Source: Eubacteriales bacterium
GTDB taxonomy: Bacteria; Bacillota; Clostridia; Oscillospirales; JAAYXM01
NCBI GenBank assembly: GCA_045586595.1
Contig: JAZNAQ010000020.1
Location: 281 to 64,280, forward strand
Reading direction: 5' to 3'
DNA: 64,000 bases
Position 1 is the first letter of the stretch, and each line of letters begins with the position of its first letter. Under the pieces are notes generated by a model. The model was not told the origin of the DNA. It ran no database searches and saw nothing but the letters and a program-made list of their open reading frames with translations. Shown here piece after piece: positions 1 through 64,000 of the stretch. Both the position numbers and the translations under genes were made by a program.

Positions 1-1146
1 CACTCCGCAAACAAGAGCAAACACAAGGATTGACTCTGGGCCGAACACTTCCAGTGCCAGCAAAACAGACGCAACAGGACAGTTTACCACACCACAGAAT
101 AACGCAACAAAGCCTACCGCAGCACCAAAGCCTGCAGGAAGCCCAAGCAACGAGCCCACAACGCAACCGAAGGTTGAGCCAATGAAGAACGCAGGAACAA
201 TTTCACCGCCCTTAAAGCCTGCAGAGATCGTGATTGCAGTAAATATTATTTTAATCAAAAAAGCTTCCCAGTTTGCCTCGCCGTTGATTGCTCGCTCTAT
301 AACGTGCATACCCGCACCGTTATAGTCGTATGTACCGAGCGCAACCGTCAACAATACGATTGCCATGCCGCCGAGAAATGCGCGAAGAAAACTATTGTGT
401 ATGAACTTCTCTGTATAATGCTCACATATCTTGATTGCTGTACAAAAAACTATACATACAACCGCACAGAGTGCCGCAAGAACAACTGTTTTTGCAACTA
501 CCTCAAGCGATAATGCCGGAAACTCAAACAAATTGAACCTTACCGGCGAAATCCCGAAAAGTTCGGCAATGATGCACGCGCACATTGCCGATATTACGCA
601 AGGTAGAAGCCCCGCATAATACATAACACCTACACTTGTTACCTCAAGCGCAAAAAAGACAGCAGTAAGAGGTGTCCCGAAAAGGGCTGCAAAAACTGCG
701 CTCATCCCCGACATTACTATAATATGAGAGTCTCCCGCATTAAGGCGAAACAGTCTGCCAAGGTTGTAACCTATACTCCCGCCAAGCTGCAGAGCTGCTC
801 CTTCGCGCCCTGCTGAGCCACCCAAAAGATGAGTTATAACCGTACCGACAAATATGAGAGGTGCCATAAACCACGGTATGTCTTCTTTTGTTCGCACAGA
901 TTCGATAACACGATTTGTATCAACCTTTGTTTTGCAAAGACTATAAAGCGCGGTTATGACGAGCCCGCCGAGCGGAAGCAGATATATGAGCCACGAATGC
1001 TCATCTCTTGTTTCGGTAGCAAAGTCGATACACTTGTGGAAAACACTGCCTACAATACCTCCAACCGCTCCAACAACTAAAGAAATAACAACCCACTTAA
1101 AAAATGTCCTCACATATGCAAGTGATGAAATAATTTTTTCTTTCAA
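1..1146 (-). CDS. ClC-family chloride channel / H+-Cl- exchanger (C-terminal end runs off the window)
   Basis: The minus-strand frame is open from 1146 to position 1 with no stop, so it is absent from the ORF track. My translation contains HLLGGSAGREGAALQLGGSIGY and FKGGEIVPAFFIGSTFG, which are ClC selectivity-filter-like motifs, plus many TM helices. TTG at 1146-1144 lies 6 nt after AGGAGA. Confidence 0.75.
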   Translation of the reverse strand, partial: MKEKIISSLAYVRTFFKWVVISLVVGAVGGIVGSVFHKCIDFATETRDEHSWLIYLLPLGGLVITALYSLCKTKVDTNRVIESVRTKEDIPWFMAPLIFVGTVITHLLGGSAGREGAALQLGGSIGYNLGRLFRLNAGDSHIIVMSGMSAVFAALFGTPLTAVFFALEVTSVGVMYYAGLLPCVISAMCACIIAELFGISPVRFNLFEFPALSLEVVAKTVVLAALCAVVCIVFCTAIKICEHYTEKFIHNSFLRAFLGGMAIVLLTVALGTYDYNGAGMHVIERAINGEANWEAFLIKIIFTAITISAGFKGGEIVPAFFIGSTFGCVVGSLLGLPAGFGAAVGFVALFCGVVNCPVASVLLALEVFGPESILVFALVCGV

Positions 1147-1166
1147 AGCTCCATCTCCTATCCAAA

Positions 1167-1194
1167 AACCCGAATGTGTTTAAACATTCGGGTT
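1167..1194 (-). terminator. Rho-independent terminator after the antiporter gene
   Basis: Stem AACCCGAATGT/ACATTCGGGTT followed by a T-run when read on the minus strand. Confidence 0.6.
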
Positions 1195-1203
1195 TTAAGT
1201 ATT

Positions 1204-2508
1204 TTAGTTTTCAGCCCTCTGCTTTGCTTCATCAAGCTTTGTCTGGCGGCGGTTTTTGACCTCGTCTGACATGGGCTTAATATCTCCCGCAGCCGTAAGT
1301 GCCATACGCGTGAGAACAGGGCCGAAAATTTCGTAAATAAGCACAGCGAACAACGTAATATTGCGTATAAGGTCTCCCTGCCCCCCGGGGAAGGTTGCTG
1401 CTGCAATCGTACACATACCGAGGGCAACGCCTGCCTGCGGAAGAAGCGTAATTCCGAGATACTTACATATTTCAGGCGAACACTTTGTTGCCTTTGCACT
1501 AACTGCTGAGCCAAAACATTTTCCGAGTGAGCGGAAAATTATATACACAATACCTATCGCAACGATTGCAATATCTGCAAACACTCCAAGCTCAAGTTCT
1601 GCACCGCTGATTACAAAGAACAACGCAAACAGCGGAGATGTCCATTTATCAGCACGCTCCATAAGGTCTTCTGACAAGGGACAGATATTGCAGAAAAACG
1701 TTCCGAGCATCATGCAGACAAGAAGCGACGAAAAGCTTACATGAACCGCTCCTACTGAAAATTCTATCATAGACAGCGCAACTGTAATGAAGACAAACGC
1801 GATAGTGAGGTTGAGTCGGTTCGTGTTTGAGTTGAAAAGCTTTTCAAGTTGAGTGAGAACCCAACCCATAATCGCACCCAACCCAAGTGAACATATAATC
1901 TCAACGAGTGGGTTGACAATTATGGAAATCATATCCACCTGACCGACAACAAGCGACTTAGCAATACCGAACGATACAGCAAAAACAATAAGACCCACAG
2001 CATCGTCAAGCGCAACTATAGGCAAGAGCAAATCTGTAAGAGGCCCCTTTGCCTTATACTGACGAACAACCATAAGCGTTGCAGCCGGAGCTGTTGCAGT
2101 AGCAATAGCTCCCAGAGTAAGAAGCTGCGGAACAGTGAGCTTGTCTGGCATAATCATATGTACAACAAGAAGCGCAAGGTCAACAAACAGCGTTGCAACA
2201 AGCGCCTGGAAAACACCGATAACAAATGCCTGCTTTCCTATCTTTTTAAGGTCACTTACGCGAAATTCGCTACCTATTGAAAATGCTATAAAGCCGAGCG
2301 CAACCTCAGAAACGAGAGCAAGCGCCTCTACCGCCGCGTGTGAATTAAAACCGAGATTTGTTATCCCCAACGCGCCGAGACAATACGGGCCGATAAGCAC
2401 ACCCGCAATGAGATATGCGGTTACAGCCGGCAACTTCAGCGGTTTAAATACTCTTGTCATGAGCAGCCCCGCAAGCAGAGCTATCGAAACAGTTAACAGT
2501 GTACCCAT
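1204..2508 (-). CDS. Cation:proton antiporter (CPA2 / Na+-H+ exchanger family membrane protein)
   Basis: 434-aa polytopic membrane ORF. N-terminus LLAGLLMTRVFKPLKLPAVTAYLIAGVLIGPY is typical of Kef/NapA-type exchangers; there is no KTN domain. Confidence 0.75.
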   Translation of the reverse strand: MGTLLTVSIALLAGLLMTRVFKPLKLPAVTAYLIAGVLIGPYCLGALGITNLGFNSHAAVEALALVSEVALGFIAFSIGSEFRVSDLKKIGKQAFVIGVFQALVATLFVDLALLVVHMIMPDKLTVPQLLTLGAIATATAPAATLMVVRQYKAKGPLTDLLLPIVALDDAVGLIVFAVSFGIAKSLVVGQVDMISIIVNPLVEIICSLGLGAIMGWVLTQLEKLFNSNTNRLNLTIAFVFITVALSMIEFSVGAVHVSFSSLLVCMMLGTFFCNICPLSEDLMERADKWTSPLFALFFVISGAELELGVFADIAIVAIGIVYIIFRSLGKCFGSAVSAKATKCSPEICKYLGITLLPQAGVALGMCTIAAATFPGGQGDLIRNITLFAVLIYEIFGPVLTRMALTAAGDIKPMSDEVKNRRQTKLDEAKQRAEN

Positions 2509-2593
2509 TTTTATTTCGCTTCCTTTAAAATGAAATGTGTTTTTTCAAACTCATTGAGTATACCACAAAACCTTTATTCTTTCAAGCACAAAA

Positions 2594-2629
2594 AGGAAGC
2601 CTGCGAAAAAAATTTTTCGCAGGCTTCCT
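2594..2629. terminator. Bidirectional hairpin terminator downstream of the pnuC-like gene
   Basis: Stem AGGAAGCCTGCGAAAAA/TTTTTCGCAGGCTTCCT flanked by an A-run and a T-run. Confidence 0.6.
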
Positions 2630-2630
2630 T

Positions 2631-3395
2631 TTAAACAATATTGCTCTTTTCTTGGAGCGTTTCTGTCGGGTGGCGTTTAGTATAAATGAGCCACTTTACA
2701 AGGCCGTAAATCGTATTTATAAGCATTGCAATCTCCGTGATGAGAAGAACATATGCACCGGAGCTTATATCCATAAAGAGATAGAACACAGTTGTTATAA
2801 GCCATGCAAGCCACTGCTCGCTGTAGCGAAGAAGAAGCAGCACACCGTTAGCCATACCGACAGCTGAGGCAAATGCATCAAGATAAGTATCAGATGCACC
2901 CGGAACCAACTGAAGAAGGCTTCCGACAACGAAACCGAACACGAAAATACCCACAACCGTAAGGAGCGTCTGCAACGGCTTTAAGCGCTTTACATGTGTG
3001 ACGTTTTCATCCTCCTCGCTCGGGTGCTTTGTCCATCTGATATAGCTTATAACGTCTATCGGCATCCAGAAGAACACAACTGTCGCCGCAACTGCATACC
3101 AACCGAAATTAAGGCAGATAACAAGTTCAGGGATTTCGATAAGGAAAAAGTCAACAACAAAGTTCCATTTGCTCTGCTTTGAGATAAGAAGCTCACAAAG
3201 CGGATTTGATATAACGCTTGTAATCATGCAGATTATAAGAAAAGTTTTTCCGAAAACTTCTTCGCCAAGCATTGTATCAGGGAAAAAGATAACGCACACT
3301 GCAGTCAGAACAAGCACCGCTGCAAGATATATAATCTGGTAAGGGGTAAATGATTTTAAAAAGCTTTTAAAGCTTGATTTTTTAGCGTTTTGCAT
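2631..3395 (-). CDS. PnuC-like nicotinamide riboside (nucleoside-vitamin) transporter
   Basis: 254 aa with about 7-8 TM helices. NFGWYAVAATVVFFW and RYSEQWLAWLITTVFYLFMD resemble the two W-rich PnuC signature segments. Assigned from memory of the family, not from a search. Confidence 0.55.
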   Translation of the reverse strand: MQNAKKSSFKSFLKSFTPYQIIYLAAVLVLTAVCVIFFPDTMLGEEVFGKTFLIICMITSVISNPLCELLISKQSKWNFVVDFFLIEIPELVICLNFGWYAVAATVVFFWMPIDVISYIRWTKHPSEEDENVTHVKRLKPLQTLLTVVGIFVFGFVVGSLLQLVPGASDTYLDAFASAVGMANGVLLLLRYSEQWLAWLITTVFYLFMDISSGAYVLLITEIAMLINTIYGLVKWLIYTKRHPTETLQEKSNIV

Positions 3396-3398
3396 TTT

Positions 3399-4217
3399 TT
3401 ATCCTTTCTGTATGTACTCACAAAGTTTCGGGAATGCTCTTAAACAGTTATTGTAATATATGTCCTCGAACTGCTCCGGAGTGAAAATTTTTGATATTGT
3501 ATAGTCGTATTCCTCAACAGCCGACAAGTTTATCGGCGGGCAAAAATCTGTACCATAGAGAATCTGCTTGTATGTATCTGGATATTGATTAATTGCCTTT
3601 GCAAAGGTTTCAATGGCCCATTCCATATCTGCGCCTTCTTTTGTACCCGGCTCATATGCTCCCGAAAAGTCGGTAAACATATTATCCATACCGTGCATAA
3701 CACGGATGCATTCATCATAGCGTGGGTCATCCATATGTGCAACAACAAAGTTGACACCTGGAAACTTCTCTGCAACGTTTTTTACATACTTTGCATTTGA
3801 GCCTTCAATGTCACCATCGGACGGAAGCACAAGGGAAACCGAGCCGGTGTGATATGTTATGGTGAGGCGATGCTTGTCGGCAAACTCATAGATTGGCAAA
3901 AGACGTTCATCATCTGCCCTCCCCGACTGGTATGTAAGATAGATTTTAAGCCCTACAATGCGATTATCTAAAAGCTGTTTTTCTATCACGCTGAGTTGGG
4001 GAGGAATGTCCCGGCTTATGTCTATGCAGGGACACAAAAACAGCCTGTCATTGTTATTAACTGTATTGTACGAGTCATCCGCAAGGCCGTTTTGAGTAAA
4101 CTTATCGAGAAACTGCATAACTATAGCGTAACCGTCAGTTTGTGCAAAATACTCACTTGCAATGCGCTCTGTTATTATGTGGGTGTGGCAATCTATTTTG
4201 TTCTTTGCTGTTAGCAT
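3399..4217 (-). CDS. Amidohydrolase-family metal-dependent hydrolase (TIM barrel)
   Basis: N-terminal IDCHTHII metal-binding motif and later VVAHMDDP. The start is moved to the ATG at 4217 (MLTAKNK), which follows AGAGGTGAAG; the longer track ORF starts 15 codons upstream with no RBS. Confidence 0.7.
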   Translation of the reverse strand: MLTAKNKIDCHTHIITERIASEYFAQTDGYAIVMQFLDKFTQNGLADDSYNTVNNNDRLFLCPCIDISRDIPPQLSVIEKQLLDNRIVGLKIYLTYQSGRADDERLLPIYEFADKHRLTITYHTGSVSLVLPSDGDIEGSNAKYVKNVAEKFPGVNFVVAHMDDPRYDECIRVMHGMDNMFTDFSGAYEPGTKEGADMEWAIETFAKAINQYPDTYKQILYGTDFCPPINLSAVEEYDYTISKIFTPEQFEDIYYNNCLRAFPKLCEYIQKG

Positions 4218-4276
4218 AACTTCACCTCTGATTATCAAACAAAATATGAAATAGTATACCACACTTTTTTTCAGAA

Positions 4277-4304
4277 GTATATATTTTTATCGGATGTTGT
4301 CAAA
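4277..4304 (-). promoter_or_regulatory. Sigma-A type promoter for the amidohydrolase/pnuC unit
   Basis: On the minus strand: TTGACA (4304-4299), 16-nt spacer, TATACT (4282-4277). It begins directly after the U-run of the upstream hairpin. Confidence 0.5.
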
Positions 4305-4613
4305 AAAAATATAAAAAAATAACCCTTGACTTATGTGTCTTTCACCCACATTAAGCCAAGGGTTATTTCTGTTCACTCTTGATATCTAACATCCTTGATT
4401 AACCTCTCTTTCTACGGTTTGAAATCCACCCTCTTTTATTTTATGCAATTCGTTCCTCGGCACGCTTACATATAGCTCAGTATTCTCAGCTCTTTATTTT
4501 CTCCAAGAAGAAATCACTTTTATGCCGGAACCCTTGTTTAGAGGGCTTCATCTCTCAGCTCACTTTATTTCGAGCTTCTGGGTTTTACTTGAACATCGGT
4601 ATCACCCTTTCTG
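4305..4613 (-). ncRNA. Candidate ~300-nt small RNA (unclassified), copy 1
   Basis: Minus-strand TTGCAA-17-TATATT promoter at 4648-4620. The transcript would end at the 4367-4320 hairpin plus a U7 run. No ORF is conserved between copies except a 3-codon mini-ORF (AUG UUC AAG UAA) behind AAAGGGUGAU. Confidence 0.35.
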
Positions 4614-4788
4614 ACTATAATATAACATACAGGGTAATATATTGCAATACGCAATCTTGTACAAAATAAACTAATCCGCTTTATGCAAAACGCAGAAATA
4701 TAGGTACATTGTCTAAAAAAGATTGACAGCTGCACTATTAATTTGTTATACTGAATATGTTAGCCGCTCATAAGAGCGGCTATTTTTC
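4320..4788. repeat. Noncoding module, copy 1 of 2 (paralog at 8841-9339)
   Basis: By-eye alignment with 8841-9339 shows long near-identical blocks (4368-4415, 4555-4660, 4724-4760) separated by divergent AT-rich sequence. Confidence 0.85.
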
Positions 4789-4805
4789 ATATACACAAAA
4801 CGGCT

Positions 4806-4835
4806 TGACTTGCTCGCTCATATAGTAGTATAATC
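4806..4835 (+). promoter_or_regulatory. metF operon promoter
   Basis: TTGACT (4806-4811), 18-nt spacer, TATAAT (4830-4835). This leaves only a ~25-nt leader before the RBS and the ATG at 4866. Confidence 0.55.
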
Positions 4836-4865
4836 TATTCATCCTAAACCAAAGGAATATTTAAT

Positions 4866-5744
4866 ATGAAAATTATAGATTTATTATCAAAAAGTACTCT
4901 ATCTCTTTCTTTTGAGGTTTTCCCGCCCAAAACCGAAACAAGCTTTGAAAGCGTTAGGACAGCAACAGAGGAGATTGCAAAGCTGCGCCCCGCCTTTATG
5001 AGTGTTACCTACGGTGCAGGCGGCGGCACAAGTAAGTATACCCTTGATATTGCAAAAAACATCAAAGAGCTTTATGGAGTTCCGACTTTAGCTCACCTTA
5101 CCTGTGTTTCGTCCACAAAAGAAACCGTACGTCAAAAAATTGGTGAAATAAAAGCGGCGGGGATTACGAATGTCATGGCACTTCGCGGTGATATTCCTCA
5201 AGAGCTTGAAAGCGCCGACAGAAGCCGTTGGGATTACCGCCACGCCCTTGACCTTATATATGAGCTCAAAAGCACCGATTCTGCCTTCTGTATAGGTGGC
5301 GCATGCTACCCCGAGATCCACCCGGAAAGCGTAAACCAAAAAGAAGACATAGCACACCTTAAAGAAAAGGTCGATGCAGGCTGTGATTTTCTTACAACAC
5401 AGATGTTCTTTGACAACAACCTGCTCTACAACTTTCTTTATAAAATCCGTGAAGCCGGCATAACTGTTCCCGTCATTCCCGGAATAATGCCTATTACCAA
5501 CGCAAACCAAGTAGAGCGAGCTATTAAGCTCTCAGGCTCTTTTATGCCACAAAGATTCAAAAGCCTCGTCGATAAGTTTGGCTCTGACCCTGCCGCAATG
5601 AAGCAGGCGGGAATCGCATATGCAACCGACCAGATCATTGATTTGTATGCAAACGGCATAACAAACGTCCATGTATATTCGATGAACAAGCCTGATGTTG
5701 CCGAGAAGATTCAAAGCAACCTTTCTGATATTTTAGGAAAATGA
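4866..5744 (+). CDS. metF: 5,10-methylenetetrahydrofolate reductase
   Basis: 292 aa. LSFEVFPPKT, SVTYGAGG and MALRGD motifs are characteristic of MetF. It overlaps the next ORF by 4 nt. Confidence 0.9.
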   Translation: MKIIDLLSKSTLSLSFEVFPPKTETSFESVRTATEEIAKLRPAFMSVTYGAGGGTSKYTLDIAKNIKELYGVPTLAHLTCVSSTKETVRQKIGEIKAAGITNVMALRGDIPQELESADRSRWDYRHALDLIYELKSTDSAFCIGGACYPEIHPESVNQKEDIAHLKEKVDAGCDFLTTQMFFDNNLLYNFLYKIREAGITVPVIPGIMPITNANQVERAIKLSGSFMPQRFKSLVDKFGSDPAAMKQAGIAYATDQIIDLYANGITNVHVYSMNKPDVAEKIQSNLSDILGK

Positions 5745-6367
5745 ATTTAAATATAATAACCAAAACTTATAAAGAACCACCCATTTGCGAAAAGGAGATT
5801 TTGCGGTATGCCGGCTGTAAGTGTGCCGACGTTGAGACCCTCTCACTTCTTCGTGCTTGCATAGACGAAGCGAGAGACGAGCTTAGCTATAATGTGTGTT
5901 ATCGCGAGCTCCCTGTATCGGCAGACGGCTCCGCTTGTGACTTCGGGTGTTTTTCTGCCAAATCCAAGAACCTTGCCAAAAACCTGAAAGGCTGTAAAAG
6001 TGTCATTGTTTTTTCTGCCACTGTAGGGGTTGGAATAGACAGGCTTATCGCGAAATACACCAGGCTATCACCCGCCAAAGCACTTATGCTGCAAGCCATC
6101 GGCTCAGAGCGAGTAGAGGCTTTGTGCAATGCCTTTTGTGAGGACATAAAAAAAGAGAGGAACGCAGTTTTGCACCCGCGCTTCAGCCCGGGCTACGGCG
6201 ATTTGCCGCTCTCTGTTCAAAAAGACATTTTTTGTGTTCTTGAGTGTTCAAAAAGGATTGCGCTTTCTTTAAACGACAGCCTACTTATGTCACCAACAAA
6301 ATCAGTCACCGCTTTTATCGGCATTACTGACAACGAAGCAAACTGTTCTTTAAGGAGTACATTATGA
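5741..6367 (+). CDS. Methionine synthase activation-domain (B12 reactivation) protein
   Basis: 208 aa. RFSPGYGDLPL and MSPTKSVTAFIGI match the stand-alone Met_synt_B12-type activation domain found next to short clostridial MetH. It is translationally coupled on both sides. Confidence 0.6.
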   Translation: MNLNIITKTYKEPPICEKEILRYAGCKCADVETLSLLRACIDEARDELSYNVCYRELPVSADGSACDFGCFSAKSKNLAKNLKGCKSVIVFSATVGVGIDRLIAKYTRLSPAKALMLQAIGSERVEALCNAFCEDIKKERNAVLHPRFSPGYGDLPLSVQKDIFCVLECSKRIALSLNDSLLMSPTKSVTAFIGITDNEANCSLRSTL

Positions 6368-8775
6368 CTTTCTTAGAATTTTTAAAAAACAATATAGTTT
6401 ATCTCGACGGCGGTATGGGAACCCTTCTCCAACAATCAGGGTTACAGCCGGGAGAAGCTCCTGAGCGCTGGAACATAACCAGACCTGAGATTATAACCAA
6501 AATTCACAGGGATTATTTTGATGCCGGCAGTAATGTAGTGTGCACAAACACTTTCGGAGCAAATATACTCAAGTTTTCTCCTAAAGAGCTTGAAGATATA
6601 ATAAAAGCCGCACTAGACAACGCTAAAGCAGCAAGAGATGAGTCTCTTTCTAATAAAGAAAAGTTTATCGCTCTTGACATTGGCCCTTCCGGAAAATTGC
6701 TCCGCCCGCTCGGCGACCTTGATTTTGAGGACGCCGTTTCTGTCTTTGCAGAAACCGTAAAGCTTGGCACAAAGCACGGCGCTGATCTTATTATAATAGA
6801 GACAATGAACGACTGTTATGAAACAAAGGCGGCACTTCTTGCCGCAAAAGAGAACAGCACCCTCCCCGTAATTGTATCGAACGCTTACGGCGAGGACGGA
6901 AAGCTTATGACAGGGGCAACCCCTGCCGCAATGGTTGCAATGCTTGAAGGGTTAGGTGCCGACGCTATTGGTGCAAACTGTTCGCTCGGCCCCAAACAGT
7001 TACGGGGCGTTATTGAGGAACTCCTCGACAACGCATCAATACCCGTAATACTCAAACCAAACGCAGGGCTCCCGAAATCGGTTAACGGAAAAAACGTTTT
7101 CGACGTGACTGCGGACGAGTTCTCCGAGGAAGTAGCGGCACTTGTAAAAAAAGGTGTTCGCGTAGTCGGCGGATGCTGCGGCACAACACCTCAGTATATA
7201 AAAAAGCTCAACGAAAAGACCTATGATTTGTCTCCGTGTAAAATAAAAGATAAGAATATAACTGTTGTGTCATCATACACACATGCTGTAAAGTTTGGCG
7301 ATTCCCCAATCCTTATAGGAGAGCGCATAAACCCCACAGGCAAAAAGAGATTTAAACAGGCACTTCTTGAAAATGACATGGATTACATCCTATCAGAGGG
7401 CGTCAATCAACAGGAAAAAGGCGTACACATACTCGATGTAAACGTCGGTCTCCCCGACATTGACGAGCCGAAAATGCTTGAAAACACAGTGCGCGAGCTT
7501 CAGGCAATTATAAATTTGCCCTTGCAGATAGACACATCTGATATTACTGCCATGGAGGCGGCTTTACGCCGCTATAACGGCAAAGCAATGATAAATTCCG
7601 TAAATGGCAAGAAATCAAGCATGGAGGCAGTCTTCCCTCTTGTTAAAAAATACGGAGGAGTGGTTGTTGCGCTCACGCTTGATGAGAATGGCATACCCGA
7701 GTCGGCAGATGCGAGGTTTGCAATCGCCGAGAGAATATTTAAAACAGCCGCAACCTACGGGATAGATAAAAAGAACATTATCTTTGACACATTGGCTATG
7801 ACAATAAGCGCCGATACCTCGGCTGCACTTTCAACACTCAACTCGCTCAAGCGCATAAAACAGGAGTTGGGTTGCCATACCTCGCTCGGCGTTTCAAACA
7901 TTTCATTTGGCCTACCCAACCGCGATGCGATAAACGGAACATTCTTTGCACTCGCGCTTGAAAACGGCCTTTCTGCGGCGATTATGAACCCGTATTCCGC
8001 AGATATGATGAAAACCTACTACACCTATAAAGCGCTCAAAGGCCTTGACGAAAACTGTGCAGAATACATCAGTGCCGCAGAGTCTTTTACTGTCTCGACA
8101 AATACCGTTGTAGCAACTGATACATCAAAGGCACCCGAAGAATTTAAGTCTGAGCTTTCGCGTGCAATAATAAAAGGCTTTAAAGAAAAAGCAGGAGAGC
8201 TGACACGCCAACTTTTGCAAAACGTTGCGCCTCTTGATATTGTTCAAAACGAGATTATCCCTGCACTTAACACCGTAGGCAAAGGCTTTGAAAGCAAAAC
8301 AGTGTATCTGCCTCAGCTACTCATGAGCGCAGAAGCCGCCAAAAGCGCATTTGAGCATATAAAGAGTTCAATGTCGAAAAGCTCAGAGAAACCATCAAAT
8401 AAAGGGACATTCGTTCTCGCAACCGTTCACGGCGATGTTCACGATATTGGCAAAAATATCGTAAAACTGCTACTTGAAAACTACGGCTTCAATGTTGTAG
8501 ATTTAGGAAAAGATGTCCTTCCGGATAAAATAACAGAAACCGTTATAAAGCTTCATTCTCCGCTTGTTGGGTTGAGCGCACTTATGACAACCACCGTCCC
8601 CGCAATGGAGGAAACCATAAAACAGCTCAGAGAAAAGGCACCCTGGTGCAAGGTACTTGTCGGCGGCGCTGTTCTTACAAAGGAATATGCCGATAAAATA
8701 GGCGCCGACAAATACGCAAAAGATGCAATGGAAGCTGTTCGCTGTGCCGAAGCCTATATAGCATCTGCAAATTAG
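6364..8775 (+). CDS. metH: Cobalamin-dependent methionine synthase (Hcy-methyltransferase + pterin-binding + B12-binding domains)
   Basis: 803 aa. N-terminal YLDGGMGT and GGCCGTTP (homocysteine S-methyltransferase), a central pterin-binding region, and C-terminal DVHDIGKNIV and SALMTTT (the B12-binding DxHxxG...SxL motif). Confidence 0.9.
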   Translation: MTFLEFLKNNIVYLDGGMGTLLQQSGLQPGEAPERWNITRPEIITKIHRDYFDAGSNVVCTNTFGANILKFSPKELEDIIKAALDNAKAARDESLSNKEKFIALDIGPSGKLLRPLGDLDFEDAVSVFAETVKLGTKHGADLIIIETMNDCYETKAALLAAKENSTLPVIVSNAYGEDGKLMTGATPAAMVAMLEGLGADAIGANCSLGPKQLRGVIEELLDNASIPVILKPNAGLPKSVNGKNVFDVTADEFSEEVAALVKKGVRVVGGCCGTTPQYIKKLNEKTYDLSPCKIKDKNITVVSSYTHAVKFGDSPILIGERINPTGKKRFKQALLENDMDYILSEGVNQQEKGVHILDVNVGLPDIDEPKMLENTVRELQAIINLPLQIDTSDITAMEAALRRYNGKAMINSVNGKKSSMEAVFPLVKKYGGVVVALTLDENGIPESADARFAIAERIFKTAATYGIDKKNIIFDTLAMTISADTSAALSTLNSLKRIKQELGCHTSLGVSNISFGLPNRDAINGTFFALALENGLSAAIMNPYSADMMKTYYTYKALKGLDENCAEYISAAESFTVSTNTVVATDTSKAPEEFKSELSRAIIKGFKEKAGELTRQLLQNVAPLDIVQNEIIPALNTVGKGFESKTVYLPQLLMSAEAAKSAFEHIKSSMSKSSEKPSNKGTFVLATVHGDVHDIGKNIVKLLLENYGFNVVDLGKDVLPDKITETVIKLHSPLVGLSALMTTTVPAMEETIKQLREKAPWCKVLVGGAVLTKEYADKIGADKYAKDAMEAVRCAEAYIASAN

Positions 8776-8840
8776 TAACACATAAACAAAAAAACACCGA
8801 TAATCGGTGTCCACATCAACATTTTAGTATTAAAAGCGAA

Positions 8841-9159
8841 ATAACCCTTAACCGATATGTCTTTCACCCATATACGGTTAAGGGTTATTTCTGTTTACTC
8901 TTGATATCTAACATCTTTGGGTAACCTCTCTTTCTTCAGATTAGCGATGCCTTCTCTTTCTGAACCGTGTTCCTGTTATATTATCAGGATTTTATACTTT
9001 CTGTTTTTGTATTTTTTATTATTTTTTTGAACAAGACTTTTATTTTTATATATTATCGGAACACTTTTCATTTTGTAAGGCTTTCGCTTTTTAAATTCAG
9101 CTCACTCTTTTTATTTTTGAGCTTTTGGGTTTTACTTGAACATCGGTATCACCCTTTCT
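8841..9159 (-). ncRNA. Candidate ~300-nt small RNA (unclassified), copy 2
   Basis: Minus-strand TTGCAA (9194-9189), 17-nt spacer, TATATT (9171-9166). It has the same SD + MFK mini-ORF and the same AGCUC/GAGCU hairpin. It ends at hairpin 8888-8841. A second hairpin (8810-8794) with a U-run follows on the minus strand. Confidence 0.35.
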
Positions 9160-9339
9160 GACTATAATATAACATACAGGGTGATATATTGCAATATGTA
9201 GTTTTGTACAAAATACACTAATCACTTTTGTATAAAACACAGAAATATAGTTATATCCACCAAAAAGTATTGACATTAATTATATGTATCTGCTATACTA
9301 AATATGTTGGGCCGGTTGAAAAACCGGCCTTTTCTTTTT
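8841..9339. repeat. Noncoding module, copy 2 of 2 (paralog of 4320-4788)
   Basis: Same block order and orientation as copy 1. The large hairpin at 8841-8888 has a different stem sequence from copy 1 but keeps the pairing and an identical loop. Confidence 0.85.
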
Positions 9340-9366
9340 ATCAATATCATTTTTGCTTATGCTAAG

Positions 9367-9449
9367 AACTACTATTTAGATAAAATTCTAAATAGTAGTT
9401 GACAACTAGCAAACATTTTGTTATAATACATTTAGATATATATCTAAAT
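9367..9449 (+). promoter_or_regulatory. Promoter and two palindromic operators of the SdpR-like autorepressor
   Basis: TTGACA (9399-9404), 17-nt spacer, TATAAT (9422-9427). Inverted repeat AACTACTATTTAGA...TCTAAATAGTAGTT (9367-9400) overlaps the -35. The perfect palindrome ATTTAGATATATATCTAAAT (9430-9449) covers the expected transcription start. Confidence 0.6.
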
Positions 9450-9470
9450 AGCATAAGCGAGGTGATATAA

Positions 9471-9740
9471 ATGGGAATGAACGAAACACTGAAAGCGATA
9501 TCTGACCCTGTAAGGCGCGATATATTGTTATTGCTTAAAAGCGGCAGAAAGTCAGCAGGTGAAATTGTTGAGCAATTCAACTTAACGGGAGCAACAGTTT
9601 CATATCACCTTGCAAAGCTCAAACAAGCTGACCTTGTTGCAGAGCAAAAACAGAAAAACTTTATTTATTATGAACTGAACACCTCTGTATTCGAGGATGT
9701 CTTGACCTGGATTTATATGTTAGGAGGCAAAAATAAATGA
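9471..9740 (+). CDS. ArsR-family winged-helix repressor, SdpR-like
   Basis: 89 aa. ISDPVRRDILLLL...GEIVEQFNLTGATVSYHLAKLKQADLV is the ArsR/SdpR HTH. GAGGTGA lies 6 nt upstream. It overlaps the next ORF (ATGA). Confidence 0.8.
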   Translation: MGMNETLKAISDPVRRDILLLLKSGRKSAGEIVEQFNLTGATVSYHLAKLKQADLVAEQKQKNFIYYELNTSVFEDVLTWIYMLGGKNK

Positions 9741-10348
9741 AATTCATAAAATGGAAAAGCCTTGCTGTAACTTGTGCAGTATGCCTGTTGCCTATTATCT
9801 TGGGAGTTGCGGTTTTCAACAACTTGCCCGACCAGGTGGCAATACACTTTGACCTGCAAAACAACCCCGATAACTTTGCATCAAAAGAGTTTGCCGTTTT
9901 CGGATTGCCGGTTTTAATGGCACTTCTGCAAGCATTTTGCTGTTTTATCAATGACATAAACGCAAAAAAACACGGTGAAAGAAAAAAATTTGAAACCGCA
10001 ACAAAGTGGATTATTCCGATTATGACAATTATCCTTCAAGCCGCCACACTCGGTTATGCTCTCGGCTGGAACTTGGATATAAGAAAAATCGCAGCCTTTG
10101 TTGTTGGTGCTGTTTTGCTCGTGGTAGGTAACTTTTTACCCAAGTTTGACTATATAAAGAACTATGATGTTAACACCGAAAAAGCAAGAAAAATAAACCG
10201 CTTTATGGCTTACCAATCCGTTATTATGGGCATATTGTTTTTAATAAGCATATTCCTCCCGCCAATCACCACCGTTTTATGTATTGTTTTGTTGATACCT
10301 TATGCAATTTCAAGCATAATATATGGAATAAAAGTTGGGAAGAATTAA
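9737..10348 (+). CDS. SdpI-like immunity/signal-transduction membrane protein (DUF1648 + SdpI region)
   Basis: 203 aa with 5-6 TM helices. LPDQVAIHFDLQNNPDNF is the DUF1648-type N-terminus. It is genetically coupled to the SdpR-like repressor. Confidence 0.65.
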   Translation: MKFIKWKSLAVTCAVCLLPIILGVAVFNNLPDQVAIHFDLQNNPDNFASKEFAVFGLPVLMALLQAFCCFINDINAKKHGERKKFETATKWIIPIMTIILQAATLGYALGWNLDIRKIAAFVVGAVLLVVGNFLPKFDYIKNYDVNTEKARKINRFMAYQSVIMGILFLISIFLPPITTVLCIVLLIPYAISSIIYGIKVGKN

Positions 10349-10350
10349 AA

Positions 10351-10384
10351 AATACACCGGTATCCTTTTGGATACCGGTGTATT
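10351..10384. terminator. Hairpin between the sdpI-like gene and the tRNA-Pro region
   Basis: Perfect stem AATACACCGGTATCC/GGATACCGGTGTATT. An A-run lies upstream, which gives a T-run on the minus strand. Confidence 0.5.
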
Positions 10385-10401
10385 GGTCGGAGTGACAGGG
10401 C
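10383..10401 (-). repeat. 19-nt duplicate of the tRNA-Pro 3' end (acceptor/T-stem + CCA)
   Basis: TTGGTCGGAGTGACAGGGC is identical to 10582-10600. There is no anticodon arm, so it is not a gene. Confidence 0.8.
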
Positions 10402-10544
10402 ACATATTGCTTCGCAATCTGCCGTGCTTGACGACCGCTACGCATCGCTCGCAGTCCCCGTCTTCGCACATCGCTTCTAAAAAACAGTCCACCGGACTAT
10501 TTTTTTGACGAAGCGACCTTCTCAAGGTTCGAGCCCTTTTTTAT

Positions 10545-10583
10545 CAAAAAAAGCAGAAGTCCTGACGGACATCTGCTTTTTTT
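10545..10583 (-). terminator. Terminator downstream of tRNA-Pro
   Basis: Stem GCAGA...TCTGC (10553-10576) flanked by A8 and T7 runs. Confidence 0.6.
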
Positions 10584-10658
10584 GGTCGGAGTGACAGGGC
10601 TCGAACCTGCGGCCTGATGGTCCCAAACCACCCGCGCTACCAGCTGCGCCACACCCCG
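10583..10658 (-). tRNA. tRNA-Pro (anticodon UGG), CCA encoded
   Basis: The reverse complement folds by hand as CGGGGTG-TG-GCGC-AGCTGGTA-GCGC-G-GGTGG-TTTGGGA-CCATC-AGGCC-GCAGG-TTCGAGC-CCTGT-CACTCCG-A-CCA (76 nt). Confidence 0.9.
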
Positions 10659-10831
10659 TTATGAAATTGTCTGAATTTTGTTGCCTGCTTTTTACGTTTC
10701 TGCAGACCGTCCGCTGCGCTCCCTGTTGCAACAGCACCTCTGCCTGCGCAATACATTGCTTGTCAATCGGTTTGTTGCGGCCACTCCTTTTTCCTCGCTT
10801 CTTCTGCCACCGGCAGCGCTCGGAAACGTCC

Positions 10832-10859
10832 CCAGCTGCGCCACACCCCGTTATGAAAT
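10832..10859 (-). repeat. 28-nt duplicate of the tRNA-Pro 5' flank + acceptor/D-arm
   Basis: CCAGCTGCGCCACACCCCGTTATGAAAT is identical to 10640-10667. It lies directly downstream of the promoter at 10903-10875. Confidence 0.8.
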
Positions 10860-10874
10860 CTTTGCAACGTGAAT

Positions 10875-10903
10875 ATTATAATATATGAAATGTTCAAAGT
10901 CAA
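10875..10903 (-). promoter_or_regulatory. Consensus promoter feeding the tRNA-Pro region
   Basis: On the minus strand: TTGACT (10903-10898), 17-nt spacer, TATAAT (10880-10875). Confidence 0.55.
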
Positions 10904-10906
10904 CAG

Positions 10907-10944
10907 AAAAATGAGCCGATGTTATACAACATCGGCTCATTTTT
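10907..10944. terminator. Bidirectional terminator after tkt
   Basis: Stem ATGAGCCGATGTT/AACATCGGCTCAT flanked by an A-run and a T-run. Confidence 0.65.
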
Positions 10945-10959
10945 AATTGTTCAGTACTT

Positions 10960-12936
10960 TTACTTTACAAGCTTCTTTGCTGTATTTACTACATTTTCAA
11001 CAGTAAAGCCAAACTTCGGGAAGAGCTTGGAGTACGGAGCAGAAGCTCCGAAGCCTTCCATGCAAATCTTAGCACCGTCAAGACCAACGTAGCGGTCAAG
11101 ACCGAAGCCACAACCTGCCTCAACAAATACTCTTGCACGAATGCTCTTCGGAAGAACGCTCTCGCGGTATTCCTCAGACTGCATCTCAAACAGAGCAACT
11201 GACGGCATTGATACTACTCTTGCTGCGATACCCTCTGCAGCAAGCTCATCATATGCCTTATATGCAAGCTCAAGCTCAGAGCCTGAAGCGATGAGGATAA
11301 CCTTTGCATCCTTGCTATCACGGACAACATATGCACCCTTAAGCGCGCCCTTTCCTGTCTCCTCGTAATACGGTAGATTCTGGCGAGTAAGTGCAATACC
11401 TACCGGATGCTTACCGTTAGTAACAGAGTAGTACCAAGCAGCAGCTGTCTCATGGCCATCTGCCGGGCGGAAGTCAACAAATCCCGGAATTGAGCGCATT
11501 GCTGCAAGCTGTTCAATCGGCTGATGTGTCGGGCCGTCCTCGCCGACGCCGATACTGTCATGCGAGAATACATATGTTACCGGAAGCTCCATAAGAGCAG
11601 AGAGACGCATTGCCGGCTTTACATAGTCAGAGAACACAAAGAAGGTAGCAACAAACGGATGAATCCCGCCGTATGCCGCCATAGCGTTTGCAATAGCACC
11701 CATAGCGTGCTCACGAACACCAAAGTGAATGTTTCTGCCTGCGTAATTGTCCTTTGAGAAATCGCCGCCATCCTTTATGTTTGTCTTGTTTGACGGAGCA
11801 AGGTCAGCCGAGCCGCCAAAAAGGTTAGGCATAATCTTTGCAAGGCGGTTAATAGTCTCACCTGAGAGGTTACGAGTTGCGTTAGCCTTGTTTTCAAAGC
11901 TCCAGAACTCGTCAGAGTCAAGCTTATCCATATCGAGCTTTCCTGAAATAAGAGCTTCCCACTCTTTTGCAAGCTCAGGATATTTTGCAGCATAGTCTGC
12001 ATACTTCTTGTTCCACTCGTCCTCATTCTTATTGAGGTCTGAAACAACTTCGCTCATATGAGCGCGGACCTCGTCCGGAACATAGAACTCGTCTGCCGGA
12101 ACGCCGAGGTTTTCTTTAAGCTTTGCAAGCTTTTCAGCGCCGAGCGCCTCGCCGTGAACCTGTGATGTGCCTGCATTCGGAGCGCCAAAGCCGATTTCTG
12201 TTGTAATCTTAATAATGGTCGGCTTGTCCTTCTCTGCCTTTGCCTCGTCGATTGCTGCTGCGATAAGGTCTGTATCGTTGCCGTCAGATACCGAGAGAGT
12301 CTGCCAGCCGTATGCTTCAAAGCGTGCGCAAACATCTTCTGTAAACGCGAGGTCGGTACTTCCCTCGATTGTTATTGAGTTTGAGTCGTAAAGAACAATG
12401 AGCTTACCAAGACCAAGTGTGCCTGCGAGAGAAGCCGCCTCAGACGCGATACCCTCCATAAGGCAACCGTCGCCACAGAGGACATATGTATAATGGTCTA
12501 TAATATCAATACCGTCGCGGTTGAACTTAGATGCAAGGTGGCGCTCTGCCATAGCAAAGCCTACACCGTTTGCGATACCCTGGCCAAGCGGGCCGGTTGT
12601 TATCTCAACGCCTGCAACCTCACCATATTCAGGATGGCCCGGAGTCTTGCTGCCCTCCTGACGGAAGTTTTTAAGGTCTTCAAGAGTAAGACCGTAGTCA
12701 AACATATGAAGAAGTGCATAAAGCATAGCGGAGCCGTGACCGGAGGAAAGAACGAAGCGGTCGCGGTTTTGCCACTTTATATTCTTCGGGCTGTGTTTCA
12801 TCTTTTCTGCCCAGAGAGTATATGCCATCGGCATGGCACCAAGCGCAATACCCGGGTGGCCGGACTTTGCTTTATCAATAGCCTCAGCCGCAAGAACGCG
12901 CATGGTATCGATGGTTTGCTGTTTTACTGTTTTCAT
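10960..12936 (-). CDS. tkt: Transketolase
   Basis: 658 aa. N-terminal IDTMRVLAAEAIDKAKSGHPG, GDGCLMEG (ThDP motif) and EDGPTHQPIEQLA. Confidence 0.92.
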   Translation of the reverse strand: MKTVKQQTIDTMRVLAAEAIDKAKSGHPGIALGAMPMAYTLWAEKMKHSPKNIKWQNRDRFVLSSGHGSAMLYALLHMFDYGLTLEDLKNFRQEGSKTPGHPEYGEVAGVEITTGPLGQGIANGVGFAMAERHLASKFNRDGIDIIDHYTYVLCGDGCLMEGIASEAASLAGTLGLGKLIVLYDSNSITIEGSTDLAFTEDVCARFEAYGWQTLSVSDGNDTDLIAAAIDEAKAEKDKPTIIKITTEIGFGAPNAGTSQVHGEALGAEKLAKLKENLGVPADEFYVPDEVRAHMSEVVSDLNKNEDEWNKKYADYAAKYPELAKEWEALISGKLDMDKLDSDEFWSFENKANATRNLSGETINRLAKIMPNLFGGSADLAPSNKTNIKDGGDFSKDNYAGRNIHFGVREHAMGAIANAMAAYGGIHPFVATFFVFSDYVKPAMRLSALMELPVTYVFSHDSIGVGEDGPTHQPIEQLAAMRSIPGFVDFRPADGHETAAAWYYSVTNGKHPVGIALTRQNLPYYEETGKGALKGAYVVRDSKDAKVILIASGSELELAYKAYDELAAEGIAARVVSMPSVALFEMQSEEYRESVLPKSIRARVFVEAGCGFGLDRYVGLDGAKICMEGFGASAPYSKLFPKFGFTVENVVNTAKKLVK

Positions 12937-13023
12937 TTTTTCACCTCATACCAAATTCAGCTGTTAATATTATAACACAAATGTTTTAAGCTTACAATCC
13001 CTCTTTTGCTGAAATATTCATAT

Positions 13024-13052
13024 TGACAACAAACCAAAAACATGGTATAATT
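13024..13052 (+). promoter_or_regulatory. tRNA-Ala promoter
   Basis: TTGACA (13024-13029), 17-nt spacer, TATAAT (13047-13052) with an upstream TG. Confidence 0.6.
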
Positions 13053-13063
13053 TTGGACGATTT

Positions 13064-13139
<76 letters not shown>

Positions 13140-13325
13140 AACTTAACTCAGGCGAACACTGCCAAAATCTTAATGATTGACGGAGTCTTCGTTCTGGTGT
13201 GCTCGATTTAATGTTCGAGCATAAAAAGAGAGATTACTCACAAGAAATTTCGCATGAGTATTCTCTCTTTTTCTCTGCAAATAACAACACCCCCTCGCGG
13301 TTATTCCGCGAGGGGGTTCCCATTT

Positions 13326-13865
13326 CTACCACCTTATTCCATTATACCCCATGGCCTTCAGTTCGTCAACCGATATGTACTTCTCGGCTCTCGTGCTTTC
13401 TTCCTCGGCCGCACACCTTGCGAGAAACTCTGTCCACTTGTCACCAGTGAGCGAAGCAGGGCAGTTCTTCCCAGTCCAGTCTCGGTGTGCACGAATGTTC
13501 CCCGCCGGGATGCCGTGCTTCTTCATCAGCTGACGAACAAGCCAAACGGCATTGTCGACCGTCTTGCCGAAATCACCGTCCGAGTTCACACACAACTCAA
13601 TCGCAATCGAGCTCTCATTTGCCGCCTTGTCCGACGTGTGGTAGCTCTTCTCTCCATCTGGCAAATGCTGATAAATCGAGCTGTCATCAACCGTATAATG
13701 CCAGCTTGTCTTCTTATTAAGTCCTTTGAGGTACTTTGCATGAGATTGTGTGTTTGAGCCCTTATCTTTATTCGCGGTATCGTGAACAGTTATGTACTCG
13801 CAGCTGTTGTCTGTCCCAGGTCGGTTTATTCGCCCCTTAGGTATCAAATCCTGTATTATTTCCAT
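13326..13865 (-). CDS. Endolysin, N-acetylmuramoyl-L-alanine amidase (Amidase_2/PGRP fold)
   Basis: 179 aa. EYITVHDTAN, SWHYTVDD, AHRDWTGKNCP are the amidase_2 zinc/catalytic signature. It is the last gene of the lysis cassette. Confidence 0.8.
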   Translation of the reverse strand: MEIIQDLIPKGRINRPGTDNSCEYITVHDTANKDKGSNTQSHAKYLKGLNKKTSWHYTVDDSSIYQHLPDGEKSYHTSDKAANESSIAIELCVNSDGDFGKTVDNAVWLVRQLMKKHGIPAGNIRAHRDWTGKNCPASLTGDKWTEFLARCAAEEESTRAEKYISVDELKAMGYNGIRW

Positions 13866-13866
13866 A

Positions 13867-14661
13867 TCACACCGACTTTCTCAAATACAAAGAGCTTACC
13901 CAACCCGAAGCGATGCGACACCAGCCGTTCTTTTCTTCAAGCACGGTTACGGCATCGCCGTTATACAGTTTGCCAACACGCTTGTTGAATATACCAGCAC
14001 CACTTCTTACGTTAAGGCTCGTTCTTACCTTGACATAGCGGATGTCACTGCCACGGCACCATATACCGATAAACCCTCTTACCCTTCTGCCAGAGAAGTA
14101 GTTGCCGAGAGGTGCGTAGAACTGTGTGCTCCCGCCGCCGTCGAGATTTATCGCATCTGTCGCACCTGTATTAAGAAACGCTCGGCGAAGCTCAGGGAGT
14201 GTCGCGCCGCCGCTGTCAGGAAGAAGCGCAACATACAGATTGCTGCCATCGACTCCAAGCGCAGTTCGGCCGCGCCTACCAGTTATCCCTGCAGGGTTTA
14301 TATTCTCAGCCTTGCCGTTTCTGACAAGGGTCGGATATGCACCTATGTAATCTTTAGCACCCACATTGTTCTTATACGAGAAAACAACCTCGGTGTTGTT
14401 CGGAAACGCAAGCCCATAGCCCTCAGTCAGACGATGCGCTACACCGTCGCTTACAACATCACTCGCCGCCTTGCGCGTTTTGAATTCAAACAACTCTGCG
14501 TTCATAAGAAAGTCAGGAGCTCGGCCGCGCTCCTTCTTCACCCGACTCATCGCGCTTTTTATTTCCTCATTGCCGTTCTTGCCGTAGAAATACCCTATAT
14601 ACTCGATGTCAGACAGCGGTACCGTGTATATCCTACCGCCTTTGTATTTAGTTGTCTTCAT
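13867..14661 (-). CDS. Phosphodiester glycosidase (NAGPA/DUF2233)-like domain + C-terminal SH3b cell-wall-binding domain
   Basis: 264 aa. RTALGVDGSNLYVALLPD and ATDAINLDGGGSTQFY are typical of the NAGPA-like family. The C-terminus VRTSLNVRSGAG...GDAVTVLEEKNGWCRI is SH3_3-like. Confidence 0.6.
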   Translation of the reverse strand: MKTTKYKGGRIYTVPLSDIEYIGYFYGKNGNEEIKSAMSRVKKERGRAPDFLMNAELFEFKTRKAASDVVSDGVAHRLTEGYGLAFPNNTEVVFSYKNNVGAKDYIGAYPTLVRNGKAENINPAGITGRRGRTALGVDGSNLYVALLPDSGGATLPELRRAFLNTGATDAINLDGGGSTQFYAPLGNYFSGRRVRGFIGIWCRGSDIRYVKVRTSLNVRSGAGIFNKRVGKLYNGDAVTVLEEKNGWCRIASGWVSSLYLRKSV

Positions 14662-15110
14662 CCTTTTACCTCTCCTTCCGCTTCTTCCTTTAATACCTCG
14701 ATTGCCCTGGTAATTATCTTCGGGAGCGGCATTCCCATCAGCCCCGCATTTTCAACGATAGACATTGCCTCATTCGCAATAAAGCCAATAATTGCCGATG
14801 TTCGTATGTAGTTAATTCCAAGCTCAATATCAAGCCTGTGCGCTATAATTACAAAGAACAGAGTTAAGCATTTTTTGCAGAGCCCCTTCCACCCCGCTTT
14901 TGAGTTCAGAGCGCCGGTATCTGACTTGTTGCTGTTTTTAAAAACTCCGGCAACAAGAAGCCCTGTAATAAAATCAATGGCCATAAAAATAAGAAGCGTT
15001 ACCATATCCGATGTCCACCCTCCAAGCAGCTTTGCAATCAGTCCTCCAAACACGCCTACGAGCGCATATAACATTCCTTTGATTTTTAGCATTTCCTTTT
15101 CAACCTCCAT
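14658..15110 (-). CDS. Holin (phage_holin_4 / TcdE-like family)
   Basis: 150 aa with 3 TM helices. MAIDFITGLL, GWKGLCKK and NEAMSIVENAG are holin family-4 signatures. The true start may be an internal Met. Confidence 0.75.
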   Translation of the reverse strand: MEVEKEMLKIKGMLYALVGVFGGLIAKLLGGWTSDMVTLLIFMAIDFITGLLVAGVFKNSNKSDTGALNSKAGWKGLCKKCLTLFFVIIAHRLDIELGINYIRTSAIIGFIANEAMSIVENAGLMGMPLPKIITRAIEVLKEEAEGEVKG

Positions 15111-16413
15111 AATTAAAAATTTCTTCTAATTGTGTATCATAGCCCGGCGCATCTTCGTCATACACCGGTACCGCAACTGCAGGTGTCGGTCTTCCGGCCA
15201 CAAAATACCGAATGGCGTCGGGAGCGTGCGTGAGCTCGTGAGGCTCTCGCGCGACATCATTCGGATTTTTGCCGTCCATCGCAACACTCGGCAGAGTGCG
15301 TATTAGGTTTAAACAATTCGAAAAGATGCGAAGCGGCGCAATCATTTCTCCTTGTTCGTCTTTGCATGGCCTTAACCATTCCTTCAGGTTGTACCAGCCC
15401 TGCACGCGGTCATTGTTCGCACGAACCAACCGCACACCGTTTTCCGCAAATATTTCGGCCGCGCTCTTTCCTGTGTCCTGTCTCCTGTTCCATAAGTCAG
15501 GCGGCGCAATGTTTGCGTATATCTCCTCATCCGTAAGCTTACAAATGCATTTTGCCGCTTCAGATATTATAAGCCCACTCTGGTATATCTCCCTGTATAC
15601 ATATGCCCTTCCGTATGTATCGAGCGCTATCCAGTACCCCGCAAGCATATCAAGTCCGTAGTCCATAACAAAATACCGCCGCCAGTGCTTTGGAATTTCA
15701 AACGGCTGGATAACGTGTATCTTTCGGTTCCATTCCGTAAAATACTGTCCGTCAAATATATCCCAGTTTCCGAACAGAAGTGCCTGCTTGTCCTTTTCCG
15801 AGAGCTTTTCAAGACGTTTTACATAGTCGGGGTCACTGTCCATCAGAAACAGATTATCCTGTACCATTGCCGGGATAAATATTTTTCCGTCATGCTCACA
15901 GTTAGGCGGTCCGACGTCAATAAACCTTGACTTTACCCAAGAATGCCCAATGCCTCCGGGGTTCGTTGAGCTCTTTATCTGCTTCGGGTACCCGTTTGTT
16001 CCTCTTACTCGCGAGAGCAGATATATATACATCTGCTCTGTAAAGTGCGTAAGCTCGTCAAAGCGGATAACATCATACTCTGCCGACTGATATTTATATA
16101 CATCTCTTTCGCTGTCACAGTATGCAAAATCAACAATCGAGCCGTTTGTAAATCTCCCCACATGCTTGCTCGCGTTATACTTAAACACACTTTGGGGATA
16201 TATGTCACAAGCCACGCGAATGAGGCTCTTTTCAAGCTCCGGAAATGTCCTTCGCAGTATGAGTTGCTTCGAGCGAGGATATCGCAGTGCAAACAAAAAA
16301 GCATCTATCAGCTGAGCGTACGACTTCCCACCGCCTGCAGCTCCGCCGAACAAAACCTCCGATGGCCTCGCCTCAATAAATTGTTGCTGCTTCGATGTGA
16401 TATTAAACTCCAT
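15100..16413 (-). CDS. Terminase large subunit
   Basis: 437 aa. Walker A GGAAGGGKS, Walker B-like VIRFDELTHF and a C-terminal RNaseH-like nuclease segment VMDYGLDMLAGYW. Confidence 0.85.
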   Translation of the reverse strand: MEFNITSKQQQFIEARPSEVLFGGAAGGGKSYAQLIDAFLFALRYPRSKQLILRRTFPELEKSLIRVACDIYPQSVFKYNASKHVGRFTNGSIVDFAYCDSERDVYKYQSAEYDVIRFDELTHFTEQMYIYLLSRVRGTNGYPKQIKSSTNPGGIGHSWVKSRFIDVGPPNCEHDGKIFIPAMVQDNLFLMDSDPDYVKRLEKLSEKDKQALLFGNWDIFDGQYFTEWNRKIHVIQPFEIPKHWRRYFVMDYGLDMLAGYWIALDTYGRAYVYREIYQSGLIISEAAKCICKLTDEEIYANIAPPDLWNRRQDTGKSAAEIFAENGVRLVRANNDRVQGWYNLKEWLRPCKDEQGEMIAPLRIFSNCLNLIRTLPSVAMDGKNPNDVAREPHELTHAPDAIRYFVAGRPTPAVAVPVYDEDAPGYDTQLEEIFNYGG

Positions 16414-16555
16414 TCTTTACCACAACTTTCTTTTTATATGATTATAGCAGAAGTAAAACCTCAAGTTCCTTTCCGTGACAATACATGCACCATCATCTCA
16501 ATCTGTTATTCGCAATTTATTGTAATACTACAATCCCCTTGAGGAATGACGTATC

Positions 16556-16900
16556 TCACGTTGCCCTCCAATTCCCCGAAGACTTCGGCATATTTCTCCG
16601 TCTCCACCACGCCTTCGCCTCAGAATATGCCTGATTAAACATAGCCATGTCGTTTGTGTACATCGCCGTTTCCTGATTGTAATAATCAATCATCGCGACA
16701 AGGTACAAAACATAGATATTGTCGCACGGAGCAGGCATCAGCAGCTCGCGGTCATCGGGCCATGTGCTTTTGGGTATATCCCTGCCCATGGTCTCCGCAA
16801 TCTTGCCGTCAAGCTCATGGAGCCATTGTGCCTTTTGCTCCTCACCGAGAGTGTTCATTCTCAAATCATCCGCCTGCCGTATAGCTTCTGTTAGCTTCAT
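16556..16900 (-). CDS. Hypothetical virion/assembly protein
   Basis: 114-aa ORF coupled (ATGA-type overlap) to the fibre gene. No recognisable motif. Confidence 0.4.
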   Translation of the reverse strand: MKLTEAIRQADDLRMNTLGEEQKAQWLHELDGKIAETMGRDIPKSTWPDDRELLMPAPCDNIYVLYLVAMIDYYNQETAMYTNDMAMFNQAYSEAKAWWRRRNMPKSSGNWRAT

Positions 16901-18972
16901 ACACCGCCGCCTCCCGAGATAACTTTATCAACATACGCCTTAATTGCATCTTCAAGCTCATCTTTTCTTACATAAACTGCATCAGTCAGCGGCTCAAACG
17001 TGCTGAGAGTAAAATCTCTGAATACCATTGCCGCTCTGCTGCCGGATGATTTAACTACGCGAAGGATTAACACGTGCTCCCCTTCAGAAAGCTCAACAGT
17101 TCCGATGCGTACATTCTCGAAACCATCGAGTTCGATGGAGCCTGCCTTACGCGTATAAATAACACCTATAGGCTCCGCCCCCTGTACTGAGGTTAAATCC
17201 GAGAAGTATTTGAAATTCTCCCTCTTCATAGTATCGGGGGAGCCCTCTAACTCCGCATTGCTGATAACACCATAGGTTTCAGTGTTATCAGGTGCAAATT
17301 CTGCCCGCATCTCGTCTGTCATTGGTATTATATATGACTCTATTTTACCTCCGTTTTTATAAAACCCCCAATTCTCATGTAAGACGTATTTCCCTGTCTT
17401 AGGTACTTTAATTTTAAAAGCTATCCATTCGTCAGAGTACATCGTTGGCGTCTCTAACCATTCTTCACGCAGAGAGGTAAAGTTGCCTGAAGAAGTAGAC
17501 CTTGTAGCTACTGTCCCAAGAAATGCCCATGTACGGTCAGAGCCTGAACCTTCATCAGGATATTCTGAGTAAGCCTCAAGAGTACCATTGGTTACTACAT
17601 CCGAGTGTCCATTATTCGTATAGAATTTGAACGCTCTCTCAGTAAGCGTCCCCTCCATAGGTTTGGCTATAAGCTTTCCGTCAACATCTGCTCCGAGAGT
17701 TACAGGAATATTAAGTTGGTCTGAAAGCTGACGAATTTCACCGGAAAGCTCTGCAATCGAATCATATTTAGAAATATCAAAAACCTTTCCATCAAATTTT
17801 ATAGTACCGTCTTTGCATACTGTAAATGCGTTTTTTCGGTCATTCTCGCCTGTTCCTGCCCCTATCATAAACAAAGCATCAAGGTCATCAGGATTGTTAT
17901 ACATACCAAAAGATGCTTGGTATTTATTCAGCACAATATTCTGAAAACCCGCAATAAAAGCCGCGATTGCGCTCGCTCCAATGCGGTTCCCCCACCCAGC
18001 TGCAAACGCTCTATCAGCTTCAACAAGGTTATCATAGTTGACCGCCATGGAAGCCTTACCCGGCACGTTGTTATATTTACCAAGTGCCGCAGAGAGCTGA
18101 CCCGGTGCTTCGTTCGGTGAATAGTATCGGTCATCACCCTTATCGTATGTAGGGTCAATCTGAACTATAGAGCCTGTACCCTCGCCTCCCTGTAGATTGC
18201 TTATTGGTAAAAGCTCTGAAAGCGGTGTAATTCCGTCTCCTATGAAGATACGATATCGAACCGTATCTGTTATAATGAGCTCTTTGTTCTCGTCATACGC
18301 CGGCATATTATCATATTTAACAATATACATCTCGCCATCATCGGGTATTATAGAAGTAAGGTCGTCGTGCACAGAAACAATCGCCAATCCGCTCCCAACG
18401 TTTTCAGCCATACCTCCGCCTGTTCCGGGCATTATTCCAAGCTGCGCGGCCGTAACCTTATGCGGGTTGCTCTTATCTGCGATGTGTTCGCTTATCTTCT
18501 CATCTGCAAGCCTGATGAGGGAATCAATCCGTTCAACATCAGATACATTTGCCTTTGCCGTCGTGACAACTTCTATAAGCTCGCGGTTGTCCTTTATGTA
18601 CGCAACAAGCTCAGACAACTGGTCGAGCGTTGTATCGTCACTGTCCGCAAGCGCATTCAGCCTTCTTGTCAGTTCCGACACAAGGATACGAATATCGTTG
18701 TGAGCACCATCTGCTGTGTTGTGCATAGATACAAGCCCTTCAGCATGCTCTTTCGCGTTCTGCTCTGCACTGTCGTTTGCCGTTTCAAGCCCCGCAATTA
18801 TCTCCATGAGCTCATCAATGAGCGCGTTGAACTTTTCTTTTATCTCCTTGTCGCCTCTGCCGTCAAAAATCGCCTTAAGCTGTTTTGCCGAATATCCCGC
18901 GTCTGAAGGATAGTCCGGCAGGTCTGCCACGTTATCCGCATAGGTTGTTATCTTGTGATTGTCTAAGCTCAT
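16897..18972 (-). CDS. Tail fibre / receptor-binding protein (putative)
   Basis: 691 aa. The N-terminus NVADLPDYPSDAGYSAKQLKAIFD resembles phage fibre/appendage N-termini. It is followed by a coiled-coil stretch and a beta-rich C-terminal half. Confidence 0.45.
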   Translation of the reverse strand: MSLDNHKITTYADNVADLPDYPSDAGYSAKQLKAIFDGRGDKEIKEKFNALIDELMEIIAGLETANDSAEQNAKEHAEGLVSMHNTADGAHNDIRILVSELTRRLNALADSDDTTLDQLSELVAYIKDNRELIEVVTTAKANVSDVERIDSLIRLADEKISEHIADKSNPHKVTAAQLGIMPGTGGGMAENVGSGLAIVSVHDDLTSIIPDDGEMYIVKYDNMPAYDENKELIITDTVRYRIFIGDGITPLSELLPISNLQGGEGTGSIVQIDPTYDKGDDRYYSPNEAPGQLSAALGKYNNVPGKASMAVNYDNLVEADRAFAAGWGNRIGASAIAAFIAGFQNIVLNKYQASFGMYNNPDDLDALFMIGAGTGENDRKNAFTVCKDGTIKFDGKVFDISKYDSIAELSGEIRQLSDQLNIPVTLGADVDGKLIAKPMEGTLTERAFKFYTNNGHSDVVTNGTLEAYSEYPDEGSGSDRTWAFLGTVATRSTSSGNFTSLREEWLETPTMYSDEWIAFKIKVPKTGKYVLHENWGFYKNGGKIESYIIPMTDEMRAEFAPDNTETYGVISNAELEGSPDTMKRENFKYFSDLTSVQGAEPIGVIYTRKAGSIELDGFENVRIGTVELSEGEHVLILRVVKSSGSRAAMVFRDFTLSTFEPLTDAVYVRKDELEDAIKAYVDKVISGGGGV

Positions 18973-18973
18973 T

Positions 18974-20605
18974 TTACATTACCCCCTGTTCTGTTATCGG
19001 CAGGTCCGCTCCGCCCGGCATAAGCTGTTGCATCTGCGCCGCCTGTTGCTCTTGCTGTTTTATGTTCGCCTTAAGTGTTTTGACTATTTTCGCCTTGTTC
19101 TTAATGAACTTGTCCGGGATGGATTCGAGATATGTAACCGCATCCGGAACAATTCCCTTCGCCAGGAGATTATCCGCCGTCTGAATCTGCGTGAGCTCGC
19201 TCCAGTATGACGACTGCCCTATCTCAACTTTCATGTTGTAATTTGCATCACTGAGCGTCGAGAAGTCATGCATTCCTTCGTAGGACGCACCGTCGCTTGT
19301 TATGTTTATCGGACGCGTACCGTAGTCCGTGCGGATGATGTCAATAATTATCCGCACACATTCTTCCATAAACCTGAAATACTCAAGCCTCTGTATCTCA
19401 AGCGGCATTGCCGCGGCGTTCTGTGTTGCGATAATTGCAGACGTGTTGTCCGGCTTTACGTTGCCGAGCGCCGCATCATTCGCGCCCATATACTCCGACG
19501 TGTGCTGCATCAGGCCGTTTATAATGTTCATCATCTGCGGAGACATATTTCCGCCGCCGGTGGCTGATGCAATAGCGTCGTTCGGGTTTCCCACAACACC
19601 TATCGCCTGTCCCACCTTGTTGCTCCAGCTCGGAATTTTCGTTGCATCGTAAACCATCTTCTGTATTGCGTTTGTCTTAGCCCAGTGTATGCTCATTGCA
19701 TACAGCTGATTTATACATATCTGGTTCGGAATCGTCTGCGATACAGCACTCATGCCGTGGTATGAGTTTTTTATCTCTTCCCATACCATATTGGCTATCG
19801 GGTACCGTTCATACTTTGTGTCCCACTCAGAGCGAAGCACAACATCCTTCGTCGTCTTTATCGCGTGTATAGTTCCGTTCTCGCGCCAGAGCTTTGTTAT
19901 AACCGTGCAGAGCTCACTGCTCCCGCTCTCTCTGAATGTGTATATATCCGAGTCATCGTCGGCGTGTATCTGTGCGACCTCGTCATCAGAAAGCCCGCGC
20001 TTTTTAGCTTCTTCGCGCACGTCGGACAAAATACACGGTGTTGCTATTATTATGTACGGCTGTTTCTGGACCTCGTATTTATACGGATTGCCGAAAATAA
20101 CGCTTGTGTTGTCAATAACCTCGCTCGCTATACCGCCTCGGGCGCCGTTGCCTGCGTCTATGTCCTCGTCAAAGTAGAAATACATATACGCATCGCCGTC
20201 AACCGCCGCGTTTCTGACGACCTTTCGCGCCTGTGCTTTTATATTGCAGCGCTCAATCGTCTTATCGACCTCGGTCTCAATTACTCTCGCATCGAGCTCC
20301 TCTTTGATAACTTCCATCGGCTTCCCGCCGTCCTCGGCCGCCATCTGTGTTTTTGTCTTTTTATACGGCTCAAGAAGTATTCCGACATCATCCGATACAA
20401 GCATTGCTATAAAGTAGCTCACAACGCGCTTTGTTACGTTAAGAACAGGCTTTGGCAGGTCAGGGGCGTTAAGCCCCTCCCACTGCTTGCCGATAAAGAA
20501 GTTTTCGCACGTCTTTACAGTCTCATATAAGTCAATCGACTTGTTGTAGTTCTTACCCTTTCCAAACTCCCGCCAAATCTCCGTTGCCGTCTTTTTAATA
20601 TCCAT
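18974..20605 (-). CDS. Portal protein
   Basis: 543 aa. The size, the FFIGKQWEG segment near the N-terminus and the position within the structural module fit SPP1-gp6-type portals. Confidence 0.7.
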   Translation of the reverse strand: MDIKKTATEIWREFGKGKNYNKSIDLYETVKTCENFFIGKQWEGLNAPDLPKPVLNVTKRVVSYFIAMLVSDDVGILLEPYKKTKTQMAAEDGGKPMEVIKEELDARVIETEVDKTIERCNIKAQARKVVRNAAVDGDAYMYFYFDEDIDAGNGARGGIASEVIDNTSVIFGNPYKYEVQKQPYIIIATPCILSDVREEAKKRGLSDDEVAQIHADDDSDIYTFRESGSSELCTVITKLWRENGTIHAIKTTKDVVLRSEWDTKYERYPIANMVWEEIKNSYHGMSAVSQTIPNQICINQLYAMSIHWAKTNAIQKMVYDATKIPSWSNKVGQAIGVVGNPNDAIASATGGGNMSPQMMNIINGLMQHTSEYMGANDAALGNVKPDNTSAIIATQNAAAMPLEIQRLEYFRFMEECVRIIIDIIRTDYGTRPINITSDGASYEGMHDFSTLSDANYNMKVEIGQSSYWSELTQIQTADNLLAKGIVPDAVTYLESIPDKFIKNKAKIVKTLKANIKQQEQQAAQMQQLMPGGADLPITEQGVM

Positions 20606-20643
20606 ATCGCTTCTCCTTTCTGTTTTTCATCTTCTCGGTCCCC

Positions 20644-20703
20644 AAGCCTTCCCCTTGAGGGGAAGGTGCCGAGCTTCGCGCGGCGGATGAGGTGTCACCC
20701 TCC
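20644..20703 (-). repeat. Intercistronic structured repeat, family 1, copy 1
   Basis: Read on the minus strand: CACCTCATCC, hairpin GCCG...CGGC, then the CACCTTCCCC-TCAA-GGGGAAGG hairpin and CTTGG. It sits between the stop of the giant gene and the portal RBS. Confidence 0.8.
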
Positions 20704-23700
20704 TTATTTCGTATCGTGGTACAGCGTGTATATCCGTCTGGCGATACTGTTCTTATATCCGAGCTTTTGTATTGCCGCAACCTCGTCTGCCTTTGAGCTG
20801 TTCTTTGATATCGCGCTCTCGATTTTTTCAAACTCAGCATACGAGATGTCAAAGCGGTCAGATATAGCCTCAAAGCGCCTGTCAGTTTTGCCGAAGTATT
20901 CTTCATAATACTCCTTCCATGTTGTCTTTCCGCGTTTTACCTTCTCCTCCGCCTTTTTGTGGACATCAGAGCCGCCGTTTACTCTTATTGCATATTCCTC
21001 TCCGTAGAGCGCGCGGTTTGCTTCTCTGTACGCATATTCAAGCTTTTTATCCTCATCGCGGCCCGGATACTTTTTCAGATACTTTTCAACATTGCTACGG
21101 TATTTGTCGATGTTTTCAAGTATGGTCTTCTGGTACGCCGTCTTCTCTGCGCTCGCCGCTCTGACGGCCGCACGCCGTTCCTTGCTTGTTAGGTTTTTGT
21201 CCGTCTCTGCGGCTCTTATCTTCGAGCTGTAGGTACCTACCATATTCCTTTCTCGGTTTAAATGCTTGTAAACGATTTTATCTACCAGCGTACCCTTTGC
21301 AGAGTTCTTCGCCTGCTCCGCGGCATCAACCGCATCGTAAAACTCACCGCTTATCTTGTTTGAAAGCTTGCTGTCAGTCATAAAACTCGATGTCAATGCG
21401 CTCCAAGCCCCAAGCGCTATATTCTCTGCCACATTGTCGCCCTTTTGCTCGCTCGGTGTCAGCATCGGAAGGACCATTCGCCCAACGCCGCCTGTATACT
21501 GCTTGAGGATATAGTTGAGCTTTTTCGGTGATACTCCCAATGCCTTTCCAAGAGCCTTTGAAACGTAGTCCGTTGAGTTGTCAAACCTCTCTCCCGCCGG
21601 GAGCGACTGAAGGCTGTCGTTTTCAATGTCGGTACCGTACCAGGTTCTGCCCTTACTTTCGTCGTTGAGTAAGTCGGTATTTATCGCATCTTGAAGAATA
21701 TGGTTCAGCGGATTTTCGGGAAGTATGTTTTCTGCAATTATCGAAAGTGCCTCGCCTGCATCAACCTTCTCGCCCTTCATCGTGTCGCGCAACCTGTCGG
21801 CCACAACGCCGAGCGCAGCCATAACGCGTCCTTTCGGAAGTCGTATAAACTTTCCGTCGTCCGTCGGGAATAAGAAGTAGTTGTCCTTCATTCTTTCCGG
21901 GAGATTTTCATAGTCCTCTTTTTCGTCGTCATCTCCAAATGCGCCAAGCACAAGGTCATTAAAGAAGCCTGCAGTAAGCCCGAACATTGTGCATTTAACC
22001 GCAAGAGCTATCCATGCTTTTGAACTCTTGCTTTCCGTGAATGTTCTCACGAGTTTTGCCGTTCCCTGCAAAGACGGGTTAAGAAACGGGACAATGTATC
22101 TGTTTATTACTTTTCCATATGTCCCGCTTTCGCCAAAGTTTGTTGTGATGTCTGCAGCTGCAAGAAGAGCATCTGAAAGTGTGTCAACAGAGTTCGGGTC
22201 TCCCTTCTCGTAAACACTCATAAACTCCGCAAGTCGCGGCGCCTGCTCAATCACCACATTCAATGAAGCAATTCCTTCTTTTATCTTCTTCAGCTTTCCG
22301 CTTTTTGTTACGCCCTCATTCTGGATGTCTTCAAACCTTGAGGAACTTAAACCTCCTGCCGCTTGGTATAACTCCCACATTTCGCCGTTTGTTACTATCT
22401 CCTTGTATGCACGCCCAAAATTCTTTAAAAATGCTTTTGTATCCGTGCTATATATAAGCGCATCCTGGAAATCCTTGAGAAAGTTTCTTACACCAAAGGT
22501 CACATCGTATGTAGTGATAAGCTTTTTGTATGTATCAACTATATTCCCCCACAACTTTACACCCGGAATCTTTTCTTTCGGCATATTTGATAAGGTGTCA
22601 AACGCCTCAAATGTTTCAGGCGTGACAGACATTTTCACGCTTTTTCCGTCCTTGTAAAAACCAACAGTGTTTTCGAGGAAGCTTTCTTCTGCTATGTTGT
22701 CAAACTCTGCATCAAGATTTCTTCCTTCTTCGTTCACCTCTGTTATGTATCCTTTTAACAACTCGGGGTTTTTGTCGTACAAGTCTAAAACCTTGTTTGC
22801 AAGTATGTTTTTCTGCCCGTTTTTTACGACTTTATTTGTCATCGCAGACAGTGCTACATCAAGCGGCAACAATTTCTCCTGGCCGCCCTCCGCTTTGCTT
22901 ATCGCAGCACTTATATTTACTTTCCCCGTAATCCACTTCATATTCTCTTCGGTATTTCTGTATGTCGGGACATAATCGGGATACTTCTTTTTGAAATAAT
23001 CCGCCTCTTCCTGCGTTATAAGTCCGCTGTCGATTCGGTACTGCATAAGATTGTCAACATATTTGCGAACTTTTGATTCATATTCCTTAAACTCCGGATT
23101 TTCGCGCAAGAGTTGTGCCGCCTTCCATCTGGACTTATTAGCATCAAGCGGAAGTTTGGTATTCTCAAATAAAATAGGTTTGTTTTTCTCTTCCGCCGCC
23201 CTTAACTTCCTCTGTAACTCTAAATACTTTCTTGCCCGAAGCCCTCCGTTGTCTTCTCTTTTGCTCATTTCTTTGAGCTGTTCTTGCGTCCTCGTCGGAA
23301 GGTCGGAATTTGCTTTTATGTATTCCTGAAGTTCTGCGTTTGCTCTCTCTTCTGCCGTTCTGTTTTCAAGGCTCATTCGCGCTACATTGTGCCTCAGAAA
23401 AATATATCGCTGAAAATCATTCCAATGCTGTTCACCCTTTTCCTTTATAGGGCTAATTATTTCTTCAAGGCTCTCTCCAACCTTTTGACCTTTTATGTTT
23501 GTCTGCTTGTTTCCGAGCATATCCGAAACAATGTTCCCAGCACTTCGTGTGCGGTTATATGTGCCGTATAAGTGCTCATCTTTAACCGTCTTTGCAATTT
23601 TCCGAATAGCCTCACCACTGTTCAACATCTTGCGTTTTGCAAAACTTGCGGTTTCACTTATTTTTTTCAAAAAAGGTTTCTTTTCCTCTTCAGGCTTTCC

Positions 23701-26700
23701 CATCACTTGAGATTCTTTTTCTTCGCCATTTTTCTCCGCTGTCACCTGCGCCCGCTCCTCGATATCATTAAAATATGTATCAAGCCCCGTCTCCTCGATA
23801 TATGAGCCATCCACAGAGCCTTCCCCTTGAGGGGAAGGGAAACCGCTTGCGGTGGATGAGGTGTCTGCTGTCTTCCCATAATCCGGAGAAAGCAAATCTT
23901 CCGTTTTTAACGAATTTTGCCTGTTGCTTTTTTCAGGAGAATCGGGTATACTATTAGTAGAGGAGTTGATATCCTCTGAATTATCACGCAGGAATGTAGA
24001 CTTCGGATTTTGTCCGTATGAGCTACTTATGTCCTGCGTGATATTTTTTATTTGTGTTATATCCGTCAGAAGGTCTCCCTTTTCATTCGGGAGAATATTT
24101 ATCCTCCCTTCAAAATATTCATTTCCTACTTTGAATATCGTATCAAAATATTTAAAATCCCCTGTCGCCTGCGGATGTACGTGCCCGTCTGCTCCGTCTG
24201 GGGCCGTTCTGAAGTTTGTCCCTGCATCGATAAGGTTGTCAAGTTCCGTTGACGCTCGCATTTTTGCATCATATTCAAGACCGCTTATTCTCTTTGCTGG
24301 ATGCCCGTATTCTGCTGCGCTTCGTCCATTTACGAAAACTCTGTTATCGCGTCCAACTACTTTTCCGGAAAATCTTTCTTTTATTATTTTGGTTGCCATT
24401 CTTCCTTTTTCATTTTCTGTCAACCCATCAAATAAATGTTGGTCTGTTTGTACATCTACAAAACGTCTTCCGTCATCAAACATTTTTAAATCATACATTC
24501 TCCCGCCGCCTGCTTCTGTGCCGGCGGTGTTTATATTTCCGCTTGCGACTGCAGTTTCCGTTGCAGAGAGCATCTGCTCAAACTGCGCGACCGCCGCCTC
24601 AAGCTCCGATACCCTCGCGCCGTATTTCTCCTGTGATGCAGTGTCCATCTTCGACTTATCCCCGGAGAAAGTGGATTTTACTTTTGCTATAAAATCCTTT
24701 ATGCTGTCAATAAATCTCACAGCAACGTTGCGGTTGCTTTGTGCGAGTCGGTCAAACAGACTTATGTCGTTTACAATACGGCTTGCAAAGTCTGCCGCTA
24801 TCTCGTCAAGTGCCTGTGCGTCTGAAAACTCGGTCTGTGTGCCTTTTGAATATTCTGCCTTGTATCGGGTTATAAGCTCGCTCTTTTCGGCGTTGCTAAG
24901 CTTTTCAGATGCGTTTACCGCAAGCTCAAGGAACGCGTTATACTCTGCCGGCGCCGTTCTCTTCATATGGTGTGTCACTTCGTGGCAGAGGACAACTTCA
25001 AGCGGATTTTCCGCATCCTGGGCGATTACTATATTCCCGTTTTCATAATATCCGTTATGTGCGCCCGGTGCACTCCCCGTAGGTGCGCCGATAGAGATAT
25101 TAATGCCGAGCGCACGGCCGATAGCATCAAGCGCACGAATCTGCTTATTCGTTATCTTGTCGCTGAACTCGGTTTTTGTAAAACCGCCGCCCGCTCGGTT
25201 TCGGTTTATTGCTGTGTTTATTTCCGATATGGCCGAAGCTCCTCCGCCCATTATTCCGCCGGAGAGCGCTCCGCCCGCTCCCGCCATAAGAATATTTTTG
25301 CCGAAGAATTGGAAAAACGCTTCTTTTTCTGCCTCTATGCGGCTCGTCCCGTTCTTTTCAAGCTCTGATATGTAATTCTGATACTCAGATTTATCGCGCA
25401 TTACGGCAATATCAAGCGCAGTATTTGCAAGCTCAGAAACCATTTCCTCTGTCGCTTCCATCCCCGCTTGCTTTAAAACCGACTTTATCGTTGCTTTTAC
25501 TCCTGTTTTTCCAACCTGCTTTGCCGTTTTAAAAAGGTTGTCAAGCGGCATCTTTTCTGTAAGAGCCTCAATAGTGCCCGCCGCTGTTGATAAAACCAAA
25601 GCCTGCCCCGCCGTTCCTCCGCGCTCTAAAACGTCAAGCGTTGTCTGGCCTGCGGTATCCGCGCCCATAGCCAGCATCGCATACGGGCCGAGCGGAGCCT
25701 TGCTTAAAAAGTTCGCCATAGAAAGCCCCGTACCTGCAAGAAATGACGCAACCTCGCCCTTTGTTCCGCCGCCCGCCGCATCATATGCGCGGTCTGTCAC
25801 GCCTTCGCTTGTTTGTTTCGCCGTGTGCGCGCCTCTGAAAGCGCTCGAATTTGTGTCTGTCGGAACATACTCATCTCTGAAGATGTTTCCGACTGCATTT
25901 ACTGCGTTTTCAACGTATGCCGCAGGAGTAGTGAAGCTTGCCCCGACATTTTTTACAGCTCCCACAACAGGTCTTTCGTATGCGTCCTTATACGTCTCCT
26001 TGTTTTCTGCTTCCTGAACCCGCTTGTTCAGCGTTCTTTCAAGGAGCTTATAATATTCCTCAGCCTTGTCAAACTGACCGTCTGCCGCAAAGCTTCTCAT
26101 TACGTTCTTCTCTTTCTCGGTCATCTGCTCAACGCGCGCCTTATCTTCTCCATACTGGCCCTCAGAATCTGCAGTTCCATTAACAAAAGACATAATTATA
26201 TCTATATGTACCTGTTTACTGAACGGAGACGGCAAATTATATTTACCGTCTTCAAACTCTGCACTTGATGTAATCTTTGCGCCGATATTTGCCTTTTCGT
26301 CAAAGTCAGCGTTTGCGCTTACCGCTTCCATCTCATTTCTTTTCTCGGCTTGGCGATAATTATAAACATTGTTGCGCGTTTCCTGCGCCGCATTTCGGTA
26401 TATGTTAAGATATGCGTCCCCTGCTTTCATAGCGGCAATGGCAGGGTTCTCATCCCCGCGGGCTTTAGCCTTTAAAAACTCTTCGTCATACCTACGCTGA
26501 GCTTCTTTTTTTACGTAATCAGACTCCGCCCAGGCTTCAATATCCTTTGCGCGTGAAAGTTCACGCACCTTATCTGTGTCCCCGGAGGCCTCGGCGCGCT
26601 TGATAGCCCCCGCTCTGACCTCTGGAAGCATGGAATACTGAACGCTTCTGTTTGCTTCTCTGCGGTTTATGTCCGTTTCTTTTTCCTCGGCAGTCTTCGG

Positions 26701-26844
26701 TACAGGAGCAGAAAACGAAGTTCCCTGCTTTTTCCTTTCCTCAGCAGCAGTGGCATCCGCCATGAGCTTTTTCTCCCAATCTATTCTCTTTTGTTGCTGT
26801 CTTCTTTTTCTTTCTTCATTTACGCCGTCAACAAGTATTCCCAC
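20704..26844 (-). CDS. Giant virion-associated multidomain (polyvalent-type) protein with zincin HExxH motif
   Basis: 2046 aa with a GTG start after GGAAGGAGAG. LCHEVTHHM is encoded at 24984-24967. The protein has coiled-coil and Gly-rich segments and predicted TM helices in the C-terminal half. Gene context is structural. Confidence 0.6.
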   Translation of the reverse strand: MGILVDGVNEERKRRQQQKRIDWEKKLMADATAAEERKKQGTSFSAPVPKTAEEKETDINRREANRSVQYSMLPEVRAGAIKRAEASGDTDKVRELSRAKDIEAWAESDYVKKEAQRRYDEEFLKAKARGDENPAIAAMKAGDAYLNIYRNAAQETRNNVYNYRQAEKRNEMEAVSANADFDEKANIGAKITSSAEFEDGKYNLPSPFSKQVHIDIIMSFVNGTADSEGQYGEDKARVEQMTEKEKNVMRSFAADGQFDKAEEYYKLLERTLNKRVQEAENKETYKDAYERPVVGAVKNVGASFTTPAAYVENAVNAVGNIFRDEYVPTDTNSSAFRGAHTAKQTSEGVTDRAYDAAGGGTKGEVASFLAGTGLSMANFLSKAPLGPYAMLAMGADTAGQTTLDVLERGGTAGQALVLSTAAGTIEALTEKMPLDNLFKTAKQVGKTGVKATIKSVLKQAGMEATEEMVSELANTALDIAVMRDKSEYQNYISELEKNGTSRIEAEKEAFFQFFGKNILMAGAGGALSGGIMGGGASAISEINTAINRNRAGGGFTKTEFSDKITNKQIRALDAIGRALGINISIGAPTGSAPGAHNGYYENGNIVIAQDAENPLEVVLCHEVTHHMKRTAPAEYNAFLELAVNASEKLSNAEKSELITRYKAEYSKGTQTEFSDAQALDEIAADFASRIVNDISLFDRLAQSNRNVAVRFIDSIKDFIAKVKSTFSGDKSKMDTASQEKYGARVSELEAAVAQFEQMLSATETAVASGNINTAGTEAGGGRMYDLKMFDDGRRFVDVQTDQHLFDGLTENEKGRMATKIIKERFSGKVVGRDNRVFVNGRSAAEYGHPAKRISGLEYDAKMRASTELDNLIDAGTNFRTAPDGADGHVHPQATGDFKYFDTIFKVGNEYFEGRINILPNEKGDLLTDITQIKNITQDISSSYGQNPKSTFLRDNSEDINSSTNSIPDSPEKSNRQNSLKTEDLLSPDYGKTADTSSTASGFPSPQGEGSVDGSYIEETGLDTYFNDIEERAQVTAEKNGEEKESQVMGKPEEEKKPFLKKISETASFAKRKMLNSGEAIRKIAKTVKDEHLYGTYNRTRSAGNIVSDMLGNKQTNIKGQKVGESLEEIISPIKEKGEQHWNDFQRYIFLRHNVARMSLENRTAEERANAELQEYIKANSDLPTRTQEQLKEMSKREDNGGLRARKYLELQRKLRAAEEKNKPILFENTKLPLDANKSRWKAAQLLRENPEFKEYESKVRKYVDNLMQYRIDSGLITQEEADYFKKKYPDYVPTYRNTEENMKWITGKVNISAAISKAEGGQEKLLPLDVALSAMTNKVVKNGQKNILANKVLDLYDKNPELLKGYITEVNEEGRNLDAEFDNIAEESFLENTVGFYKDGKSVKMSVTPETFEAFDTLSNMPKEKIPGVKLWGNIVDTYKKLITTYDVTFGVRNFLKDFQDALIYSTDTKAFLKNFGRAYKEIVTNGEMWELYQAAGGLSSSRFEDIQNEGVTKSGKLKKIKEGIASLNVVIEQAPRLAEFMSVYEKGDPNSVDTLSDALLAAADITTNFGESGTYGKVINRYIVPFLNPSLQGTAKLVRTFTESKSSKAWIALAVKCTMFGLTAGFFNDLVLGAFGDDDEKEDYENLPERMKDNYFLFPTDDGKFIRLPKGRVMAALGVVADRLRDTMKGEKVDAGEALSIIAENILPENPLNHILQDAINTDLLNDESKGRTWYGTDIENDSLQSLPAGERFDNSTDYVSKALGKALGVSPKKLNYILKQYTGGVGRMVLPMLTPSEQKGDNVAENIALGAWSALTSSFMTDSKLSNKISGEFYDAVDAAEQAKNSAKGTLVDKIVYKHLNRERNMVGTYSSKIRAAETDKNLTSKERRAAVRAASAEKTAYQKTILENIDKYRSNVEKYLKKYPGRDEDKKLEYAYREANRALYGEEYAIRVNGGSDVHKKAEEKVKRGKTTWKEYYEEYFGKTDRRFEAISDRFDISYAEFEKIESAISKNSSKADEVAAIQKLGYKNSIARRIYTLYHDTK
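23815..23864 (-). repeat. Family 1 repeat, copy 2, embedded in frame in the giant ORF
   Basis: It has the same CACCTCATCC, ACCGC/GCGGT hairpin and CCTTCCCC/GGGGAAGG hairpin, and is translated as TSSTASGFPSPQGEGS. Confidence 0.8.
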
Positions 26845-26874
26845 AAAAAGCTCTCCTTCCCGCTTGTAAAATAT

Positions 26875-28119
26875 TTATGCCCAACCTAACTGTTTTTCAA
26901 TCTGCCGAATCCCCTCATCGGTAAGTCCGTTATCAGCAAAGCGGGTAACATAGGCAATAATCGCTTCCTTTGTTTTTCCCGCATCGAGCATCCTTCTGAC
27001 GTTGCTCCAAACCGAATCATAAGCCGTGCCATACTTACTTTTATGCGCGTTGAGAGCTGCCGCACCCTCAATCACTGTCTGTTCTTTCTTTGCCTCCTCG
27101 TATAACTCCAACAAAGTTTCCTTTTCACTCTCCGAGAAGTTGTTTCGTATAAGCCACTCTGCAACCGCGGCATCCGAGCCGAGTGCAAGCATCTGCTCTA
27201 CATATGACTTTGGCGTATCAGCCGGATTCTTCCCGCCACTTCCGCCTCCGCCACCGGACCTTACACTTTTCTGAGCGTTTACCGCAGCTATAAGGGTATT
27301 GACATCAGCCTGCGGGATTCCGAGCGTCTCTGATATAAACGAAGCATTTTTCCCGTTCTCAATAAACGCCATTGCGAGGTTCCATTTATTGTTGGCTTCT
27401 GCCTGTTCCTTCTGTGCCGCCATCTGCTCATCAAACTGGCGCGTGCTCTCCGCCTGCCCCATTGCCTGCATATCTCCGGAGAAGATATTGCCCTGCAGTG
27501 CTATCTGCTGCTGTAGTACGTTTTGCGCCCTTGCCTCAAGAATGTTTGCAAGCTCATACTGCCCGCTCGCCTTTGCCTGGGCTATCTGAACATCAAGATT
27601 CTGCAGTTGTTCATTCATTGCGCGGTAATTCGCGTTAACCTGTGCTGCATAAGCGCTCGCAAGCTTGAGTTTTGAGCTTTCAGCCCATCCCGACTCATCA
27701 AGCCCGAGCTTTACCCTCTGCTCTTCCATGGCGCCGAACGGGTTTGCAGCCTTCATATATGCCTCACGCGCCGCACGGTCCGCATCCGCTCTGTTTGTCT
27801 GGGCAATCTGCTTCTGTCGGTTAAGCTCTGCAACCGCCGCATTTGTCGCGCTGTTTATTCTTTCCTTCTGAACGTTTCCCGCCGCCTGATATGCATTGAT
27901 TGCCGCATTGCTCTTTGCCTCATACTGGTTTTTCGACGTTGCATATGTGGGAATGCCGCCGTTTGAGGTCATTTTATATGTACCACCTGCAGTCTGAACA
28001 GTCGCGCCGACGGGGACTCGCGTCGTTGCCGCCTCGTCCATATATGTCTTTCCGTCTTTTATCCAGCCCTCGTGCTGGTCGTTATTCTTATCCCACCACG
28101 TTGTTTTTGTTGCTCCCAT
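26875..28119 (-). CDS. Hypothetical virion protein (coiled-coil, Gly-rich linker)
   Basis: 414 aa. Long Q/A-rich heptad region and a GGGGGSGG linker. It lies in the structural block. Confidence 0.35.
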   Translation of the reverse strand: MGATKTTWWDKNNDQHEGWIKDGKTYMDEAATTRVPVGATVQTAGGTYKMTSNGGIPTYATSKNQYEAKSNAAINAYQAAGNVQKERINSATNAAVAELNRQKQIAQTNRADADRAAREAYMKAANPFGAMEEQRVKLGLDESGWAESSKLKLASAYAAQVNANYRAMNEQLQNLDVQIAQAKASGQYELANILEARAQNVLQQQIALQGNIFSGDMQAMGQAESTRQFDEQMAAQKEQAEANNKWNLAMAFIENGKNASFISETLGIPQADVNTLIAAVNAQKSVRSGGGGGSGGKNPADTPKSYVEQMLALGSDAAVAEWLIRNNFSESEKETLLELYEEAKKEQTVIEGAAALNAHKSKYGTAYDSVWSNVRRMLDAGKTKEAIIAYVTRFADNGLTDEGIRQIEKQLGWA

Positions 28120-28140
28120 TTTTAAATCTCCTTTCTCCTC

Positions 28141-28200
28141 AAAGCCTTCCCCTCGAGGGGAAGGTGTCAGCGTAAGCTGACGGATGAGGTGTTCACCTCT
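28141..28200 (-). repeat. Family 1 repeat, copy 3
   Basis: Minus-strand reading: GAGGTGAACACCTC, ATCCG, TCAGC-TTAC-GCTGA, then CACCTTCCCCTCGAGGGGAAGG and CTTTGAGGAG. It lies between the stop at 28210 and the ATG at 28119. Confidence 0.8.
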
Positions 28201-28209
28201 CTTATTTCC

Positions 28210-30327
28210 CTATTTTGCAAAATTGCCTGTTACATACCGTCGTATTATCCCGAGCACACCAAATGCCTGGTTTACCTTGTCATTGCGGCATATAACCTGT
28301 ATTGCCTTGTATTTTTTGAATTTGGCATTAAACGGCACAACCGAATACTCCGATGTGTTGAACGTAAAATCGTTAAAATCAAGGTCTTCAAAATTGAATA
28401 TGCCCGCGCTCTTTTCTAAAATCTCGCGTTCAAAATCCTTGTCGGTTTTTATGCAGACCTTAACCCCCGAGCGGTTGTATGTCTTCAGCATAACCCCTGA
28501 GCCTTTTTTCTTCATTGTCTTAAGCCGCATAAAGTCACCGTCATCTGACAGGTTTGTTGCCCATTCTGCGATTATGGGCTCACCGTCGTCTGAATACGCC
28601 TTTGGCTCTATCTCTCCTCGCGAGTTCTTCATGTCGTCATTGAACCGGCAAACGCGACCGTCCTCTGTCCCAAAATAAAGCGCTCCGCCGTGCTCACAGG
28701 CCACCCTTGCGGGAATGTTCGTCCAGAAGTACCACTCGTATTCAAACGTGCCGGTCTTATTCCCTGTATAGGTCTTTTGCGCGGCATCTGCCACATAGCA
28801 CTCGCCGTTTATAAATAACATCAGGTTACCTTTCCAGGTGCACATATGAGCGTCTTCGAGGTTTTCGTTCTTCAAGAGCTTTTTGTTTATGCGTGTCGAG
28901 CGTATATTAAGCGCACGCTCGCTTGATATGTCCTGCTGTGCTATTGCATACACGCCGTTGCGCGACAGATACAGAGGGTCATCAAGAACCGTGCAGACTG
29001 CATTTCTTGCAACCGCACCTATCCCCGAGTTTCCCTGCCGTATCGGAAACAGTGCATTCCCCTCAGCATCCTCTGCGCGGTAACGCATGTATATGGTTGC
29101 ACCATCGTTATCGTCTTTAAGGATTGCCTGTTCATTTCCCGTGTGAAGATATCCCGTAATGGGGGTCGCATCCAGCCCGATTTCCGTATAGCTTAAATCC
29201 CTTACATATGTAGGCTCGTTAAGCTCGCTATGCCAGTCCGTATTCGGGAAGTCGGGATTCCCTGAATAAAAAATGCGGTTTTCAAAAACGTCCATAACTG
29301 TACACTTTGAAATCGCCCCCTCGCTTTTCCCAACTTCCGCAACATACTCAATACAGTAATTGTCTTCGCCCGGCGCAGGCTCTTGAAAATCGGTAGTCCT
29401 GGACGTCTGCATTACTCCTTTAATAACACTACCCGTTTTTATTCCCAAATCTCGAGCTATACTTTCTTCTACTCCGTCCATACCTCGGCTTATTGTTACC
29501 GTTGCCTGATAAACATTTACATAACCAAAGAGGGTCTTTTCAACGTTATATATGACAGGTTCTTCGCCTTCTGGCGCGATTATATCAAATATAACTTGTC
29601 CGGTCGGAATATATGTCATTTTCATTCTCGTCCCTGCTTTGATTTTGCCATCAAGAAAAAGATACCTCACCCAACTCAGGTCCGAGTTTATTCTGAACGT
29701 GTTTTTTCTTTTTTGGCAAGCAATATTGACCTCCTGATACGCATTCCCTGCCCCTCCATTGTCTTCGACCCACATCCCATTACCTTCAGTCGTCCTATGA
29801 GCCGTACTGCGCCCTTGCCACGTTGTCGGCACATATGACGATCCTCCGTCTTCAACTCTCACGCAGGTTTTGCCGTTGTATTCCAGAAGTTCCTCACCTG
29901 TCAGTATAAAAAGCCGCTCCTTAAAGCATCTTCCCGTAGAGCAGGCATCGTTTATCCCGGAGAGAAGCTCTGTCGGCTCGTCTTCCTCGCTCCCGCTCCA
30001 TGAATATATCTTTGTACCCGCGTGAATAATAAAACACTCCACAAGCGTTTCTGCACCTTCTTCGCCCTCGTTTTCCGCTTCCTGCGTAATAATCCCCTTA
30101 TAGTGGTATATTCCGTTAATTCTTCCGTCGAGTGTTTTAAGCGTTCTCCAGCCGAGGCGCTTTTCCGGAAATCCGCCTGTGTCCGATATAACATTCACCG
30201 CACGGGGCGAACGGCTGTCGTCCACCATCGTTTCACTCTGCGAAAAATCAACACCGCGAAAAGCTCCGTATTTTTTTGTGTATATAGTTGGTGATGTCGG
30301 TGTACCGATATTACTTATCTTCGGCAT
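28210..30327 (-). CDS. Large virion structural protein (tail/nozzle-like, unassigned)
   Basis: 705-aa beta-rich ORF between the head genes and the ejection-protein-like genes. No motif recognised. Confidence 0.3.
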   Translation of the reverse strand: MPKISNIGTPTSPTIYTKKYGAFRGVDFSQSETMVDDSRSPRAVNVISDTGGFPEKRLGWRTLKTLDGRINGIYHYKGIITQEAENEGEEGAETLVECFIIHAGTKIYSWSGSEEDEPTELLSGINDACSTGRCFKERLFILTGEELLEYNGKTCVRVEDGGSSYVPTTWQGRSTAHRTTEGNGMWVEDNGGAGNAYQEVNIACQKRKNTFRINSDLSWVRYLFLDGKIKAGTRMKMTYIPTGQVIFDIIAPEGEEPVIYNVEKTLFGYVNVYQATVTISRGMDGVEESIARDLGIKTGSVIKGVMQTSRTTDFQEPAPGEDNYCIEYVAEVGKSEGAISKCTVMDVFENRIFYSGNPDFPNTDWHSELNEPTYVRDLSYTEIGLDATPITGYLHTGNEQAILKDDNDGATIYMRYRAEDAEGNALFPIRQGNSGIGAVARNAVCTVLDDPLYLSRNGVYAIAQQDISSERALNIRSTRINKKLLKNENLEDAHMCTWKGNLMLFINGECYVADAAQKTYTGNKTGTFEYEWYFWTNIPARVACEHGGALYFGTEDGRVCRFNDDMKNSRGEIEPKAYSDDGEPIIAEWATNLSDDGDFMRLKTMKKKGSGVMLKTYNRSGVKVCIKTDKDFEREILEKSAGIFNFEDLDFNDFTFNTSEYSVVPFNAKFKKYKAIQVICRNDKVNQAFGVLGIIRRYVTGNFAK

Positions 30328-30330
30328 CTC

Positions 30331-30576
30331 TTATTCCTCTCCTATCGGCATCTGGTCTTTCTCCGTGCCATCGTAATTCAAGAAATTTTCCCATTGTTTC
30401 TTTAATTTCTTCGATTCCTCATCCTCGGCCGTAACCTTCCCAAAAGGCTCTCCCACAGGGCGTGCTGTCGGCACAGCCGACTGAGAGGGCTTCAAAACGA
30501 GCACCACGCCAATCGCGATAATAGCACAAGCCGCGCCGAGAGCAACCCCTACAGCCATTACAATACATTCACTCAT
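30331..30576 (-). CDS. Small single-pass membrane protein
   Basis: Start moved to the ATG at 30576 (MSECIVMAVGVALGAACAIIAIGVVLVL), which follows AGGAGGAAAGAGAAC. Confidence 0.4.
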   Translation of the reverse strand: MSECIVMAVGVALGAACAIIAIGVVLVLKPSQSAVPTARPVGEPFGKVTAEDEESKKLKKQWENFLNYDGTEKDQMPIGEE

Positions 30577-30589
30577 GTTCTCTTTCCTC

Positions 30590-30994
30590 CTAACCTTCAA
30601 GTGCCGCGCCGTATCCGTAAACGTCCTCAATGTCGTTTATGTGAACACCGCCGACAGCATCGCCGAGCGCAACTATAAACCTGTTTCTGTAATCTGCCGC
30701 GCGGTAGTTGTCGCCGTCATCCTGGCAGTAAAATGCGGCAACACCATACGGCAAAGCTACCCGGCATAAGCTCTCTGAAAAGTCGATTTCCTCATTCATC
30801 CCGTCCTTGGTAATTTTAGGTGCCATGGCAAGTGCAACCTTCCCGCTCTTTCTCCGTATCATATTCTCATACGGCAGAGCCTCTTGCATCACGGTATTTA
30901 AAAACGTCGGGAAGAACTCCTCATAGTCTGCATCTTCTCTCTTTCTTTCAAAGACAAACGAAAGAGCTATCTCGTAAATCTCTTCTCCTGTCAT
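30590..30994 (-). CDS. Head-completion/connector-like protein (hypothetical)
   Basis: 134-aa ORF directly after the capsid gene. Assignment rests on position only. Confidence 0.3.
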   Translation of the reverse strand: MTGEEIYEIALSFVFERKREDADYEEFFPTFLNTVMQEALPYENMIRRKSGKVALAMAPKITKDGMNEEIDFSESLCRVALPYGVAAFYCQDDGDNYRAADYRNRFIVALGDAVGGVHINDIEDVYGYGAALEG

Positions 30995-31065
30995 ATCCTT
31001 GCATCCTTTCTTTTCTTATTTTTTAATTTCACTTCGCAAATAATATCTCCGAACTAAAATCAAAT

Positions 31066-31125
31066 ATGGCTTCCCCCTGAGGGGAAGCTCCGCCGTAGGC
31101 GGTGATGAGGTGCAGGTTGCACCGC
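31066..31125 (-). repeat. Family 1 repeat, copy 4
   Basis: GGTGCAACCTGCACC hairpin, TCATCA, CCGCC-TAC-GGCGG, then GCTTCCCC-TCAG-GGGGAAGC. The outer pair of the last hairpin is changed in a compensatory way relative to the other copies. Confidence 0.75.
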
Positions 31126-31134
31126 AACCGTTTT

Positions 31135-31167
31135 GCAAAACAGGGAGAGCAAAAAGCCCTCCCTGTT
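31135..31167 (-). terminator. Terminator/attenuator after the major capsid gene
   Basis: Stem CAGGGAG...CTCCCTG followed by TTTTG on the minus strand. Confidence 0.5.
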
Positions 31168-31177
31168 ACTGTCGCTA

Positions 31178-32230
31178 CTAAAGTGTAGCTTCGAGCACTT
31201 CTGAAGGAAATGCTCCGTCTTTATAAGCATATGCGCGGACAACTGTTCCGGCAGCATCGGTAAGTGCTGCACCGTAAACCTTGGCAGACGCAGAATATCT
31301 CGGGTCTGTGCCGTCGGTTGTGTACTTGATTGTCGCGCCTGAGGTTGTGCTTGCGAGTGCCTTTGAAGTAAGTGTCGGAGTTGCGCAAATTGTGCCGCCG
31401 CCACTTGCGGTATTGACTTCAACATATACACCGTCGCACTTCGCGCCGTAAACAAAGAGGTCATAATACTGTCTGCCCTCGAGAAGGTCGCCCGAAATGC
31501 CCGGCGGGTCCTTGTGGTACTTGGTATCGTTGAGCTTAACAGGGGCACAGGCCGCTCTCTTGTAAACGATTATAAAGTTCACGTCTTTAGGCCATCTGCC
31601 TGCAGGAACTTTAACAACACGCATGTTGTCGTATGTCCCCACCTGCCCCTTTGTGAGAGACTTATCAAGAAGTCCATCACACTTCTGGAACTCATCAGAA
31701 AGGCGGAGCTTCGCATATGTATCACTCGGAATAAAGAGTGTTCTTCCGTCCTGCGGAACTTCTTTGTCATCCATATATGTCGTGCCGGCAGTGATACGCT
31801 CACAGATATTTGACTTTGAAAGTGCCGTAGCATTGCCGACAATCTTTCCTGCCATCTGTGAAAGACGCGCGAAGCCGTAATTATCCATAAGCGGAACAGC
31901 CCTCTCCGCTATCTGGAGAGAGAGCATCTTGCCCGCTTCCTTAATGCCGTTCTGGTCTGCATTGTTGCCCTTGTCGATGGTAAGAGTAAAGCTCTTATCC
32001 TGAGTGAGTGTCATTTCCTGAACAACATCCTGCATCTCTTCCGGTGTTCCGTAGCGGTTGGCGCCGGTGCGTGTGTAGTCCACCATCGGAACGGTTATCG
32101 GTGTAGAAATCTTAACAGTCTTTACGCCTGTAAAGCTGTATGAGTTGTCGAGAGCTCCTGCAAGGAGCGACTCTCTGACAAATTTTGTCTGAATCTGTTT
32201 TGCATATTTCTCGTGGAAATTGATTGCCAT
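31178..32230 (-). CDS. Major capsid protein with C-terminal Ig-like (CHB_HEX_C-type) decoration domain
   Basis: 350 aa following a scaffold-like gene. The C-terminus IKYTTDGTDPRYSASAKVY...VRAYAYKDGAFPSEV matches the chitobiase C-terminal-like surface domain. Confidence 0.6.
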   Translation of the reverse strand: MAINFHEKYAKQIQTKFVRESLLAGALDNSYSFTGVKTVKISTPITVPMVDYTRTGANRYGTPEEMQDVVQEMTLTQDKSFTLTIDKGNNADQNGIKEAGKMLSLQIAERAVPLMDNYGFARLSQMAGKIVGNATALSKSNICERITAGTTYMDDKEVPQDGRTLFIPSDTYAKLRLSDEFQKCDGLLDKSLTKGQVGTYDNMRVVKVPAGRWPKDVNFIIVYKRAACAPVKLNDTKYHKDPPGISGDLLEGRQYYDLFVYGAKCDGVYVEVNTASGGGTICATPTLTSKALASTTSGATIKYTTDGTDPRYSASAKVYGAALTDAAGTVVRAYAYKDGAFPSEVLEATL

Positions 32231-32268
32231 TTAAATCCCTTCTTTCATGATTTCATCTCAGCTGAAAT

Positions 32269-33108
32269 CTACTCGGAATCGAAACCCGCAAGAAAATCAT
32301 CCTCATCTGTATTCTGAACTCCCGCAAGCGAACCTACACTCTTTTTCTTAGCGGTGTCCGCATCTGAATACATCTTGTTCTGCGCCTCAAGCTCACGGTT
32401 GCGCTCGATAAAATAAGCCTCAACCGGGCTGTATCCCTTTTTGACAAGGTCAAAGACGCCCGGCGATACTTTTGCGCCGCCGTCTGAAGCTATAAGCTCA
32501 GGGTGTTCTCGAAACAGTCTGTTCCATCCTTCGATTTCTGCTTTGTTTTTGTCTTCAAGAGCCTTTGCCTTTTCCTGCTCGGCTCTGTTTTTTTCAGCCT
32601 CAAGCTCAAGTCTCGCAAGGCTTTTTACCGTTTCCTCGGATGCGTCGTCATCACGCGTCCGTATCTCCGACATTTTAGCCTCAAGGCGTTGGTTTTCCGC
32701 CTGTCCGCGCTCCCTCTCGATAAGCTGCTCAACCGTTATTCCCTCACTCTTCGCACGCTCCAGCAAAAAGTTAAAAGCATTTCGGTTCTGGTCGCGTTCC
32801 GCTACAACGTGGTCGTAATTAAGTCCCTTCTGAGCAAGCGTCCTCGCTTCTTCAAGGCTTAAATCCCGCTCCTCACCGTTGTACTTAACACGAAGCGTAG
32901 AGCCGCCGTTAATAGCGTTTCCTTCGGCGTGGTTTTCGCCGTTTTTCCCGCTCTTCTCCGCGCTCTGCGCATTATTGGAATTATCCCCGCTTTCCCCTTC
33001 TTCCGATGCGGGCGTAGACTCTGCATCCACTTCCTCATCGTCAAAAAGGTTTTCCGGAAGATTTTCCAAGCCTTCTTCCATCGTCTGATTGGTTTCTTCA
33101 AACAACAT
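32269..33108 (-). CDS. Scaffolding protein (putative)
   Basis: 279 aa, very acidic N-terminus and a long charged coiled coil. It lies immediately upstream of the capsid gene. Confidence 0.5.
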   Translation of the reverse strand: MLFEETNQTMEEGLENLPENLFDDEEVDAESTPASEEGESGDNSNNAQSAEKSGKNGENHAEGNAINGGSTLRVKYNGEERDLSLEEARTLAQKGLNYDHVVAERDQNRNAFNFLLERAKSEGITVEQLIERERGQAENQRLEAKMSEIRTRDDDASEETVKSLARLELEAEKNRAEQEKAKALEDKNKAEIEGWNRLFREHPELIASDGGAKVSPGVFDLVKKGYSPVEAYFIERNRELEAQNKMYSDADTAKKKSVGSLAGVQNTDEDDFLAGFDSE

Positions 33109-33164
33109 GGTAAATGCTCCTTTGTAAAAAATTTTTATATAAAGCGCTGGTCTCGCGCAATATA

Positions 33165-33264
33165 CCTCGTCAAGCCTCGCCTTTTAGCTCGTTTTTGCTA
33201 CCCGCAAAAAGCTTCGCTTTACCGGCGGTCTCTCCTCTTTCGCGAAAAGCAGGCTTTCCTCGAG
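33165..33264 (-). repeat. Intercistronic structured repeat, family 2, copy a
   Basis: Minus-strand reading: CTCGAGGAAAG-CCTG-CTTTTCGCG hairpin, AAAGAGGAGAGACCGCCGGTAAAGCGAAGC, then GGCGAGGCTTGACGAGG. Confidence 0.75.
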
Positions 33265-33273
33265 TTTCTTCCC

Positions 33274-33768
33274 TTATGTTTTCTCGATTTTATCAACAAC
33301 ATTGATGTTGACATCAATCTTGTTTTCCGAAGAATCCTTCTCCTTCTCAAATACGCCGAGATGCTCGCCCATGAGCTCCAAAGCCTTGAGTGCGCCCTTG
33401 CTGTCAAATTTCCACTCGCCACTCTCTTCCCAGTCTCTTGTGTCAGGGTTCCATTCGAGAACAGGCTCCTTTGCACAGCATTTTCTGTAAACTTGCGCCG
33501 TCTCGCTCATAATAGAATGCGCCGAAAGTCCGAGCTCCTCATATATCAGCACCGCACGGAGCGCACGGTATTCTTTGACATCTTCTTTCGCAAGTATCCT
33601 TGATGCCTGAGTTGCCGCGCTTCGGCTGTTCTTGCCCTTTCCATATCCCGCACGGAGTGCAGCTGCCGCTTTGTTCCCGTCAACCTCAAGCTCCTCTATA
33701 AACCGCCGCTCCTTCGGCGAAATTTTCTTTTCAAGCTCCGAAAGCCGGAGCAGCTTTTCTTTTTCCAT
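33274..33768 (-). CDS. Terminase small subunit (Terminase_2 / P27 family)
   Basis: 164 aa. SPKERRFIEELEVDGNKAAAALRAGYGKGKNSRSAATQASRIL and ALKALELMGEHLGVF. Confidence 0.75.
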   Translation of the reverse strand: MEKEKLLRLSELEKKISPKERRFIEELEVDGNKAAAALRAGYGKGKNSRSAATQASRILAKEDVKEYRALRAVLIYEELGLSAHSIMSETAQVYRKCCAKEPVLEWNPDTRDWEESGEWKFDSKGALKALELMGEHLGVFEKEKDSSENKIDVNINVVDKIEKT

Positions 33769-33774
33769 TCGCTC

Positions 33775-33874
33775 CCTCGTCGTGCCTCGCCTCTTGGCTC
33801 GTTCCTGCTGTTCGCAAGAAGCTTCGCTTTATCGGCGGTCTCTCCTCTTTCCGTCAAAGCAGGCTTTGCCGGAG
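33775..33874 (-). repeat. Family 2 repeat, copy b
   Basis: CTCCGGCAAAG-CCTG-CTTTGACGG hairpin, AAAGAGGAGAGACCGCCGATAAAGCGAAGC, then GGCGAGGCACGACGAGG. It ends 7 nt before the TerS ATG. Confidence 0.75.
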
Positions 33875-33894
33875 TCTTTTTTAGCTTATATAAA

Positions 33895-33931
33895 AAGACC
33901 GACCGCGGAAGCTGTTTCCGCCGTCAGTCTT
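33895..33931 (-). terminator. Terminator between the ArpU-like gene and TerS
   Basis: Long imperfect stem AAGACTGACGGCGGAAA/TTTCCGCGGTCGGTCTT followed by TTT on the minus strand. Confidence 0.45.
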
Positions 33932-33990
33932 ATCTATCATAACCATTATAGCACACTTTTTACGTTTGTGTGTCTCATTTTTGTCTCATT

Positions 33991-34422
33991 TTATGTGACA
34001 ACAGCGCCGTAAAAAGCCCTTGTAAAGTTTATAAGGGCGCTGTCACGCAAACGATACGCCGTTGCGCGGCTCACATGTTCACACCCTGCAATATCGTCCA
34101 TATTTCGATTTTCTATATACGCGGAGCGTAAAACGCGCGCTTCTTCCTCTGAGACGGCAGAAAGCGCAAGCTCAACTCGTCTTATAGCGCGGGTAACAGT
34201 TTTAAGCCTTCTTTTCTCGTCATCGATACTCGAAATAAGGCTTAACCGTTTGTGTTCTGTTTTGTTTCCTCCGCCACTGTTCGGAGTTGCTCCGCCTGTT
34301 CCTCCGCCGCTTGACTTAAGTATGTTGTCAAGCTCAATAATCCGAAGTTTTATGACCTTTTCCGCTGTGTAATTGTGGTTAAGCTTCCTCAGCTCATCAG
34401 CGGCCAGCAATCTGTAATCCAT
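33991..34422 (-). CDS. ArpU/RinA-like late-gene activator (sigma-70 region-4-like HTH)
   Basis: C-terminus EEEARVLRSAYIENRNMDDIAGCEHVSRATAYRLRDSAL. It lies immediately upstream of terS, as rinA/arpU genes do. The start is taken at the internal ATG 34422 behind AAGGG. Confidence 0.5.
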   Translation of the reverse strand: MDYRLLAADELRKLNHNYTAEKVIKLRIIELDNILKSSGGGTGGATPNSGGGNKTEHKRLSLISSIDDEKRRLKTVTRAIRRVELALSAVSEEEARVLRSAYIENRNMDDIAGCEHVSRATAYRLRDSALINFTRAFYGAVVT

Positions 34423-34495
34423 TTCGCCCTTTTTCACTCCTTTATGTCCGCAATCCATAAGATATTATTGCATTTTCCTTATTTTCTGTCAACTT

Positions 34496-34594
34496 ATCGT
34501 CAGAGCAAGGCTTATGCTCACTTCCTTGCTCCGCTTGGAAACCTCGCCTTGTCGCCTGCTCCTCCTCTTTCCCACAAAGCAGGCTTTGCGGGAG
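34496..34594 (-). repeat. Family 2 repeat, copy c (more diverged)
   Basis: CTCCCGCAAAG-CCTG-CTTTGTGGG hairpin (with a G-U pair only on the minus-strand RNA), followed by AAAGAGGAGGAGC. Confidence 0.65.
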
Positions 34595-34665
34595 CCCTGT
34601 TGTTCTATCGCGCGCGAAGAATAAACCGCGCGTGCACCCCTCCGCGCGAGAACACTCAACATTTT

Positions 34666-34932
34666 TCAACTTATTTTTCCGGTGCTTATGTATTCGACAG
34701 CCTTGCCATAGCTTATATTATTATCCTTTGCAATTTTCATTATCTTTTCTATGCCGAGCTTTACATTCTTTTTCTTTGTTCTTGTTCCCGCTCTGGCTTC
34801 TTTGTCGAGTTCTCTCTGTTTTCGGTACAACGCATTGACTCTTAGTCTTCTGCACTCATCAGAACAAAGAATACTATTTGCCCGCACTGCCTCGAACTCA
34901 CGGCCGCACATAATGCATTTCTTTTTCACCAT
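34666..34932 (-). CDS. Small zinc-ribbon protein
   Basis: 88 aa. CIMCGREF...CSDECRR forms a CxxC...CxxxC motif. Confidence 0.45.
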   Translation of the reverse strand: MVKKKCIMCGREFEAVRANSILCSDECRRLRVNALYRKQRELDKEARAGTRTKKKNVKLGIEKIMKIAKDNNISYGKAVEYISTGKIS

Positions 34933-34990
34933 TCCTTCCCCTCTTTCTATTTATCGTTTGTGGTCGTAAAACTTTACACATTTACAAGTT

Positions 34991-35085
34991 CACGTCAAGG
35001 CCTCGCTTTATATGGGCCTCTCCTCTTACCTACAAAGCCTTCCCCTCGAGGGGAAGGTGGCGGCGTAGCCGTCGGATGGGTGTTA
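34991..35085 (-). repeat. Hybrid repeat (family 1 5' half + family 2 3' half), copy 5/e
   Basis: CACCCATCC, GACGGC-TAC-GCCGCC and CACCTTCCCCTCGAGGGGAAGG, then CTTTGTAGGTAAGAGGAGAGGCCCATATAAAGCGAGGCCTTGACG. It begins at the stop codon of rep. Confidence 0.75.
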
Positions 35086-35829
35086 TCAACATTGTAGATG
35101 TCTCTTTTCCTTTTCGGGAATTTTAACATATTTAAAATATAGGTACCCGAACTCGTTGCTCTCCCGCTCTACGAGTTTATACCCCTTCGGAGCTCTCGGC
35201 GGCTTGTCCACGCTGTAATCGCGCATTATAAGTGTCGTGCGCTCTTTTTTAGGTGCTTTTATGTTCCGTGTTTTGTAATACCTGTGTCCGCCCTGTTCCG
35301 GTGTCCAGTGATTAAATAAGTAATTTGCAAGACCTGTAAAGTCTGCGCCGTAATCTTCTCCGTTGTATTTGTTGTGCTCTCGGAGCTTAACAATCCGCCC
35401 TGTGCCACCATATATCCATTGCTCCCGGATGATGTTCTCAGGTATTCCGTCCGATACCATATGAAAATGTATTCGCTCCGTCGACTTGCCTCTTCCTTTA
35501 TAGAAAAAAATCCGCGCATCAGGAAAGCGGCGCCTCAGTCTTCTTATGTATGCATCTTTTACTCTTTCCGCTTCAGGCCAAGTATGTACCTCGTGTTCAT
35601 CATCAAAGGTAAGCGTTGAGTAAAGAGAGTTTCCCGCTGTGAATGCCTCGTTAAACATCTGCGCATGATGCCGTCGCGCAATCTCCGTTTTGTGCCGCTC
35701 CCGCTCCTCGTCCGTCTTAAATCTCGGCTTCGGCTTTGAGTTCTTAAAATTTCTCATGTTGTCAGCAACGGTGTATACAATCTGTTCGCATACCGCCCCG
35801 GCAAATACCGTCCTCTTAACTCTCTTCAC
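35086..35829 (-). CDS. HUH-superfamily rolling-circle replication initiator (Rep)
   Basis: 247 aa. Motif I STLTFD, motif II RIHFHMVSDG (HUH), motif III-like tyrosine GLANYLFNHW. Confidence 0.6.
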   Translation of the reverse strand: MKRVKRTVFAGAVCEQIVYTVADNMRNFKNSKPKPRFKTDEERERHKTEIARRHHAQMFNEAFTAGNSLYSTLTFDDEHEVHTWPEAERVKDAYIRRLRRRFPDARIFFYKGRGKSTERIHFHMVSDGIPENIIREQWIYGGTGRIVKLREHNKYNGEDYGADFTGLANYLFNHWTPEQGGHRYYKTRNIKAPKKERTTLIMRDYSVDKPPRAPKGYKLVERESNEFGYLYFKYVKIPEKEKRHLQC

Positions 35830-35869
35830 CTTTCCTCACCTCTTTTCCTTAAATATTTCTGTGAGTTTT

Positions 35870-36085
35870 TTACTTCCGCTTTCCGTATGCACAGTAGAAA
35901 TCGGGAGGCGGTATCAGTCCGTTTAGTTTCGGACAGCCTGTCCACGCGTTGTGCGGAACATCGCAATCCTTGCACCTTACCACTTCCACAAAGTCAGCGG
36001 GAATATAATTGTTGCAATTTTCAAAGCCGAACTTGTCATGGTCGCACACTTTGTCACAAGCACAAGTGTTACAGGTGTTCATCAC
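35870..36085 (-). CDS. Cys-rich small protein (paralog family, ...DFVEVVRCKDC...FYCAYGKRK)
   Basis: 71 aa with 11 Cys. It shares its architecture with the next ORF. Confidence 0.5.
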   Translation of the reverse strand: MMNTCNTCACDKVCDHDKFGFENCNNYIPADFVEVVRCKDCDVPHNAWTGCPKLNGLIPPPDFYCAYGKRK

Positions 36086-36131
36086 TCTATGTCGCTCCTT
36101 CTTTATAAAATCGGTTTACTCCCTGTTCCCA

Positions 36132-36407
36132 TTATGTATCTCTCCTTTCTCCATAACTGCAAAAGTAATCGGGCTTGTGGTAATCATCCGTTCTTTTGCA
36201 TAAATATTGCTTTTTATCGTATGACGGAGTAATCCAAGATTTTATGCTGTGTTTACATTTTTCACATCGGCACACTTCCACAAAGTCAGCTTTGTTTTTG
36301 AAATGTCGGCATTCTTTGCTTTTATCCGACACAGGTCCTTTGTATTCGGTATTTGGAATGGTTGCATCTCTGCACACATCAAAGTGAACACAATCCTTGC
36401 AAGTCAT
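36132..36407 (-). CDS. Cys-rich small protein (paralog, ...DFVEVCRCEKC...YFCSYGERR)
   Basis: 91 aa with the same N-terminal CxxC...VC and C-terminal motif. Confidence 0.5.
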   Translation of the reverse strand: MTCKDCVHFDVCRDATIPNTEYKGPVSDKSKECRHFKNKADFVEVCRCEKCKHSIKSWITPSYDKKQYLCKRTDDYHKPDYFCSYGERRDT

Positions 36408-36820
36408 TCTGCCTTACCTCCGTCCATTTTTGCGCCGCAGTACCCATTTTTGTATAGTTCACAATCACTTTTATCACCGCAAGGTGGCGCACATTCAGCG
36501 TCAGAACAAAGACGCAAATCCATTTTCGCGCCGCAGTTCGGGCAATACATCCACGTTATACCCGCGTCCGCGTTATCGTTCGTATCAAAAACCTTTCCGC
36601 AACGAGTACACATCGGACTATCACCTGCAATCCACGCCCACTCTCCGTGCTTCACTTCCGCAACATCGGCTGTGGGAGCTTGCAACAAAACAACCTCCGC
36701 CTCGTCAAGTCCGCAGAAAAAACCTTCTGCAAATTGCTTTTTCCCCACTGTTGCAGGGTCGGTTTCTTGTAACTCTTTTATTTTTTTCAATGCCTTATCC
36801 GCATCAATATACCTTGCCAT
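36404..36820 (-). CDS. Cys-rich zinc-ribbon protein (related ADVAEV... segment)
   Basis: Start taken at MARYIDADKAL behind AAAGGCGGTGCGGAG. CTRCG...YCPNCGAKMD zinc ribbon. Confidence 0.45.
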   Translation of the reverse strand: MARYIDADKALKKIKELQETDPATVGKKQFAEGFFCGLDEAEVVLLQAPTADVAEVKHGEWAWIAGDSPMCTRCGKVFDTNDNADAGITWMYCPNCGAKMDLRLCSDAECAPPCGDKSDCELYKNGYCGAKMDGGKAE

Positions 36821-36836
36821 TACTCCGCACCGCCTT

Positions 36837-36995
36837 TCACAAACAAATTTGTACCGGGACTGATACAATCAAAGTCACAAAAGAAATAATAAAAAATAGC
36901 CCTTTTAAAAAACACAAAAAATCGCGTTTGTTGTCAAGCTTTACCGCAAGAATTAAAAAGTATATAGCAAGCAAAGCAGCATAAACACCATTCAT
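36837..36995 (-). CDS. 52-aa two-TM micro-protein (below ORF-track cutoff)
   Basis: Own translation: MNGVYAALLAIYFLILAVKLDNKRDFLCFLKGLFFIISFVTLIVSVPVQICL. Its ATG overlaps the upstream TAA (TAATG). Confidence 0.4.
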   Translation of the reverse strand: MNGVYAALLAIYFLILAVKLDNKRDFLCFLKGLFFIISFVTLIVSVPVQICL

Positions 36996-37375
36996 TATTC
37001 CACGCCGCCTTTCAATGCCGCTTCTGCTTCTTCGCGGGTGAGGAATACTGTTTTGCCAAAATCGTCAAAATCAAAATAATATTCACTACCTTTGCCGTGT
37101 CCGTCTATTACATTTACGACAACCTCTTCACTATCGTAAAATACTCTTGTTACTTTACAAATGATAATTCCATATTCGGGCGAATCAACCTCATACACTG
37201 TATCACCCACTCTACAAGGCGGTCTCATCCACCCATCGGCAAGGATAAAATCAGCAATAAGAGCACTTATACACCCTGAGCCTTCTTTGCCGTATCCGCT
37301 GCACTTCTTACAGTTTTTGGATGTTGCACATTCTTTGCGCGCTTGGTTTATCTGCTCAATCAATCTATCACGCAT
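36995..37375 (-). CDS. Hypothetical early protein
   Basis: Start taken at MRDRLIEQ (ATG 37375), which overlaps the stop of the upstream micro-ORF. CKKCSGYGKEGSGC motif. Confidence 0.45.
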   Translation of the reverse strand: MRDRLIEQINQARKECATSKNCKKCSGYGKEGSGCISALIADFILADGWMRPPCRVGDTVYEVDSPEYGIIICKVTRVFYDSEEVVVNVIDGHGKGSEYYFDFDDFGKTVFLTREEAEAALKGGVE

Positions 37376-37517
37376 CAGAGCCACCGCCTTTCTTCTTGTA
37401 GCAATGTACACATATGGGTTTATCTGTTCCGCACATCATTTCACCTTGTCTGCGTAGCTGTTTGCATACAGGGCAAACGACAATCATATTGAGTTGTTCT
37501 CTGGTCATTTTCTTCAT
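37368..37517 (-). CDS. 49-aa zinc-ribbon micro-protein (below cutoff)
   Basis: Own translation: MKKMTREQLNMIVVCPVCKQLRRQGEMMCGTDKPICVHCYKKKGGGSDA. GAGGGA lies upstream. Confidence 0.4.
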   Translation of the reverse strand: MKKMTREQLNMIVVCPVCKQLRRQGEMMCGTDKPICVHCYKKKGGGSDA

Positions 37518-37520
37518 CCC

Positions 37521-37691
37521 TCACTGTCCTTCATTTACTTCCGTTGATGTTTTTACTGATTGGAGTTCGCGCAACAAACATATTGCATTTGTCAAGGCAG
37601 GTGTTGTTCTTTCCCCAAAAATACCATTGTATAACTTTGAACGAATAAAAATTAAATCGGCTATAACATCCTCAATTTCAATATTGCTCAT
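37521..37691 (-). CDS. 56-aa hypothetical micro-protein (below cutoff)
   Basis: MSNIEIEDVIADLIFIRSKLYNG... Its ATG forms an ATGA overlap with the upstream stop. Confidence 0.35.
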   Translation of the reverse strand: MSNIEIEDVIADLIFIRSKLYNGIFGERTTPALTNAICLLRELQSVKTSTEVNEGQ

Positions 37692-38158
37692 AACTGCATA
37701 TCTCCTTCTAACATCGGTAACAACTTTGGCATTTCTCCGCTTATATACGCCTGCGCTATTTGTGGCTTCATAAAATCGCCAACAGTTTGTCCGCCAGGAA
37801 GAACAATGTTTGACATAAATTCATCCTCAAATACCGAAATTCCGCACTCAACAGCTTCAAGTTTTGCTTTTATTACAAGGTTTAATGCTCTCCATCGCTG
37901 ACGGCACGCCTGTTCCCATGCTTCATATTGACTATTTTCTGTTCGCGTTCTGCCAGTTGGAGTGAGTCTAAAGTCGTTTTTATCCGGAAGAGGTAAGATG
38001 AATTTAATTTGTCTTTCATACATTGTAAATCCTATCAAAGCTTTTCCTGCAGAGGTCGCATATGCGAAATTATCAGCGCCGTATCTTATAAGTGTTTTTT
38101 CGATTTCAAGTCTTGACAGTTCACTTGATACACTTGTGTTTGCTGCATATTTCCCCAC
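37688..38158 (-). CDS. Hypothetical early protein (conserved phage family, function unknown)
   Basis: GTG 38158 follows GAAGGTG and overlaps the upstream TAG by 1 nt. The segment WEQACRQRWRALNLVIKAKLEAVECGISVFEDEF looks like a recurring phage ORF type. Confidence 0.45.
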   Translation of the reverse strand: MGKYAANTSVSSELSRLEIEKTLIRYGADNFAYATSAGKALIGFTMYERQIKFILPLPDKNDFRLTPTGRTRTENSQYEAWEQACRQRWRALNLVIKAKLEAVECGISVFEDEFMSNIVLPGGQTVGDFMKPQIAQAYISGEMPKLLPMLEGDMQL

Positions 38159-38634
38159 TATTTCGCACCTTCTTCCTCTACATAGCACCAACTCTGCGGC
38201 GGTCTTGTTAAGCAATGATGCTCTCCGCATTTCTGGCAGTCCACTAAACCACCATAAGGACATCTGTCATAATTTACAAACTCGCTCAACTCTTTCGGCT
38301 TGTCATAGATTACAAGGTTTGATATGTGCCAGCCGTAAACGGCTTTTCTGTTTGCATATTCGCTTATTTCTGGCATTGTCAAACAAGAGCCAAGTTGTGA
38401 ATTGCCTTTTGCTATGTTATCGCAAACAAACTCGCCTATGACTTTTCCTTTTCCTTCGTTGTACGGAATCGGCATCGGTTGTGAAAAATACTTCTTTTTG
38501 CCTTTTGTTTCGTAGATATAGCACTTAAAAGGCACATCTATCTTCGGTTTTGTCTTCCTGACCTCAACCGTCTTTTTCCCGTTTGCAATCAGCTCACACC
38601 ACCTCGGCTGTATGCTTATCAGTACAGATTTCAT
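38158..38634 (-). CDS. ASCH (PUA-like) domain protein
   Basis: MKSVLISIQPRWCELIANGKKTVEVRK is a typical ASCH N-terminus. Start at ATG 38634 behind GAAAGGCGG. Confidence 0.6.
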   Translation of the reverse strand: MKSVLISIQPRWCELIANGKKTVEVRKTKPKIDVPFKCYIYETKGKKKYFSQPMPIPYNEGKGKVIGEFVCDNIAKGNSQLGSCLTMPEISEYANRKAVYGWHISNLVIYDKPKELSEFVNYDRCPYGGLVDCQKCGEHHCLTRPPQSWCYVEEEGAK

Positions 38635-38786
38635 TCGGATGCGCCGCCTTTCTCGGTTGGGTGGTCTGCATCTGCCATTTTCCACACTTGATAAAGAGCA
38701 TAAGCAAGGGGATTGTGTACAAATTTGAGTTTCTTGGCTCTTTCGTATTGTTCTTCAAGCAATCGTTTTGCCTTCTCCATCTTCAT
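38631..38786 (-). CDS. 51-aa hypothetical micro-protein (below cutoff)
   Basis: MKMEKAKRLLEEQYERAKKLKFVHNPLAYALYQVWKMADADHPTEKGGASE, with ATGA overlaps at both ends. Confidence 0.4.
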   Translation of the reverse strand: MKMEKAKRLLEEQYERAKKLKFVHNPLAYALYQVWKMADADHPTEKGGASE

Positions 38787-39217
38787 TTCCGCTCACTCTC
38801 CATTTCTGCCAAAGTGCTGTCGATATAATCAAGTGGAATACACTTGATACAAATATTATCCGCAGTCTTAAATATGTGATGTCTGGTTTTCAACCTCTCC
38901 GCAAGCTCTTTTTGTGCTTCGGATTTGGCTTTTCTCGCGTTGCAAAGCAAATCGAGCTTCTTGTTAATTGCCTTTTGTTTCGCTTCTGCGCTTACAAATT
39001 CTACTGTTTCTACTTTGCCGCCAATTTCAACATAGTGTACAGCTTCATTTAAATACGAAAACATTTCCCACGCTTTCTGAAATCTCTCAATCTCTGCCTT
39101 TTGGCGGTTGATAAGGTCGAGCGTATTACTAATAATAGATGCTTTTTGTAAGTCGCCCTCACAACACATTAACTGGAGAGTTTCTTCCAAAGCCTTTATA
39201 ATCTCGTTATCTGGCAT
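38783..39217 (-). CDS. Hypothetical coiled-coil early protein
   Basis: 144-aa ORF with GAGGAGGA RBS. Confidence 0.4.
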   Translation of the reverse strand: MPDNEIIKALEETLQLMCCEGDLQKASIISNTLDLINRQKAEIERFQKAWEMFSYLNEAVHYVEIGGKVETVEFVSAEAKQKAINKKLDLLCNARKAKSEAQKELAERLKTRHHIFKTADNICIKCIPLDYIDSTLAEMESERK

Positions 39218-39228
39218 ATCATATCCTC

Positions 39229-39328
39229 CTCTCGTCGATGTGTGCCTCTTGGCTCATTTTCGCCTTCAACAAAAAATATCGCTTTGCCGGCTACATCTCC
39301 TCTTTCCAACAAAGCAGGCTTTGTTGGA
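39229..39328 (-). repeat. Family 2 repeat, copy d
   Basis: CTCCAACAAAG-CCTG-CTTTGTTGG hairpin (perfect, with compensatory changes relative to copy b), followed by AAAGAGGAGATGTAGCCGGCAAAGCGA. Confidence 0.7.
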
Positions 39329-39375
39329 GTTCCTCTATATTTGTTTTAATATCTCTCTCACCGAGAGCTCGCTCT

Positions 39376-39783
39376 CTAAAATGGCAAGGGCTCATTGTCC
39401 CCGACAAGCTCCTCAAAGTCAGAAGACGCAGGCGGCGGGAGTTCTCTACCCTCGTCCGGTTCCACTCCCCTACTCTTCCTCTCGGCAAAGAAAACCTCGT
39501 CTGCGACTACTTCTGTTGCCGTTCTTGTGTTTCCGTCTCTGTCTTTATATGTCCGCACCTGCAGCTTTCCGCTTACAGCGACAAGCTGACCCTTTACAAA
39601 CCACTTAGCAACAAATTCAGCTGTTGCGCGCCACGCGACAATGTTTATAAAATCCGTATTCTGCCCGTCTTTAAATCCGCGGTCAACTGCGAGAGTAAAT
39701 GATGTTACCGGAATGTCAGACTGTGTATGCCTAAGCTCCGGGTCTCTCGTCAGCCGTCCCATTAGAATTACTTTATTTAACAT
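39376..39783 (-). CDS. ssb: Single-stranded DNA-binding protein
   Basis: MLNKVILMGRLTRDPELR OB-fold N-terminus and an acidic C-terminal tip DNEPLPF. ATG 39783 lies 8 nt after TAGGAGAG. Confidence 0.9.
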   Translation of the reverse strand: MLNKVILMGRLTRDPELRHTQSDIPVTSFTLAVDRGFKDGQNTDFINIVAWRATAEFVAKWFVKGQLVAVSGKLQVRTYKDRDGNTRTATEVVADEVFFAERKSRGVEPDEGRELPPPASSDFEELVGDNEPLPF

Positions 39784-39803
39784 TTGTTTCACTCTCCTAA
39801 CAG

Positions 39804-39989
39804 CTAATTAAAAACAAAGACTCTCGGCTTTGCCTTCAGCTTGTCGTTTGCTATCTTCTTCGTGTCGGCGCGGTAGCTGCGGCAATGCGTTTTGTATTCA
39901 ACATCCCCGCAAATCGTGTACATACACGGATGCATTTTGCAGAACTCGCAAACATGGTAGTCTTTTTCTTTTTTCTTTGGTATTGCCAT
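39804..39989 (-). CDS. Cys-rich small protein
   Basis: 61 aa with a CEFCKMHPCMYTICG motif. Confidence 0.4.
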   Translation of the reverse strand: MAIPKKKEKDYHVCEFCKMHPCMYTICGDVEYKTHCRSYRADTKKIANDKLKAKPRVFVFN

Positions 39990-39995
39990 ATGTCT

Positions 39996-40271
39996 TTATC
40001 CCTTCCCTTTCGGTCTCCCTCTGGGGCGTACACTTTTCTTCTTATGCTCCTCTTTGTATTTTCTCTGCCTTTCCCGTGCTATAGCCTTTTTTATTTTCTC
40101 CCTGTTCGGGTCATACTCCTCGTCCTTCTTGTAATGGGAGCATGTCCCCGGCGGGTCCTTCCTGCACTTTCCCGTAATGCTCGCATAATCGCAGTGATGG
40201 ACCATGAACGCGCTCTCCCGTGTGCGATATTCGCACATCACGCAAAGCTCGGCGCCTACTTTATGTATCAT
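39996..40271 (-). CDS. Cys-rich small protein with basic tail
   Basis: 91-aa ORF with several Cys/His residues and a K/R-rich C-terminus. Confidence 0.4.
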   Translation of the reverse strand: MIHKVGAELCVMCEYRTRESAFMVHHCDYASITGKCRKDPPGTCSHYKKDEEYDPNREKIKKAIARERQRKYKEEHKKKSVRPRGRPKGKG

Positions 40272-40272
40272 C

Positions 40273-40422
40273 TTAAATCCTCCGCAGGATTTCTCTCACA
40301 GAAAGCCTGCTACCCGAGAGCTTGTACCACATAACCATTATGGCAGGATAAAACACTCCGAAAATAGACATAAATCCAAGCACAAAAGGCACGCACTTTA
40401 TAAAACATTCCCAAAATGTCAT
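40273..40422 (-). CDS. 49-aa membrane micro-protein (below cutoff)
   Basis: MTFWECFIKCVPFVLGFMSIFGVFYPAIMVMWYKLSGSRLSVREILRRI, with an ATGA overlap with the upstream stop. Confidence 0.4.
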   Translation of the reverse strand: MTFWECFIKCVPFVLGFMSIFGVFYPAIMVMWYKLSGSRLSVREILRRI

Positions 40423-40604
40423 ACATCCTCACCTGTCTCTTTCCGCCATCTGAGCTCGGCTTTTTTCTTTTCCAGGAGTTCTCTTCCTCCCGGTTGTGCT
40501 AAAATTCTATTGATAAAATCCATCGTCGCGGCAGCCAGAACCTCTCTCTGATATCGGGATATCTGACTGACGTCGATATGTACGCAATTACCGACCGTAT
40601 CCAT
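40419..40604 (-). CDS. Hypothetical small early protein
   Basis: 61-aa ORF in the early operon. Confidence 0.35.
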   Translation of the reverse strand: MDTVGNCVHIDVSQISRYQREVLAAATMDFINRILAQPGGRELLEKKKAELRWRKETGEDV

Positions 40605-40720
40605 ATACCGTTCCCTTCATCAAAACATAAACTTGATTTCCTTTTTCTCTTGTGTTAATATAAATGTACACAATATTCCTTTGCGGCTGATTCCGGCTCC
40701 CCCCGGGACAGCCGCTCTTT

Positions 40721-40921
40721 TTATTTGCATCCGAGAAGATGCGCTACCTTACATACATCGCAGTGCTTCTCAAGCTCATCCGTAGCACTGCATATGTCCG
40801 GGTATTTGCAGTATTTGTCACATACAGTACTCAAAACCTTATAAGTTCTGCTTTCTCTGCATGCAGAATGAATAACCTCGCCGACTATAACATCCTTTCC
40901 GCAAATCTTACATTTCGCCAC
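40721..40921 (-). CDS. Cys-rich small protein
   Basis: 66 aa with CKICG...C...C...CDVC motifs. Confidence 0.4.
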   Translation of the reverse strand: MAKCKICGKDVIVGEVIHSACRESRTYKVLSTVCDKYCKYPDICSATDELEKHCDVCKVAHLLGCK

Positions 40922-40938
40922 TTCCTATCACCCCCTTC

Positions 40939-41136
40939 CTATTTAACCCCTGCAAGGGTTTCTACGTCTGTTTCAAAAAAGTGTGCCAGAGCGAGCGCAA
41001 CATTAAGCGACGGTTGTTTTACCCCTGTTTCAATTCCGCTGTACATCGAAACCGTTATAAAAACCTTGTTCGCAACCTCGCGCTGCGTAAGCCCTCGCGC
41101 CTCTCTCAGCTCTCTCAGCTTCTCTCCTATACTCAT
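40939..41136 (-). CDS. Cro-like XRE-family HTH regulator
   Basis: 65 aa. GEKLRELREARGLTQREVANKV is the XRE HTH. It is the first gene of the leftward early operon. Confidence 0.8.
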   Translation of the reverse strand: MSIGEKLRELREARGLTQREVANKVFITVSMYSGIETGVKQPSLNVALALAHFFETDVETLAGVK

Positions 41137-41183
41137 ATCCTCATCTCCTTTTTCATTGCTTTTCGACTTTCTGTGTGTTATAC

Positions 41184-41239
41184 TTGAATTAAATTCAACC
41201 TTGTGAGTGTATTATATCCCACAATTGTTGGAATGTCAA
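41184..41239 (-). promoter_or_regulatory. Early lytic promoter with palindromic operator
   Basis: On the minus strand: TTGACA (41239-41234), 17-nt spacer, TATAAT (41216-41211). The perfect 15-bp palindrome TTGAATTAAATTCAA (41184-41198) lies just downstream of the predicted start. Confidence 0.6.
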
Positions 41240-41297
41240 TCGGTATTTCCATCTATTGTTTGCTTTTGTATATTTGCACAAAAAGAAGGTGAAAAAC

Positions 41298-41714
41298 TTG
41301 TATAATTCGACGAACACAGTAGAGCTTATAAAAAAAGTAGCTAAAAACAAAAATATTTCTATTGCAACATTACTTTCAAATTGCGAACTAAATAAAAACA
41401 CGCTTTCTTCTATGACCTCAAGAGGCTCATGGATTCAGTCCGATAGCCTTGCAAAAATAGCAGACTATCTCGGCTGTTCCGTTGATTATCTCCTCGGCAG
41501 AACCGACGACCCCGAATCTCATATAGACAAGCTCGCCTTCCTCGACGAGCGTGACCGCGAGCTTGTCGCTTCAATTATAGAAAAGAGCTATGAGCGTTCC
41601 CGCTCTGATGTCGATAATGTGTCCGTTCACGAGCTACCCCGCTTTAAGGCCGTCGCCCATGGCGGAGATATCCTCGTCAACGAGCCTCTCGAAAAACCGA
41701 AAATCCCCGACTAA
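41298..41714 (+). CDS. CI-like XRE-family repressor
   Basis: HTH segment ISIATLLSNCELNKNTLSSM...LAKIADYLGCSVDYLLGRTD. The TTG at 41298 follows AGAAGGTGA; the longer track ORF has no RBS. Confidence 0.75.
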   Translation: MYNSTNTVELIKKVAKNKNISIATLLSNCELNKNTLSSMTSRGSWIQSDSLAKIADYLGCSVDYLLGRTDDPESHIDKLAFLDERDRELVASIIEKSYERSRSDVDNVSVHELPRFKAVAHGGDILVNEPLEKPKIPD

Positions 41715-41765
41715 AAAGACATGCCGGCATTCCGCGCCTTGTAAATGTAAAAAGGAGTGGTTTGT

Positions 41766-42425
41766 TTGGTTAAACATAAAGCAAAAACTTTGTATCGGAG
41801 GATAAAGAAAAACGGCATAACCTTTGAGGCTGTCAAAGATTACGCCGAGCGCTCGGGTTATTCAGTTTTGATGTATGATTCTCCCGAAGGGAAAATAGAG
41901 ATTGAAGCTTATAATCTGCAGGAGCTTGCCGCTAAACGAAGGGCTTTCACCTTTGATTCTAAAGTGAAATTCATTTTTATTACCTCAGCTGCAACAGAAT
42001 ATGAAAAGATATTTCTCTTGTTGCATGAGCTCGGTCATGTTCTCTTGGGGCACACCTCACAGACTTCCGTAAAAGATAGCTTTAACTGTGAAATGGAAGC
42101 TGACGCATTCGCCTATGAGGTATTGCATCATAAGAGCGGCATTTCTCCTAAACTACTTTCAGCCTTTCTTGTTTTAATAGCGTTTTTAGCAGGTGCTCTG
42201 ATTTCTCGGAGCTTTTTATTTTCTCAAAAATTAGAACCTCTGCAGAAGCCAATACAAGAAACTGCCGTGGTGTATGTAACCCCATCCGGCAGTAAGTATC
42301 ACACGGCAAATTGTCAGTTCGTCTCAGGAAACGCTAACGCAAAAAAAGTCTCGCTGAGCGAAGTATTACATACCCACACTCCGTGTAAGGTATGCACCCC
42401 GCAAATTGACATTATAAAGAAATAA
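41766..42425 (+). CDS. ImmA/IrrE-type metallopeptidase fused to a TM helix and an extracytoplasmic Cys-motif domain
   Basis: HELGHVLLGH plus EMEADAFAYE (ImmA signature), TM helix LLSAFLVLIAFLAGALISRSFLF, then SGSKYHTANC...TPCKVC. Start taken at TTG 41766, 8 nt after AAAGGAG. Confidence 0.7.
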   Translation: MVKHKAKTLYRRIKKNGITFEAVKDYAERSGYSVLMYDSPEGKIEIEAYNLQELAAKRRAFTFDSKVKFIFITSAATEYEKIFLLLHELGHVLLGHTSQTSVKDSFNCEMEADAFAYEVLHHKSGISPKLLSAFLVLIAFLAGALISRSFLFSQKLEPLQKPIQETAVVYVTPSGSKYHTANCQFVSGNANAKKVSLSEVLHTHTPCKVCTPQIDIIKK

Positions 42426-42483
42426 GACATCAGCAGGTCGCGGTTTGCCGACATGTTGAAAACGCAAAAGGAGGCTGTAGTTT

Positions 42484-43167
42484 ATGAAAATTATAATTTT
42501 TCTAATAACAACTTTCGTTGTTTTTCTTCTAAATTCCTTATTTGGATTACTTGCTGGGTTTCAAATGGGCCCTGTGTTTCTCTATATTGTCATTTATTTA
42601 ATTTCTAAATTTTTCAGTGATAGATGGGAATCTCGAAAAATGTGCAAAAGCATAATGAGGTCTCTCCCTGAACAGCCTTCAACAGAACACTCATCACTTG
42701 AGCTGAAGTCCCACTCGGCACCACAACAAAAGAAGGTTGACAAGGAAAAACACAATCAATCAAGAATAAAGTTGACTTTTGCGAAAATCAAAGAACGTTG
42801 TAAAAAACATTTTTTCATATACCTTTCTGCAATTCTCTCGATTGCGCTTGCCTTTTCCTCTTTCTTCGTCGTTTCATTCTATATAGAATTGAAATCCGCC
42901 GAAAAGACTTTTGCCACTTATGAAACCGAATTCTCTGATGCGTTAGAGATGTACAAAGATTTAAAACACGCATCAGACCAAAAGATGGAACGCCGCTATG
43001 AGTTAATACATAACAGGTTCCCTGAAATTGGTCGAATAAAATTCGAAATTATAAAAAATGTATTTTCAAAACAAGGTAATAAAAACTATACTGTGAAACA
43101 GCTCAAAACCCTCGGATATACCGACGGAATCTCTCGCTTGATATATACGCTATGGTATGAAGCTTAA
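42484..43167 (+). CDS. Three-TM membrane protein with outward-facing C-terminal domain homologous to the giant virion protein C-terminus
   Basis: 227 aa with AAAGGAGG RBS. The basic loop between TM2 and TM3 predicts that the C-terminus faces outward. See findings for the alignment with residues ~1990-2046 of ORF 20704-26844. Confidence 0.6.
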   Translation: MKIIIFLITTFVVFLLNSLFGLLAGFQMGPVFLYIVIYLISKFFSDRWESRKMCKSIMRSLPEQPSTEHSSLELKSHSAPQQKKVDKEKHNQSRIKLTFAKIKERCKKHFFIYLSAILSIALAFSSFFVVSFYIELKSAEKTFATYETEFSDALEMYKDLKHASDQKMERRYELIHNRFPEIGRIKFEIIKNVFSKQGNKNYTVKQLKTLGYTDGISRLIYTLWYEA

Positions 43168-43217
43168 CAACAGTTCCGATATACAGTTAGAAATCAACAA
43201 TAACAAGGAGTTCCCCC

Positions 43218-43790
43218 ATGGAAATTTCCAAACTTATCATCTCAACTATTCTGTCACTGACCCTTTGTCTTTCCTTATCCTCTTGTACGACCTATAGTAA
43301 CTATGAGATGCTTTATGACGAATTAGAGAGCGACTATAACAAATTAGAAGAGGATTATCTAAATCAAAAAGCACGGACTGAAGAAGTTTCGGAGAATTAT
43401 GCCGGCATAATAGAGTATTATGAATTGCTTTGCAAAGAATATGGATTTTTAACTTACGAACAAGCATACGACAGTGATTATTATTATGTTGAGCCGGGTG
43501 CTTTGATTTATCATACTGATTTCTATTGCAAAAAAGCAAATTCTTCAAATTTGCAAATTGTTGATATTTTCTTATATTCCTCATTAGAAGAATGTGCCGA
43601 ATGTGATGCAGCCAAATATGATATACGCCTAGCAGACCCAGTCACAAAGTTGTATCACCACACAGACGAAGCTTGCGCTCCGCATTTTACCAAAGATTTT
43701 AAAACTATTTCCACGCCGTATATTGCAACCACTGAACAGAAAGCAAAAGAAATGAAATACGCTCCCTGCCCTATATGTATGCCCAAATAG
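43218..43790 (+). CDS. Lipoprotein with two YH..C...CxxC motifs
   Basis: Lipobox LSLSSC. IYHTDFYC...ECAEC and LYHHTDEAC...PCPIC. Confidence 0.6.
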   Translation: MEISKLIISTILSLTLCLSLSSCTTYSNYEMLYDELESDYNKLEEDYLNQKARTEEVSENYAGIIEYYELLCKEYGFLTYEQAYDSDYYYVEPGALIYHTDFYCKKANSSNLQIVDIFLYSSLEECAECDAAKYDIRLADPVTKLYHHTDEACAPHFTKDFKTISTPYIATTEQKAKEMKYAPCPICMPK

Positions 43791-43901
43791 CGCAACCCAG
43801 TATGTATTATCGCAAAGCCGTCTATTTTTATAATTACATTATAGAAAAAGGAGAGTTCCCGCTCTCCTCTGAATTCAAAATTTTTACGGACGTGATTTTA
43901 A

Positions 43902-44432
43902 ATGAAGAAGATACTATCAGGAGTAGCAATAGCACTAATTATCCTTTTGGGTATGATTTGGATAGATAGCAAACTGTCTGCTCCCGCTCCGAATAATGCC
44001 ACATCAGAAACGGAAGAAGCCGCCCCCCTGCCGCCTTTAGCTAACGAATTATCCACAGCTATTGCCGAAAAAACTCCCGCACTTGCCGATGTAACTTACA
44101 AGGATGGAGTATATTCTTTAACAGCCACATACCATACATCCGATGACATAGCCTCTTTCGGCAACTATGTTTTAGACATTCACAACATTTTTATAGACCT
44201 TTTGCCCGATAGTGAACAAGGAAGCTTTGAATTGCTATGTTTTATCCATAGCGGCACAGAAAATGTTGATGCAATCACATTCAACAGCCTCTATTATATC
44301 GCGGGAAATGATGAACTACGCGGTATCATAACAGATTCACGAAGTGGCTCTGTTGAAGCCAAAACCATTAACAGCAAAGAGGACCTGTTTACCCTTTTCC
44401 CTGCTGCAAAACTCTATGCCGCAGAAGAATAA
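43902..44432 (+). CDS. Membrane-anchored/secreted hypothetical protein
   Basis: 176 aa with an N-terminal signal-anchor MKKILSGVAIALIILLGMIWI. No clear RBS. Confidence 0.45.
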   Translation: MKKILSGVAIALIILLGMIWIDSKLSAPAPNNATSETEEAAPLPPLANELSTAIAEKTPALADVTYKDGVYSLTATYHTSDDIASFGNYVLDIHNIFIDLLPDSEQGSFELLCFIHSGTENVDAITFNSLYYIAGNDELRGIITDSRSGSVEAKTINSKEDLFTLFPAAKLYAAEE

Positions 44433-44458
44433 AACTTTCAAGAAAGGAGCCGGCGCCG

Positions 44459-46027
44459 ATGGCAAAGAAAACAGAAACAAACCCGCTGTTGAAAAACATC
44501 GGTGTCTGCTACGCTCGTTACAGCAGTCATAACCAAAAGGATGCGAGCATCGAACAGCAGGTAGCGGCTTGTCAGAAGAAGGCCCAAGAACTCGAGATAT
44601 CTTTAATAGAGTCATATGAGGACCGTGCCGTATCCGGAAGAACAGACAAAAGGCCCAGCTTCCAAAGAATGATGCGAGATGCTGAAAAGGGTAAATTTGC
44701 ATATGTCATAGCTTGGAAATCAAACCGCATGGGCAGAAATATGCTTGAGGCTATGATGAACGAAGCAAAGCTTCAATCTTGGGGAATACGAATTCTTTAT
44801 GTCGAAGAGGATTTCGATGATACAGCTGCTGGTCGATTTGCTCTCCGTTCCATGATGAATGTCAACCAATTCTATTCGGAAAACATGGCGGAAGATATCC
44901 GCCGAGGAATGAAAGACAATGCTCTCAACTGCAAAGTGACAAACGGCACACTTCCTTTCGGATATAAGGCAGACGAAAATTTGAAGTATGTAGTAGATGA
45001 GCCTAAAGCTGCTATCGTTCGTGAGATTTTTTCGCGGGTGCTTTGTGGCGAGCCTTTCGCTGATATTTACAGCGACTTAAATAGACGCGGCATAAAAACC
45101 TCTCGCGGGAATGAGTGGCACAAAAACAGTTTCGATTCAATATTAAAAAACGAGAGATACCGAGGTATCTATATTTTCGATGACATAAGAGTTGAGGGGG
45201 GTATCCCTCGAATTGTAAGTGATGAATTGTTTTTTGGTGTGCAGGAGGTGTTGAAAACGAAGAAAAATGCACAGGGTAGACATCGAGTATATGGAGATTA
45301 TCTTTTAACCGGAAAACTCTATTGCGGCAACTGTAAATCTCCTATGGTCGGTGTTTCCGGGACATCGAGAAACAGTCTTTTGCACCATTACTATGTATGC
45401 AAAAAAAAGAGAACTGAACATCTATGTAACAAAAAGAATGTTCGCCGTGATGAAATTGAGCTGGCTGTTGCTCAGGCTATAAAAGATTATGCCCTGCAAT
45501 CTGATGTAATTGAGTGGATTGCTGACAGCACAGTAGCATATAATAAGAAGCAAGAAGAATCCTCACATATAGGCATATTGGAAACCCAATTATCCGAAAC
45601 AAAAAAATCTATTAAAAACATGATGACTGCCATAGAGCAGGGCATTATAACAGCTACAACAAAAGCGCGGCTGATGGAGTTGGAAGCCGAGCAGTCAAAC
45701 ATCGCGGCACAAATATCGGCCGCAAAAGCTGACATCATAACCGTTTCGCGCAAGGATGTTATCGCAGGACTTTCAATGTTCCGCGATGGAGATGTTCACG
45801 ACAAGAAATATCAAGCTAAGCTTTTCGACACTTTTCTTGTTGCTGTATATCTGTTCGATAACGAACTGAAAATAGTATTTGGCTTTAGCGGGAAGAAAAA
45901 CAGTGTCACTTTACCCCTCGATATTTCTTCAGACGACCTCTCCTCTGCGTGTTCGTATAAAGCCTGTTCATCTCCACCACACCCTTGGACTGTTTCAAGG
46001 GTGTTTTTCTTTTTTAATATAATTTAG
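44459..46027 (+). CDS. Large serine recombinase (phage integrase)
   Basis: 522 aa. N-terminal resolvase catalytic domain CYARYSSHNQKDASIEQQ, a recombinase domain, a zinc ribbon CGNCKSP...YYVCKKK and a C-terminal coiled coil. Confidence 0.9.
   Translation: MAKKTETNPLLKNIGVCYARYSSHNQKDASIEQQVAACQKKAQELEISLIESYEDRAVSGRTDKRPSFQRMMRDAEKGKFAYVIAWKSNRMGRNMLEAMMNEAKLQSWGIRILYVEEDFDDTAAGRFALRSMMNVNQFYSENMAEDIRRGMKDNALNCKVTNGTLPFGYKADENLKYVVDEPKAAIVREIFSRVLCGEPFADIYSDLNRRGIKTSRGNEWHKNSFDSILKNERYRGIYIFDDIRVEGGIPRIVSDELFFGVQEVLKTKKNAQGRHRVYGDYLLTGKLYCGNCKSPMVGVSGTSRNSLLHHYYVCKKKRTEHLCNKKNVRRDEIELAVAQAIKDYALQSDVIEWIADSTVAYNKKQEESSHIGILETQLSETKKSIKNMMTAIEQGIITATTKARLMELEAEQSNIAAQISAAKADIITVSRKDVIAGLSMFRDGDVHDKKYQAKLFDTFLVAVYLFDNELKIVFGFSGKKNSVTLPLDISSDDLSSACSYKACSSPPHPWTVSRVFFFFNII
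45970..45979 (+). repeat. attR core candidate (ATCTCCACCA)
   Basis: Identical to the tRNA-Ala 3' end at 13130-13139. It lies inside the last 20 codons of the recombinase ORF. Confidence 0.5.
45980..46016 (+). terminator. Terminator (probably the original tRNA-Ala terminator)
   Basis: Stem CACCCTTG/CAAGGGTG followed by TTTTTCTTTTTT, immediately after the att core. Confidence 0.6.
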
Positions 46028-46039
46028 GATGTGTAAGAT

Positions 46040-47431
46040 ATGGAAAGTAAGTTTGAAAGAAGGTATGGGCTTTTCACCGCCATATGTCTGGTTGTCGGAA
46101 TTGTTATCGGCAGCGGTGTATTTTTTAAAGCGCAGGAAATTTTAGAAAAGACCGGTGGCAATATGCCCCTCGGAATTATCGCATGGATAATCGGCGGGTT
46201 AGTTATGCTTTCCTGTGTTCTCGCCTTTTCACTTATGGCGCAGAAGTATGAAAAGGTAAACGGAGTGGTTGACTATGCAGAGGCTACACTCGGCAAAAGC
46301 TATGCGTATTTTTTAGGTTGGTTTATGACGGTTTTCTACTACCCCACACTCACAATGGCTCTTTCATGGCTTTCTGCAAGATACACGCTCGTATTTATCA
46401 CATCGGTAAACCCCGATTTTCCGCTACTCATCCCCGCCGCCGAGGGCGGGTGCGCAGTCGGCCCCGAGTGCATGGTGCTCGCACTTCTTTATATGGTGCT
46501 CGCATTTTCAACAAACGCGCTCTCCCCTCGCCTTGCAGGAAAGCTCCAGGTAAGCACAACAATCATAAAGCTTATCCCCCTTAGTGTTATGGCGGTCGGC
46601 GGGATAGTATACGGTATAGCAAGCGGAGGGCTTGCACACAACTTCACCACGCCCGCAACTGTGCACAACATTGTTCGTAATCCCCTACTCTCCTCGGTCT
46701 GTGCAACAGCTTTTGCATATGAGGGCTGGATTATAGCCACCTCAATCAACGCCGAGCTTAAAAACTCAAAGCGAAATCTCCCCATAGCTCTTATATCGGG
46801 CTGTTTTATAATTATTGCGGTATACGTCCTCTACTTTATCGGTGTGGCAGGCGGCGCATCAAACCAGGAGCTTATTGACCACGGCGCAACGGTTGCCTTT
46901 ACAAATCTTTTCGGCAACGTATTGGGCAATATACTAAATCTGTTTATTGCCGTTTCTTGTATCGGTACACTCAACGGGCTTATGCTCGGGTGCAGCCGCG
47001 GCGTATACTCGCTCGCCGCAAGAAACGAAGGGCCGAAGCCGGAGATATTCGGAACCATCGACCAAAACACAAACATGGCTACAAACTCAGCCGTATTCGG
47101 TCTTATAACCTGTGCTGTATGGCTTGTATATTTCTTTTTTTCAAACCTTGCCGGAACATGGTCGGGTGTGTTTGTCTTTGACCCGACAGAGTTGCCCATT
47201 CTGACTATGTACGCACTTTATATACCAATATTCGTTGCGTGGATTGCTAAATCAAAAGAAGAAAACATTATACGCCGTTTTATAATTCCCATTATAGCGA
47301 TAGGCGCGTCAATATTTATGATTTATGCCACAATCCTCGCCCACGGTGCTGAATGTATATGGTATCTTATTGTATTCGGAGTTCTTATGTTTATTGGTGC
47401 CCTTGTTAAAAACCCAAAACGAAATTCATAG
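46040..47431 (+). CDS. APC-family amino acid permease
   Basis: 463 aa with 12 predicted TM helices and an N-terminal GIVIGSGVFFK motif. Confidence 0.75.
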   Translation: MESKFERRYGLFTAICLVVGIVIGSGVFFKAQEILEKTGGNMPLGIIAWIIGGLVMLSCVLAFSLMAQKYEKVNGVVDYAEATLGKSYAYFLGWFMTVFYYPTLTMALSWLSARYTLVFITSVNPDFPLLIPAAEGGCAVGPECMVLALLYMVLAFSTNALSPRLAGKLQVSTTIIKLIPLSVMAVGGIVYGIASGGLAHNFTTPATVHNIVRNPLLSSVCATAFAYEGWIIATSINAELKNSKRNLPIALISGCFIIIAVYVLYFIGVAGGASNQELIDHGATVAFTNLFGNVLGNILNLFIAVSCIGTLNGLMLGCSRGVYSLAARNEGPKPEIFGTIDQNTNMATNSAVFGLITCAVWLVYFFFSNLAGTWSGVFVFDPTELPILTMYALYIPIFVAWIAKSKEENIIRRFIIPIIAIGASIFMIYATILAHGAECIWYLIVFGVLMFIGALVKNPKRNS

Positions 47432-47472
47432 TAAATGACCATATTATTTATGAAATATAACGGAGGTTTCAT

Positions 47473-48003
47473 ATGAAAAAAACTTGTATATTACTTGCCG
47501 CATTTATAACTTTCTCTATTTTTTCAGCATGTGGCGACAGCTCGCAGAAGGACTTGATTTTGCCGGAGGCGAAAAACGATTACACCTACACGGTTTTAGA
47601 TGATACCAAGAAGGAAGGTCTTACATGCTCGCTTGAAGTGCGCTGTGACGATGCCCTCAACCACGAATTGCTCTCGGACGAAAAACGGGAAAACCTACCT
47701 GAAGATGGTGCAATTATTTCAAAATGTGATATACAGTTTACAGAGGGAGCGTCTATTCTCGACATTCTACTACGCGAGGCTCAGGCTCGCAAAATACATA
47801 TCGAATTTGCAAAGTCTCCGATATATAACTCAACTTATATCAAAGGCATAGCAAACCTGTATGAATTTGATTGCGGAGCACTTTCCGGCTGGAGCTATAC
47901 TGTAAACGGCGAGATGCCGCTTGTTGACTGCAGCCAGTATATAATAGAAAACGGTGACATCATTTCACTTACATATATCTGCGACTATGCATCAGCGCAA
48001 TAG
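47473..48003 (+). CDS. DUF4430-domain lipoprotein
   Basis: Lipobox FSACG. LSGWSYTVNGEMP...NGDIISLTY is DUF4430/transcobalamin-like. Confidence 0.6.
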   Translation: MKKTCILLAAFITFSIFSACGDSSQKDLILPEAKNDYTYTVLDDTKKEGLTCSLEVRCDDALNHELLSDEKRENLPEDGAIISKCDIQFTEGASILDILLREAQARKIHIEFAKSPIYNSTYIKGIANLYEFDCGALSGWSYTVNGEMPLVDCSQYIIENGDIISLTYICDYASAQ

Positions 48004-48035
48004 ACTTAAAACGAAATCCCCGAGGTGATACGCAA

Positions 48036-49796
48036 ATGAAAACCCACGTTCAAGGAAAAAGCACGCGATACCTCATGTCGCGCTTTGTGCCCTATTTTAA
48101 AAAGTACAAACTTGTGCTTGTGCTCGACCTTTTCTGTGCCATGCTCACAACACTTTGCGACATCATTCTTCCGCTTATTGTCAGACACCTGACAACACTT
48201 GGAATGAATGATATAGGTGCATTGAACGCCCGCGTTATACTCTCTGCGGGGGCGCTCTATCTGGGTCTTCGCATTATAGATGTTCTTGCAAATTACTTCA
48301 TGCAGGATGTCGGCCACGTTATGGGCGCAAAAATTGAGACGGATATGCGCCGAGACCTGTTCTCACATCTGCAAGAGCTTTCATACTCATACTACAGCAA
48401 CACAAAGGTCGGCCAGCTTATGGCGAGGATTACAAGCGACCTATTTGATGTGACGGAATTTGCCCACCACTGCCCCGAAGAATTTTTTATTGCGGGAATA
48501 AAAATAGTGCTTTCGTTTGTAATACTGTGCTCAACAGATGTATGGCTTACACTCATCATCTTTGCAATTATCCCCGTTATGATATTCTGTTCTACCAGAT
48601 TTAACCGCCGGATGCGCCGTGCGTTTAAGCGCTCACGCAACCAGCTGGGAGAGATTAATGCTCAGGTAGAAGATTCGCTTTTAGGTATACGCGTTGTAAA
48701 GTCCTTTGCAAACGAGGACATCGAAAAAGAAAAGTTTGAAAGCGGAAACGCAGAGTTTCTTGACACAAAGAAAGAAACCTATAAGTATATGGCGGGCTTT
48801 GGGAGTTCTAACCGCTTCTTTGACGGGCTTATGTATATCGTTGTAGTTGTTGCAGGCTCATTCTTTATGATGTACGGTCGCATTACACCTGCCGACTTTA
48901 TGGCATATCTTCTGTATGTCACAACACTTCTTACATCAATACGCAGAATTGTTGAGTTTACCGAGCAGTTTCAACGCGGCATGACAGGCATTGAGCGATT
49001 TGTTGAGGTTCTTGACGAACCTGTAGAAATTAAAGACTGTGAAAACGCAACCGAGCTTTCTGATATTTCAGGAGATATTGACTTTAAGGATGTAAGTTTT
49101 CGCTACTCTGACGGTGAAGCTGCTGTTCTCTCAAACATAAACCTTCACATAAAACGCGGCGAGAACGTTGCGCTCGTAGGCCCATCGGGTGCCGGCAAAA
49201 CAACGCTATGCAACCTCATCCCCCGTTTTTATGATGTTACCGAGGGCTCTATATCAATAGACGGCACAGACATCCGCTCTGTTACCACAAAATCTCTGCG
49301 TTCACAGATAGGCATTGTTCAGCAGGATGTATACCTCTTTGCAGGCACGGTATATGACAACATTGAATACGGTAAGCCCGGGGCAACACGCGAGGAAATC
49401 GAGAATGCCGCACGCCTTGCCGGCGCACACGAGTTTATCACCCAACTTCCCGACGGTTATGAAACATTTGTCGGCGAGCGCGGTGTAAAGCTCTCAGGGG
49501 GGCAGAAACAGAGAATCAGCATAGCGCGTGTATTTCTCAAAAACCCGCCCGTACTAATTCTTGACGAAGCGACAAGCGCACTCGATAACGAGAGCGAACA
49601 CATTGTCCAACGCTCACTCGCAGAGCTTGCAAAAGGGCGCACCACACTCACCATTGCGCACAGGCTTACAACCATAAGAAATGCGACAGCAATACTCGTT
49701 CTGACAGAGGACGGAATAGCTGAAAGCGGAAGTCACGACGACCTTATGAAAAAACAGGGCTTATACTTTAACCTTTATAATATGTATAATGTTTAG
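48036..49796 (+). CDS. ABC exporter, fused permease/ATPase (MsbA-like)
   Basis: 586 aa. Walker A GPSGAGKTT, signature LSGGQKQR, Walker B LILDEATSALD. Confidence 0.85.
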   Translation: MKTHVQGKSTRYLMSRFVPYFKKYKLVLVLDLFCAMLTTLCDIILPLIVRHLTTLGMNDIGALNARVILSAGALYLGLRIIDVLANYFMQDVGHVMGAKIETDMRRDLFSHLQELSYSYYSNTKVGQLMARITSDLFDVTEFAHHCPEEFFIAGIKIVLSFVILCSTDVWLTLIIFAIIPVMIFCSTRFNRRMRRAFKRSRNQLGEINAQVEDSLLGIRVVKSFANEDIEKEKFESGNAEFLDTKKETYKYMAGFGSSNRFFDGLMYIVVVVAGSFFMMYGRITPADFMAYLLYVTTLLTSIRRIVEFTEQFQRGMTGIERFVEVLDEPVEIKDCENATELSDISGDIDFKDVSFRYSDGEAAVLSNINLHIKRGENVALVGPSGAGKTTLCNLIPRFYDVTEGSISIDGTDIRSVTTKSLRSQIGIVQQDVYLFAGTVYDNIEYGKPGATREEIENAARLAGAHEFITQLPDGYETFVGERGVKLSGGQKQRISIARVFLKNPPVLILDEATSALDNESEHIVQRSLAELAKGRTTLTIAHRLTTIRNATAILVLTEDGIAESGSHDDLMKKQGLYFNLYNMYNV

Positions 49797-49831
49797 AAAA
49801 ACAGGCTGTGCCAAAAGCACAGCCTGTTTTT
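49796..49831. terminator. Bidirectional terminator between convergent genes
   Basis: Stem AACAGGCTGTGC/GCACAGCCTGTT flanked by A and T runs. Confidence 0.65.
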
Positions 49832-49842
49832 TATTTCTGTTA

Positions 49843-51483
49843 TTACTTATCAGGGAAAAGTTTTGCCGCGATTTTTTCACCCTTAGGAAGTCCTAACACA
49901 TCGTCCTTTGTTATTCCGCGAAGAAGTATCATTGCTGCAAAGTACACTACAACACCCGATGTGATAGAAGCCGCAACAGATACAAGATTTCCGACAAACG
50001 GAAGTGCAAGAGAATATACGAGATATACAGCGACACCCATAAGTGCGCAAGAGATTATCGGGCGTATATACGTCTCAACAAACTTCGGTTTAAACCCTAC
50101 AGTACGCGCAAGGAAGAACATATTAAGCACCGTTATAAGAACATAGCACAGAACAGTTCCCACTGCCGCACCCGAGAGCTCAACGCCAGGAATCGCAATG
50201 AGTATATAGTTTGCAACGATTTTTAACACTGCACCGCAAAGCATGGTCAAAAGCGGAACGGTAGCGCGACCCAATGCCTGCATTGAGGTTGACGTGAGCG
50301 ACGATGCACACAAGAAGAAAGAGGCTATACCGAGTATTGAGAGCACCGGTGCCGCTATTGCAACATCAGCTGCAGATTTGAACAGGATTGAAAGTATCGG
50401 CTTTGCGAGAACTGAAATTCCTACAGATGCAGGAAGTGTGAATATGATGACTATCCGCAGAGCAGAAAGCAGCGTTTTGTGAAGCTTTTCGCGGTCTCCT
50501 ACCGCGTACGCCGCCGATATCGTCGGCGTTACGCTGACATTAAGCGATATTATAATTGACGGAACAAGGTTAAACAGAGGAAGTGCATAATTCTCATAAA
50601 TGCCAAAAAGCGATGTCGTCATTTCTGAATCATATCCAAGCAACGCCAGACGATTTGTTATGAGGAACATATCTATCGTGCTTGTGATGTTCATAACAAG
50701 AGAGCCGAGTGTTACAGGAACGGCAATCTTCAAAAGTGCCGATAGAATTTGTGAGCTTTTTCTTACTTCCCCGCCGTTATCTGAAAGCCTCCCCTCAACA
50801 CGTCGCTTGTGGACGGCAAAGAATATCATCAACAGCACCGTTAGTACAGTTCCTACGGTTATTCCCGTTATAATTCCCGCCGATATGTACTTGCCGCTAA
50901 AACCACGAGAGAGAAGAAGCCATGCGAGCAGGAGTCCTATAAAAAGCCTTGAGAGCGCCTCTATTATCTGAGAAATGCCGGTCGGCACCATGTTCTCGTG
51001 GCCTTGAAAATACCCTCGAAACGCCGCGGTGCACGCCATAAAAAGCACCGCAGGCGCAAGTGCAATTATGCTCGGTACTGCGTTAATGTCATTTGTTGCG
51101 AGAGCCAAAGGCTTAGCAAAGATAATGAGCGTAAGCATCCCCACAAGACCGATGGTAAGACAGAGCCCCATTGCGGTCTTGAAAATCTTGTTCGTCTCAC
51201 GCGGTCTGTCAAGCGCGCGGCTTTCGGATATCATCTTGGATATAGCTATCGGGATACCTGCTGTGGCAATCGTAAGCAGTATAGAATAGTATCTGTACGC
51301 CATACTGTACAGTCCCATGGTATACTCTCCGACGAGATTGGTGAGCGGTATGCGGAAAACCGCGCCAATAATCTTAACTATAATACTTGATGCCGCAAGA
51401 ATAATCGCACCCTTTACGAATGATGCTTCTTTTTTATTAGACAATTCTTTCACCCTTTTATCTGTGTTACTGTATAATATCAA
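49843..51483 (-). CDS. MOP-superfamily flippase (polysaccharide biosynthesis / SpoVB-MurJ-like)
   Basis: 546 aa with about 14 TM helices and N-terminus FVKGAIILAASSIIVKIIGAVFRIPLTNLVG. Confidence 0.7.
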   Translation of the reverse strand: MILYSNTDKRVKELSNKKEASFVKGAIILAASSIIVKIIGAVFRIPLTNLVGEYTMGLYSMAYRYYSILLTIATAGIPIAISKMISESRALDRPRETNKIFKTAMGLCLTIGLVGMLTLIIFAKPLALATNDINAVPSIIALAPAVLFMACTAAFRGYFQGHENMVPTGISQIIEALSRLFIGLLLAWLLLSRGFSGKYISAGIITGITVGTVLTVLLMIFFAVHKRRVEGRLSDNGGEVRKSSQILSALLKIAVPVTLGSLVMNITSTIDMFLITNRLALLGYDSEMTTSLFGIYENYALPLFNLVPSIIISLNVSVTPTISAAYAVGDREKLHKTLLSALRIVIIFTLPASVGISVLAKPILSILFKSAADVAIAAPVLSILGIASFFLCASSLTSTSMQALGRATVPLLTMLCGAVLKIVANYILIAIPGVELSGAAVGTVLCYVLITVLNMFFLARTVGFKPKFVETYIRPIISCALMGVAVYLVYSLALPFVGNLVSVAASITSGVVVYFAAMILLRGITKDDVLGLPKGEKIAAKLFPDK

Positions 51484-52603
51484 GAATCATTACAATCTGA
51501 CGAATTCTGTCCTCTGTCTCTCGAAAAACTTCATAGAAACCATATTTTTTATAGAAGTCATATGCGGCGGCGTTTTTCTCAGCCACGCGCACACTGATGT
51601 GTTTTTTGCCCATGGCGCGGTACTTGCTTATTGCATGACCAATAAGCTGTATTCCGTATCTCATGCGCCTGTACTCTGGCTTTAAATAAACAAGTGGTAT
51701 ATGGCCTGCGCAAGGATAGAGCGTTATATCATCATCAAGCTCTATCATTCCAATTTCACCCTCAGCGCAATACCCAAAAGCTATATTTCTCTCATCCTGA
51801 CGCAAAACTCGCTTAGCCTTTGCATCAACAGCTTTCATACCGACCGGCTCGTCGCCGAATATATCAAGCCACGCCTCAAGATGGTAGTCGCGGATTTTCT
51901 CTTTATCTCTCGGGAGACGCGCAAACTCAAACCAAACGTTCTTACCGCCACCTTCTCGTACCCAACGCATATTCTCGCCAAAACCGGGCATTGCGCGAAG
52001 GTGTGAGTTATCATTTCTGAAAACCTCTGTATACTCGCCGTTTTTCCATCGAAAACAGCTTACACAGGTATTATCGCCCCAATCGCCCTTTTCAACCCCT
52101 GAAAGGTCTCCTCCATGAGTTATGCCGTGCATCAGCAAGCGTATTGTCGCACCGTGGCTGACAATCGCTATTGTCTTCCCTTCGTTTTCTGATACTACTC
52201 TGTCGAGTGCGGTTTTGGCTCTTGCGTAAACATCTGCATAGCTTTCACTCTCAGAGAGCTTAAACTTAATCGGATTGTTAGTCCAATTCTCATAGGCATC
52301 AGGAAAAAGCGCAGGTATCTCTCCCCACGGCAGGTCTTCCCACTCTCCCAGAAAAATTTCGCGAAAAGCTGAGTCCTTATTAAGCTTGAGACCCTTTGGC
52401 TTATATATTGCGCCTGCGGTTTCACAGGTGCGAATAAGGTCGCTCGAATATACCACGTCTATTTTTATATTTTCAAAACGCTTCTCGAGACACTTTATCT
52501 GTTCATATCCCTTCGGTGTAACGAGACCGTCATACCAGCCGTACGCACGCCTGGTAAGGTTTCCGAAAGACTCGGCATGGCGAATTAAATATATTTCGGT
52601 TAT
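51467..52603 (-). CDS. Histidine phosphatase (PGM-like) fused to a GNAT acetyltransferase; start codon unresolved
   Basis: The track ORF starts at GTG 52456. The in-frame upstream sequence encodes IYLIRHAESFGN (the catalytic RHG-type motif) with only ATA (52603) or CTG (52630) as candidate starts. The C-terminal half has a GNAT-like RRMRYGIQLI segment. Confidence 0.55.
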   Translation of the reverse strand: MTEIYLIRHAESFGNLTRRAYGWYDGLVTPKGYEQIKCLEKRFENIKIDVVYSSDLIRTCETAGAIYKPKGLKLNKDSAFREIFLGEWEDLPWGEIPALFPDAYENWTNNPIKFKLSESESYADVYARAKTALDRVVSENEGKTIAIVSHGATIRLLMHGITHGGDLSGVEKGDWGDNTCVSCFRWKNGEYTEVFRNDNSHLRAMPGFGENMRWVREGGGKNVWFEFARLPRDKEKIRDYHLEAWLDIFGDEPVGMKAVDAKAKRVLRQDERNIAFGYCAEGEIGMIELDDDITLYPCAGHIPLVYLKPEYRRMRYGIQLIGHAISKYRAMGKKHISVRVAEKNAAAYDFYKKYGFYEVFRETEDRIRQIVMILDIIQ

Positions 52604-52633
52604 ACCGTCCGCCCCCTTTTTACATAGCAGGTC

Positions 52634-53473
52634 TTAAAAGCAAAGTTTTAAATCTCGAGCTACTTCTTCTGCTGCATTTTTTACTCTGTCAGAAAAATCC
52701 CCGTCGCCCTCAGGCAGTGTTATCGGGCGGGTGACGTATACAAGCCCACCTAAGCCACGCATATCAAACGCACCGTTCAGGTCGTGAGCGGTTGTTTTCT
52801 TTCCGTCGTATCCGGTAAGAATAAACACAGTTTTTTTGAAAGTGCGGCGAAATTCACGAAGCACACTGTTCGGAAGTCCACCCAAGGCAATGCCTATGTT
52901 TGAGTACCCCATACCGCCAAGATGCTTCTCACCCCATATATGAACCTTTTCGCACACTGCGCGGTATACAGGGCGAATACCTGCCATGAGTTCTTGCAGG
53001 TCCTGCGGGGTCCCCTCTGCAGTATGAGAGATAACAAAAACGTTTTTATTATCTGTACCGCATTTTTCAAAAAACGGTATAAGCCCTGCCGAACCGTAAT
53101 ATGGGCTGACAGTAACACAATCTGCGCCGAGTGTATCAAAATAGAACTCTGCCTCAACTTTTGAAGCAACCGGGTCGCCGCTGCATTTTGCATCGGCTAT
53201 TGTATACATCCCCTTTTCTCTTGCGTAGGAAATCGCATCAGCTATTGTCTTCTGCCCATACGGCAAAAGTGCCGCTGTGTTTACCGCAATCGCCGGCACA
53301 ATGCCGCAAACCGCATCAATTACAGCGCGGTTATATGCCTGTACGGCCTCAGGCGCATCCGCCTTATCCTTTAAAAACTCGTCGGGAAGCTCGCCTGCGC
53401 CTATATCAAGCCCAAGTATACACGGCGCCGCACCTTTTATTATGTTCATAACAAGCGCATCAAGATTCATAGC
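52634..53473 (-). CDS. OMP-decarboxylase (type 2 PyrF)-like protein, divergent
   Basis: PCILGLDI, IADAKCSGD and CVTVSPYYG parallel PyrF type-2 blocks, but several canonical residues differ (see findings). ATG 53473 follows AAGAGGG. Confidence 0.45.
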   Translation of the reverse strand, partial: AMNLDALVMNIIKGAAPCILGLDIGAGELPDEFLKDKADAPEAVQAYNRAVIDAVCGIVPAIAVNTAALLPYGQKTIADAISYAREKGMYTIADAKCSGDPVASKVEAEFYFDTLGADCVTVSPYYGSAGLIPFFEKCGTDNKNVFVISHTAEGTPQDLQELMAGIRPVYRAVCEKVHIWGEKHLGGMGYSNIGIALGGLPNSVLREFRRTFKKTVFILTGYDGKKTTAHDLNGAFDMRGLGGLVYVTRPITLPEGDGDFSDRVKNAAEEVARDLKLCF

Positions 53474-53644
53474 ATTTACCCTCTTTTCTAATTTATTAGT
53501 ATACCACAAATACAAATAAAAGAAAAGGTGTATTGTATTTAATATCAGTATGCACCTTATATGTGCATTTTAACTTGACTTTATTGGCATAATATAGTAT
53601 TCTAATAAATTATCAGTGAATTAAAGAGTAAAGGGGATATAGTT

Positions 53645-55108
53645 TTGGATAACACTAATCGCGGCTCATGGAAAAGCAATTTTGGTTTTCTTATGTCAGC
53701 CATCGGCTCGGCGGTAGGCCTCGGCAACATTTGGGGCTTCCCATATAAAATGGGGCGCTCAGGAGGCTTTTCATTCCTGGTCATTTATATACTAATGTCT
53801 ATTTTTGTAGGTTTTTCAATCATGCTCGCAGAGCTTGCCATGGGCCGAAAGACTGGCAAGGGAGCAATAGGCGCATACAATAAGCTTTCCAAAAGATTTA
53901 AATGGGTTGGCTGGCTTGCTGTTTTTGCACCTTTTGCTATAATGAGTTTCTATACGGTCCTCGGCGCATACTGCATTGAGTATATGTCACTCAACCTCTC
54001 AAACCTCGCATTCGGAATGGGTGGGGCCATATCAGGTTCTGAACTTTTTACATCTATGCTCACAAATCCGCTGGGCGCACTCGTCTTCACAATTATCTTC
54101 ATATTAATCTGCTATTTAATCAACTGCGGCGGCGTTTCGGACGGTATTGAGAAGTTTAATAAAATCGGTATGCCCGCTCTGTTCTTTATGCTTGTAGTCA
54201 TAATCATACGTTCTGTTACGCTTCCAAACGCAATCGAAGGTCTTAAATATATGTTTGTCCCCGGCTATGCGGTAAGCGCAGGCTTTGTTGAAAAAGCTCC
54301 GAGCTTTATTACTGTTCTCGCAACGGCAGGCGGACAGGTTTTCTTTTCGCTTTCACTTGCTATGGGTATTATGATTACCTATGGTTCTTACTTAAGCAAA
54401 AGCGAAAGCCTTGTGAAAAACAGCTGTATAATTGCAGTGTGCGATACCATTGTTGCCGTTATGGCAGGCCTTGCAGTTCTCCCCGCAGCGGTGGCAACGG
54501 GCATATCTCAGGGTATCCCTGTAGGTGATATACAGCTCGGCGGCCCGAATCTCCTTTTTGTTACACTTCAAGACGTATTTAACTCTATGGGGATAATCGG
54601 CCCGCTCTTTGGGACAATTTTTTACCTTCTCGTATTCATTGCAGCATCCACCTCTACCATCTCGCTTATAGAGGTTGTCGCAGCATACTTTATTGACCGT
54701 GACATAGACCGCGGCAAAACCCCCAACCGCAGAAAAATTATCACATTTGTATGTCTTGCCGTCATGGCAGAGTCTGCAATCGTTGCCATCGACGGTCTCG
54801 GTGCAAACGGTTTGTGGGTGCCCTTCCAGAACTCACTCGGTGTAATCGGTTCATTTAACGACAACTGGCTCGACTTTATCGATACACTTGCAGAGGGCAT
54901 CGCAATGCCGCTCGGAGCACTTATGATGAGCATAATGGTCGCCTGGGAAATCAAACCGAAAACACTGCTTGAAGAAATAAACGGCGGAAAGCCCTCAAGA
55001 GTTAACGGCTTCTTCACGTTCTGCATACGCTTTATTGTTCCACCGGTTATGCTTCTCATCCTCCTGGGGCAGCTTGACTCTTTCTTCGCTTTAGGAATAT
55101 TCAACTGA
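53645..55108 (+). CDS. Neurotransmitter:sodium symporter (NSS/SNF) family transporter
   Basis: 487 aa with a TTG start. WKSNFGFLMSAIGSAVGLGNIWGFPY is the NSS signature. Confidence 0.85.
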   Translation: MDNTNRGSWKSNFGFLMSAIGSAVGLGNIWGFPYKMGRSGGFSFLVIYILMSIFVGFSIMLAELAMGRKTGKGAIGAYNKLSKRFKWVGWLAVFAPFAIMSFYTVLGAYCIEYMSLNLSNLAFGMGGAISGSELFTSMLTNPLGALVFTIIFILICYLINCGGVSDGIEKFNKIGMPALFFMLVVIIIRSVTLPNAIEGLKYMFVPGYAVSAGFVEKAPSFITVLATAGGQVFFSLSLAMGIMITYGSYLSKSESLVKNSCIIAVCDTIVAVMAGLAVLPAAVATGISQGIPVGDIQLGGPNLLFVTLQDVFNSMGIIGPLFGTIFYLLVFIAASTSTISLIEVVAAYFIDRDIDRGKTPNRRKIITFVCLAVMAESAIVAIDGLGANGLWVPFQNSLGVIGSFNDNWLDFIDTLAEGIAMPLGALMMSIMVAWEIKPKTLLEEINGGKPSRVNGFFTFCIRFIVPPVMLLILLGQLDSFFALGIFN

Positions 55109-55180
55109 TAAAAGTAACCTCACCTCCGTATGTCGCATATAATAAAGAGATGTTATTTGTGACTTACGGAGGTTTTTTAT

Positions 55181-55675
55181 ATGCAAAAAGGAAATGGGAA
55201 TTCCGTAAACCCTTTAATGCTTCTGCGTAAACGTCCAAACGCCTCGGCAGTTCTTCGCGGAAGTTCGCAGTACCCTGCGATAAACGGAAGCATATGGTTT
55301 TACCAAACCCAAATCGGCGTTTTTGTACTCGTTCAGGCATCAGGGTTGCCGCAAGACTCAGACCCGTGCATAGCTCCTATTTTCGGTTTCCATATCCACG
55401 AGGGGGATTCATGTACCGGAAACAGCGAAGATGAATTTGCGGATACGTTAAGCCATTATAATCCCGATGACTGCCCTCACCCATACCATGCGGGAGATAT
55501 GCCGCCGCTGTTCGGTGTGCACGGAAATGCTTTCCTCGCATTTCTGACAGACAGATTCTCTGTCAGTGATGTTATCGGCAAGACCGTGGTTATTCACTCC
55601 GAGCCGGACGACTTTTCTTCTCAACCCTCAGGCAATTCCGGAATGAAGATTGCTTGCGGCAAAATCAGCAAATAA
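55181..55675 (+). CDS. Cu/Zn superoxide dismutase-family protein
   Basis: FGFHIHEGDSC, HAGDMPPL and VVIHSEPDDF...GNSGMKIACG. Confidence 0.7.
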   Translation: MQKGNGNSVNPLMLLRKRPNASAVLRGSSQYPAINGSIWFYQTQIGVFVLVQASGLPQDSDPCIAPIFGFHIHEGDSCTGNSEDEFADTLSHYNPDDCPHPYHAGDMPPLFGVHGNAFLAFLTDRFSVSDVIGKTVVIHSEPDDFSSQPSGNSGMKIACGKISK

Positions 55676-55682
55676 CAAAAAT

Positions 55683-55715
55683 GCAGTAGTTGAATCTCCA
55701 ACTACTGCGTTTTTT
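55683..55715. terminator. Bidirectional terminator
   Basis: Stem GCAGTAGTTG/CAACTACTGC followed by a T6 run. Confidence 0.65.
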
Positions 55716-55725
55716 ATTATATATT

Positions 55726-57126
55726 TCAATCCCAATAATCCACCTCGTGAGGCAAGCCTATATCCTTCACACGGAATGCAGGCTCTTTCCCCTCTTTGCG
55801 TTGCTCATCATAGTCCTTAAGCGCACGAATTGCGTATTTTGACAGTATGAGAATGACAGGCATATTGATTATCGTCATACCTCCCATAGTAATATCTGCA
55901 ATATTCCAAAGAAGGTCTGCCGAAAGCCCTGCGCCTACAAATATAACAAGTGCCGCAAGAATGTGATATACACGCATAAATCTCTTTCCCGGGATCCTTC
56001 CGAGCATATATATCAAACATTTATCTACATAATAAAGATTACCAAGAAGAGTTGTGAACGCAAACAGCATCATTGCTATGGTTATGAATATCGGCCCGAA
56101 TGCACCAAAAACTTCGGTAAGCGCTGCCTGGACATACGGTGCGCCTGACATCTCCGCTGTCGGTTCAATGCCTGAGCACATACACATAAACGCCGTAGCT
56201 GTACATACAAGAACAGTATCAATAAACACCGACAATATCTGAACAAGCCCCTGCTTTGCAGGATGAGAAACCTCAGCTGATGCAGATGCATTCGGTGCAG
56301 AGCCCACCCCTGCCTCATTACTGAAAAGCCCTCGCTTGATGCCATACATTACACACGAGCCCGAAAATCCGCCGAAGATTGCCTCAAAGTTAAACGCATC
56401 AGAGAAAATACGCTCAAACACCACAGGAAGTGTTGTGATGTTAAGCACAACAACAATAATCGCAACAATAATATATGCAACACCCATAAACGGAACAAGC
56501 AGGCTTGTAATCTTAATTATGCGTGAGCCTCCGCCCATAAGGCAATAAGCAACGATTGCCGCGAGAACAAACCCTATAACCCATGGCGAATATATCGGGT
56601 CATAAAAGCTATATGCAGAAAAAGTGGATTGCAGATTGTATGATGCAAGCATATTAAACCCGAAACCGTATGTCAGAATAAGAAATACGGAGAACGCAAG
56701 AGCGAGCGGACGGCTGTGCAACGCCGCCTCTATATAATATGCAGGCCCGCCGAAGCTCTCACCCTTCCCTTTTTTCTTATAAATTTGTGCAAGCGTGCTC
56801 TCGACAAACGCCGAGGCTCCACCTATTATCGCAATAAGCCACATCCAGAAAACCGAACCAAAACCGCCAAGGCACAGAGCTGTTGAAACACCGATGATAT
56901 TGCCCGTACCAACGCGTGAAGCAGTTGAAACCATCAGAGCCTGAAATGACGAGACCCCTTTACCGTCCTTTGGTTTTTCAGTCACGGCCCGTATCTGCTC
57001 ACCAAAAAGCCGAAACTGAACGAACCTTGTTCTTATTGTAAAGTAGAGCCCACCTGCAACAAGAAGAATGATAAGAACATAGCTATATAGCGCATTACTT
57101 ATCTCAGAAACAATTATATCAAGCAC
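55726..57126 (-). CDS. Alanine/glycine:cation symporter (AGCS family)
   Basis: 466 aa. N-terminus LLVAGGLYFTIRTRFVQFRLF and SSFQALMVSTASRVGTGNI. Confidence 0.85.
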   Translation of the reverse strand: MLDIIVSEISNALYSYVLIILLVAGGLYFTIRTRFVQFRLFGEQIRAVTEKPKDGKGVSSFQALMVSTASRVGTGNIIGVSTALCLGGFGSVFWMWLIAIIGGASAFVESTLAQIYKKKGKGESFGGPAYYIEAALHSRPLALAFSVFLILTYGFGFNMLASYNLQSTFSAYSFYDPIYSPWVIGFVLAAIVAYCLMGGGSRIIKITSLLVPFMGVAYIIVAIIVVVLNITTLPVVFERIFSDAFNFEAIFGGFSGSCVMYGIKRGLFSNEAGVGSAPNASASAEVSHPAKQGLVQILSVFIDTVLVCTATAFMCMCSGIEPTAEMSGAPYVQAALTEVFGAFGPIFITIAMMLFAFTTLLGNLYYVDKCLIYMLGRIPGKRFMRVYHILAALVIFVGAGLSADLLWNIADITMGGMTIINMPVILILSKYAIRALKDYDEQRKEGKEPAFRVKDIGLPHEVDYWD

Positions 57127-57263
57127 TACAACTTTCCACCTTCAATTATAATTCATATCCGATTATAACTAATATACTCCCAAAAGTCAAACCTCTGCCG
57201 TGCCTAATAAGGTTGATTATTTCCACAAAACAAAGAAAACAAGAAACGCGGTATGTTTGCAAA

Positions 57264-57575
57264 CTACTCGTTACCTCCTACATTTATCCATATGTGGAGC
57301 CATGTATGCACAGCAAATTCCCCATATTGTATCAGACTTGAGCTTGGAAAAAGCGAACCGAGTCTTATTGTCAGGTCATGCGAACTTTCCTGAATCATAA
57401 CCGAGCATGTTATGTGGTGAGAAGCGATGCATACAGTACCGTTCTTAACTCCAATCTCCTTAACAATCTCCATTATCTCCTTAGAAACGTCGTGGAAGGT
57501 CGGGACCCACCCTCGGAATTGGAGCTCAAGCTCCTTTTGATAAACTTTGAATTCCATTTGTGAATTCGCACTCAA
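57264..57575 (-). pseudogene. YjbQ/UPF0047-like ORF, apparently C-terminally truncated
   Basis: The N-terminal ~70 aa (TFHDVSKEI...NGTVCIASHHITCSVMIQE) fit the family. The ORF ends at 103 aa without the usual C-terminal GTWQ-containing segment. Confidence 0.35.
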
Positions 57576-57585
57576 GATATATTAA

Positions 57586-57630
57586 AATCACACGAAAGAG
57601 CAAGAACAGTTTCTGCTCCTTCGTGTGATT
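57586..57630. terminator. Long hairpin terminator after the gatZ-like gene
   Basis: Stem AATCACACGAA.GAGCA/TGCTC.TTCGTGTGATT followed by a T-run on both strands. Confidence 0.6.
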
Positions 57631-57640
57631 TTCAACAATT

Positions 57641-58963
57641 TTAATCGAGAATGGCGTACAGGTAATCGTCTATACAATCGCCCACACGGTCAATAAGCAA
57701 ATTAGTTGCCGTGTTTTCAAGCTCTCTCGAACGTACTCTTGCATATTGTTTAGGAAGATACTGGCTGACAAGTGCCAACGGAATTTTACATTCATTAAGG
57801 TTATTAAGCAGTTTCTCTATCGCGTAAAGAACTTCGTTATTTGTCAGATAATAGCGTGCACGGTCCGAGAAACTATAGGCTCTGGCATAATTTCTTTTTC
57901 GAAAATCTCCGTGGTAATACTTATCCCAGTATTTCTTATCCTCTTGCATTACCTGCTCCAATATCCACCTGAACCTTGAGGGTGCAAAGCGGTTTAGGCA
58001 ACTCATTTCCTGCTCAATCTGCTCAAGTGCAAACAAGCCTTCTCTAAGAGCAAATGTGAGCGCAGGACCCACTTTCAGAATTGCAATTCCGTCTTCTACC
58101 ATTTCCTTAAGCTTTTCTTTTGGCTGATAGTCTGTGGAATGCCCCTCAAAAACAAGCCCCGGGTGTTTCAAAAGACCTGCTGTAAGCTCTGACGCTGCGG
58201 CTCGGTTATACTCTATAACACTCTCATCCGCAAACTCTACACCAGGCTGAACAACAACTGCAATTACCCGCTTCCATGCTTCATCAAGGCCTTTTGAAGC
58301 AAAGGCGTTTTCAAAAGCCTTTATGGTTGCCTCGCAGTCATCGGTTGTTGTAACAGCAACACTATCCTCATTTTCCTGTGCGCCGCCGGGTATAGGAACC
58401 TCACTTCCTATTACATATACCGGCGCCGGTGCCTCCGGATTATCCAACTTATATTGCTCAAACGCCGTTTCTGCCTCAAGGCATAGTTCCGAACCTCGGC
58501 GGGCGATTACTTCATCCGGCAAACGTGCATCGCGGCTATCATCCGCAAGGCGCATGCTTGTATCTATATGTATCTTGGAAAAACCCGCCAAAACATATGC
58601 ACGCACAAGCTCTTTCGCGCGCTCCATTGCCTCTTTTGCCGGCAAATGCTGCCATGTCAGCGGGCCTAAATGGTCACCACCGCACAATAGCTTATCCTTC
58701 GGAAAATCCTCCTCATCGGCAAGACGGTTAAGGAAGTCTCTAAAATCCGCAGGAGTCATCCCCGTATATCCGCCCTCCTGGTTAACCTGGTTTGCGGTAG
58801 ATTCTACCAACACAACGGTTGAGTTTTCTTTTGCCCTGCGAAGTGCTGCTCTTATAACAAATTCGTTAGCGCTACAGCAAGAGTATATACCCTTTTCTCT
58901 CGAACCGTTGCGGTCGTGCAAAATGCGGCTTATTGGATTCTCTGTGCATATTGCCGTTTTCAT
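57641..58963 (-). CDS. GatZ/KbaZ-family tagatose-bisphosphate aldolase subunit (or tagatose-6-P kinase-like)
   Basis: GIYSCCSANEFVIRAAL and VESTANQVNQEGGYTGMTPADF are GatZ/KbaZ signatures. ATG 58963 follows GGAGG. Confidence 0.75.
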   Translation of the reverse strand: MKTAICTENPISRILHDRNGSREKGIYSCCSANEFVIRAALRRAKENSTVVLVESTANQVNQEGGYTGMTPADFRDFLNRLADEEDFPKDKLLCGGDHLGPLTWQHLPAKEAMERAKELVRAYVLAGFSKIHIDTSMRLADDSRDARLPDEVIARRGSELCLEAETAFEQYKLDNPEAPAPVYVIGSEVPIPGGAQENEDSVAVTTTDDCEATIKAFENAFASKGLDEAWKRVIAVVVQPGVEFADESVIEYNRAAASELTAGLLKHPGLVFEGHSTDYQPKEKLKEMVEDGIAILKVGPALTFALREGLFALEQIEQEMSCLNRFAPSRFRWILEQVMQEDKKYWDKYYHGDFRKRNYARAYSFSDRARYYLTNNEVLYAIEKLLNNLNECKIPLALVSQYLPKQYARVRSRELENTATNLLIDRVGDCIDDYLYAILD

Positions 58964-58997
58964 AAAAACCTCCATTTAAACGTCGGATTCAAAATCA

Positions 58998-60038
58998 CTA
59001 TTTAAGTATAATATACGCATCCAATCCCTGCGGGGCATCCGGATTGCCGCCCGTCGCAACAGACTTGACAAACGCAAGCATCTGTGCAAGATATATAAAC
59101 GGTATTCCCCATGCAGAAAATTCCTCTATATTATCAATCATAATATGCGCGGTTGAACCGTAGATATTTTCTTTCTCTTTAGAAACCGTCACTACAGGTC
59201 CTCCACGAGATATTATGTCCTTTACCATGTCGTTCTGCAAAGCACTCTCAGACGGATTAAGAAGCATAAGAGTCAATGTATTCTTGTCTCCGATTACCAT
59301 AGGCCCGTGACGATAGTCAAGCATATGGAAATAGCGACCTGTAAGAACTGCTATTTCTGTAAAAGCAAGAGCCGCTTCTTCTGCTATGCCGCAGACCGGA
59401 CCGTCCGCCAAGACCGTGACATTTTCCCAATCCATCTTACCGACTGTTTCCAATACAGAGCGGTACTTTGACTGGAACTCGGCATTGCACTCAGCAACAG
59501 CTTCCACCGATGCGGCGAGCTTTTCATTATTGGAATATACAGATGCCACAAGCAGAATCGCTGCATAAAGATTTGCTACCGTACGGGTCTGGCAAACACT
59601 GTTGTCGTAACACCAATCCATGGTGAAGTCCAAATCACTCATAGGCATAATGTCGTTTTCATCTTTCATTGAAAGCGAAATAACAGCACAACCAAAATGT
59701 TCCTTCATGTGCTTTACAGCACGTACCATTTCAGATGTTTTTCCCGAACGCGATATGGTAACTACAATGCTTCCCCTTACAGTTTCTTTCCAAAACTCTG
59801 TGTTTGCTATGTAATCACCTGCCGCAATAGCGGAAGCTGTAGTGTTCTCAAATGCACCAAATATAGTTGCTGCACTTTTTGACAGCATATAGCTGGAGCC
59901 ACAACCTAAAAACACAAACTTTCTTTCTTTATGGTTTGCAAAAAAATCTAAAATGTTTGCCTGCTGCTCGTGAAAGTAACCACAGGTTTTCTTAAGAGCC
60001 GCCGGTGTGTCCAAAATTTCTTTTTCTGTTAAAAACAT
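58998..60038 (-). CDS. SIS-domain sugar-phosphate isomerase/deaminase (AgaS-like)
   Basis: 346 aa with two SIS repeats; FLGCGSSY and ISRSGKTSE. Confidence 0.7.
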   Translation of the reverse strand: MFLTEKEILDTPAALKKTCGYFHEQQANILDFFANHKERKFVFLGCGSSYMLSKSAATIFGAFENTTASAIAAGDYIANTEFWKETVRGSIVVTISRSGKTSEMVRAVKHMKEHFGCAVISLSMKDENDIMPMSDLDFTMDWCYDNSVCQTRTVANLYAAILLVASVYSNNEKLAASVEAVAECNAEFQSKYRSVLETVGKMDWENVTVLADGPVCGIAEEAALAFTEIAVLTGRYFHMLDYRHGPMVIGDKNTLTLMLLNPSESALQNDMVKDIISRGGPVVTVSKEKENIYGSTAHIMIDNIEEFSAWGIPFIYLAQMLAFVKSVATGGNPDAPQGLDAYIILK

Positions 60039-60040
60039 AA

Positions 60041-60970
60041 TTATTCCTCCTTAGAATATTCTTTAATTGCCAAACGTAGAGCGCCTTCCGTTGCAGTGTG
60101 CGCAGGAGCCTGCAACACGCATCCAAGTTTATCTAACTCCTCACTCAGAGGCTTTAGAATCATATCGCCCGTATTAAAAAGACCTCCGAAGTATGATACT
60201 TTTACAGGCTCTACCGACCAAGAAAGCTGCTGTTTTACACCTGATACCAAAAGTGCCAGTTCTTTTGCCGCTCTCGGATAAAGAGCTGCCGCACTCTCAT
60301 CGCCGGACTTTGCTGCTTCAAAAGCATATATCTGAAACTTTGCCACCCTGTCACGGTGCGGTGCAATATCTTTTAAAACCGCTTTGATAAACTCAAAATC
60401 TTCAGTCAGTTGCAAATCTCTGTATATTAAATCATACAACGCACCCTTCGGCGCACGCCCGTCAGCCTGTTTTGAAAACAAATTCATAGCCTCACGGCCT
60501 ATCCAATAGCAAGAGCCGTTATCATCAAAAAACTCATTCCAGCCGCCGGCACGCGCGATTTCGCCACTTGCATTGCATCCAAAAGCAATAGAACCTGTAC
60601 CTGAAACGAGATGAATACCCTCACTACACTCCAGGGATCCCGCCCAGCCTACTATACCATCATTGACAATCTTTATGGGAATAGGGTTAAGCTTCTCTTT
60701 AAGTTCATTTGCAACAGCTATATCCATATTTTTATTTTCACCAAAACACGGTAGCCCAATGCAACATCCTGCACACTCCTCGGGTGTTGCCCCAACTGAC
60801 TTGATAAGTTCTTCAACGCCTTCAAGGATAAGACTGACAACATTTTCAGCACCAATTTCTTGGTAGGAGCAGCCTGAACGCACGATGATATTGACCGGAA
60901 CGGCGTCAGTTCTTCCAATAGCAAAAGATGTTTTCGTTCCGCCTCCGTCGATCCCGATAAACCACTGCAT
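60041..60970 (-). CDS. BadF/BadG/BcrA/BcrD-type ATPase (N-acetylglucosamine kinase-like)
   Basis: FIGIDGGGTKTSF and LVSGTGSIAF. Confidence 0.75.
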   Translation of the reverse strand: MQWFIGIDGGGTKTSFAIGRTDAVPVNIIVRSGCSYQEIGAENVVSLILEGVEELIKSVGATPEECAGCCIGLPCFGENKNMDIAVANELKEKLNPIPIKIVNDGIVGWAGSLECSEGIHLVSGTGSIAFGCNASGEIARAGGWNEFFDDNGSCYWIGREAMNLFSKQADGRAPKGALYDLIYRDLQLTEDFEFIKAVLKDIAPHRDRVAKFQIYAFEAAKSGDESAAALYPRAAKELALLVSGVKQQLSWSVEPVKVSYFGGLFNTGDMILKPLSEELDKLGCVLQAPAHTATEGALRLAIKEYSKEE

Positions 60971-61078
60971 ACGTTTCCTTCCCTCCTAACAAACAAGTAC
61001 GTTTTAATCGCTTTCGATTATATATGTACTGTAAGTTTTTTTCAATAACACAAGAGTTTTTCCACCCAATAACCACCG

Positions 61079-61103
61079 TGGTATATAATTATTTGTCATA
61101 CCA
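61079..61103. promoter_or_regulatory. Candidate GntR/HutC operator in the divergent intergenic region
   Basis: Inverted repeat TGGTAT-N13-ATACCA between the kinase and gntR genes. Support is weak. Confidence 0.25.
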
Positions 61104-61195
61104 GAAACAGGAGTGGTATTTTTTTAGTAGCTTCTTGCGGTAGTCCACGATATTTGTTAAAATATAAATAAAATGTAGGAAAAGGTGTGATGGTC

Positions 61196-61927
61196 ATGAG
61201 CAACAATGCGTTATATTTAGAAATTTACACAAAACTTTTGAATTCAATTAAGCAAGGTGAATACGCTGAAAACACTCCTTTGCCATCGGAGCGGTTTCTG
61301 TGTGACAAATATCATGTAAGCCGTTCTACTGTCCGACAGGCCATCACCCTTCTGCGCGAAGCAGATATTGTTTATACTGTCCAAGGAAACGGAACCTTTG
61401 TGAAGCCCCAAGTCTTTACACAACCACTGACTAATTTTTATTCATTCACAGATACTCTCAAAAGAAGCGACATCATAATACAAAACAAAATTATTCAATA
61501 TGACAAAATATTTGCAGATTCAACAATGGTCAAAAAAACAGGCTATCCTGCAAATTCCGCATTTCACAAAATAGTGCGCCTGCGCTCGGCAAAAGACTAC
61601 CCTTTGATGTTAGAGACAACCTATTTACCGTGTGCACGGTTTCTGAAACTTGATTTGGATGCTTTGTCTAAAGGCTCTTTGTATGAATTTCTTAAAGAAA
61701 AATACAGCTTTCACGCAGACAACGCCGAGGAGACATTTCAACCTGTACTCCCACTCCCTGAAGAAAAAAAACTTCTTAAAATACACTCCAATACACCCTG
61801 TATTCTTCTTGAGCGTTTCAGCTTTGAGGATGACATGCTCATCGAGTATACAAAATCCATTGTACGTGGTGATAAATATATTTTCCATGTCCAGCTCAAT
61901 CAATTCATTGATACAAGCAGTCTTTAA
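61196..61927 (+). CDS. GntR-family (HutC subfamily, UTRA domain) transcriptional regulator
   Basis: LPSERFLCDKYHVSRSTVRQAITLL HTH and a UTRA-like C-terminal half. ATG 61196 lies 8 nt after AAAGGTG. Confidence 0.8.
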   Translation: MSNNALYLEIYTKLLNSIKQGEYAENTPLPSERFLCDKYHVSRSTVRQAITLLREADIVYTVQGNGTFVKPQVFTQPLTNFYSFTDTLKRSDIIIQNKIIQYDKIFADSTMVKKTGYPANSAFHKIVRLRSAKDYPLMLETTYLPCARFLKLDLDALSKGSLYEFLKEKYSFHADNAEETFQPVLPLPEEKKLLKIHSNTPCILLERFSFEDDMLIEYTKSIVRGDKYIFHVQLNQFIDTSSL

Positions 61928-61962
61928 AAACGATAAAAAACATTATGGAGGATGCTGTTGTT

Positions 61963-62973
61963 ATGAATATACTCGTCACAATGCCTGAAGGACAGGTCAG
62001 AGACACATTCTTTACTCCATTATCAAAAAAGTATCTCGAAGCATTGGGCAATGTTACATACAACCCACTCGACAGAGACTACACTAAGGCAGAGCTAAAA
62101 GAAGCCCTTAAAGGGATTGATGTTGTCTTCTGCGGCTGGCGCAGCACATTCTACGATGAAGAAGTTTTAGAAGGCGCAGACAGCCTTAAGATTTTGGCAT
62201 ACACAGCAGGTAGCCTTGCTCAGGTTGTTGATGAAACTATCTTTAACAAGGGTATCACGGTACTGGGCGCAAACTGCGTATTCGCAGAATCTGTTGCCGA
62301 GAGTTGCCTCTGCTATACAATGGTAGGCCTTCGCAGAATATTCAAATATGCAAAGCTTATGGAAAATGGTGGCTGGAAGCCGCTGGATTTTACCACCGAA
62401 GGCGTAATGAACAGAACAATCGGCCTTATTGGCTTTGGCGCAATCGCTCAGAAGTTTGTCAACTTCTTAAAGCCGTTTAACGTAAATATCCTTGTAAGCT
62501 CAAGACACCTTACAGAAGAAGAAGCTTCAAAATACGGCGTTACAAAGGCTGAGTTTGACGAAGTTTTTGAAAAAAGCGATGTTGTTTCTGTGCATCAGGG
62601 CCTCAGCGAAAAGACATATCACATGATTGGCAGAGAACAGCTCGACAAAATGAAGGACGGTGCTCTTCTCATAAACACAGCAAGAGGCGCCGTTATAGAC
62701 CAGGATGCGCTTATTGATGTTCTTAAAACAGGCAGAATCCACGCAGTTCTTGACGTATATGAAAACGAGCCGCCTGCTGAAGATTCGCCGCTCAGACACC
62801 TTGAAAACGTCACCGCAATCCCGCACATGGGCGGGCCGACAATAGACAGAAGACAGTATTGTGTAATCAAGCTTTGCGAAGATATTGTAAAGTACAACAA
62901 CGGCGAAAGAGAGCTTGAAACTCTGTTCACTATCGACCAGATACAGCACATGAGCAGACCTGTTAAAAAGTAA
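61963..62973 (+). CDS. D-isomer-specific 2-hydroxyacid dehydrogenase (NAD-binding)
   Basis: GLIGFGAIAQKF (GxGxxG), NTARGAVID and PHMGG. Confidence 0.8.
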   Translation: MNILVTMPEGQVRDTFFTPLSKKYLEALGNVTYNPLDRDYTKAELKEALKGIDVVFCGWRSTFYDEEVLEGADSLKILAYTAGSLAQVVDETIFNKGITVLGANCVFAESVAESCLCYTMVGLRRIFKYAKLMENGGWKPLDFTTEGVMNRTIGLIGFGAIAQKFVNFLKPFNVNILVSSRHLTEEEASKYGVTKAEFDEVFEKSDVVSVHQGLSEKTYHMIGREQLDKMKDGALLINTARGAVIDQDALIDVLKTGRIHAVLDVYENEPPAEDSPLRHLENVTAIPHMGGPTIDRRQYCVIKLCEDIVKYNNGERELETLFTIDQIQHMSRPVKK

Positions 62974-63111
62974 TAAAGATTGACGAACCCCCGCCGTACG
63001 GCGGTGGTTTTCTCGCGGCGATAAATATTTGTTTCACGCATTGATTTAGTTTTAAATTTGTGGTAAACTTTATTGCATAATATTTTTAATTTAATACATT
63101 CACACAGAGTG

Positions 63112-63312
63112 TCGGTTATGCTATAAAGGCTTATCTGCAAGGCATAATCGGTGAAAAGGGAATGGGGTGAGAATCCCCTGCGATAACTGTCGGTGTGTGC
63201 ATCGAAGTTTTTGTATCCGTCAGCGAAAGCTGGTCATTGGGAAACCGAGAAGGCAGGATGAGAAAACGCGGGCTTTTGTCTATATGGTGCGAGTCACAAG
63301 ACCTGCTTTGAT
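63112..63312 (+). promoter_or_regulatory. Cobalamin (B12) riboswitch
   Basis: CGGTGAAAAGGGAATGGGGTGAGAATCCCCTGCGATAACTGTC core, GGGAAACCGAGAAGGC, and a B12-box-like GAGTCACAAGACCTGC. Confidence 0.75.
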
Positions 63313-63431
63313 GTTATCTCGCAAGTGCTTGTTCGCATAGAGGTAATGTTTTTGTTTGCACTTAGCCAATTATGGCAAGGGCTCATTTAGGCATAGGCAA
63401 ACAAATTGTGATTCATCACAGAAAAACTCAG

Positions 63432-63472
63432 CTGTGGTAATTTTTTCAAAAGAAAAATTGCCGCAGTTTTTT
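63432..63472 (+). terminator. Riboswitch expression-platform terminator
   Basis: Stem CTGTGGTAATTTTT/AAAAATTGCCGCAG (with G-U pairs) followed by a T6 run. Confidence 0.55.
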
Positions 63473-63505
63473 ATTTACTGCGGTAAAGAAAAGTGGCTGG
63501 TTAAA

Positions 63506-64000
63506 ATGAGCGAATTTAAAACATATCACCCGATTGTAAATTTTACATATTTTGTATTTGTCATCGGATTTTCTTGCTTCTTTATGCATCCGGTGTGCCT
63601 CGGCATATCTCTCATTTGCGGATTCACATATTCCGTGATGTTAAAGGGCAAGCAGGCAATCAAGACAAGTTTAATATACATGCTGCCGATGCTCGTTATG
63701 ATGGCGCTTATAAACCCCGCCTTTAATCACCAGGGCATTACCGTAATAGCGTACCTGCCAAGCGGAAACCCGCTCACACTGGAATCGATTATTTACGGAT
63801 TGTGTGCGGCCGTAATGATTGTGAGCGTCATGTGCCATTTCTCGTGCTACAACGAGGTTATGACAAGCGATAAGTTTATATATCTGTTCGGCAGAATCAT
63901 ACCCGCGCTATCTCTTATCATCTGCATGACACTTAGGTTTGTGCCGAAGTTTGCCGCGCAACTTAAAGTAGTGACGAATGCTCAAAGGTGTATGGGGCGC
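63506..64000 (+). CDS. ECF-transporter T component (CbiQ/EcfT family), 3' end off window
   Basis: Own translation: MSEFKTYHPIVNFTYFVFVIGFSCFFMHPVCLG...RFVPKFAAQLKVVTNAQRCMG. The ORF has no stop in the window, so it is absent from the track. It lies downstream of the B12 riboswitch. Confidence 0.65.
   Translation, partial: MSEFKTYHPIVNFTYFVFVIGFSCFFMHPVCLGISLICGFTYSVMLKGKQAIKTSLIYMLPMLVMMALINPAFNHQGITVIAYLPSGNPLTLESIIYGLCAAVMIVSVMCHFSCYNEVMTSDKFIYLFGRIIPALSLIICMTLRFVPKFAAQLKVVTNAQRCMGR

What the first reader, a model, noticed from the sequence alone, without database searches (positions are those of the whole stretch)
42991..43167. Lysogen membrane protein carries an outward-facing copy of the C-terminal domain of the giant virion protein
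The last ~57 residues of the 3-TM protein and of the 2046-aa virion protein (encoded about 20707-20880) align with one gap:
- 3-TM protein: RYELIHNRFPEIGRIKFEIIKNVFSKQGNKNYTVKQLKTLGYTDGISRLIYTLWYEA
- virion protein: RFEAISDRFDISYAEFEKIESAISKNSSKADEVAAIQKLGYKNSIARRIYTLYHDTK

By eye about 22 of 57 positions are identical, including R.E.I..RF, FE.I, SK, LGY and I.R.IYTL.

The K/R-rich loop before TM3 predicts that this domain faces outward. Its pattern (FS+xG...QL...G[FY]....A/S.R.IY) is also reminiscent of the repeats of Ltp-type superinfection-exclusion lipoproteins; that comparison is from memory and has low confidence.

A prophage displaying on the cell surface a copy of a domain from its own ejected protein is a plausible decoy mechanism. 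It could block DNA injection by incoming sibling phages.
Basis: partly seen in the sequence, partly recalled or inferred. Interest (0 to 1): 0.7.

Follow-up and report, generated by a model that had tools for sequence, protein, structure and literature searches.

The report
Prophage membrane protein copies ejection-protein tail
A prophage in a gut Clostridia-type bacterium encodes, next to its repressor, a small membrane protein whose outward-facing tip is a genuine copy of the last ~60 residues of the phage's own 2046-residue injected-type protein, which makes it a strong but untested candidate for a new way of blocking superinfection.

Summary
ORF 42484-43167 (227 aa) and ORF 20704-26844 (2046 aa) share a ~60-aa C-terminal module. 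BLASTP gives 24/60 identities, E=5e-10. The score lies 21 SD above shuffles. Independently built family profiles match at 96.5% probability, E=7.5e-10.

The module is very rare. A profile search of 1.84 billion representative proteins found 18 clusters. Three were unrelated repeat proteins. The rest were this membrane-protein family or the extreme C-terminus of giant polyvalent (LPD38) phage proteins.

The membrane proteins always lie in the lysogeny module, between repressor and integrase/recombinase, which is the slot held by ltp in phage TP-J34. The minimal family member is a basic tail, one TM helix and the ectodomain. Charge distribution predicts the module faces outward. Stalk and module are under purifying selection (dN/dS 0.1-0.2).

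The Ltp resemblance is not supported by Pfam, hhalign (0.9%) or Foldseek. The fold, a stalk helix plus a three-helix bundle (pLDDT 89), has no known relative.

My best reading (about 0.45) is a superinfection-exclusion protein that mimics the ejection protein's C-terminal module at the outer face of the membrane. The function is inferred, not shown. The virion location of the giant protein rests on gene context and on analogy to phi24B gp47.

The parts
42484..43167 (+). Gene for the 227-aa membrane protein (candidate exclusion protein). AAGGAGG lies 9 nt upstream of the ATG.
   Evidence: family of 7 clusters; alignment
42490..42609 (+). N-terminal hydrophobic hairpin (residues 3-42). Present in 3 of 7 family members and absent in the shorter variants, so dispensable.
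42610..42810 (+). K/R-rich, poorly conserved segment (residues 43-109), predicted cytoplasmic. dN/dS 0.27-0.59.
42811..42885 (+). Conserved membrane anchor (residues 110-134). The N flank carries 3-5 K/R; the C flank is acidic or neutral.
42886..42978 (+). Stalk helix (residues 135-165). Nearly invariant in the family, and not significantly similar to the giant protein.
42979..43164 (+). About 60-aa helical module (residues 166-227) homologous to the C-terminus of the giant protein. Predicted extracytoplasmic.
20704..26844 (-). Gene for the 2046-aa polyvalent protein, inferred to be packaged and ejected.
   Evidence: literature
20707..20892 (-). C-terminal module of the giant protein (residues 1985-2046), the source-type copy of the shared domain.
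21448..21921 (-). LPD38 domain of the giant protein (residues 1642-1799).
   Evidence: E=4.8e-28
24970..24984 (-). HEVTH (HExxH) zincin motif of the giant protein (residues 621-625), inside the phrog_22978 match.
41256..41714 (+). Cro/CI-type HTH repressor gene, first gene of the lysogeny block.
41757..42425 (+). M78/IrrE-like metallopeptidase gene (ImmA-type partner of the repressor), directly upstream of the membrane-protein gene.
43218..43790 (+). 190-aa predicted lipoprotein (lipobox LSSC). Conserved next to the membrane-protein gene in L004 and L008 but absent in L001 and L016.
43902..44432 (+). 176-aa protein with an N-terminal signal or anchor sequence; function unknown.
44459..46027 (+). 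Large serine recombinase (prophage integrase) at the right end of the prophage.
41211..41239 (-). Perfect TTGACA-17-TATAAT promoter pointing toward the lytic genes; marks the genetic switch.
18974..20605 (-). Portal protein gene, immediately downstream of the giant gene. This is the structural context.

Best explanation
ORF 42484-43167 is a prophage-expressed superinfection-exclusion protein built from a membrane anchor plus a captured copy of the C-terminal module of the phage's own polyvalent ejection protein.

Shown: (1) the two modules are homologous; (2) the module occurs almost only in these two contexts; (3) the gene always lies in the lysogeny module; (4) anchor plus ectodomain is the conserved, selected unit.

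Inferred: (1) the N-terminus is inside and the stalk and module are displayed on the outer face of the cytoplasmic membrane of a monoderm Oscillospiraceae host; (2) the giant protein is packaged in a short-tailed virion and ejected ahead of or with the DNA; (3) its C-terminal module must engage a partner at the membrane surface, either a host component or another part of the ejection conduit, possibly another copy of itself; (4) the tethered copy competes for that partner or co-assembles as a dead-end subunit, so DNA entry by this phage and by relatives carrying the module is blocked after adsorption.
For: Homology.

Rarity and specificity: 18 representative clusters among 1.84 billion. Apart from three repeat proteins, all are the membrane family or giant-protein C-termini. 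The module lies 0-1 residue from the C-terminus in every close giant protein, with one extra internal copy in P0015, and was not detected in the more distant relatives, including several that carry LPD38.

Position: in 6 independent contexts the gene lies between repressor and integrase/recombinase. This matches ltp in TP-J34, which runs CI, metalloprotease-motif gene, ltp, int. [quoted passage not shown]

Variable slot: a related phage has an Mrr-nuclease-domain gene next to its recombinase, where L001 has the membrane-protein gene. L016 has a different 263-aa gene after the membrane-protein gene.

Topology: basic N flank and acidic or neutral C flank of the conserved TM helix in all 7 members. 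The N-tails of 84-148 aa have no signal peptide. The minimal variant is a signal-anchor followed by the ectodomain.

Selection: dN/dS 0.12-0.19 for the module and about 0.1 for the stalk where dS is not saturated, against 0.27-0.59 for the cytoplasmic part.

Co-occurrence: both copies are present in three genomes (window; GCA_017408185.1, inferred from the shared IJF32 locus-tag prefix of P0005 and P0008; GCA_015068085.1, L016 and P0027).

Giant protein as ejection protein: LPD38 and HExxH, encoded between p414 and the portal gene, and no tape-measure or tail-tube gene recognised among the structural genes. In phi24B the LPD38 polyvalent protein gp47 was found in virions by proteomics and proposed as an ejection protein. 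Polyvalent proteins are predicted to be injected.

Precedent: escape mutations from P22 SieA, an inner-membrane protein, map to the C-terminal regions of ejection proteins gp16 and gp20.
Against: There are no functional data of any kind; host and phage are known only from metagenome assemblies.

Topology rests on the positive-inside rule; no dedicated predictor or experiment was available.

Virion location and ejection of the giant protein are inferred by context and analogy.

The partner of the module is unknown, and its fold has no informative structural neighbour.

Most phages with a module-bearing giant protein appear to lack a membrane copy: the membrane family contributes only 3 representative clusters, against about 12 giant-type clusters among those 18. 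So the membrane copy is an accessory.

Membrane modules are no closer to the giant protein of their own genome than to giants of sister genomes. There is therefore no co-evolution signal.

No PADLOC defence family matches.
Confidence: 0.45

Rival explanations
1. The protein serves the phage's own lytic cycle rather than exclusion. It could be a membrane docking or sequestration site for newly made giant protein or for the giant protein's assembly partner. It could also stop progeny virions from injecting wastefully into the lysing or lysogenic cell envelope.
For: The shared module implies a shared partner, and that partner could be another virion protein such as the portal. In the N4 virion RNA polymerase, the C-terminal region is needed for encapsidation. 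There are very weak, non-significant Pfam similarities to antiholin and Mu Gp48.
Against: The gene is on the repressor/integrase strand, across the switch promoter from the lytic genes. It is absent from a related phage that has the same type of giant protein, so it is not needed for assembly. The predicted outward orientation puts it in the wrong compartment for cytoplasmic assembly.
Confidence: 0.13
2. It is an abortive-infection or signalling sensor. The displayed module pairs with the incoming giant protein's module, and that contact triggers a membrane effect or a signal to the adjacent HTH/M78 regulator pair, instead of passively blocking entry.
For: A membrane protein sits directly beside an ImmR/ImmA-type pair whose peptidase itself has a hydrophobic segment. 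Some members have an extra TM hairpin.
Against: The hairpin and the cytoplasmic segment are dispensable or poorly conserved, and the minimal variant has only about 18 cytoplasmic residues, leaving no plausible effector or signalling part. In relatives the neighbouring regulator is a different type (S24 CI-like).
Confidence: 0.1
3. The module is a general envelope-binding domain, for example for a cell-wall polymer. Two unrelated proteins use it independently, and the membrane protein is a lysogenic-conversion surface protein with no direct relation to phage entry.
For: The module is a small helical bundle containing an LGY-x3-A/S motif that also occurs in unrelated repeat proteins (P0021). The downstream genes also encode envelope proteins.
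Against: The module is not general. An exhaustive profile search found it only in these two phage contexts. No Pfam, PDB or Foldseek relation to any binding domain was found. Even under this reading, occupying the same envelope ligand as the ejection protein would produce exclusion.
Confidence: 0.12
4. The similarity is chance or compositional, or the ORF is not a real gene.
For: The segment is short (60 aa), helical and rich in charged residues.
Against: z=21 against shuffles. E=5e-10 with composition-based statistics. The profile-profile E-value is 7.5e-10. A profile built mainly from membrane-family sequences retrieved giant C-termini out of 1.84 billion proteins. There is purifying selection and a strong ribosome-binding site.
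Confidence: 0.02

Closest known systems
Ltp of Streptococcus thermophilus phage TP-J34 (Pfam PF07553; surface lipoprotein for superinfection exclusion)
   Same: The gene position is the same: repressor, metalloprotease-motif gene, exclusion gene, integrase. Both are small, helical, tethered to the outer face of the membrane of a Gram-positive host, and built as anchor, spacer or stalk, then active domain. Ltp is expressed from the prophage and blocks DNA injection by binding a protein ejected from the virion, the tape measure protein (PMC3952083, citing Bebeacua 2013).
   Different: No sequence, profile or fold similarity was found. The anchor here is a TM helix, not a lipid, and there is one module rather than two repeats. 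This active domain is a paralogue of the phage's own ejected protein, which to my knowledge is not reported for Ltp. No tape-measure gene was recognised in this phage.
SieA of Salmonella phage P22
   Same: A prophage-expressed cytoplasmic-membrane protein of a short-tailed phage that blocks DNA delivery. Escape mutations map to the C-terminal regions of ejection proteins gp16 and gp20 (PMC10883804). That is the same class of target, and the same end of it, as proposed here.
   Different: Nothing SieA-annotated appeared in the PHROGs scan, whose only hit was an unannotated family at E=0.015; I made no direct comparison with a SieA sequence. SieA acts in a Gram-negative envelope. It is not described as a copy of an ejection-protein domain, and its mode of interference is not known to be mimicry.
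Polyvalent proteins of phages and conjugative elements (Iyer et al. 2017), e.g. phi24B gp47 and the N4 virion RNA polymerase
   Same: The 2046-aa protein has LPD38 and an HExxH motif, is encoded among virion genes, and has relatives carrying further Pfam families that I recall as polyvalent-protein effector domains (ART-PolyVal, MuF-C, PBECR).
   Different: The ~60-aa C-terminal module matched no family in the Pfam copy searched. I found no report of a membrane-anchored lysogeny-module paralogue of any polyvalent-protein domain in the papers I read.
Entry interference by a resident copy of the virus's own entry protein (filamentous-phage pIII-mediated immunity; Env-mediated receptor interference by endogenous retroviruses). 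From my own knowledge, not tested here.
   Same: The concept is the same: a cell that expresses a piece of the virion's entry machinery occupies the entry partner and becomes resistant to the same virus.
   Different: These are unrelated viruses and proteins. I know of no described case in tailed phages where the copied part comes from an ejection or internal protein.

Membership tests
Ltp-type superinfection-exclusion lipoproteins (PF07553) | Ltp repeat domain detectable by the Pfam model or by profile comparison | tested here: not met
   No PF07553 hit for the full protein, for the isolated module, or for any of 13 module sequences at E<=10. hhalign against TP-J34 Ltp gives 0.9% probability.
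Ltp-type superinfection-exclusion lipoproteins (PF07553) | Lipoprotein signal peptide with a lipobox cysteine | tested here: not met
   There is no lipobox. Anchoring is by a conserved 22-25-residue TM helix. The downstream ORF 43218-43790 does have a lipobox, but it is a different protein.
Ltp-type superinfection-exclusion lipoproteins (PF07553) | Fold of the Ltp repeats (solved structure) | tested here: not met
   Foldseek of the pLDDT-89 model against the PDB gave a best E of 0.64, with no Ltp entry among the 45 hits.
Ltp-type superinfection-exclusion lipoproteins (PF07553) | Gene in the lysogeny module, expressed in the prophage | tested here: inconclusive
   The position requirement is met in the window and in 6 related contexts. 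Expression cannot be tested from sequence.
Superinfection-exclusion proteins (functional class) | Expression protects the cell against the same or related phages after adsorption | not testable with these tools
   This needs plaque, adsorption and DNA-entry assays.
Superinfection-exclusion proteins (functional class) | Active part exposed on the outer face of the cytoplasmic membrane | tested here: inconclusive
   The positive-inside rule predicts an outward C-terminus in all variants. No dedicated predictor or experiment was available.
Polyvalent proteins (giant ORF 20704-26844) | Large polyvalent-protein-associated domains | tested here: met
   LPD38 at E=4.8e-28, above the gathering score. 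Relatives carry other Pfam families (PF18760, PF18819, PF18812 and others) that I recall as polyvalent-protein domains.
Polyvalent proteins (giant ORF 20704-26844) | Zincin-like metallopeptidase (HExxH) domain | tested here: inconclusive
   An HEVTH motif at residue 621 lies inside the phrog_22978 match. No Pfam peptidase model was hit.
Polyvalent proteins (giant ORF 20704-26844) | Packaged in the virion and injected | not testable with these tools
   The gene lies between structural genes. The analogy is to phi24B gp47, found in virions by proteomics.
P22 SieA family | Sequence homology to SieA | not tested
   No direct comparison was made. The PHROGs scan gave only phrog_30052 (unknown function, E=0.015).

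The most novel reading that the evidence does not exclude
A temperate, apparently short-tailed phage protects its lysogen by self-mimicry. It captured the last ~60 residues of its own ejected polyvalent protein, fused them to a signal-anchor and stalk, and displays them on the outer face of the membrane. There they act as a competitive or dominant-negative decoy that jams assembly or docking of the DNA-delivery conduit of incoming sibling phages. To my knowledge this would be the first exclusion protein of a tailed phage derived from its own ejection machinery. It would also identify the C-terminal module as the membrane-engaging end of LPD38-type polyvalent proteins.
Probability: 0.35. Interest if true: 0.75.

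Novelty: new variant of a known kind. Interest (0 to 1): 0.6.

Why it matters
Membrane-anchored exclusion proteins encoded beside the repressor are a known kind (Ltp, Sie2009, SieA, HK97 gp15), but how they recognise their targets is mostly unclear. Here the sequence itself names the likely target interface: the protein's whole conserved ectodomain ends in a copy of the ejection protein's C-terminal module.

If the mimicry reading holds, three things follow. It gives a simple evolutionary route to exclusion, by copying the interacting end of the phage's own entry protein and tethering it outside. It assigns a role and a location to an uncharacterised, conserved C-terminal cap of giant polyvalent proteins, whose ejection mechanics are an open question. 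And it suggests a general search rule for new exclusion genes: lysogeny-module membrane proteins that share a domain with a virion protein of the same phage.

If it does not hold, this is still a rare, well-defined new domain with a confident predicted fold and a sharply restricted distribution.

Tried and rejected
1. Ltp homology is rejected. The tests were Pfam on the full proteins, on isolated modules and on each of 13 module sequences, hhalign against TP-J34 Ltp, and Foldseek against the PDB.

2. No known family covers the module. Pfam, NCBIfam, PHROGs and PADLOC gave nothing. PDB sequence and profile searches gave nothing significant. Foldseek against the PDB and BFVD gave nothing significant for either model. 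A by-eye resemblance of 'IQKLGY' to PG-binding or UBA-like helices got no support from these scans.

3. Cultured phages. tblastn of the membrane protein against 50,697 phage records found no match. The giant protein's C-terminal 498 aa matched only through the LPD38 region, at 22-26% identity, in small Vibrio, Shewanella and Bacillus phages. None matched the terminal module.

4. Extended homology. MAFFT aligns the whole 93-aa ectodomain with the giant protein's tail, but hhalign supports only the last 59 columns. I do not claim homology for the stalk.

5. Origin from the phage's own lineage. Membrane modules are closer to the nearest giant clade (35-41% identity) than to distant giants (25-32%). 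The nested placement has weak bootstrap support (77/200), and there is no same-genome excess of identity. The direction and timing of capture remain unresolved.

6. Other lysogeny-module proteins copying virion proteins. None was found at E<=1e-3.

7. The Cys motif that seemed shared by the M78 tail and the lipoprotein is only marginal (E=0.01 over 10 residues).

8. I considered a linker-fused complex prediction and did not run it. The tool returns no interface metrics, so the result could not have been interpreted.

Full report
THE OBSERVATION. ORF 42484..43167 (+) encodes 227 aa and ORF 20704..26844 (-) encodes 2046 aa. BLASTP of the full proteins gives one significant segment: residues 167-226 against 1986-2044, with 24/60 identical, one gap and E=5e-10 under composition-based statistics. 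A Smith-Waterman score of 109 compares with 21.9 +/- 4.1 for 5000 shuffles (z=21). Against the whole giant protein z=17. Among all 262 ORFs of >=60 aa in the window, this pair is one of five intra-window similarities; the other four involve short ORFs that mostly overlap longer ORFs on the opposite strand. Profiles built separately from six membrane-family members (A4) and seven giant C-termini (A5) match at 96.5% probability, E=7.5e-10, over 59 columns. The significant homology covers about residues 166-226 (window 42979-43164); the helix upstream of it is not significantly aligned.

ANATOMY OF THE MEMBRANE PROTEIN. The family is tiny: 7 clusters at 90% identity among 5.8 billion sequences, and the only source name given is Oscillospiraceae. 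The alignment shows a nearly invariant core made of one TM helix (residues 110-134 here) plus a 93-aa C-terminal region. Three members carry an N-terminal hydrophobic hairpin. Three begin at the equivalent of M53. P0004 and the genes in L015/L016 are minimal forms of about 130 aa: a short basic tail, the TM helix and the ectodomain. In the window the full-length start has a strong AAGGAGG 9 nt upstream. In all seven members the 15 residues before the conserved TM helix carry 3-5 K/R. The 15 residues after it carry 2-3 K/R against 3-4 D/E. The long N-tails have no signal peptide. The positive-inside rule therefore predicts N-in, C-out for every variant, whether the N-terminal hydrophobic stretch crosses the membrane once or twice. 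This is a prediction, not a measurement. Codon analysis of four genes gives dN/dS of 0.12-0.19 for the module and about 0.1 for the stalk where dS is not saturated, against 0.27-0.59 for the cytoplasmic segment. The ectodomain is the selected part.

STRUCTURE. AlphaFold2 on the 93-aa ectodomain, with a 13-sequence alignment, gives pLDDT 89. It shows a long helix (2-44) continuing from the membrane, then three short helices (50-62, 66-75, 80-92). The giant protein's last 300 aa are all-helical, with pLDDT above 90 over the last ~220 aa, and end in the same four-helix pattern. Foldseek against the PDB and against viral predicted structures found nothing significant for either model. Pfam, NCBIfam, PHROGs, PADLOC and PDB sequence or profile searches found no family for the module.

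DISTRIBUTION OF THE MODULE. An exhaustive HMMER search with a 63-position profile (six membrane sequences plus the window's giant protein) against 1.84 billion representative proteins found 18 clusters at E<=0.001. Three are membrane-family representatives. Three are unrelated repeat proteins matching one helix. The rest are giant proteins of 1474-2678 aa, or contig-end fragments of them, with the module at the extreme C-terminus. In full-length relatives of the window's giant protein, the module lies 0-1 residue from the end in every close relative, with one additional internal copy in P0015. It was not detected in the more distant relatives, several of which carry LPD38. The giant proteins share constant N- and C-terminal blocks around a variable centre. 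Several relatives carry extra Pfam families (PF18760, PF18819, PF18812 and others) that I recall as the ART-PolyVal, MuF-C and PBECR domains of polyvalent proteins. In P0032 and P0016 the last ~220 aa sit on a different upstream region, so that unit is itself modular. The module thus belongs to the constant scaffold, not to the swappable effectors.

GENOMIC CONTEXT. The prophage runs from about 13.2 to 46.0 kb, between a transketolase gene and host transporter genes. The lytic genes are on the - strand: TerS, a PHROG-unknown protein, major head protein, a 705-aa virion protein, a 414-aa protein, the giant protein, portal, a 691-aa fibre-like protein, TerL, holin and lysin. No tape-measure or tail-tube gene was recognised among them. 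I infer a short-tailed virion. A perfect consensus promoter at 41239-41211 (-) faces the lytic genes. On the + strand lie the HTH repressor (41256-41714), an M78/IrrE-type peptidase (41757-42425), the membrane protein, a lipoprotein (43218-43790), a 176-aa signal-bearing protein and a serine recombinase. Gaps between neighbouring genes are 27-112 bases, and the scan reported no strong terminator-like site in them. In every related contig the membrane-protein gene holds the same slot between repressor and integrase/recombinase. The neighbouring cargo varies: the lipoprotein in L004 and L008, nothing in L001, and a 263-aa protein in L016. In L013, a sister phage with a module-bearing giant protein, an Mrr-nuclease-domain gene sits next to the recombinase. 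The TP-J34 record shows the same order, CI, metalloprotease-motif gene, ltp, int.

CO-OCCURRENCE. Membrane copy and module-bearing giant protein occur together in the window and in two MAGs. In GCA_017408185.1 the pair is P0005 and P0008; I infer this from their shared IJF32 locus-tag prefix. In GCA_015068085.1 the pair is L016 and P0027. Membrane modules are closer to the giant clade that includes these phages (35-41% identity) than to distant giants (25-32%). The nested placement is weakly supported (77/200 bootstraps), and there is no same-genome excess of identity. Capture from this phage lineage is plausible but unproven.

MECHANISM. I read the protein as a superinfection-exclusion factor that displays a mimic of the ejection protein's C-terminal module on the outer face of the membrane. 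Homology, rarity, position, selection and co-occurrence are shown. Outward topology, expression in the lysogen, packaging and ejection of the giant protein, and competition for a partner are inferred. Three papers support the inferred steps. In phi24B the LPD38-bearing, 2811-aa gp47 was detected in virions by proteomics and proposed as an ejection protein (bioRxiv 10.64898/2026.04.10.717836). Polyvalent proteins are predicted to be injected with the DNA (PMC5512222). P22 SieA, an inner-membrane protein, blocks DNA delivery, and escape mutations map to the C-terminal regions of ejection proteins gp16 and gp20 (PMC10883804). I cannot say whether the tethered module competes for a host partner or co-assembles with incoming protein. 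I put the overall reading at 0.45. The rivals are a role in the phage's own lytic cycle (0.13), an abortive-infection or signalling sensor (0.10), a general envelope-binding domain with an unrelated role (0.12) and chance (0.02). The remainder is unassigned.

COMPARISON WITH KNOWN SYSTEMS. The protein works like Ltp and SieA in position, tethering and presumed target class, but it is not a member of either family. The Ltp domain, lipobox and fold were each tested and not met. I made no direct SieA comparison. The giant protein is a polyvalent protein by its LPD38 domain. What differs from every exclusion protein I know of in tailed phages is that the active part is a paralogue of the phage's own ejected protein. 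Conceptually that resembles entry interference by filamentous-phage pIII or by endogenous retroviral Env (from my own knowledge). My literature searches for such a case in tailed phages found none, but the library is incomplete.

VERDICT. The Ltp link is wrong. The decoy idea is the best available explanation and remains untested. I class it as a new variant of a known kind, with interest 0.6.

Noticed in passing
window 41757-42425: The M78/IrrE-type peptidase next to the repressor has a hydrophobic segment (about residues 135-160) followed by a tail with a YH-x3-C ... PC-x2-C motif. That is unusual for an ImmA-type anti-repressor protease and suggests a membrane-associated form.
   Followed up: partly
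window 43218-43790: This is a predicted lipoprotein (lipobox LSSC, Cys23) with two YH-x3/4-C ... C-x2-C motifs. It is 87% and 74% identical to the genes that follow the membrane-protein gene in L004 and L008, and is absent in L001 and L016. It has no family hit. Its similarity to the M78 tail is only marginal (E=0.01 over 10 aa). It may be a second surface factor of the lysogen.
   Followed up: partly
window 43902-44432: A 176-aa protein with an N-terminal signal or anchor sequence and no family hit. It is the third consecutive envelope protein in the lysogeny block.
   Followed up: no
L013 25707-26341; L016 7305-8096: In sister phages the region next to the recombinase carries other cargo: a 596-aa Mrr_cat/SWIM protein in L013, and a 263-aa protein in L016 that looks NYN/LabA-like by eye (not scanned). 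The region behaves as a variable defence or moron slot.
   Followed up: partly
window 41211-41239 (- strand): A perfect TTGACA-17-TATAAT promoter points toward the lytic genes, immediately upstream of the repressor gene on the other strand. This is probably the early lytic promoter of the switch.
   Followed up: no
window 20704-26844 and relatives P0027-P0032: The giant proteins keep constant N-terminal (~1-780) and C-terminal (~1000-2046) blocks around a variable central region. Relatives carry extra Pfam domain families, whereas in the window's protein only LPD38 (Pfam) and an HExxH motif were found. P0015 carries the C-terminal module twice.
   Followed up: partly
window 16897-18972 compared with L018 4557-6410: The 691-aa fibre-like protein is conserved with a sister phage only over its first ~180 residues (43% identity), while portal and TerL are 90-93% identical. 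This is the usual pattern of host-range module exchange.
   Followed up: no
protein P0021 (825 aa): This unrelated protein has about ten tandem 'NL(D/E)KFGYTPEIA(Q/R)LLAANG' repeats that weakly match the last helix-turn-helix of the module. The similarity is probably convergent.
   Followed up: no
window 42484-43167, residues 165-210: There is a weak hit to phrog_30052 (unknown function, E=0.015) over the module region. It could be a distant small phage protein carrying a related helix pair.
   Followed up: no
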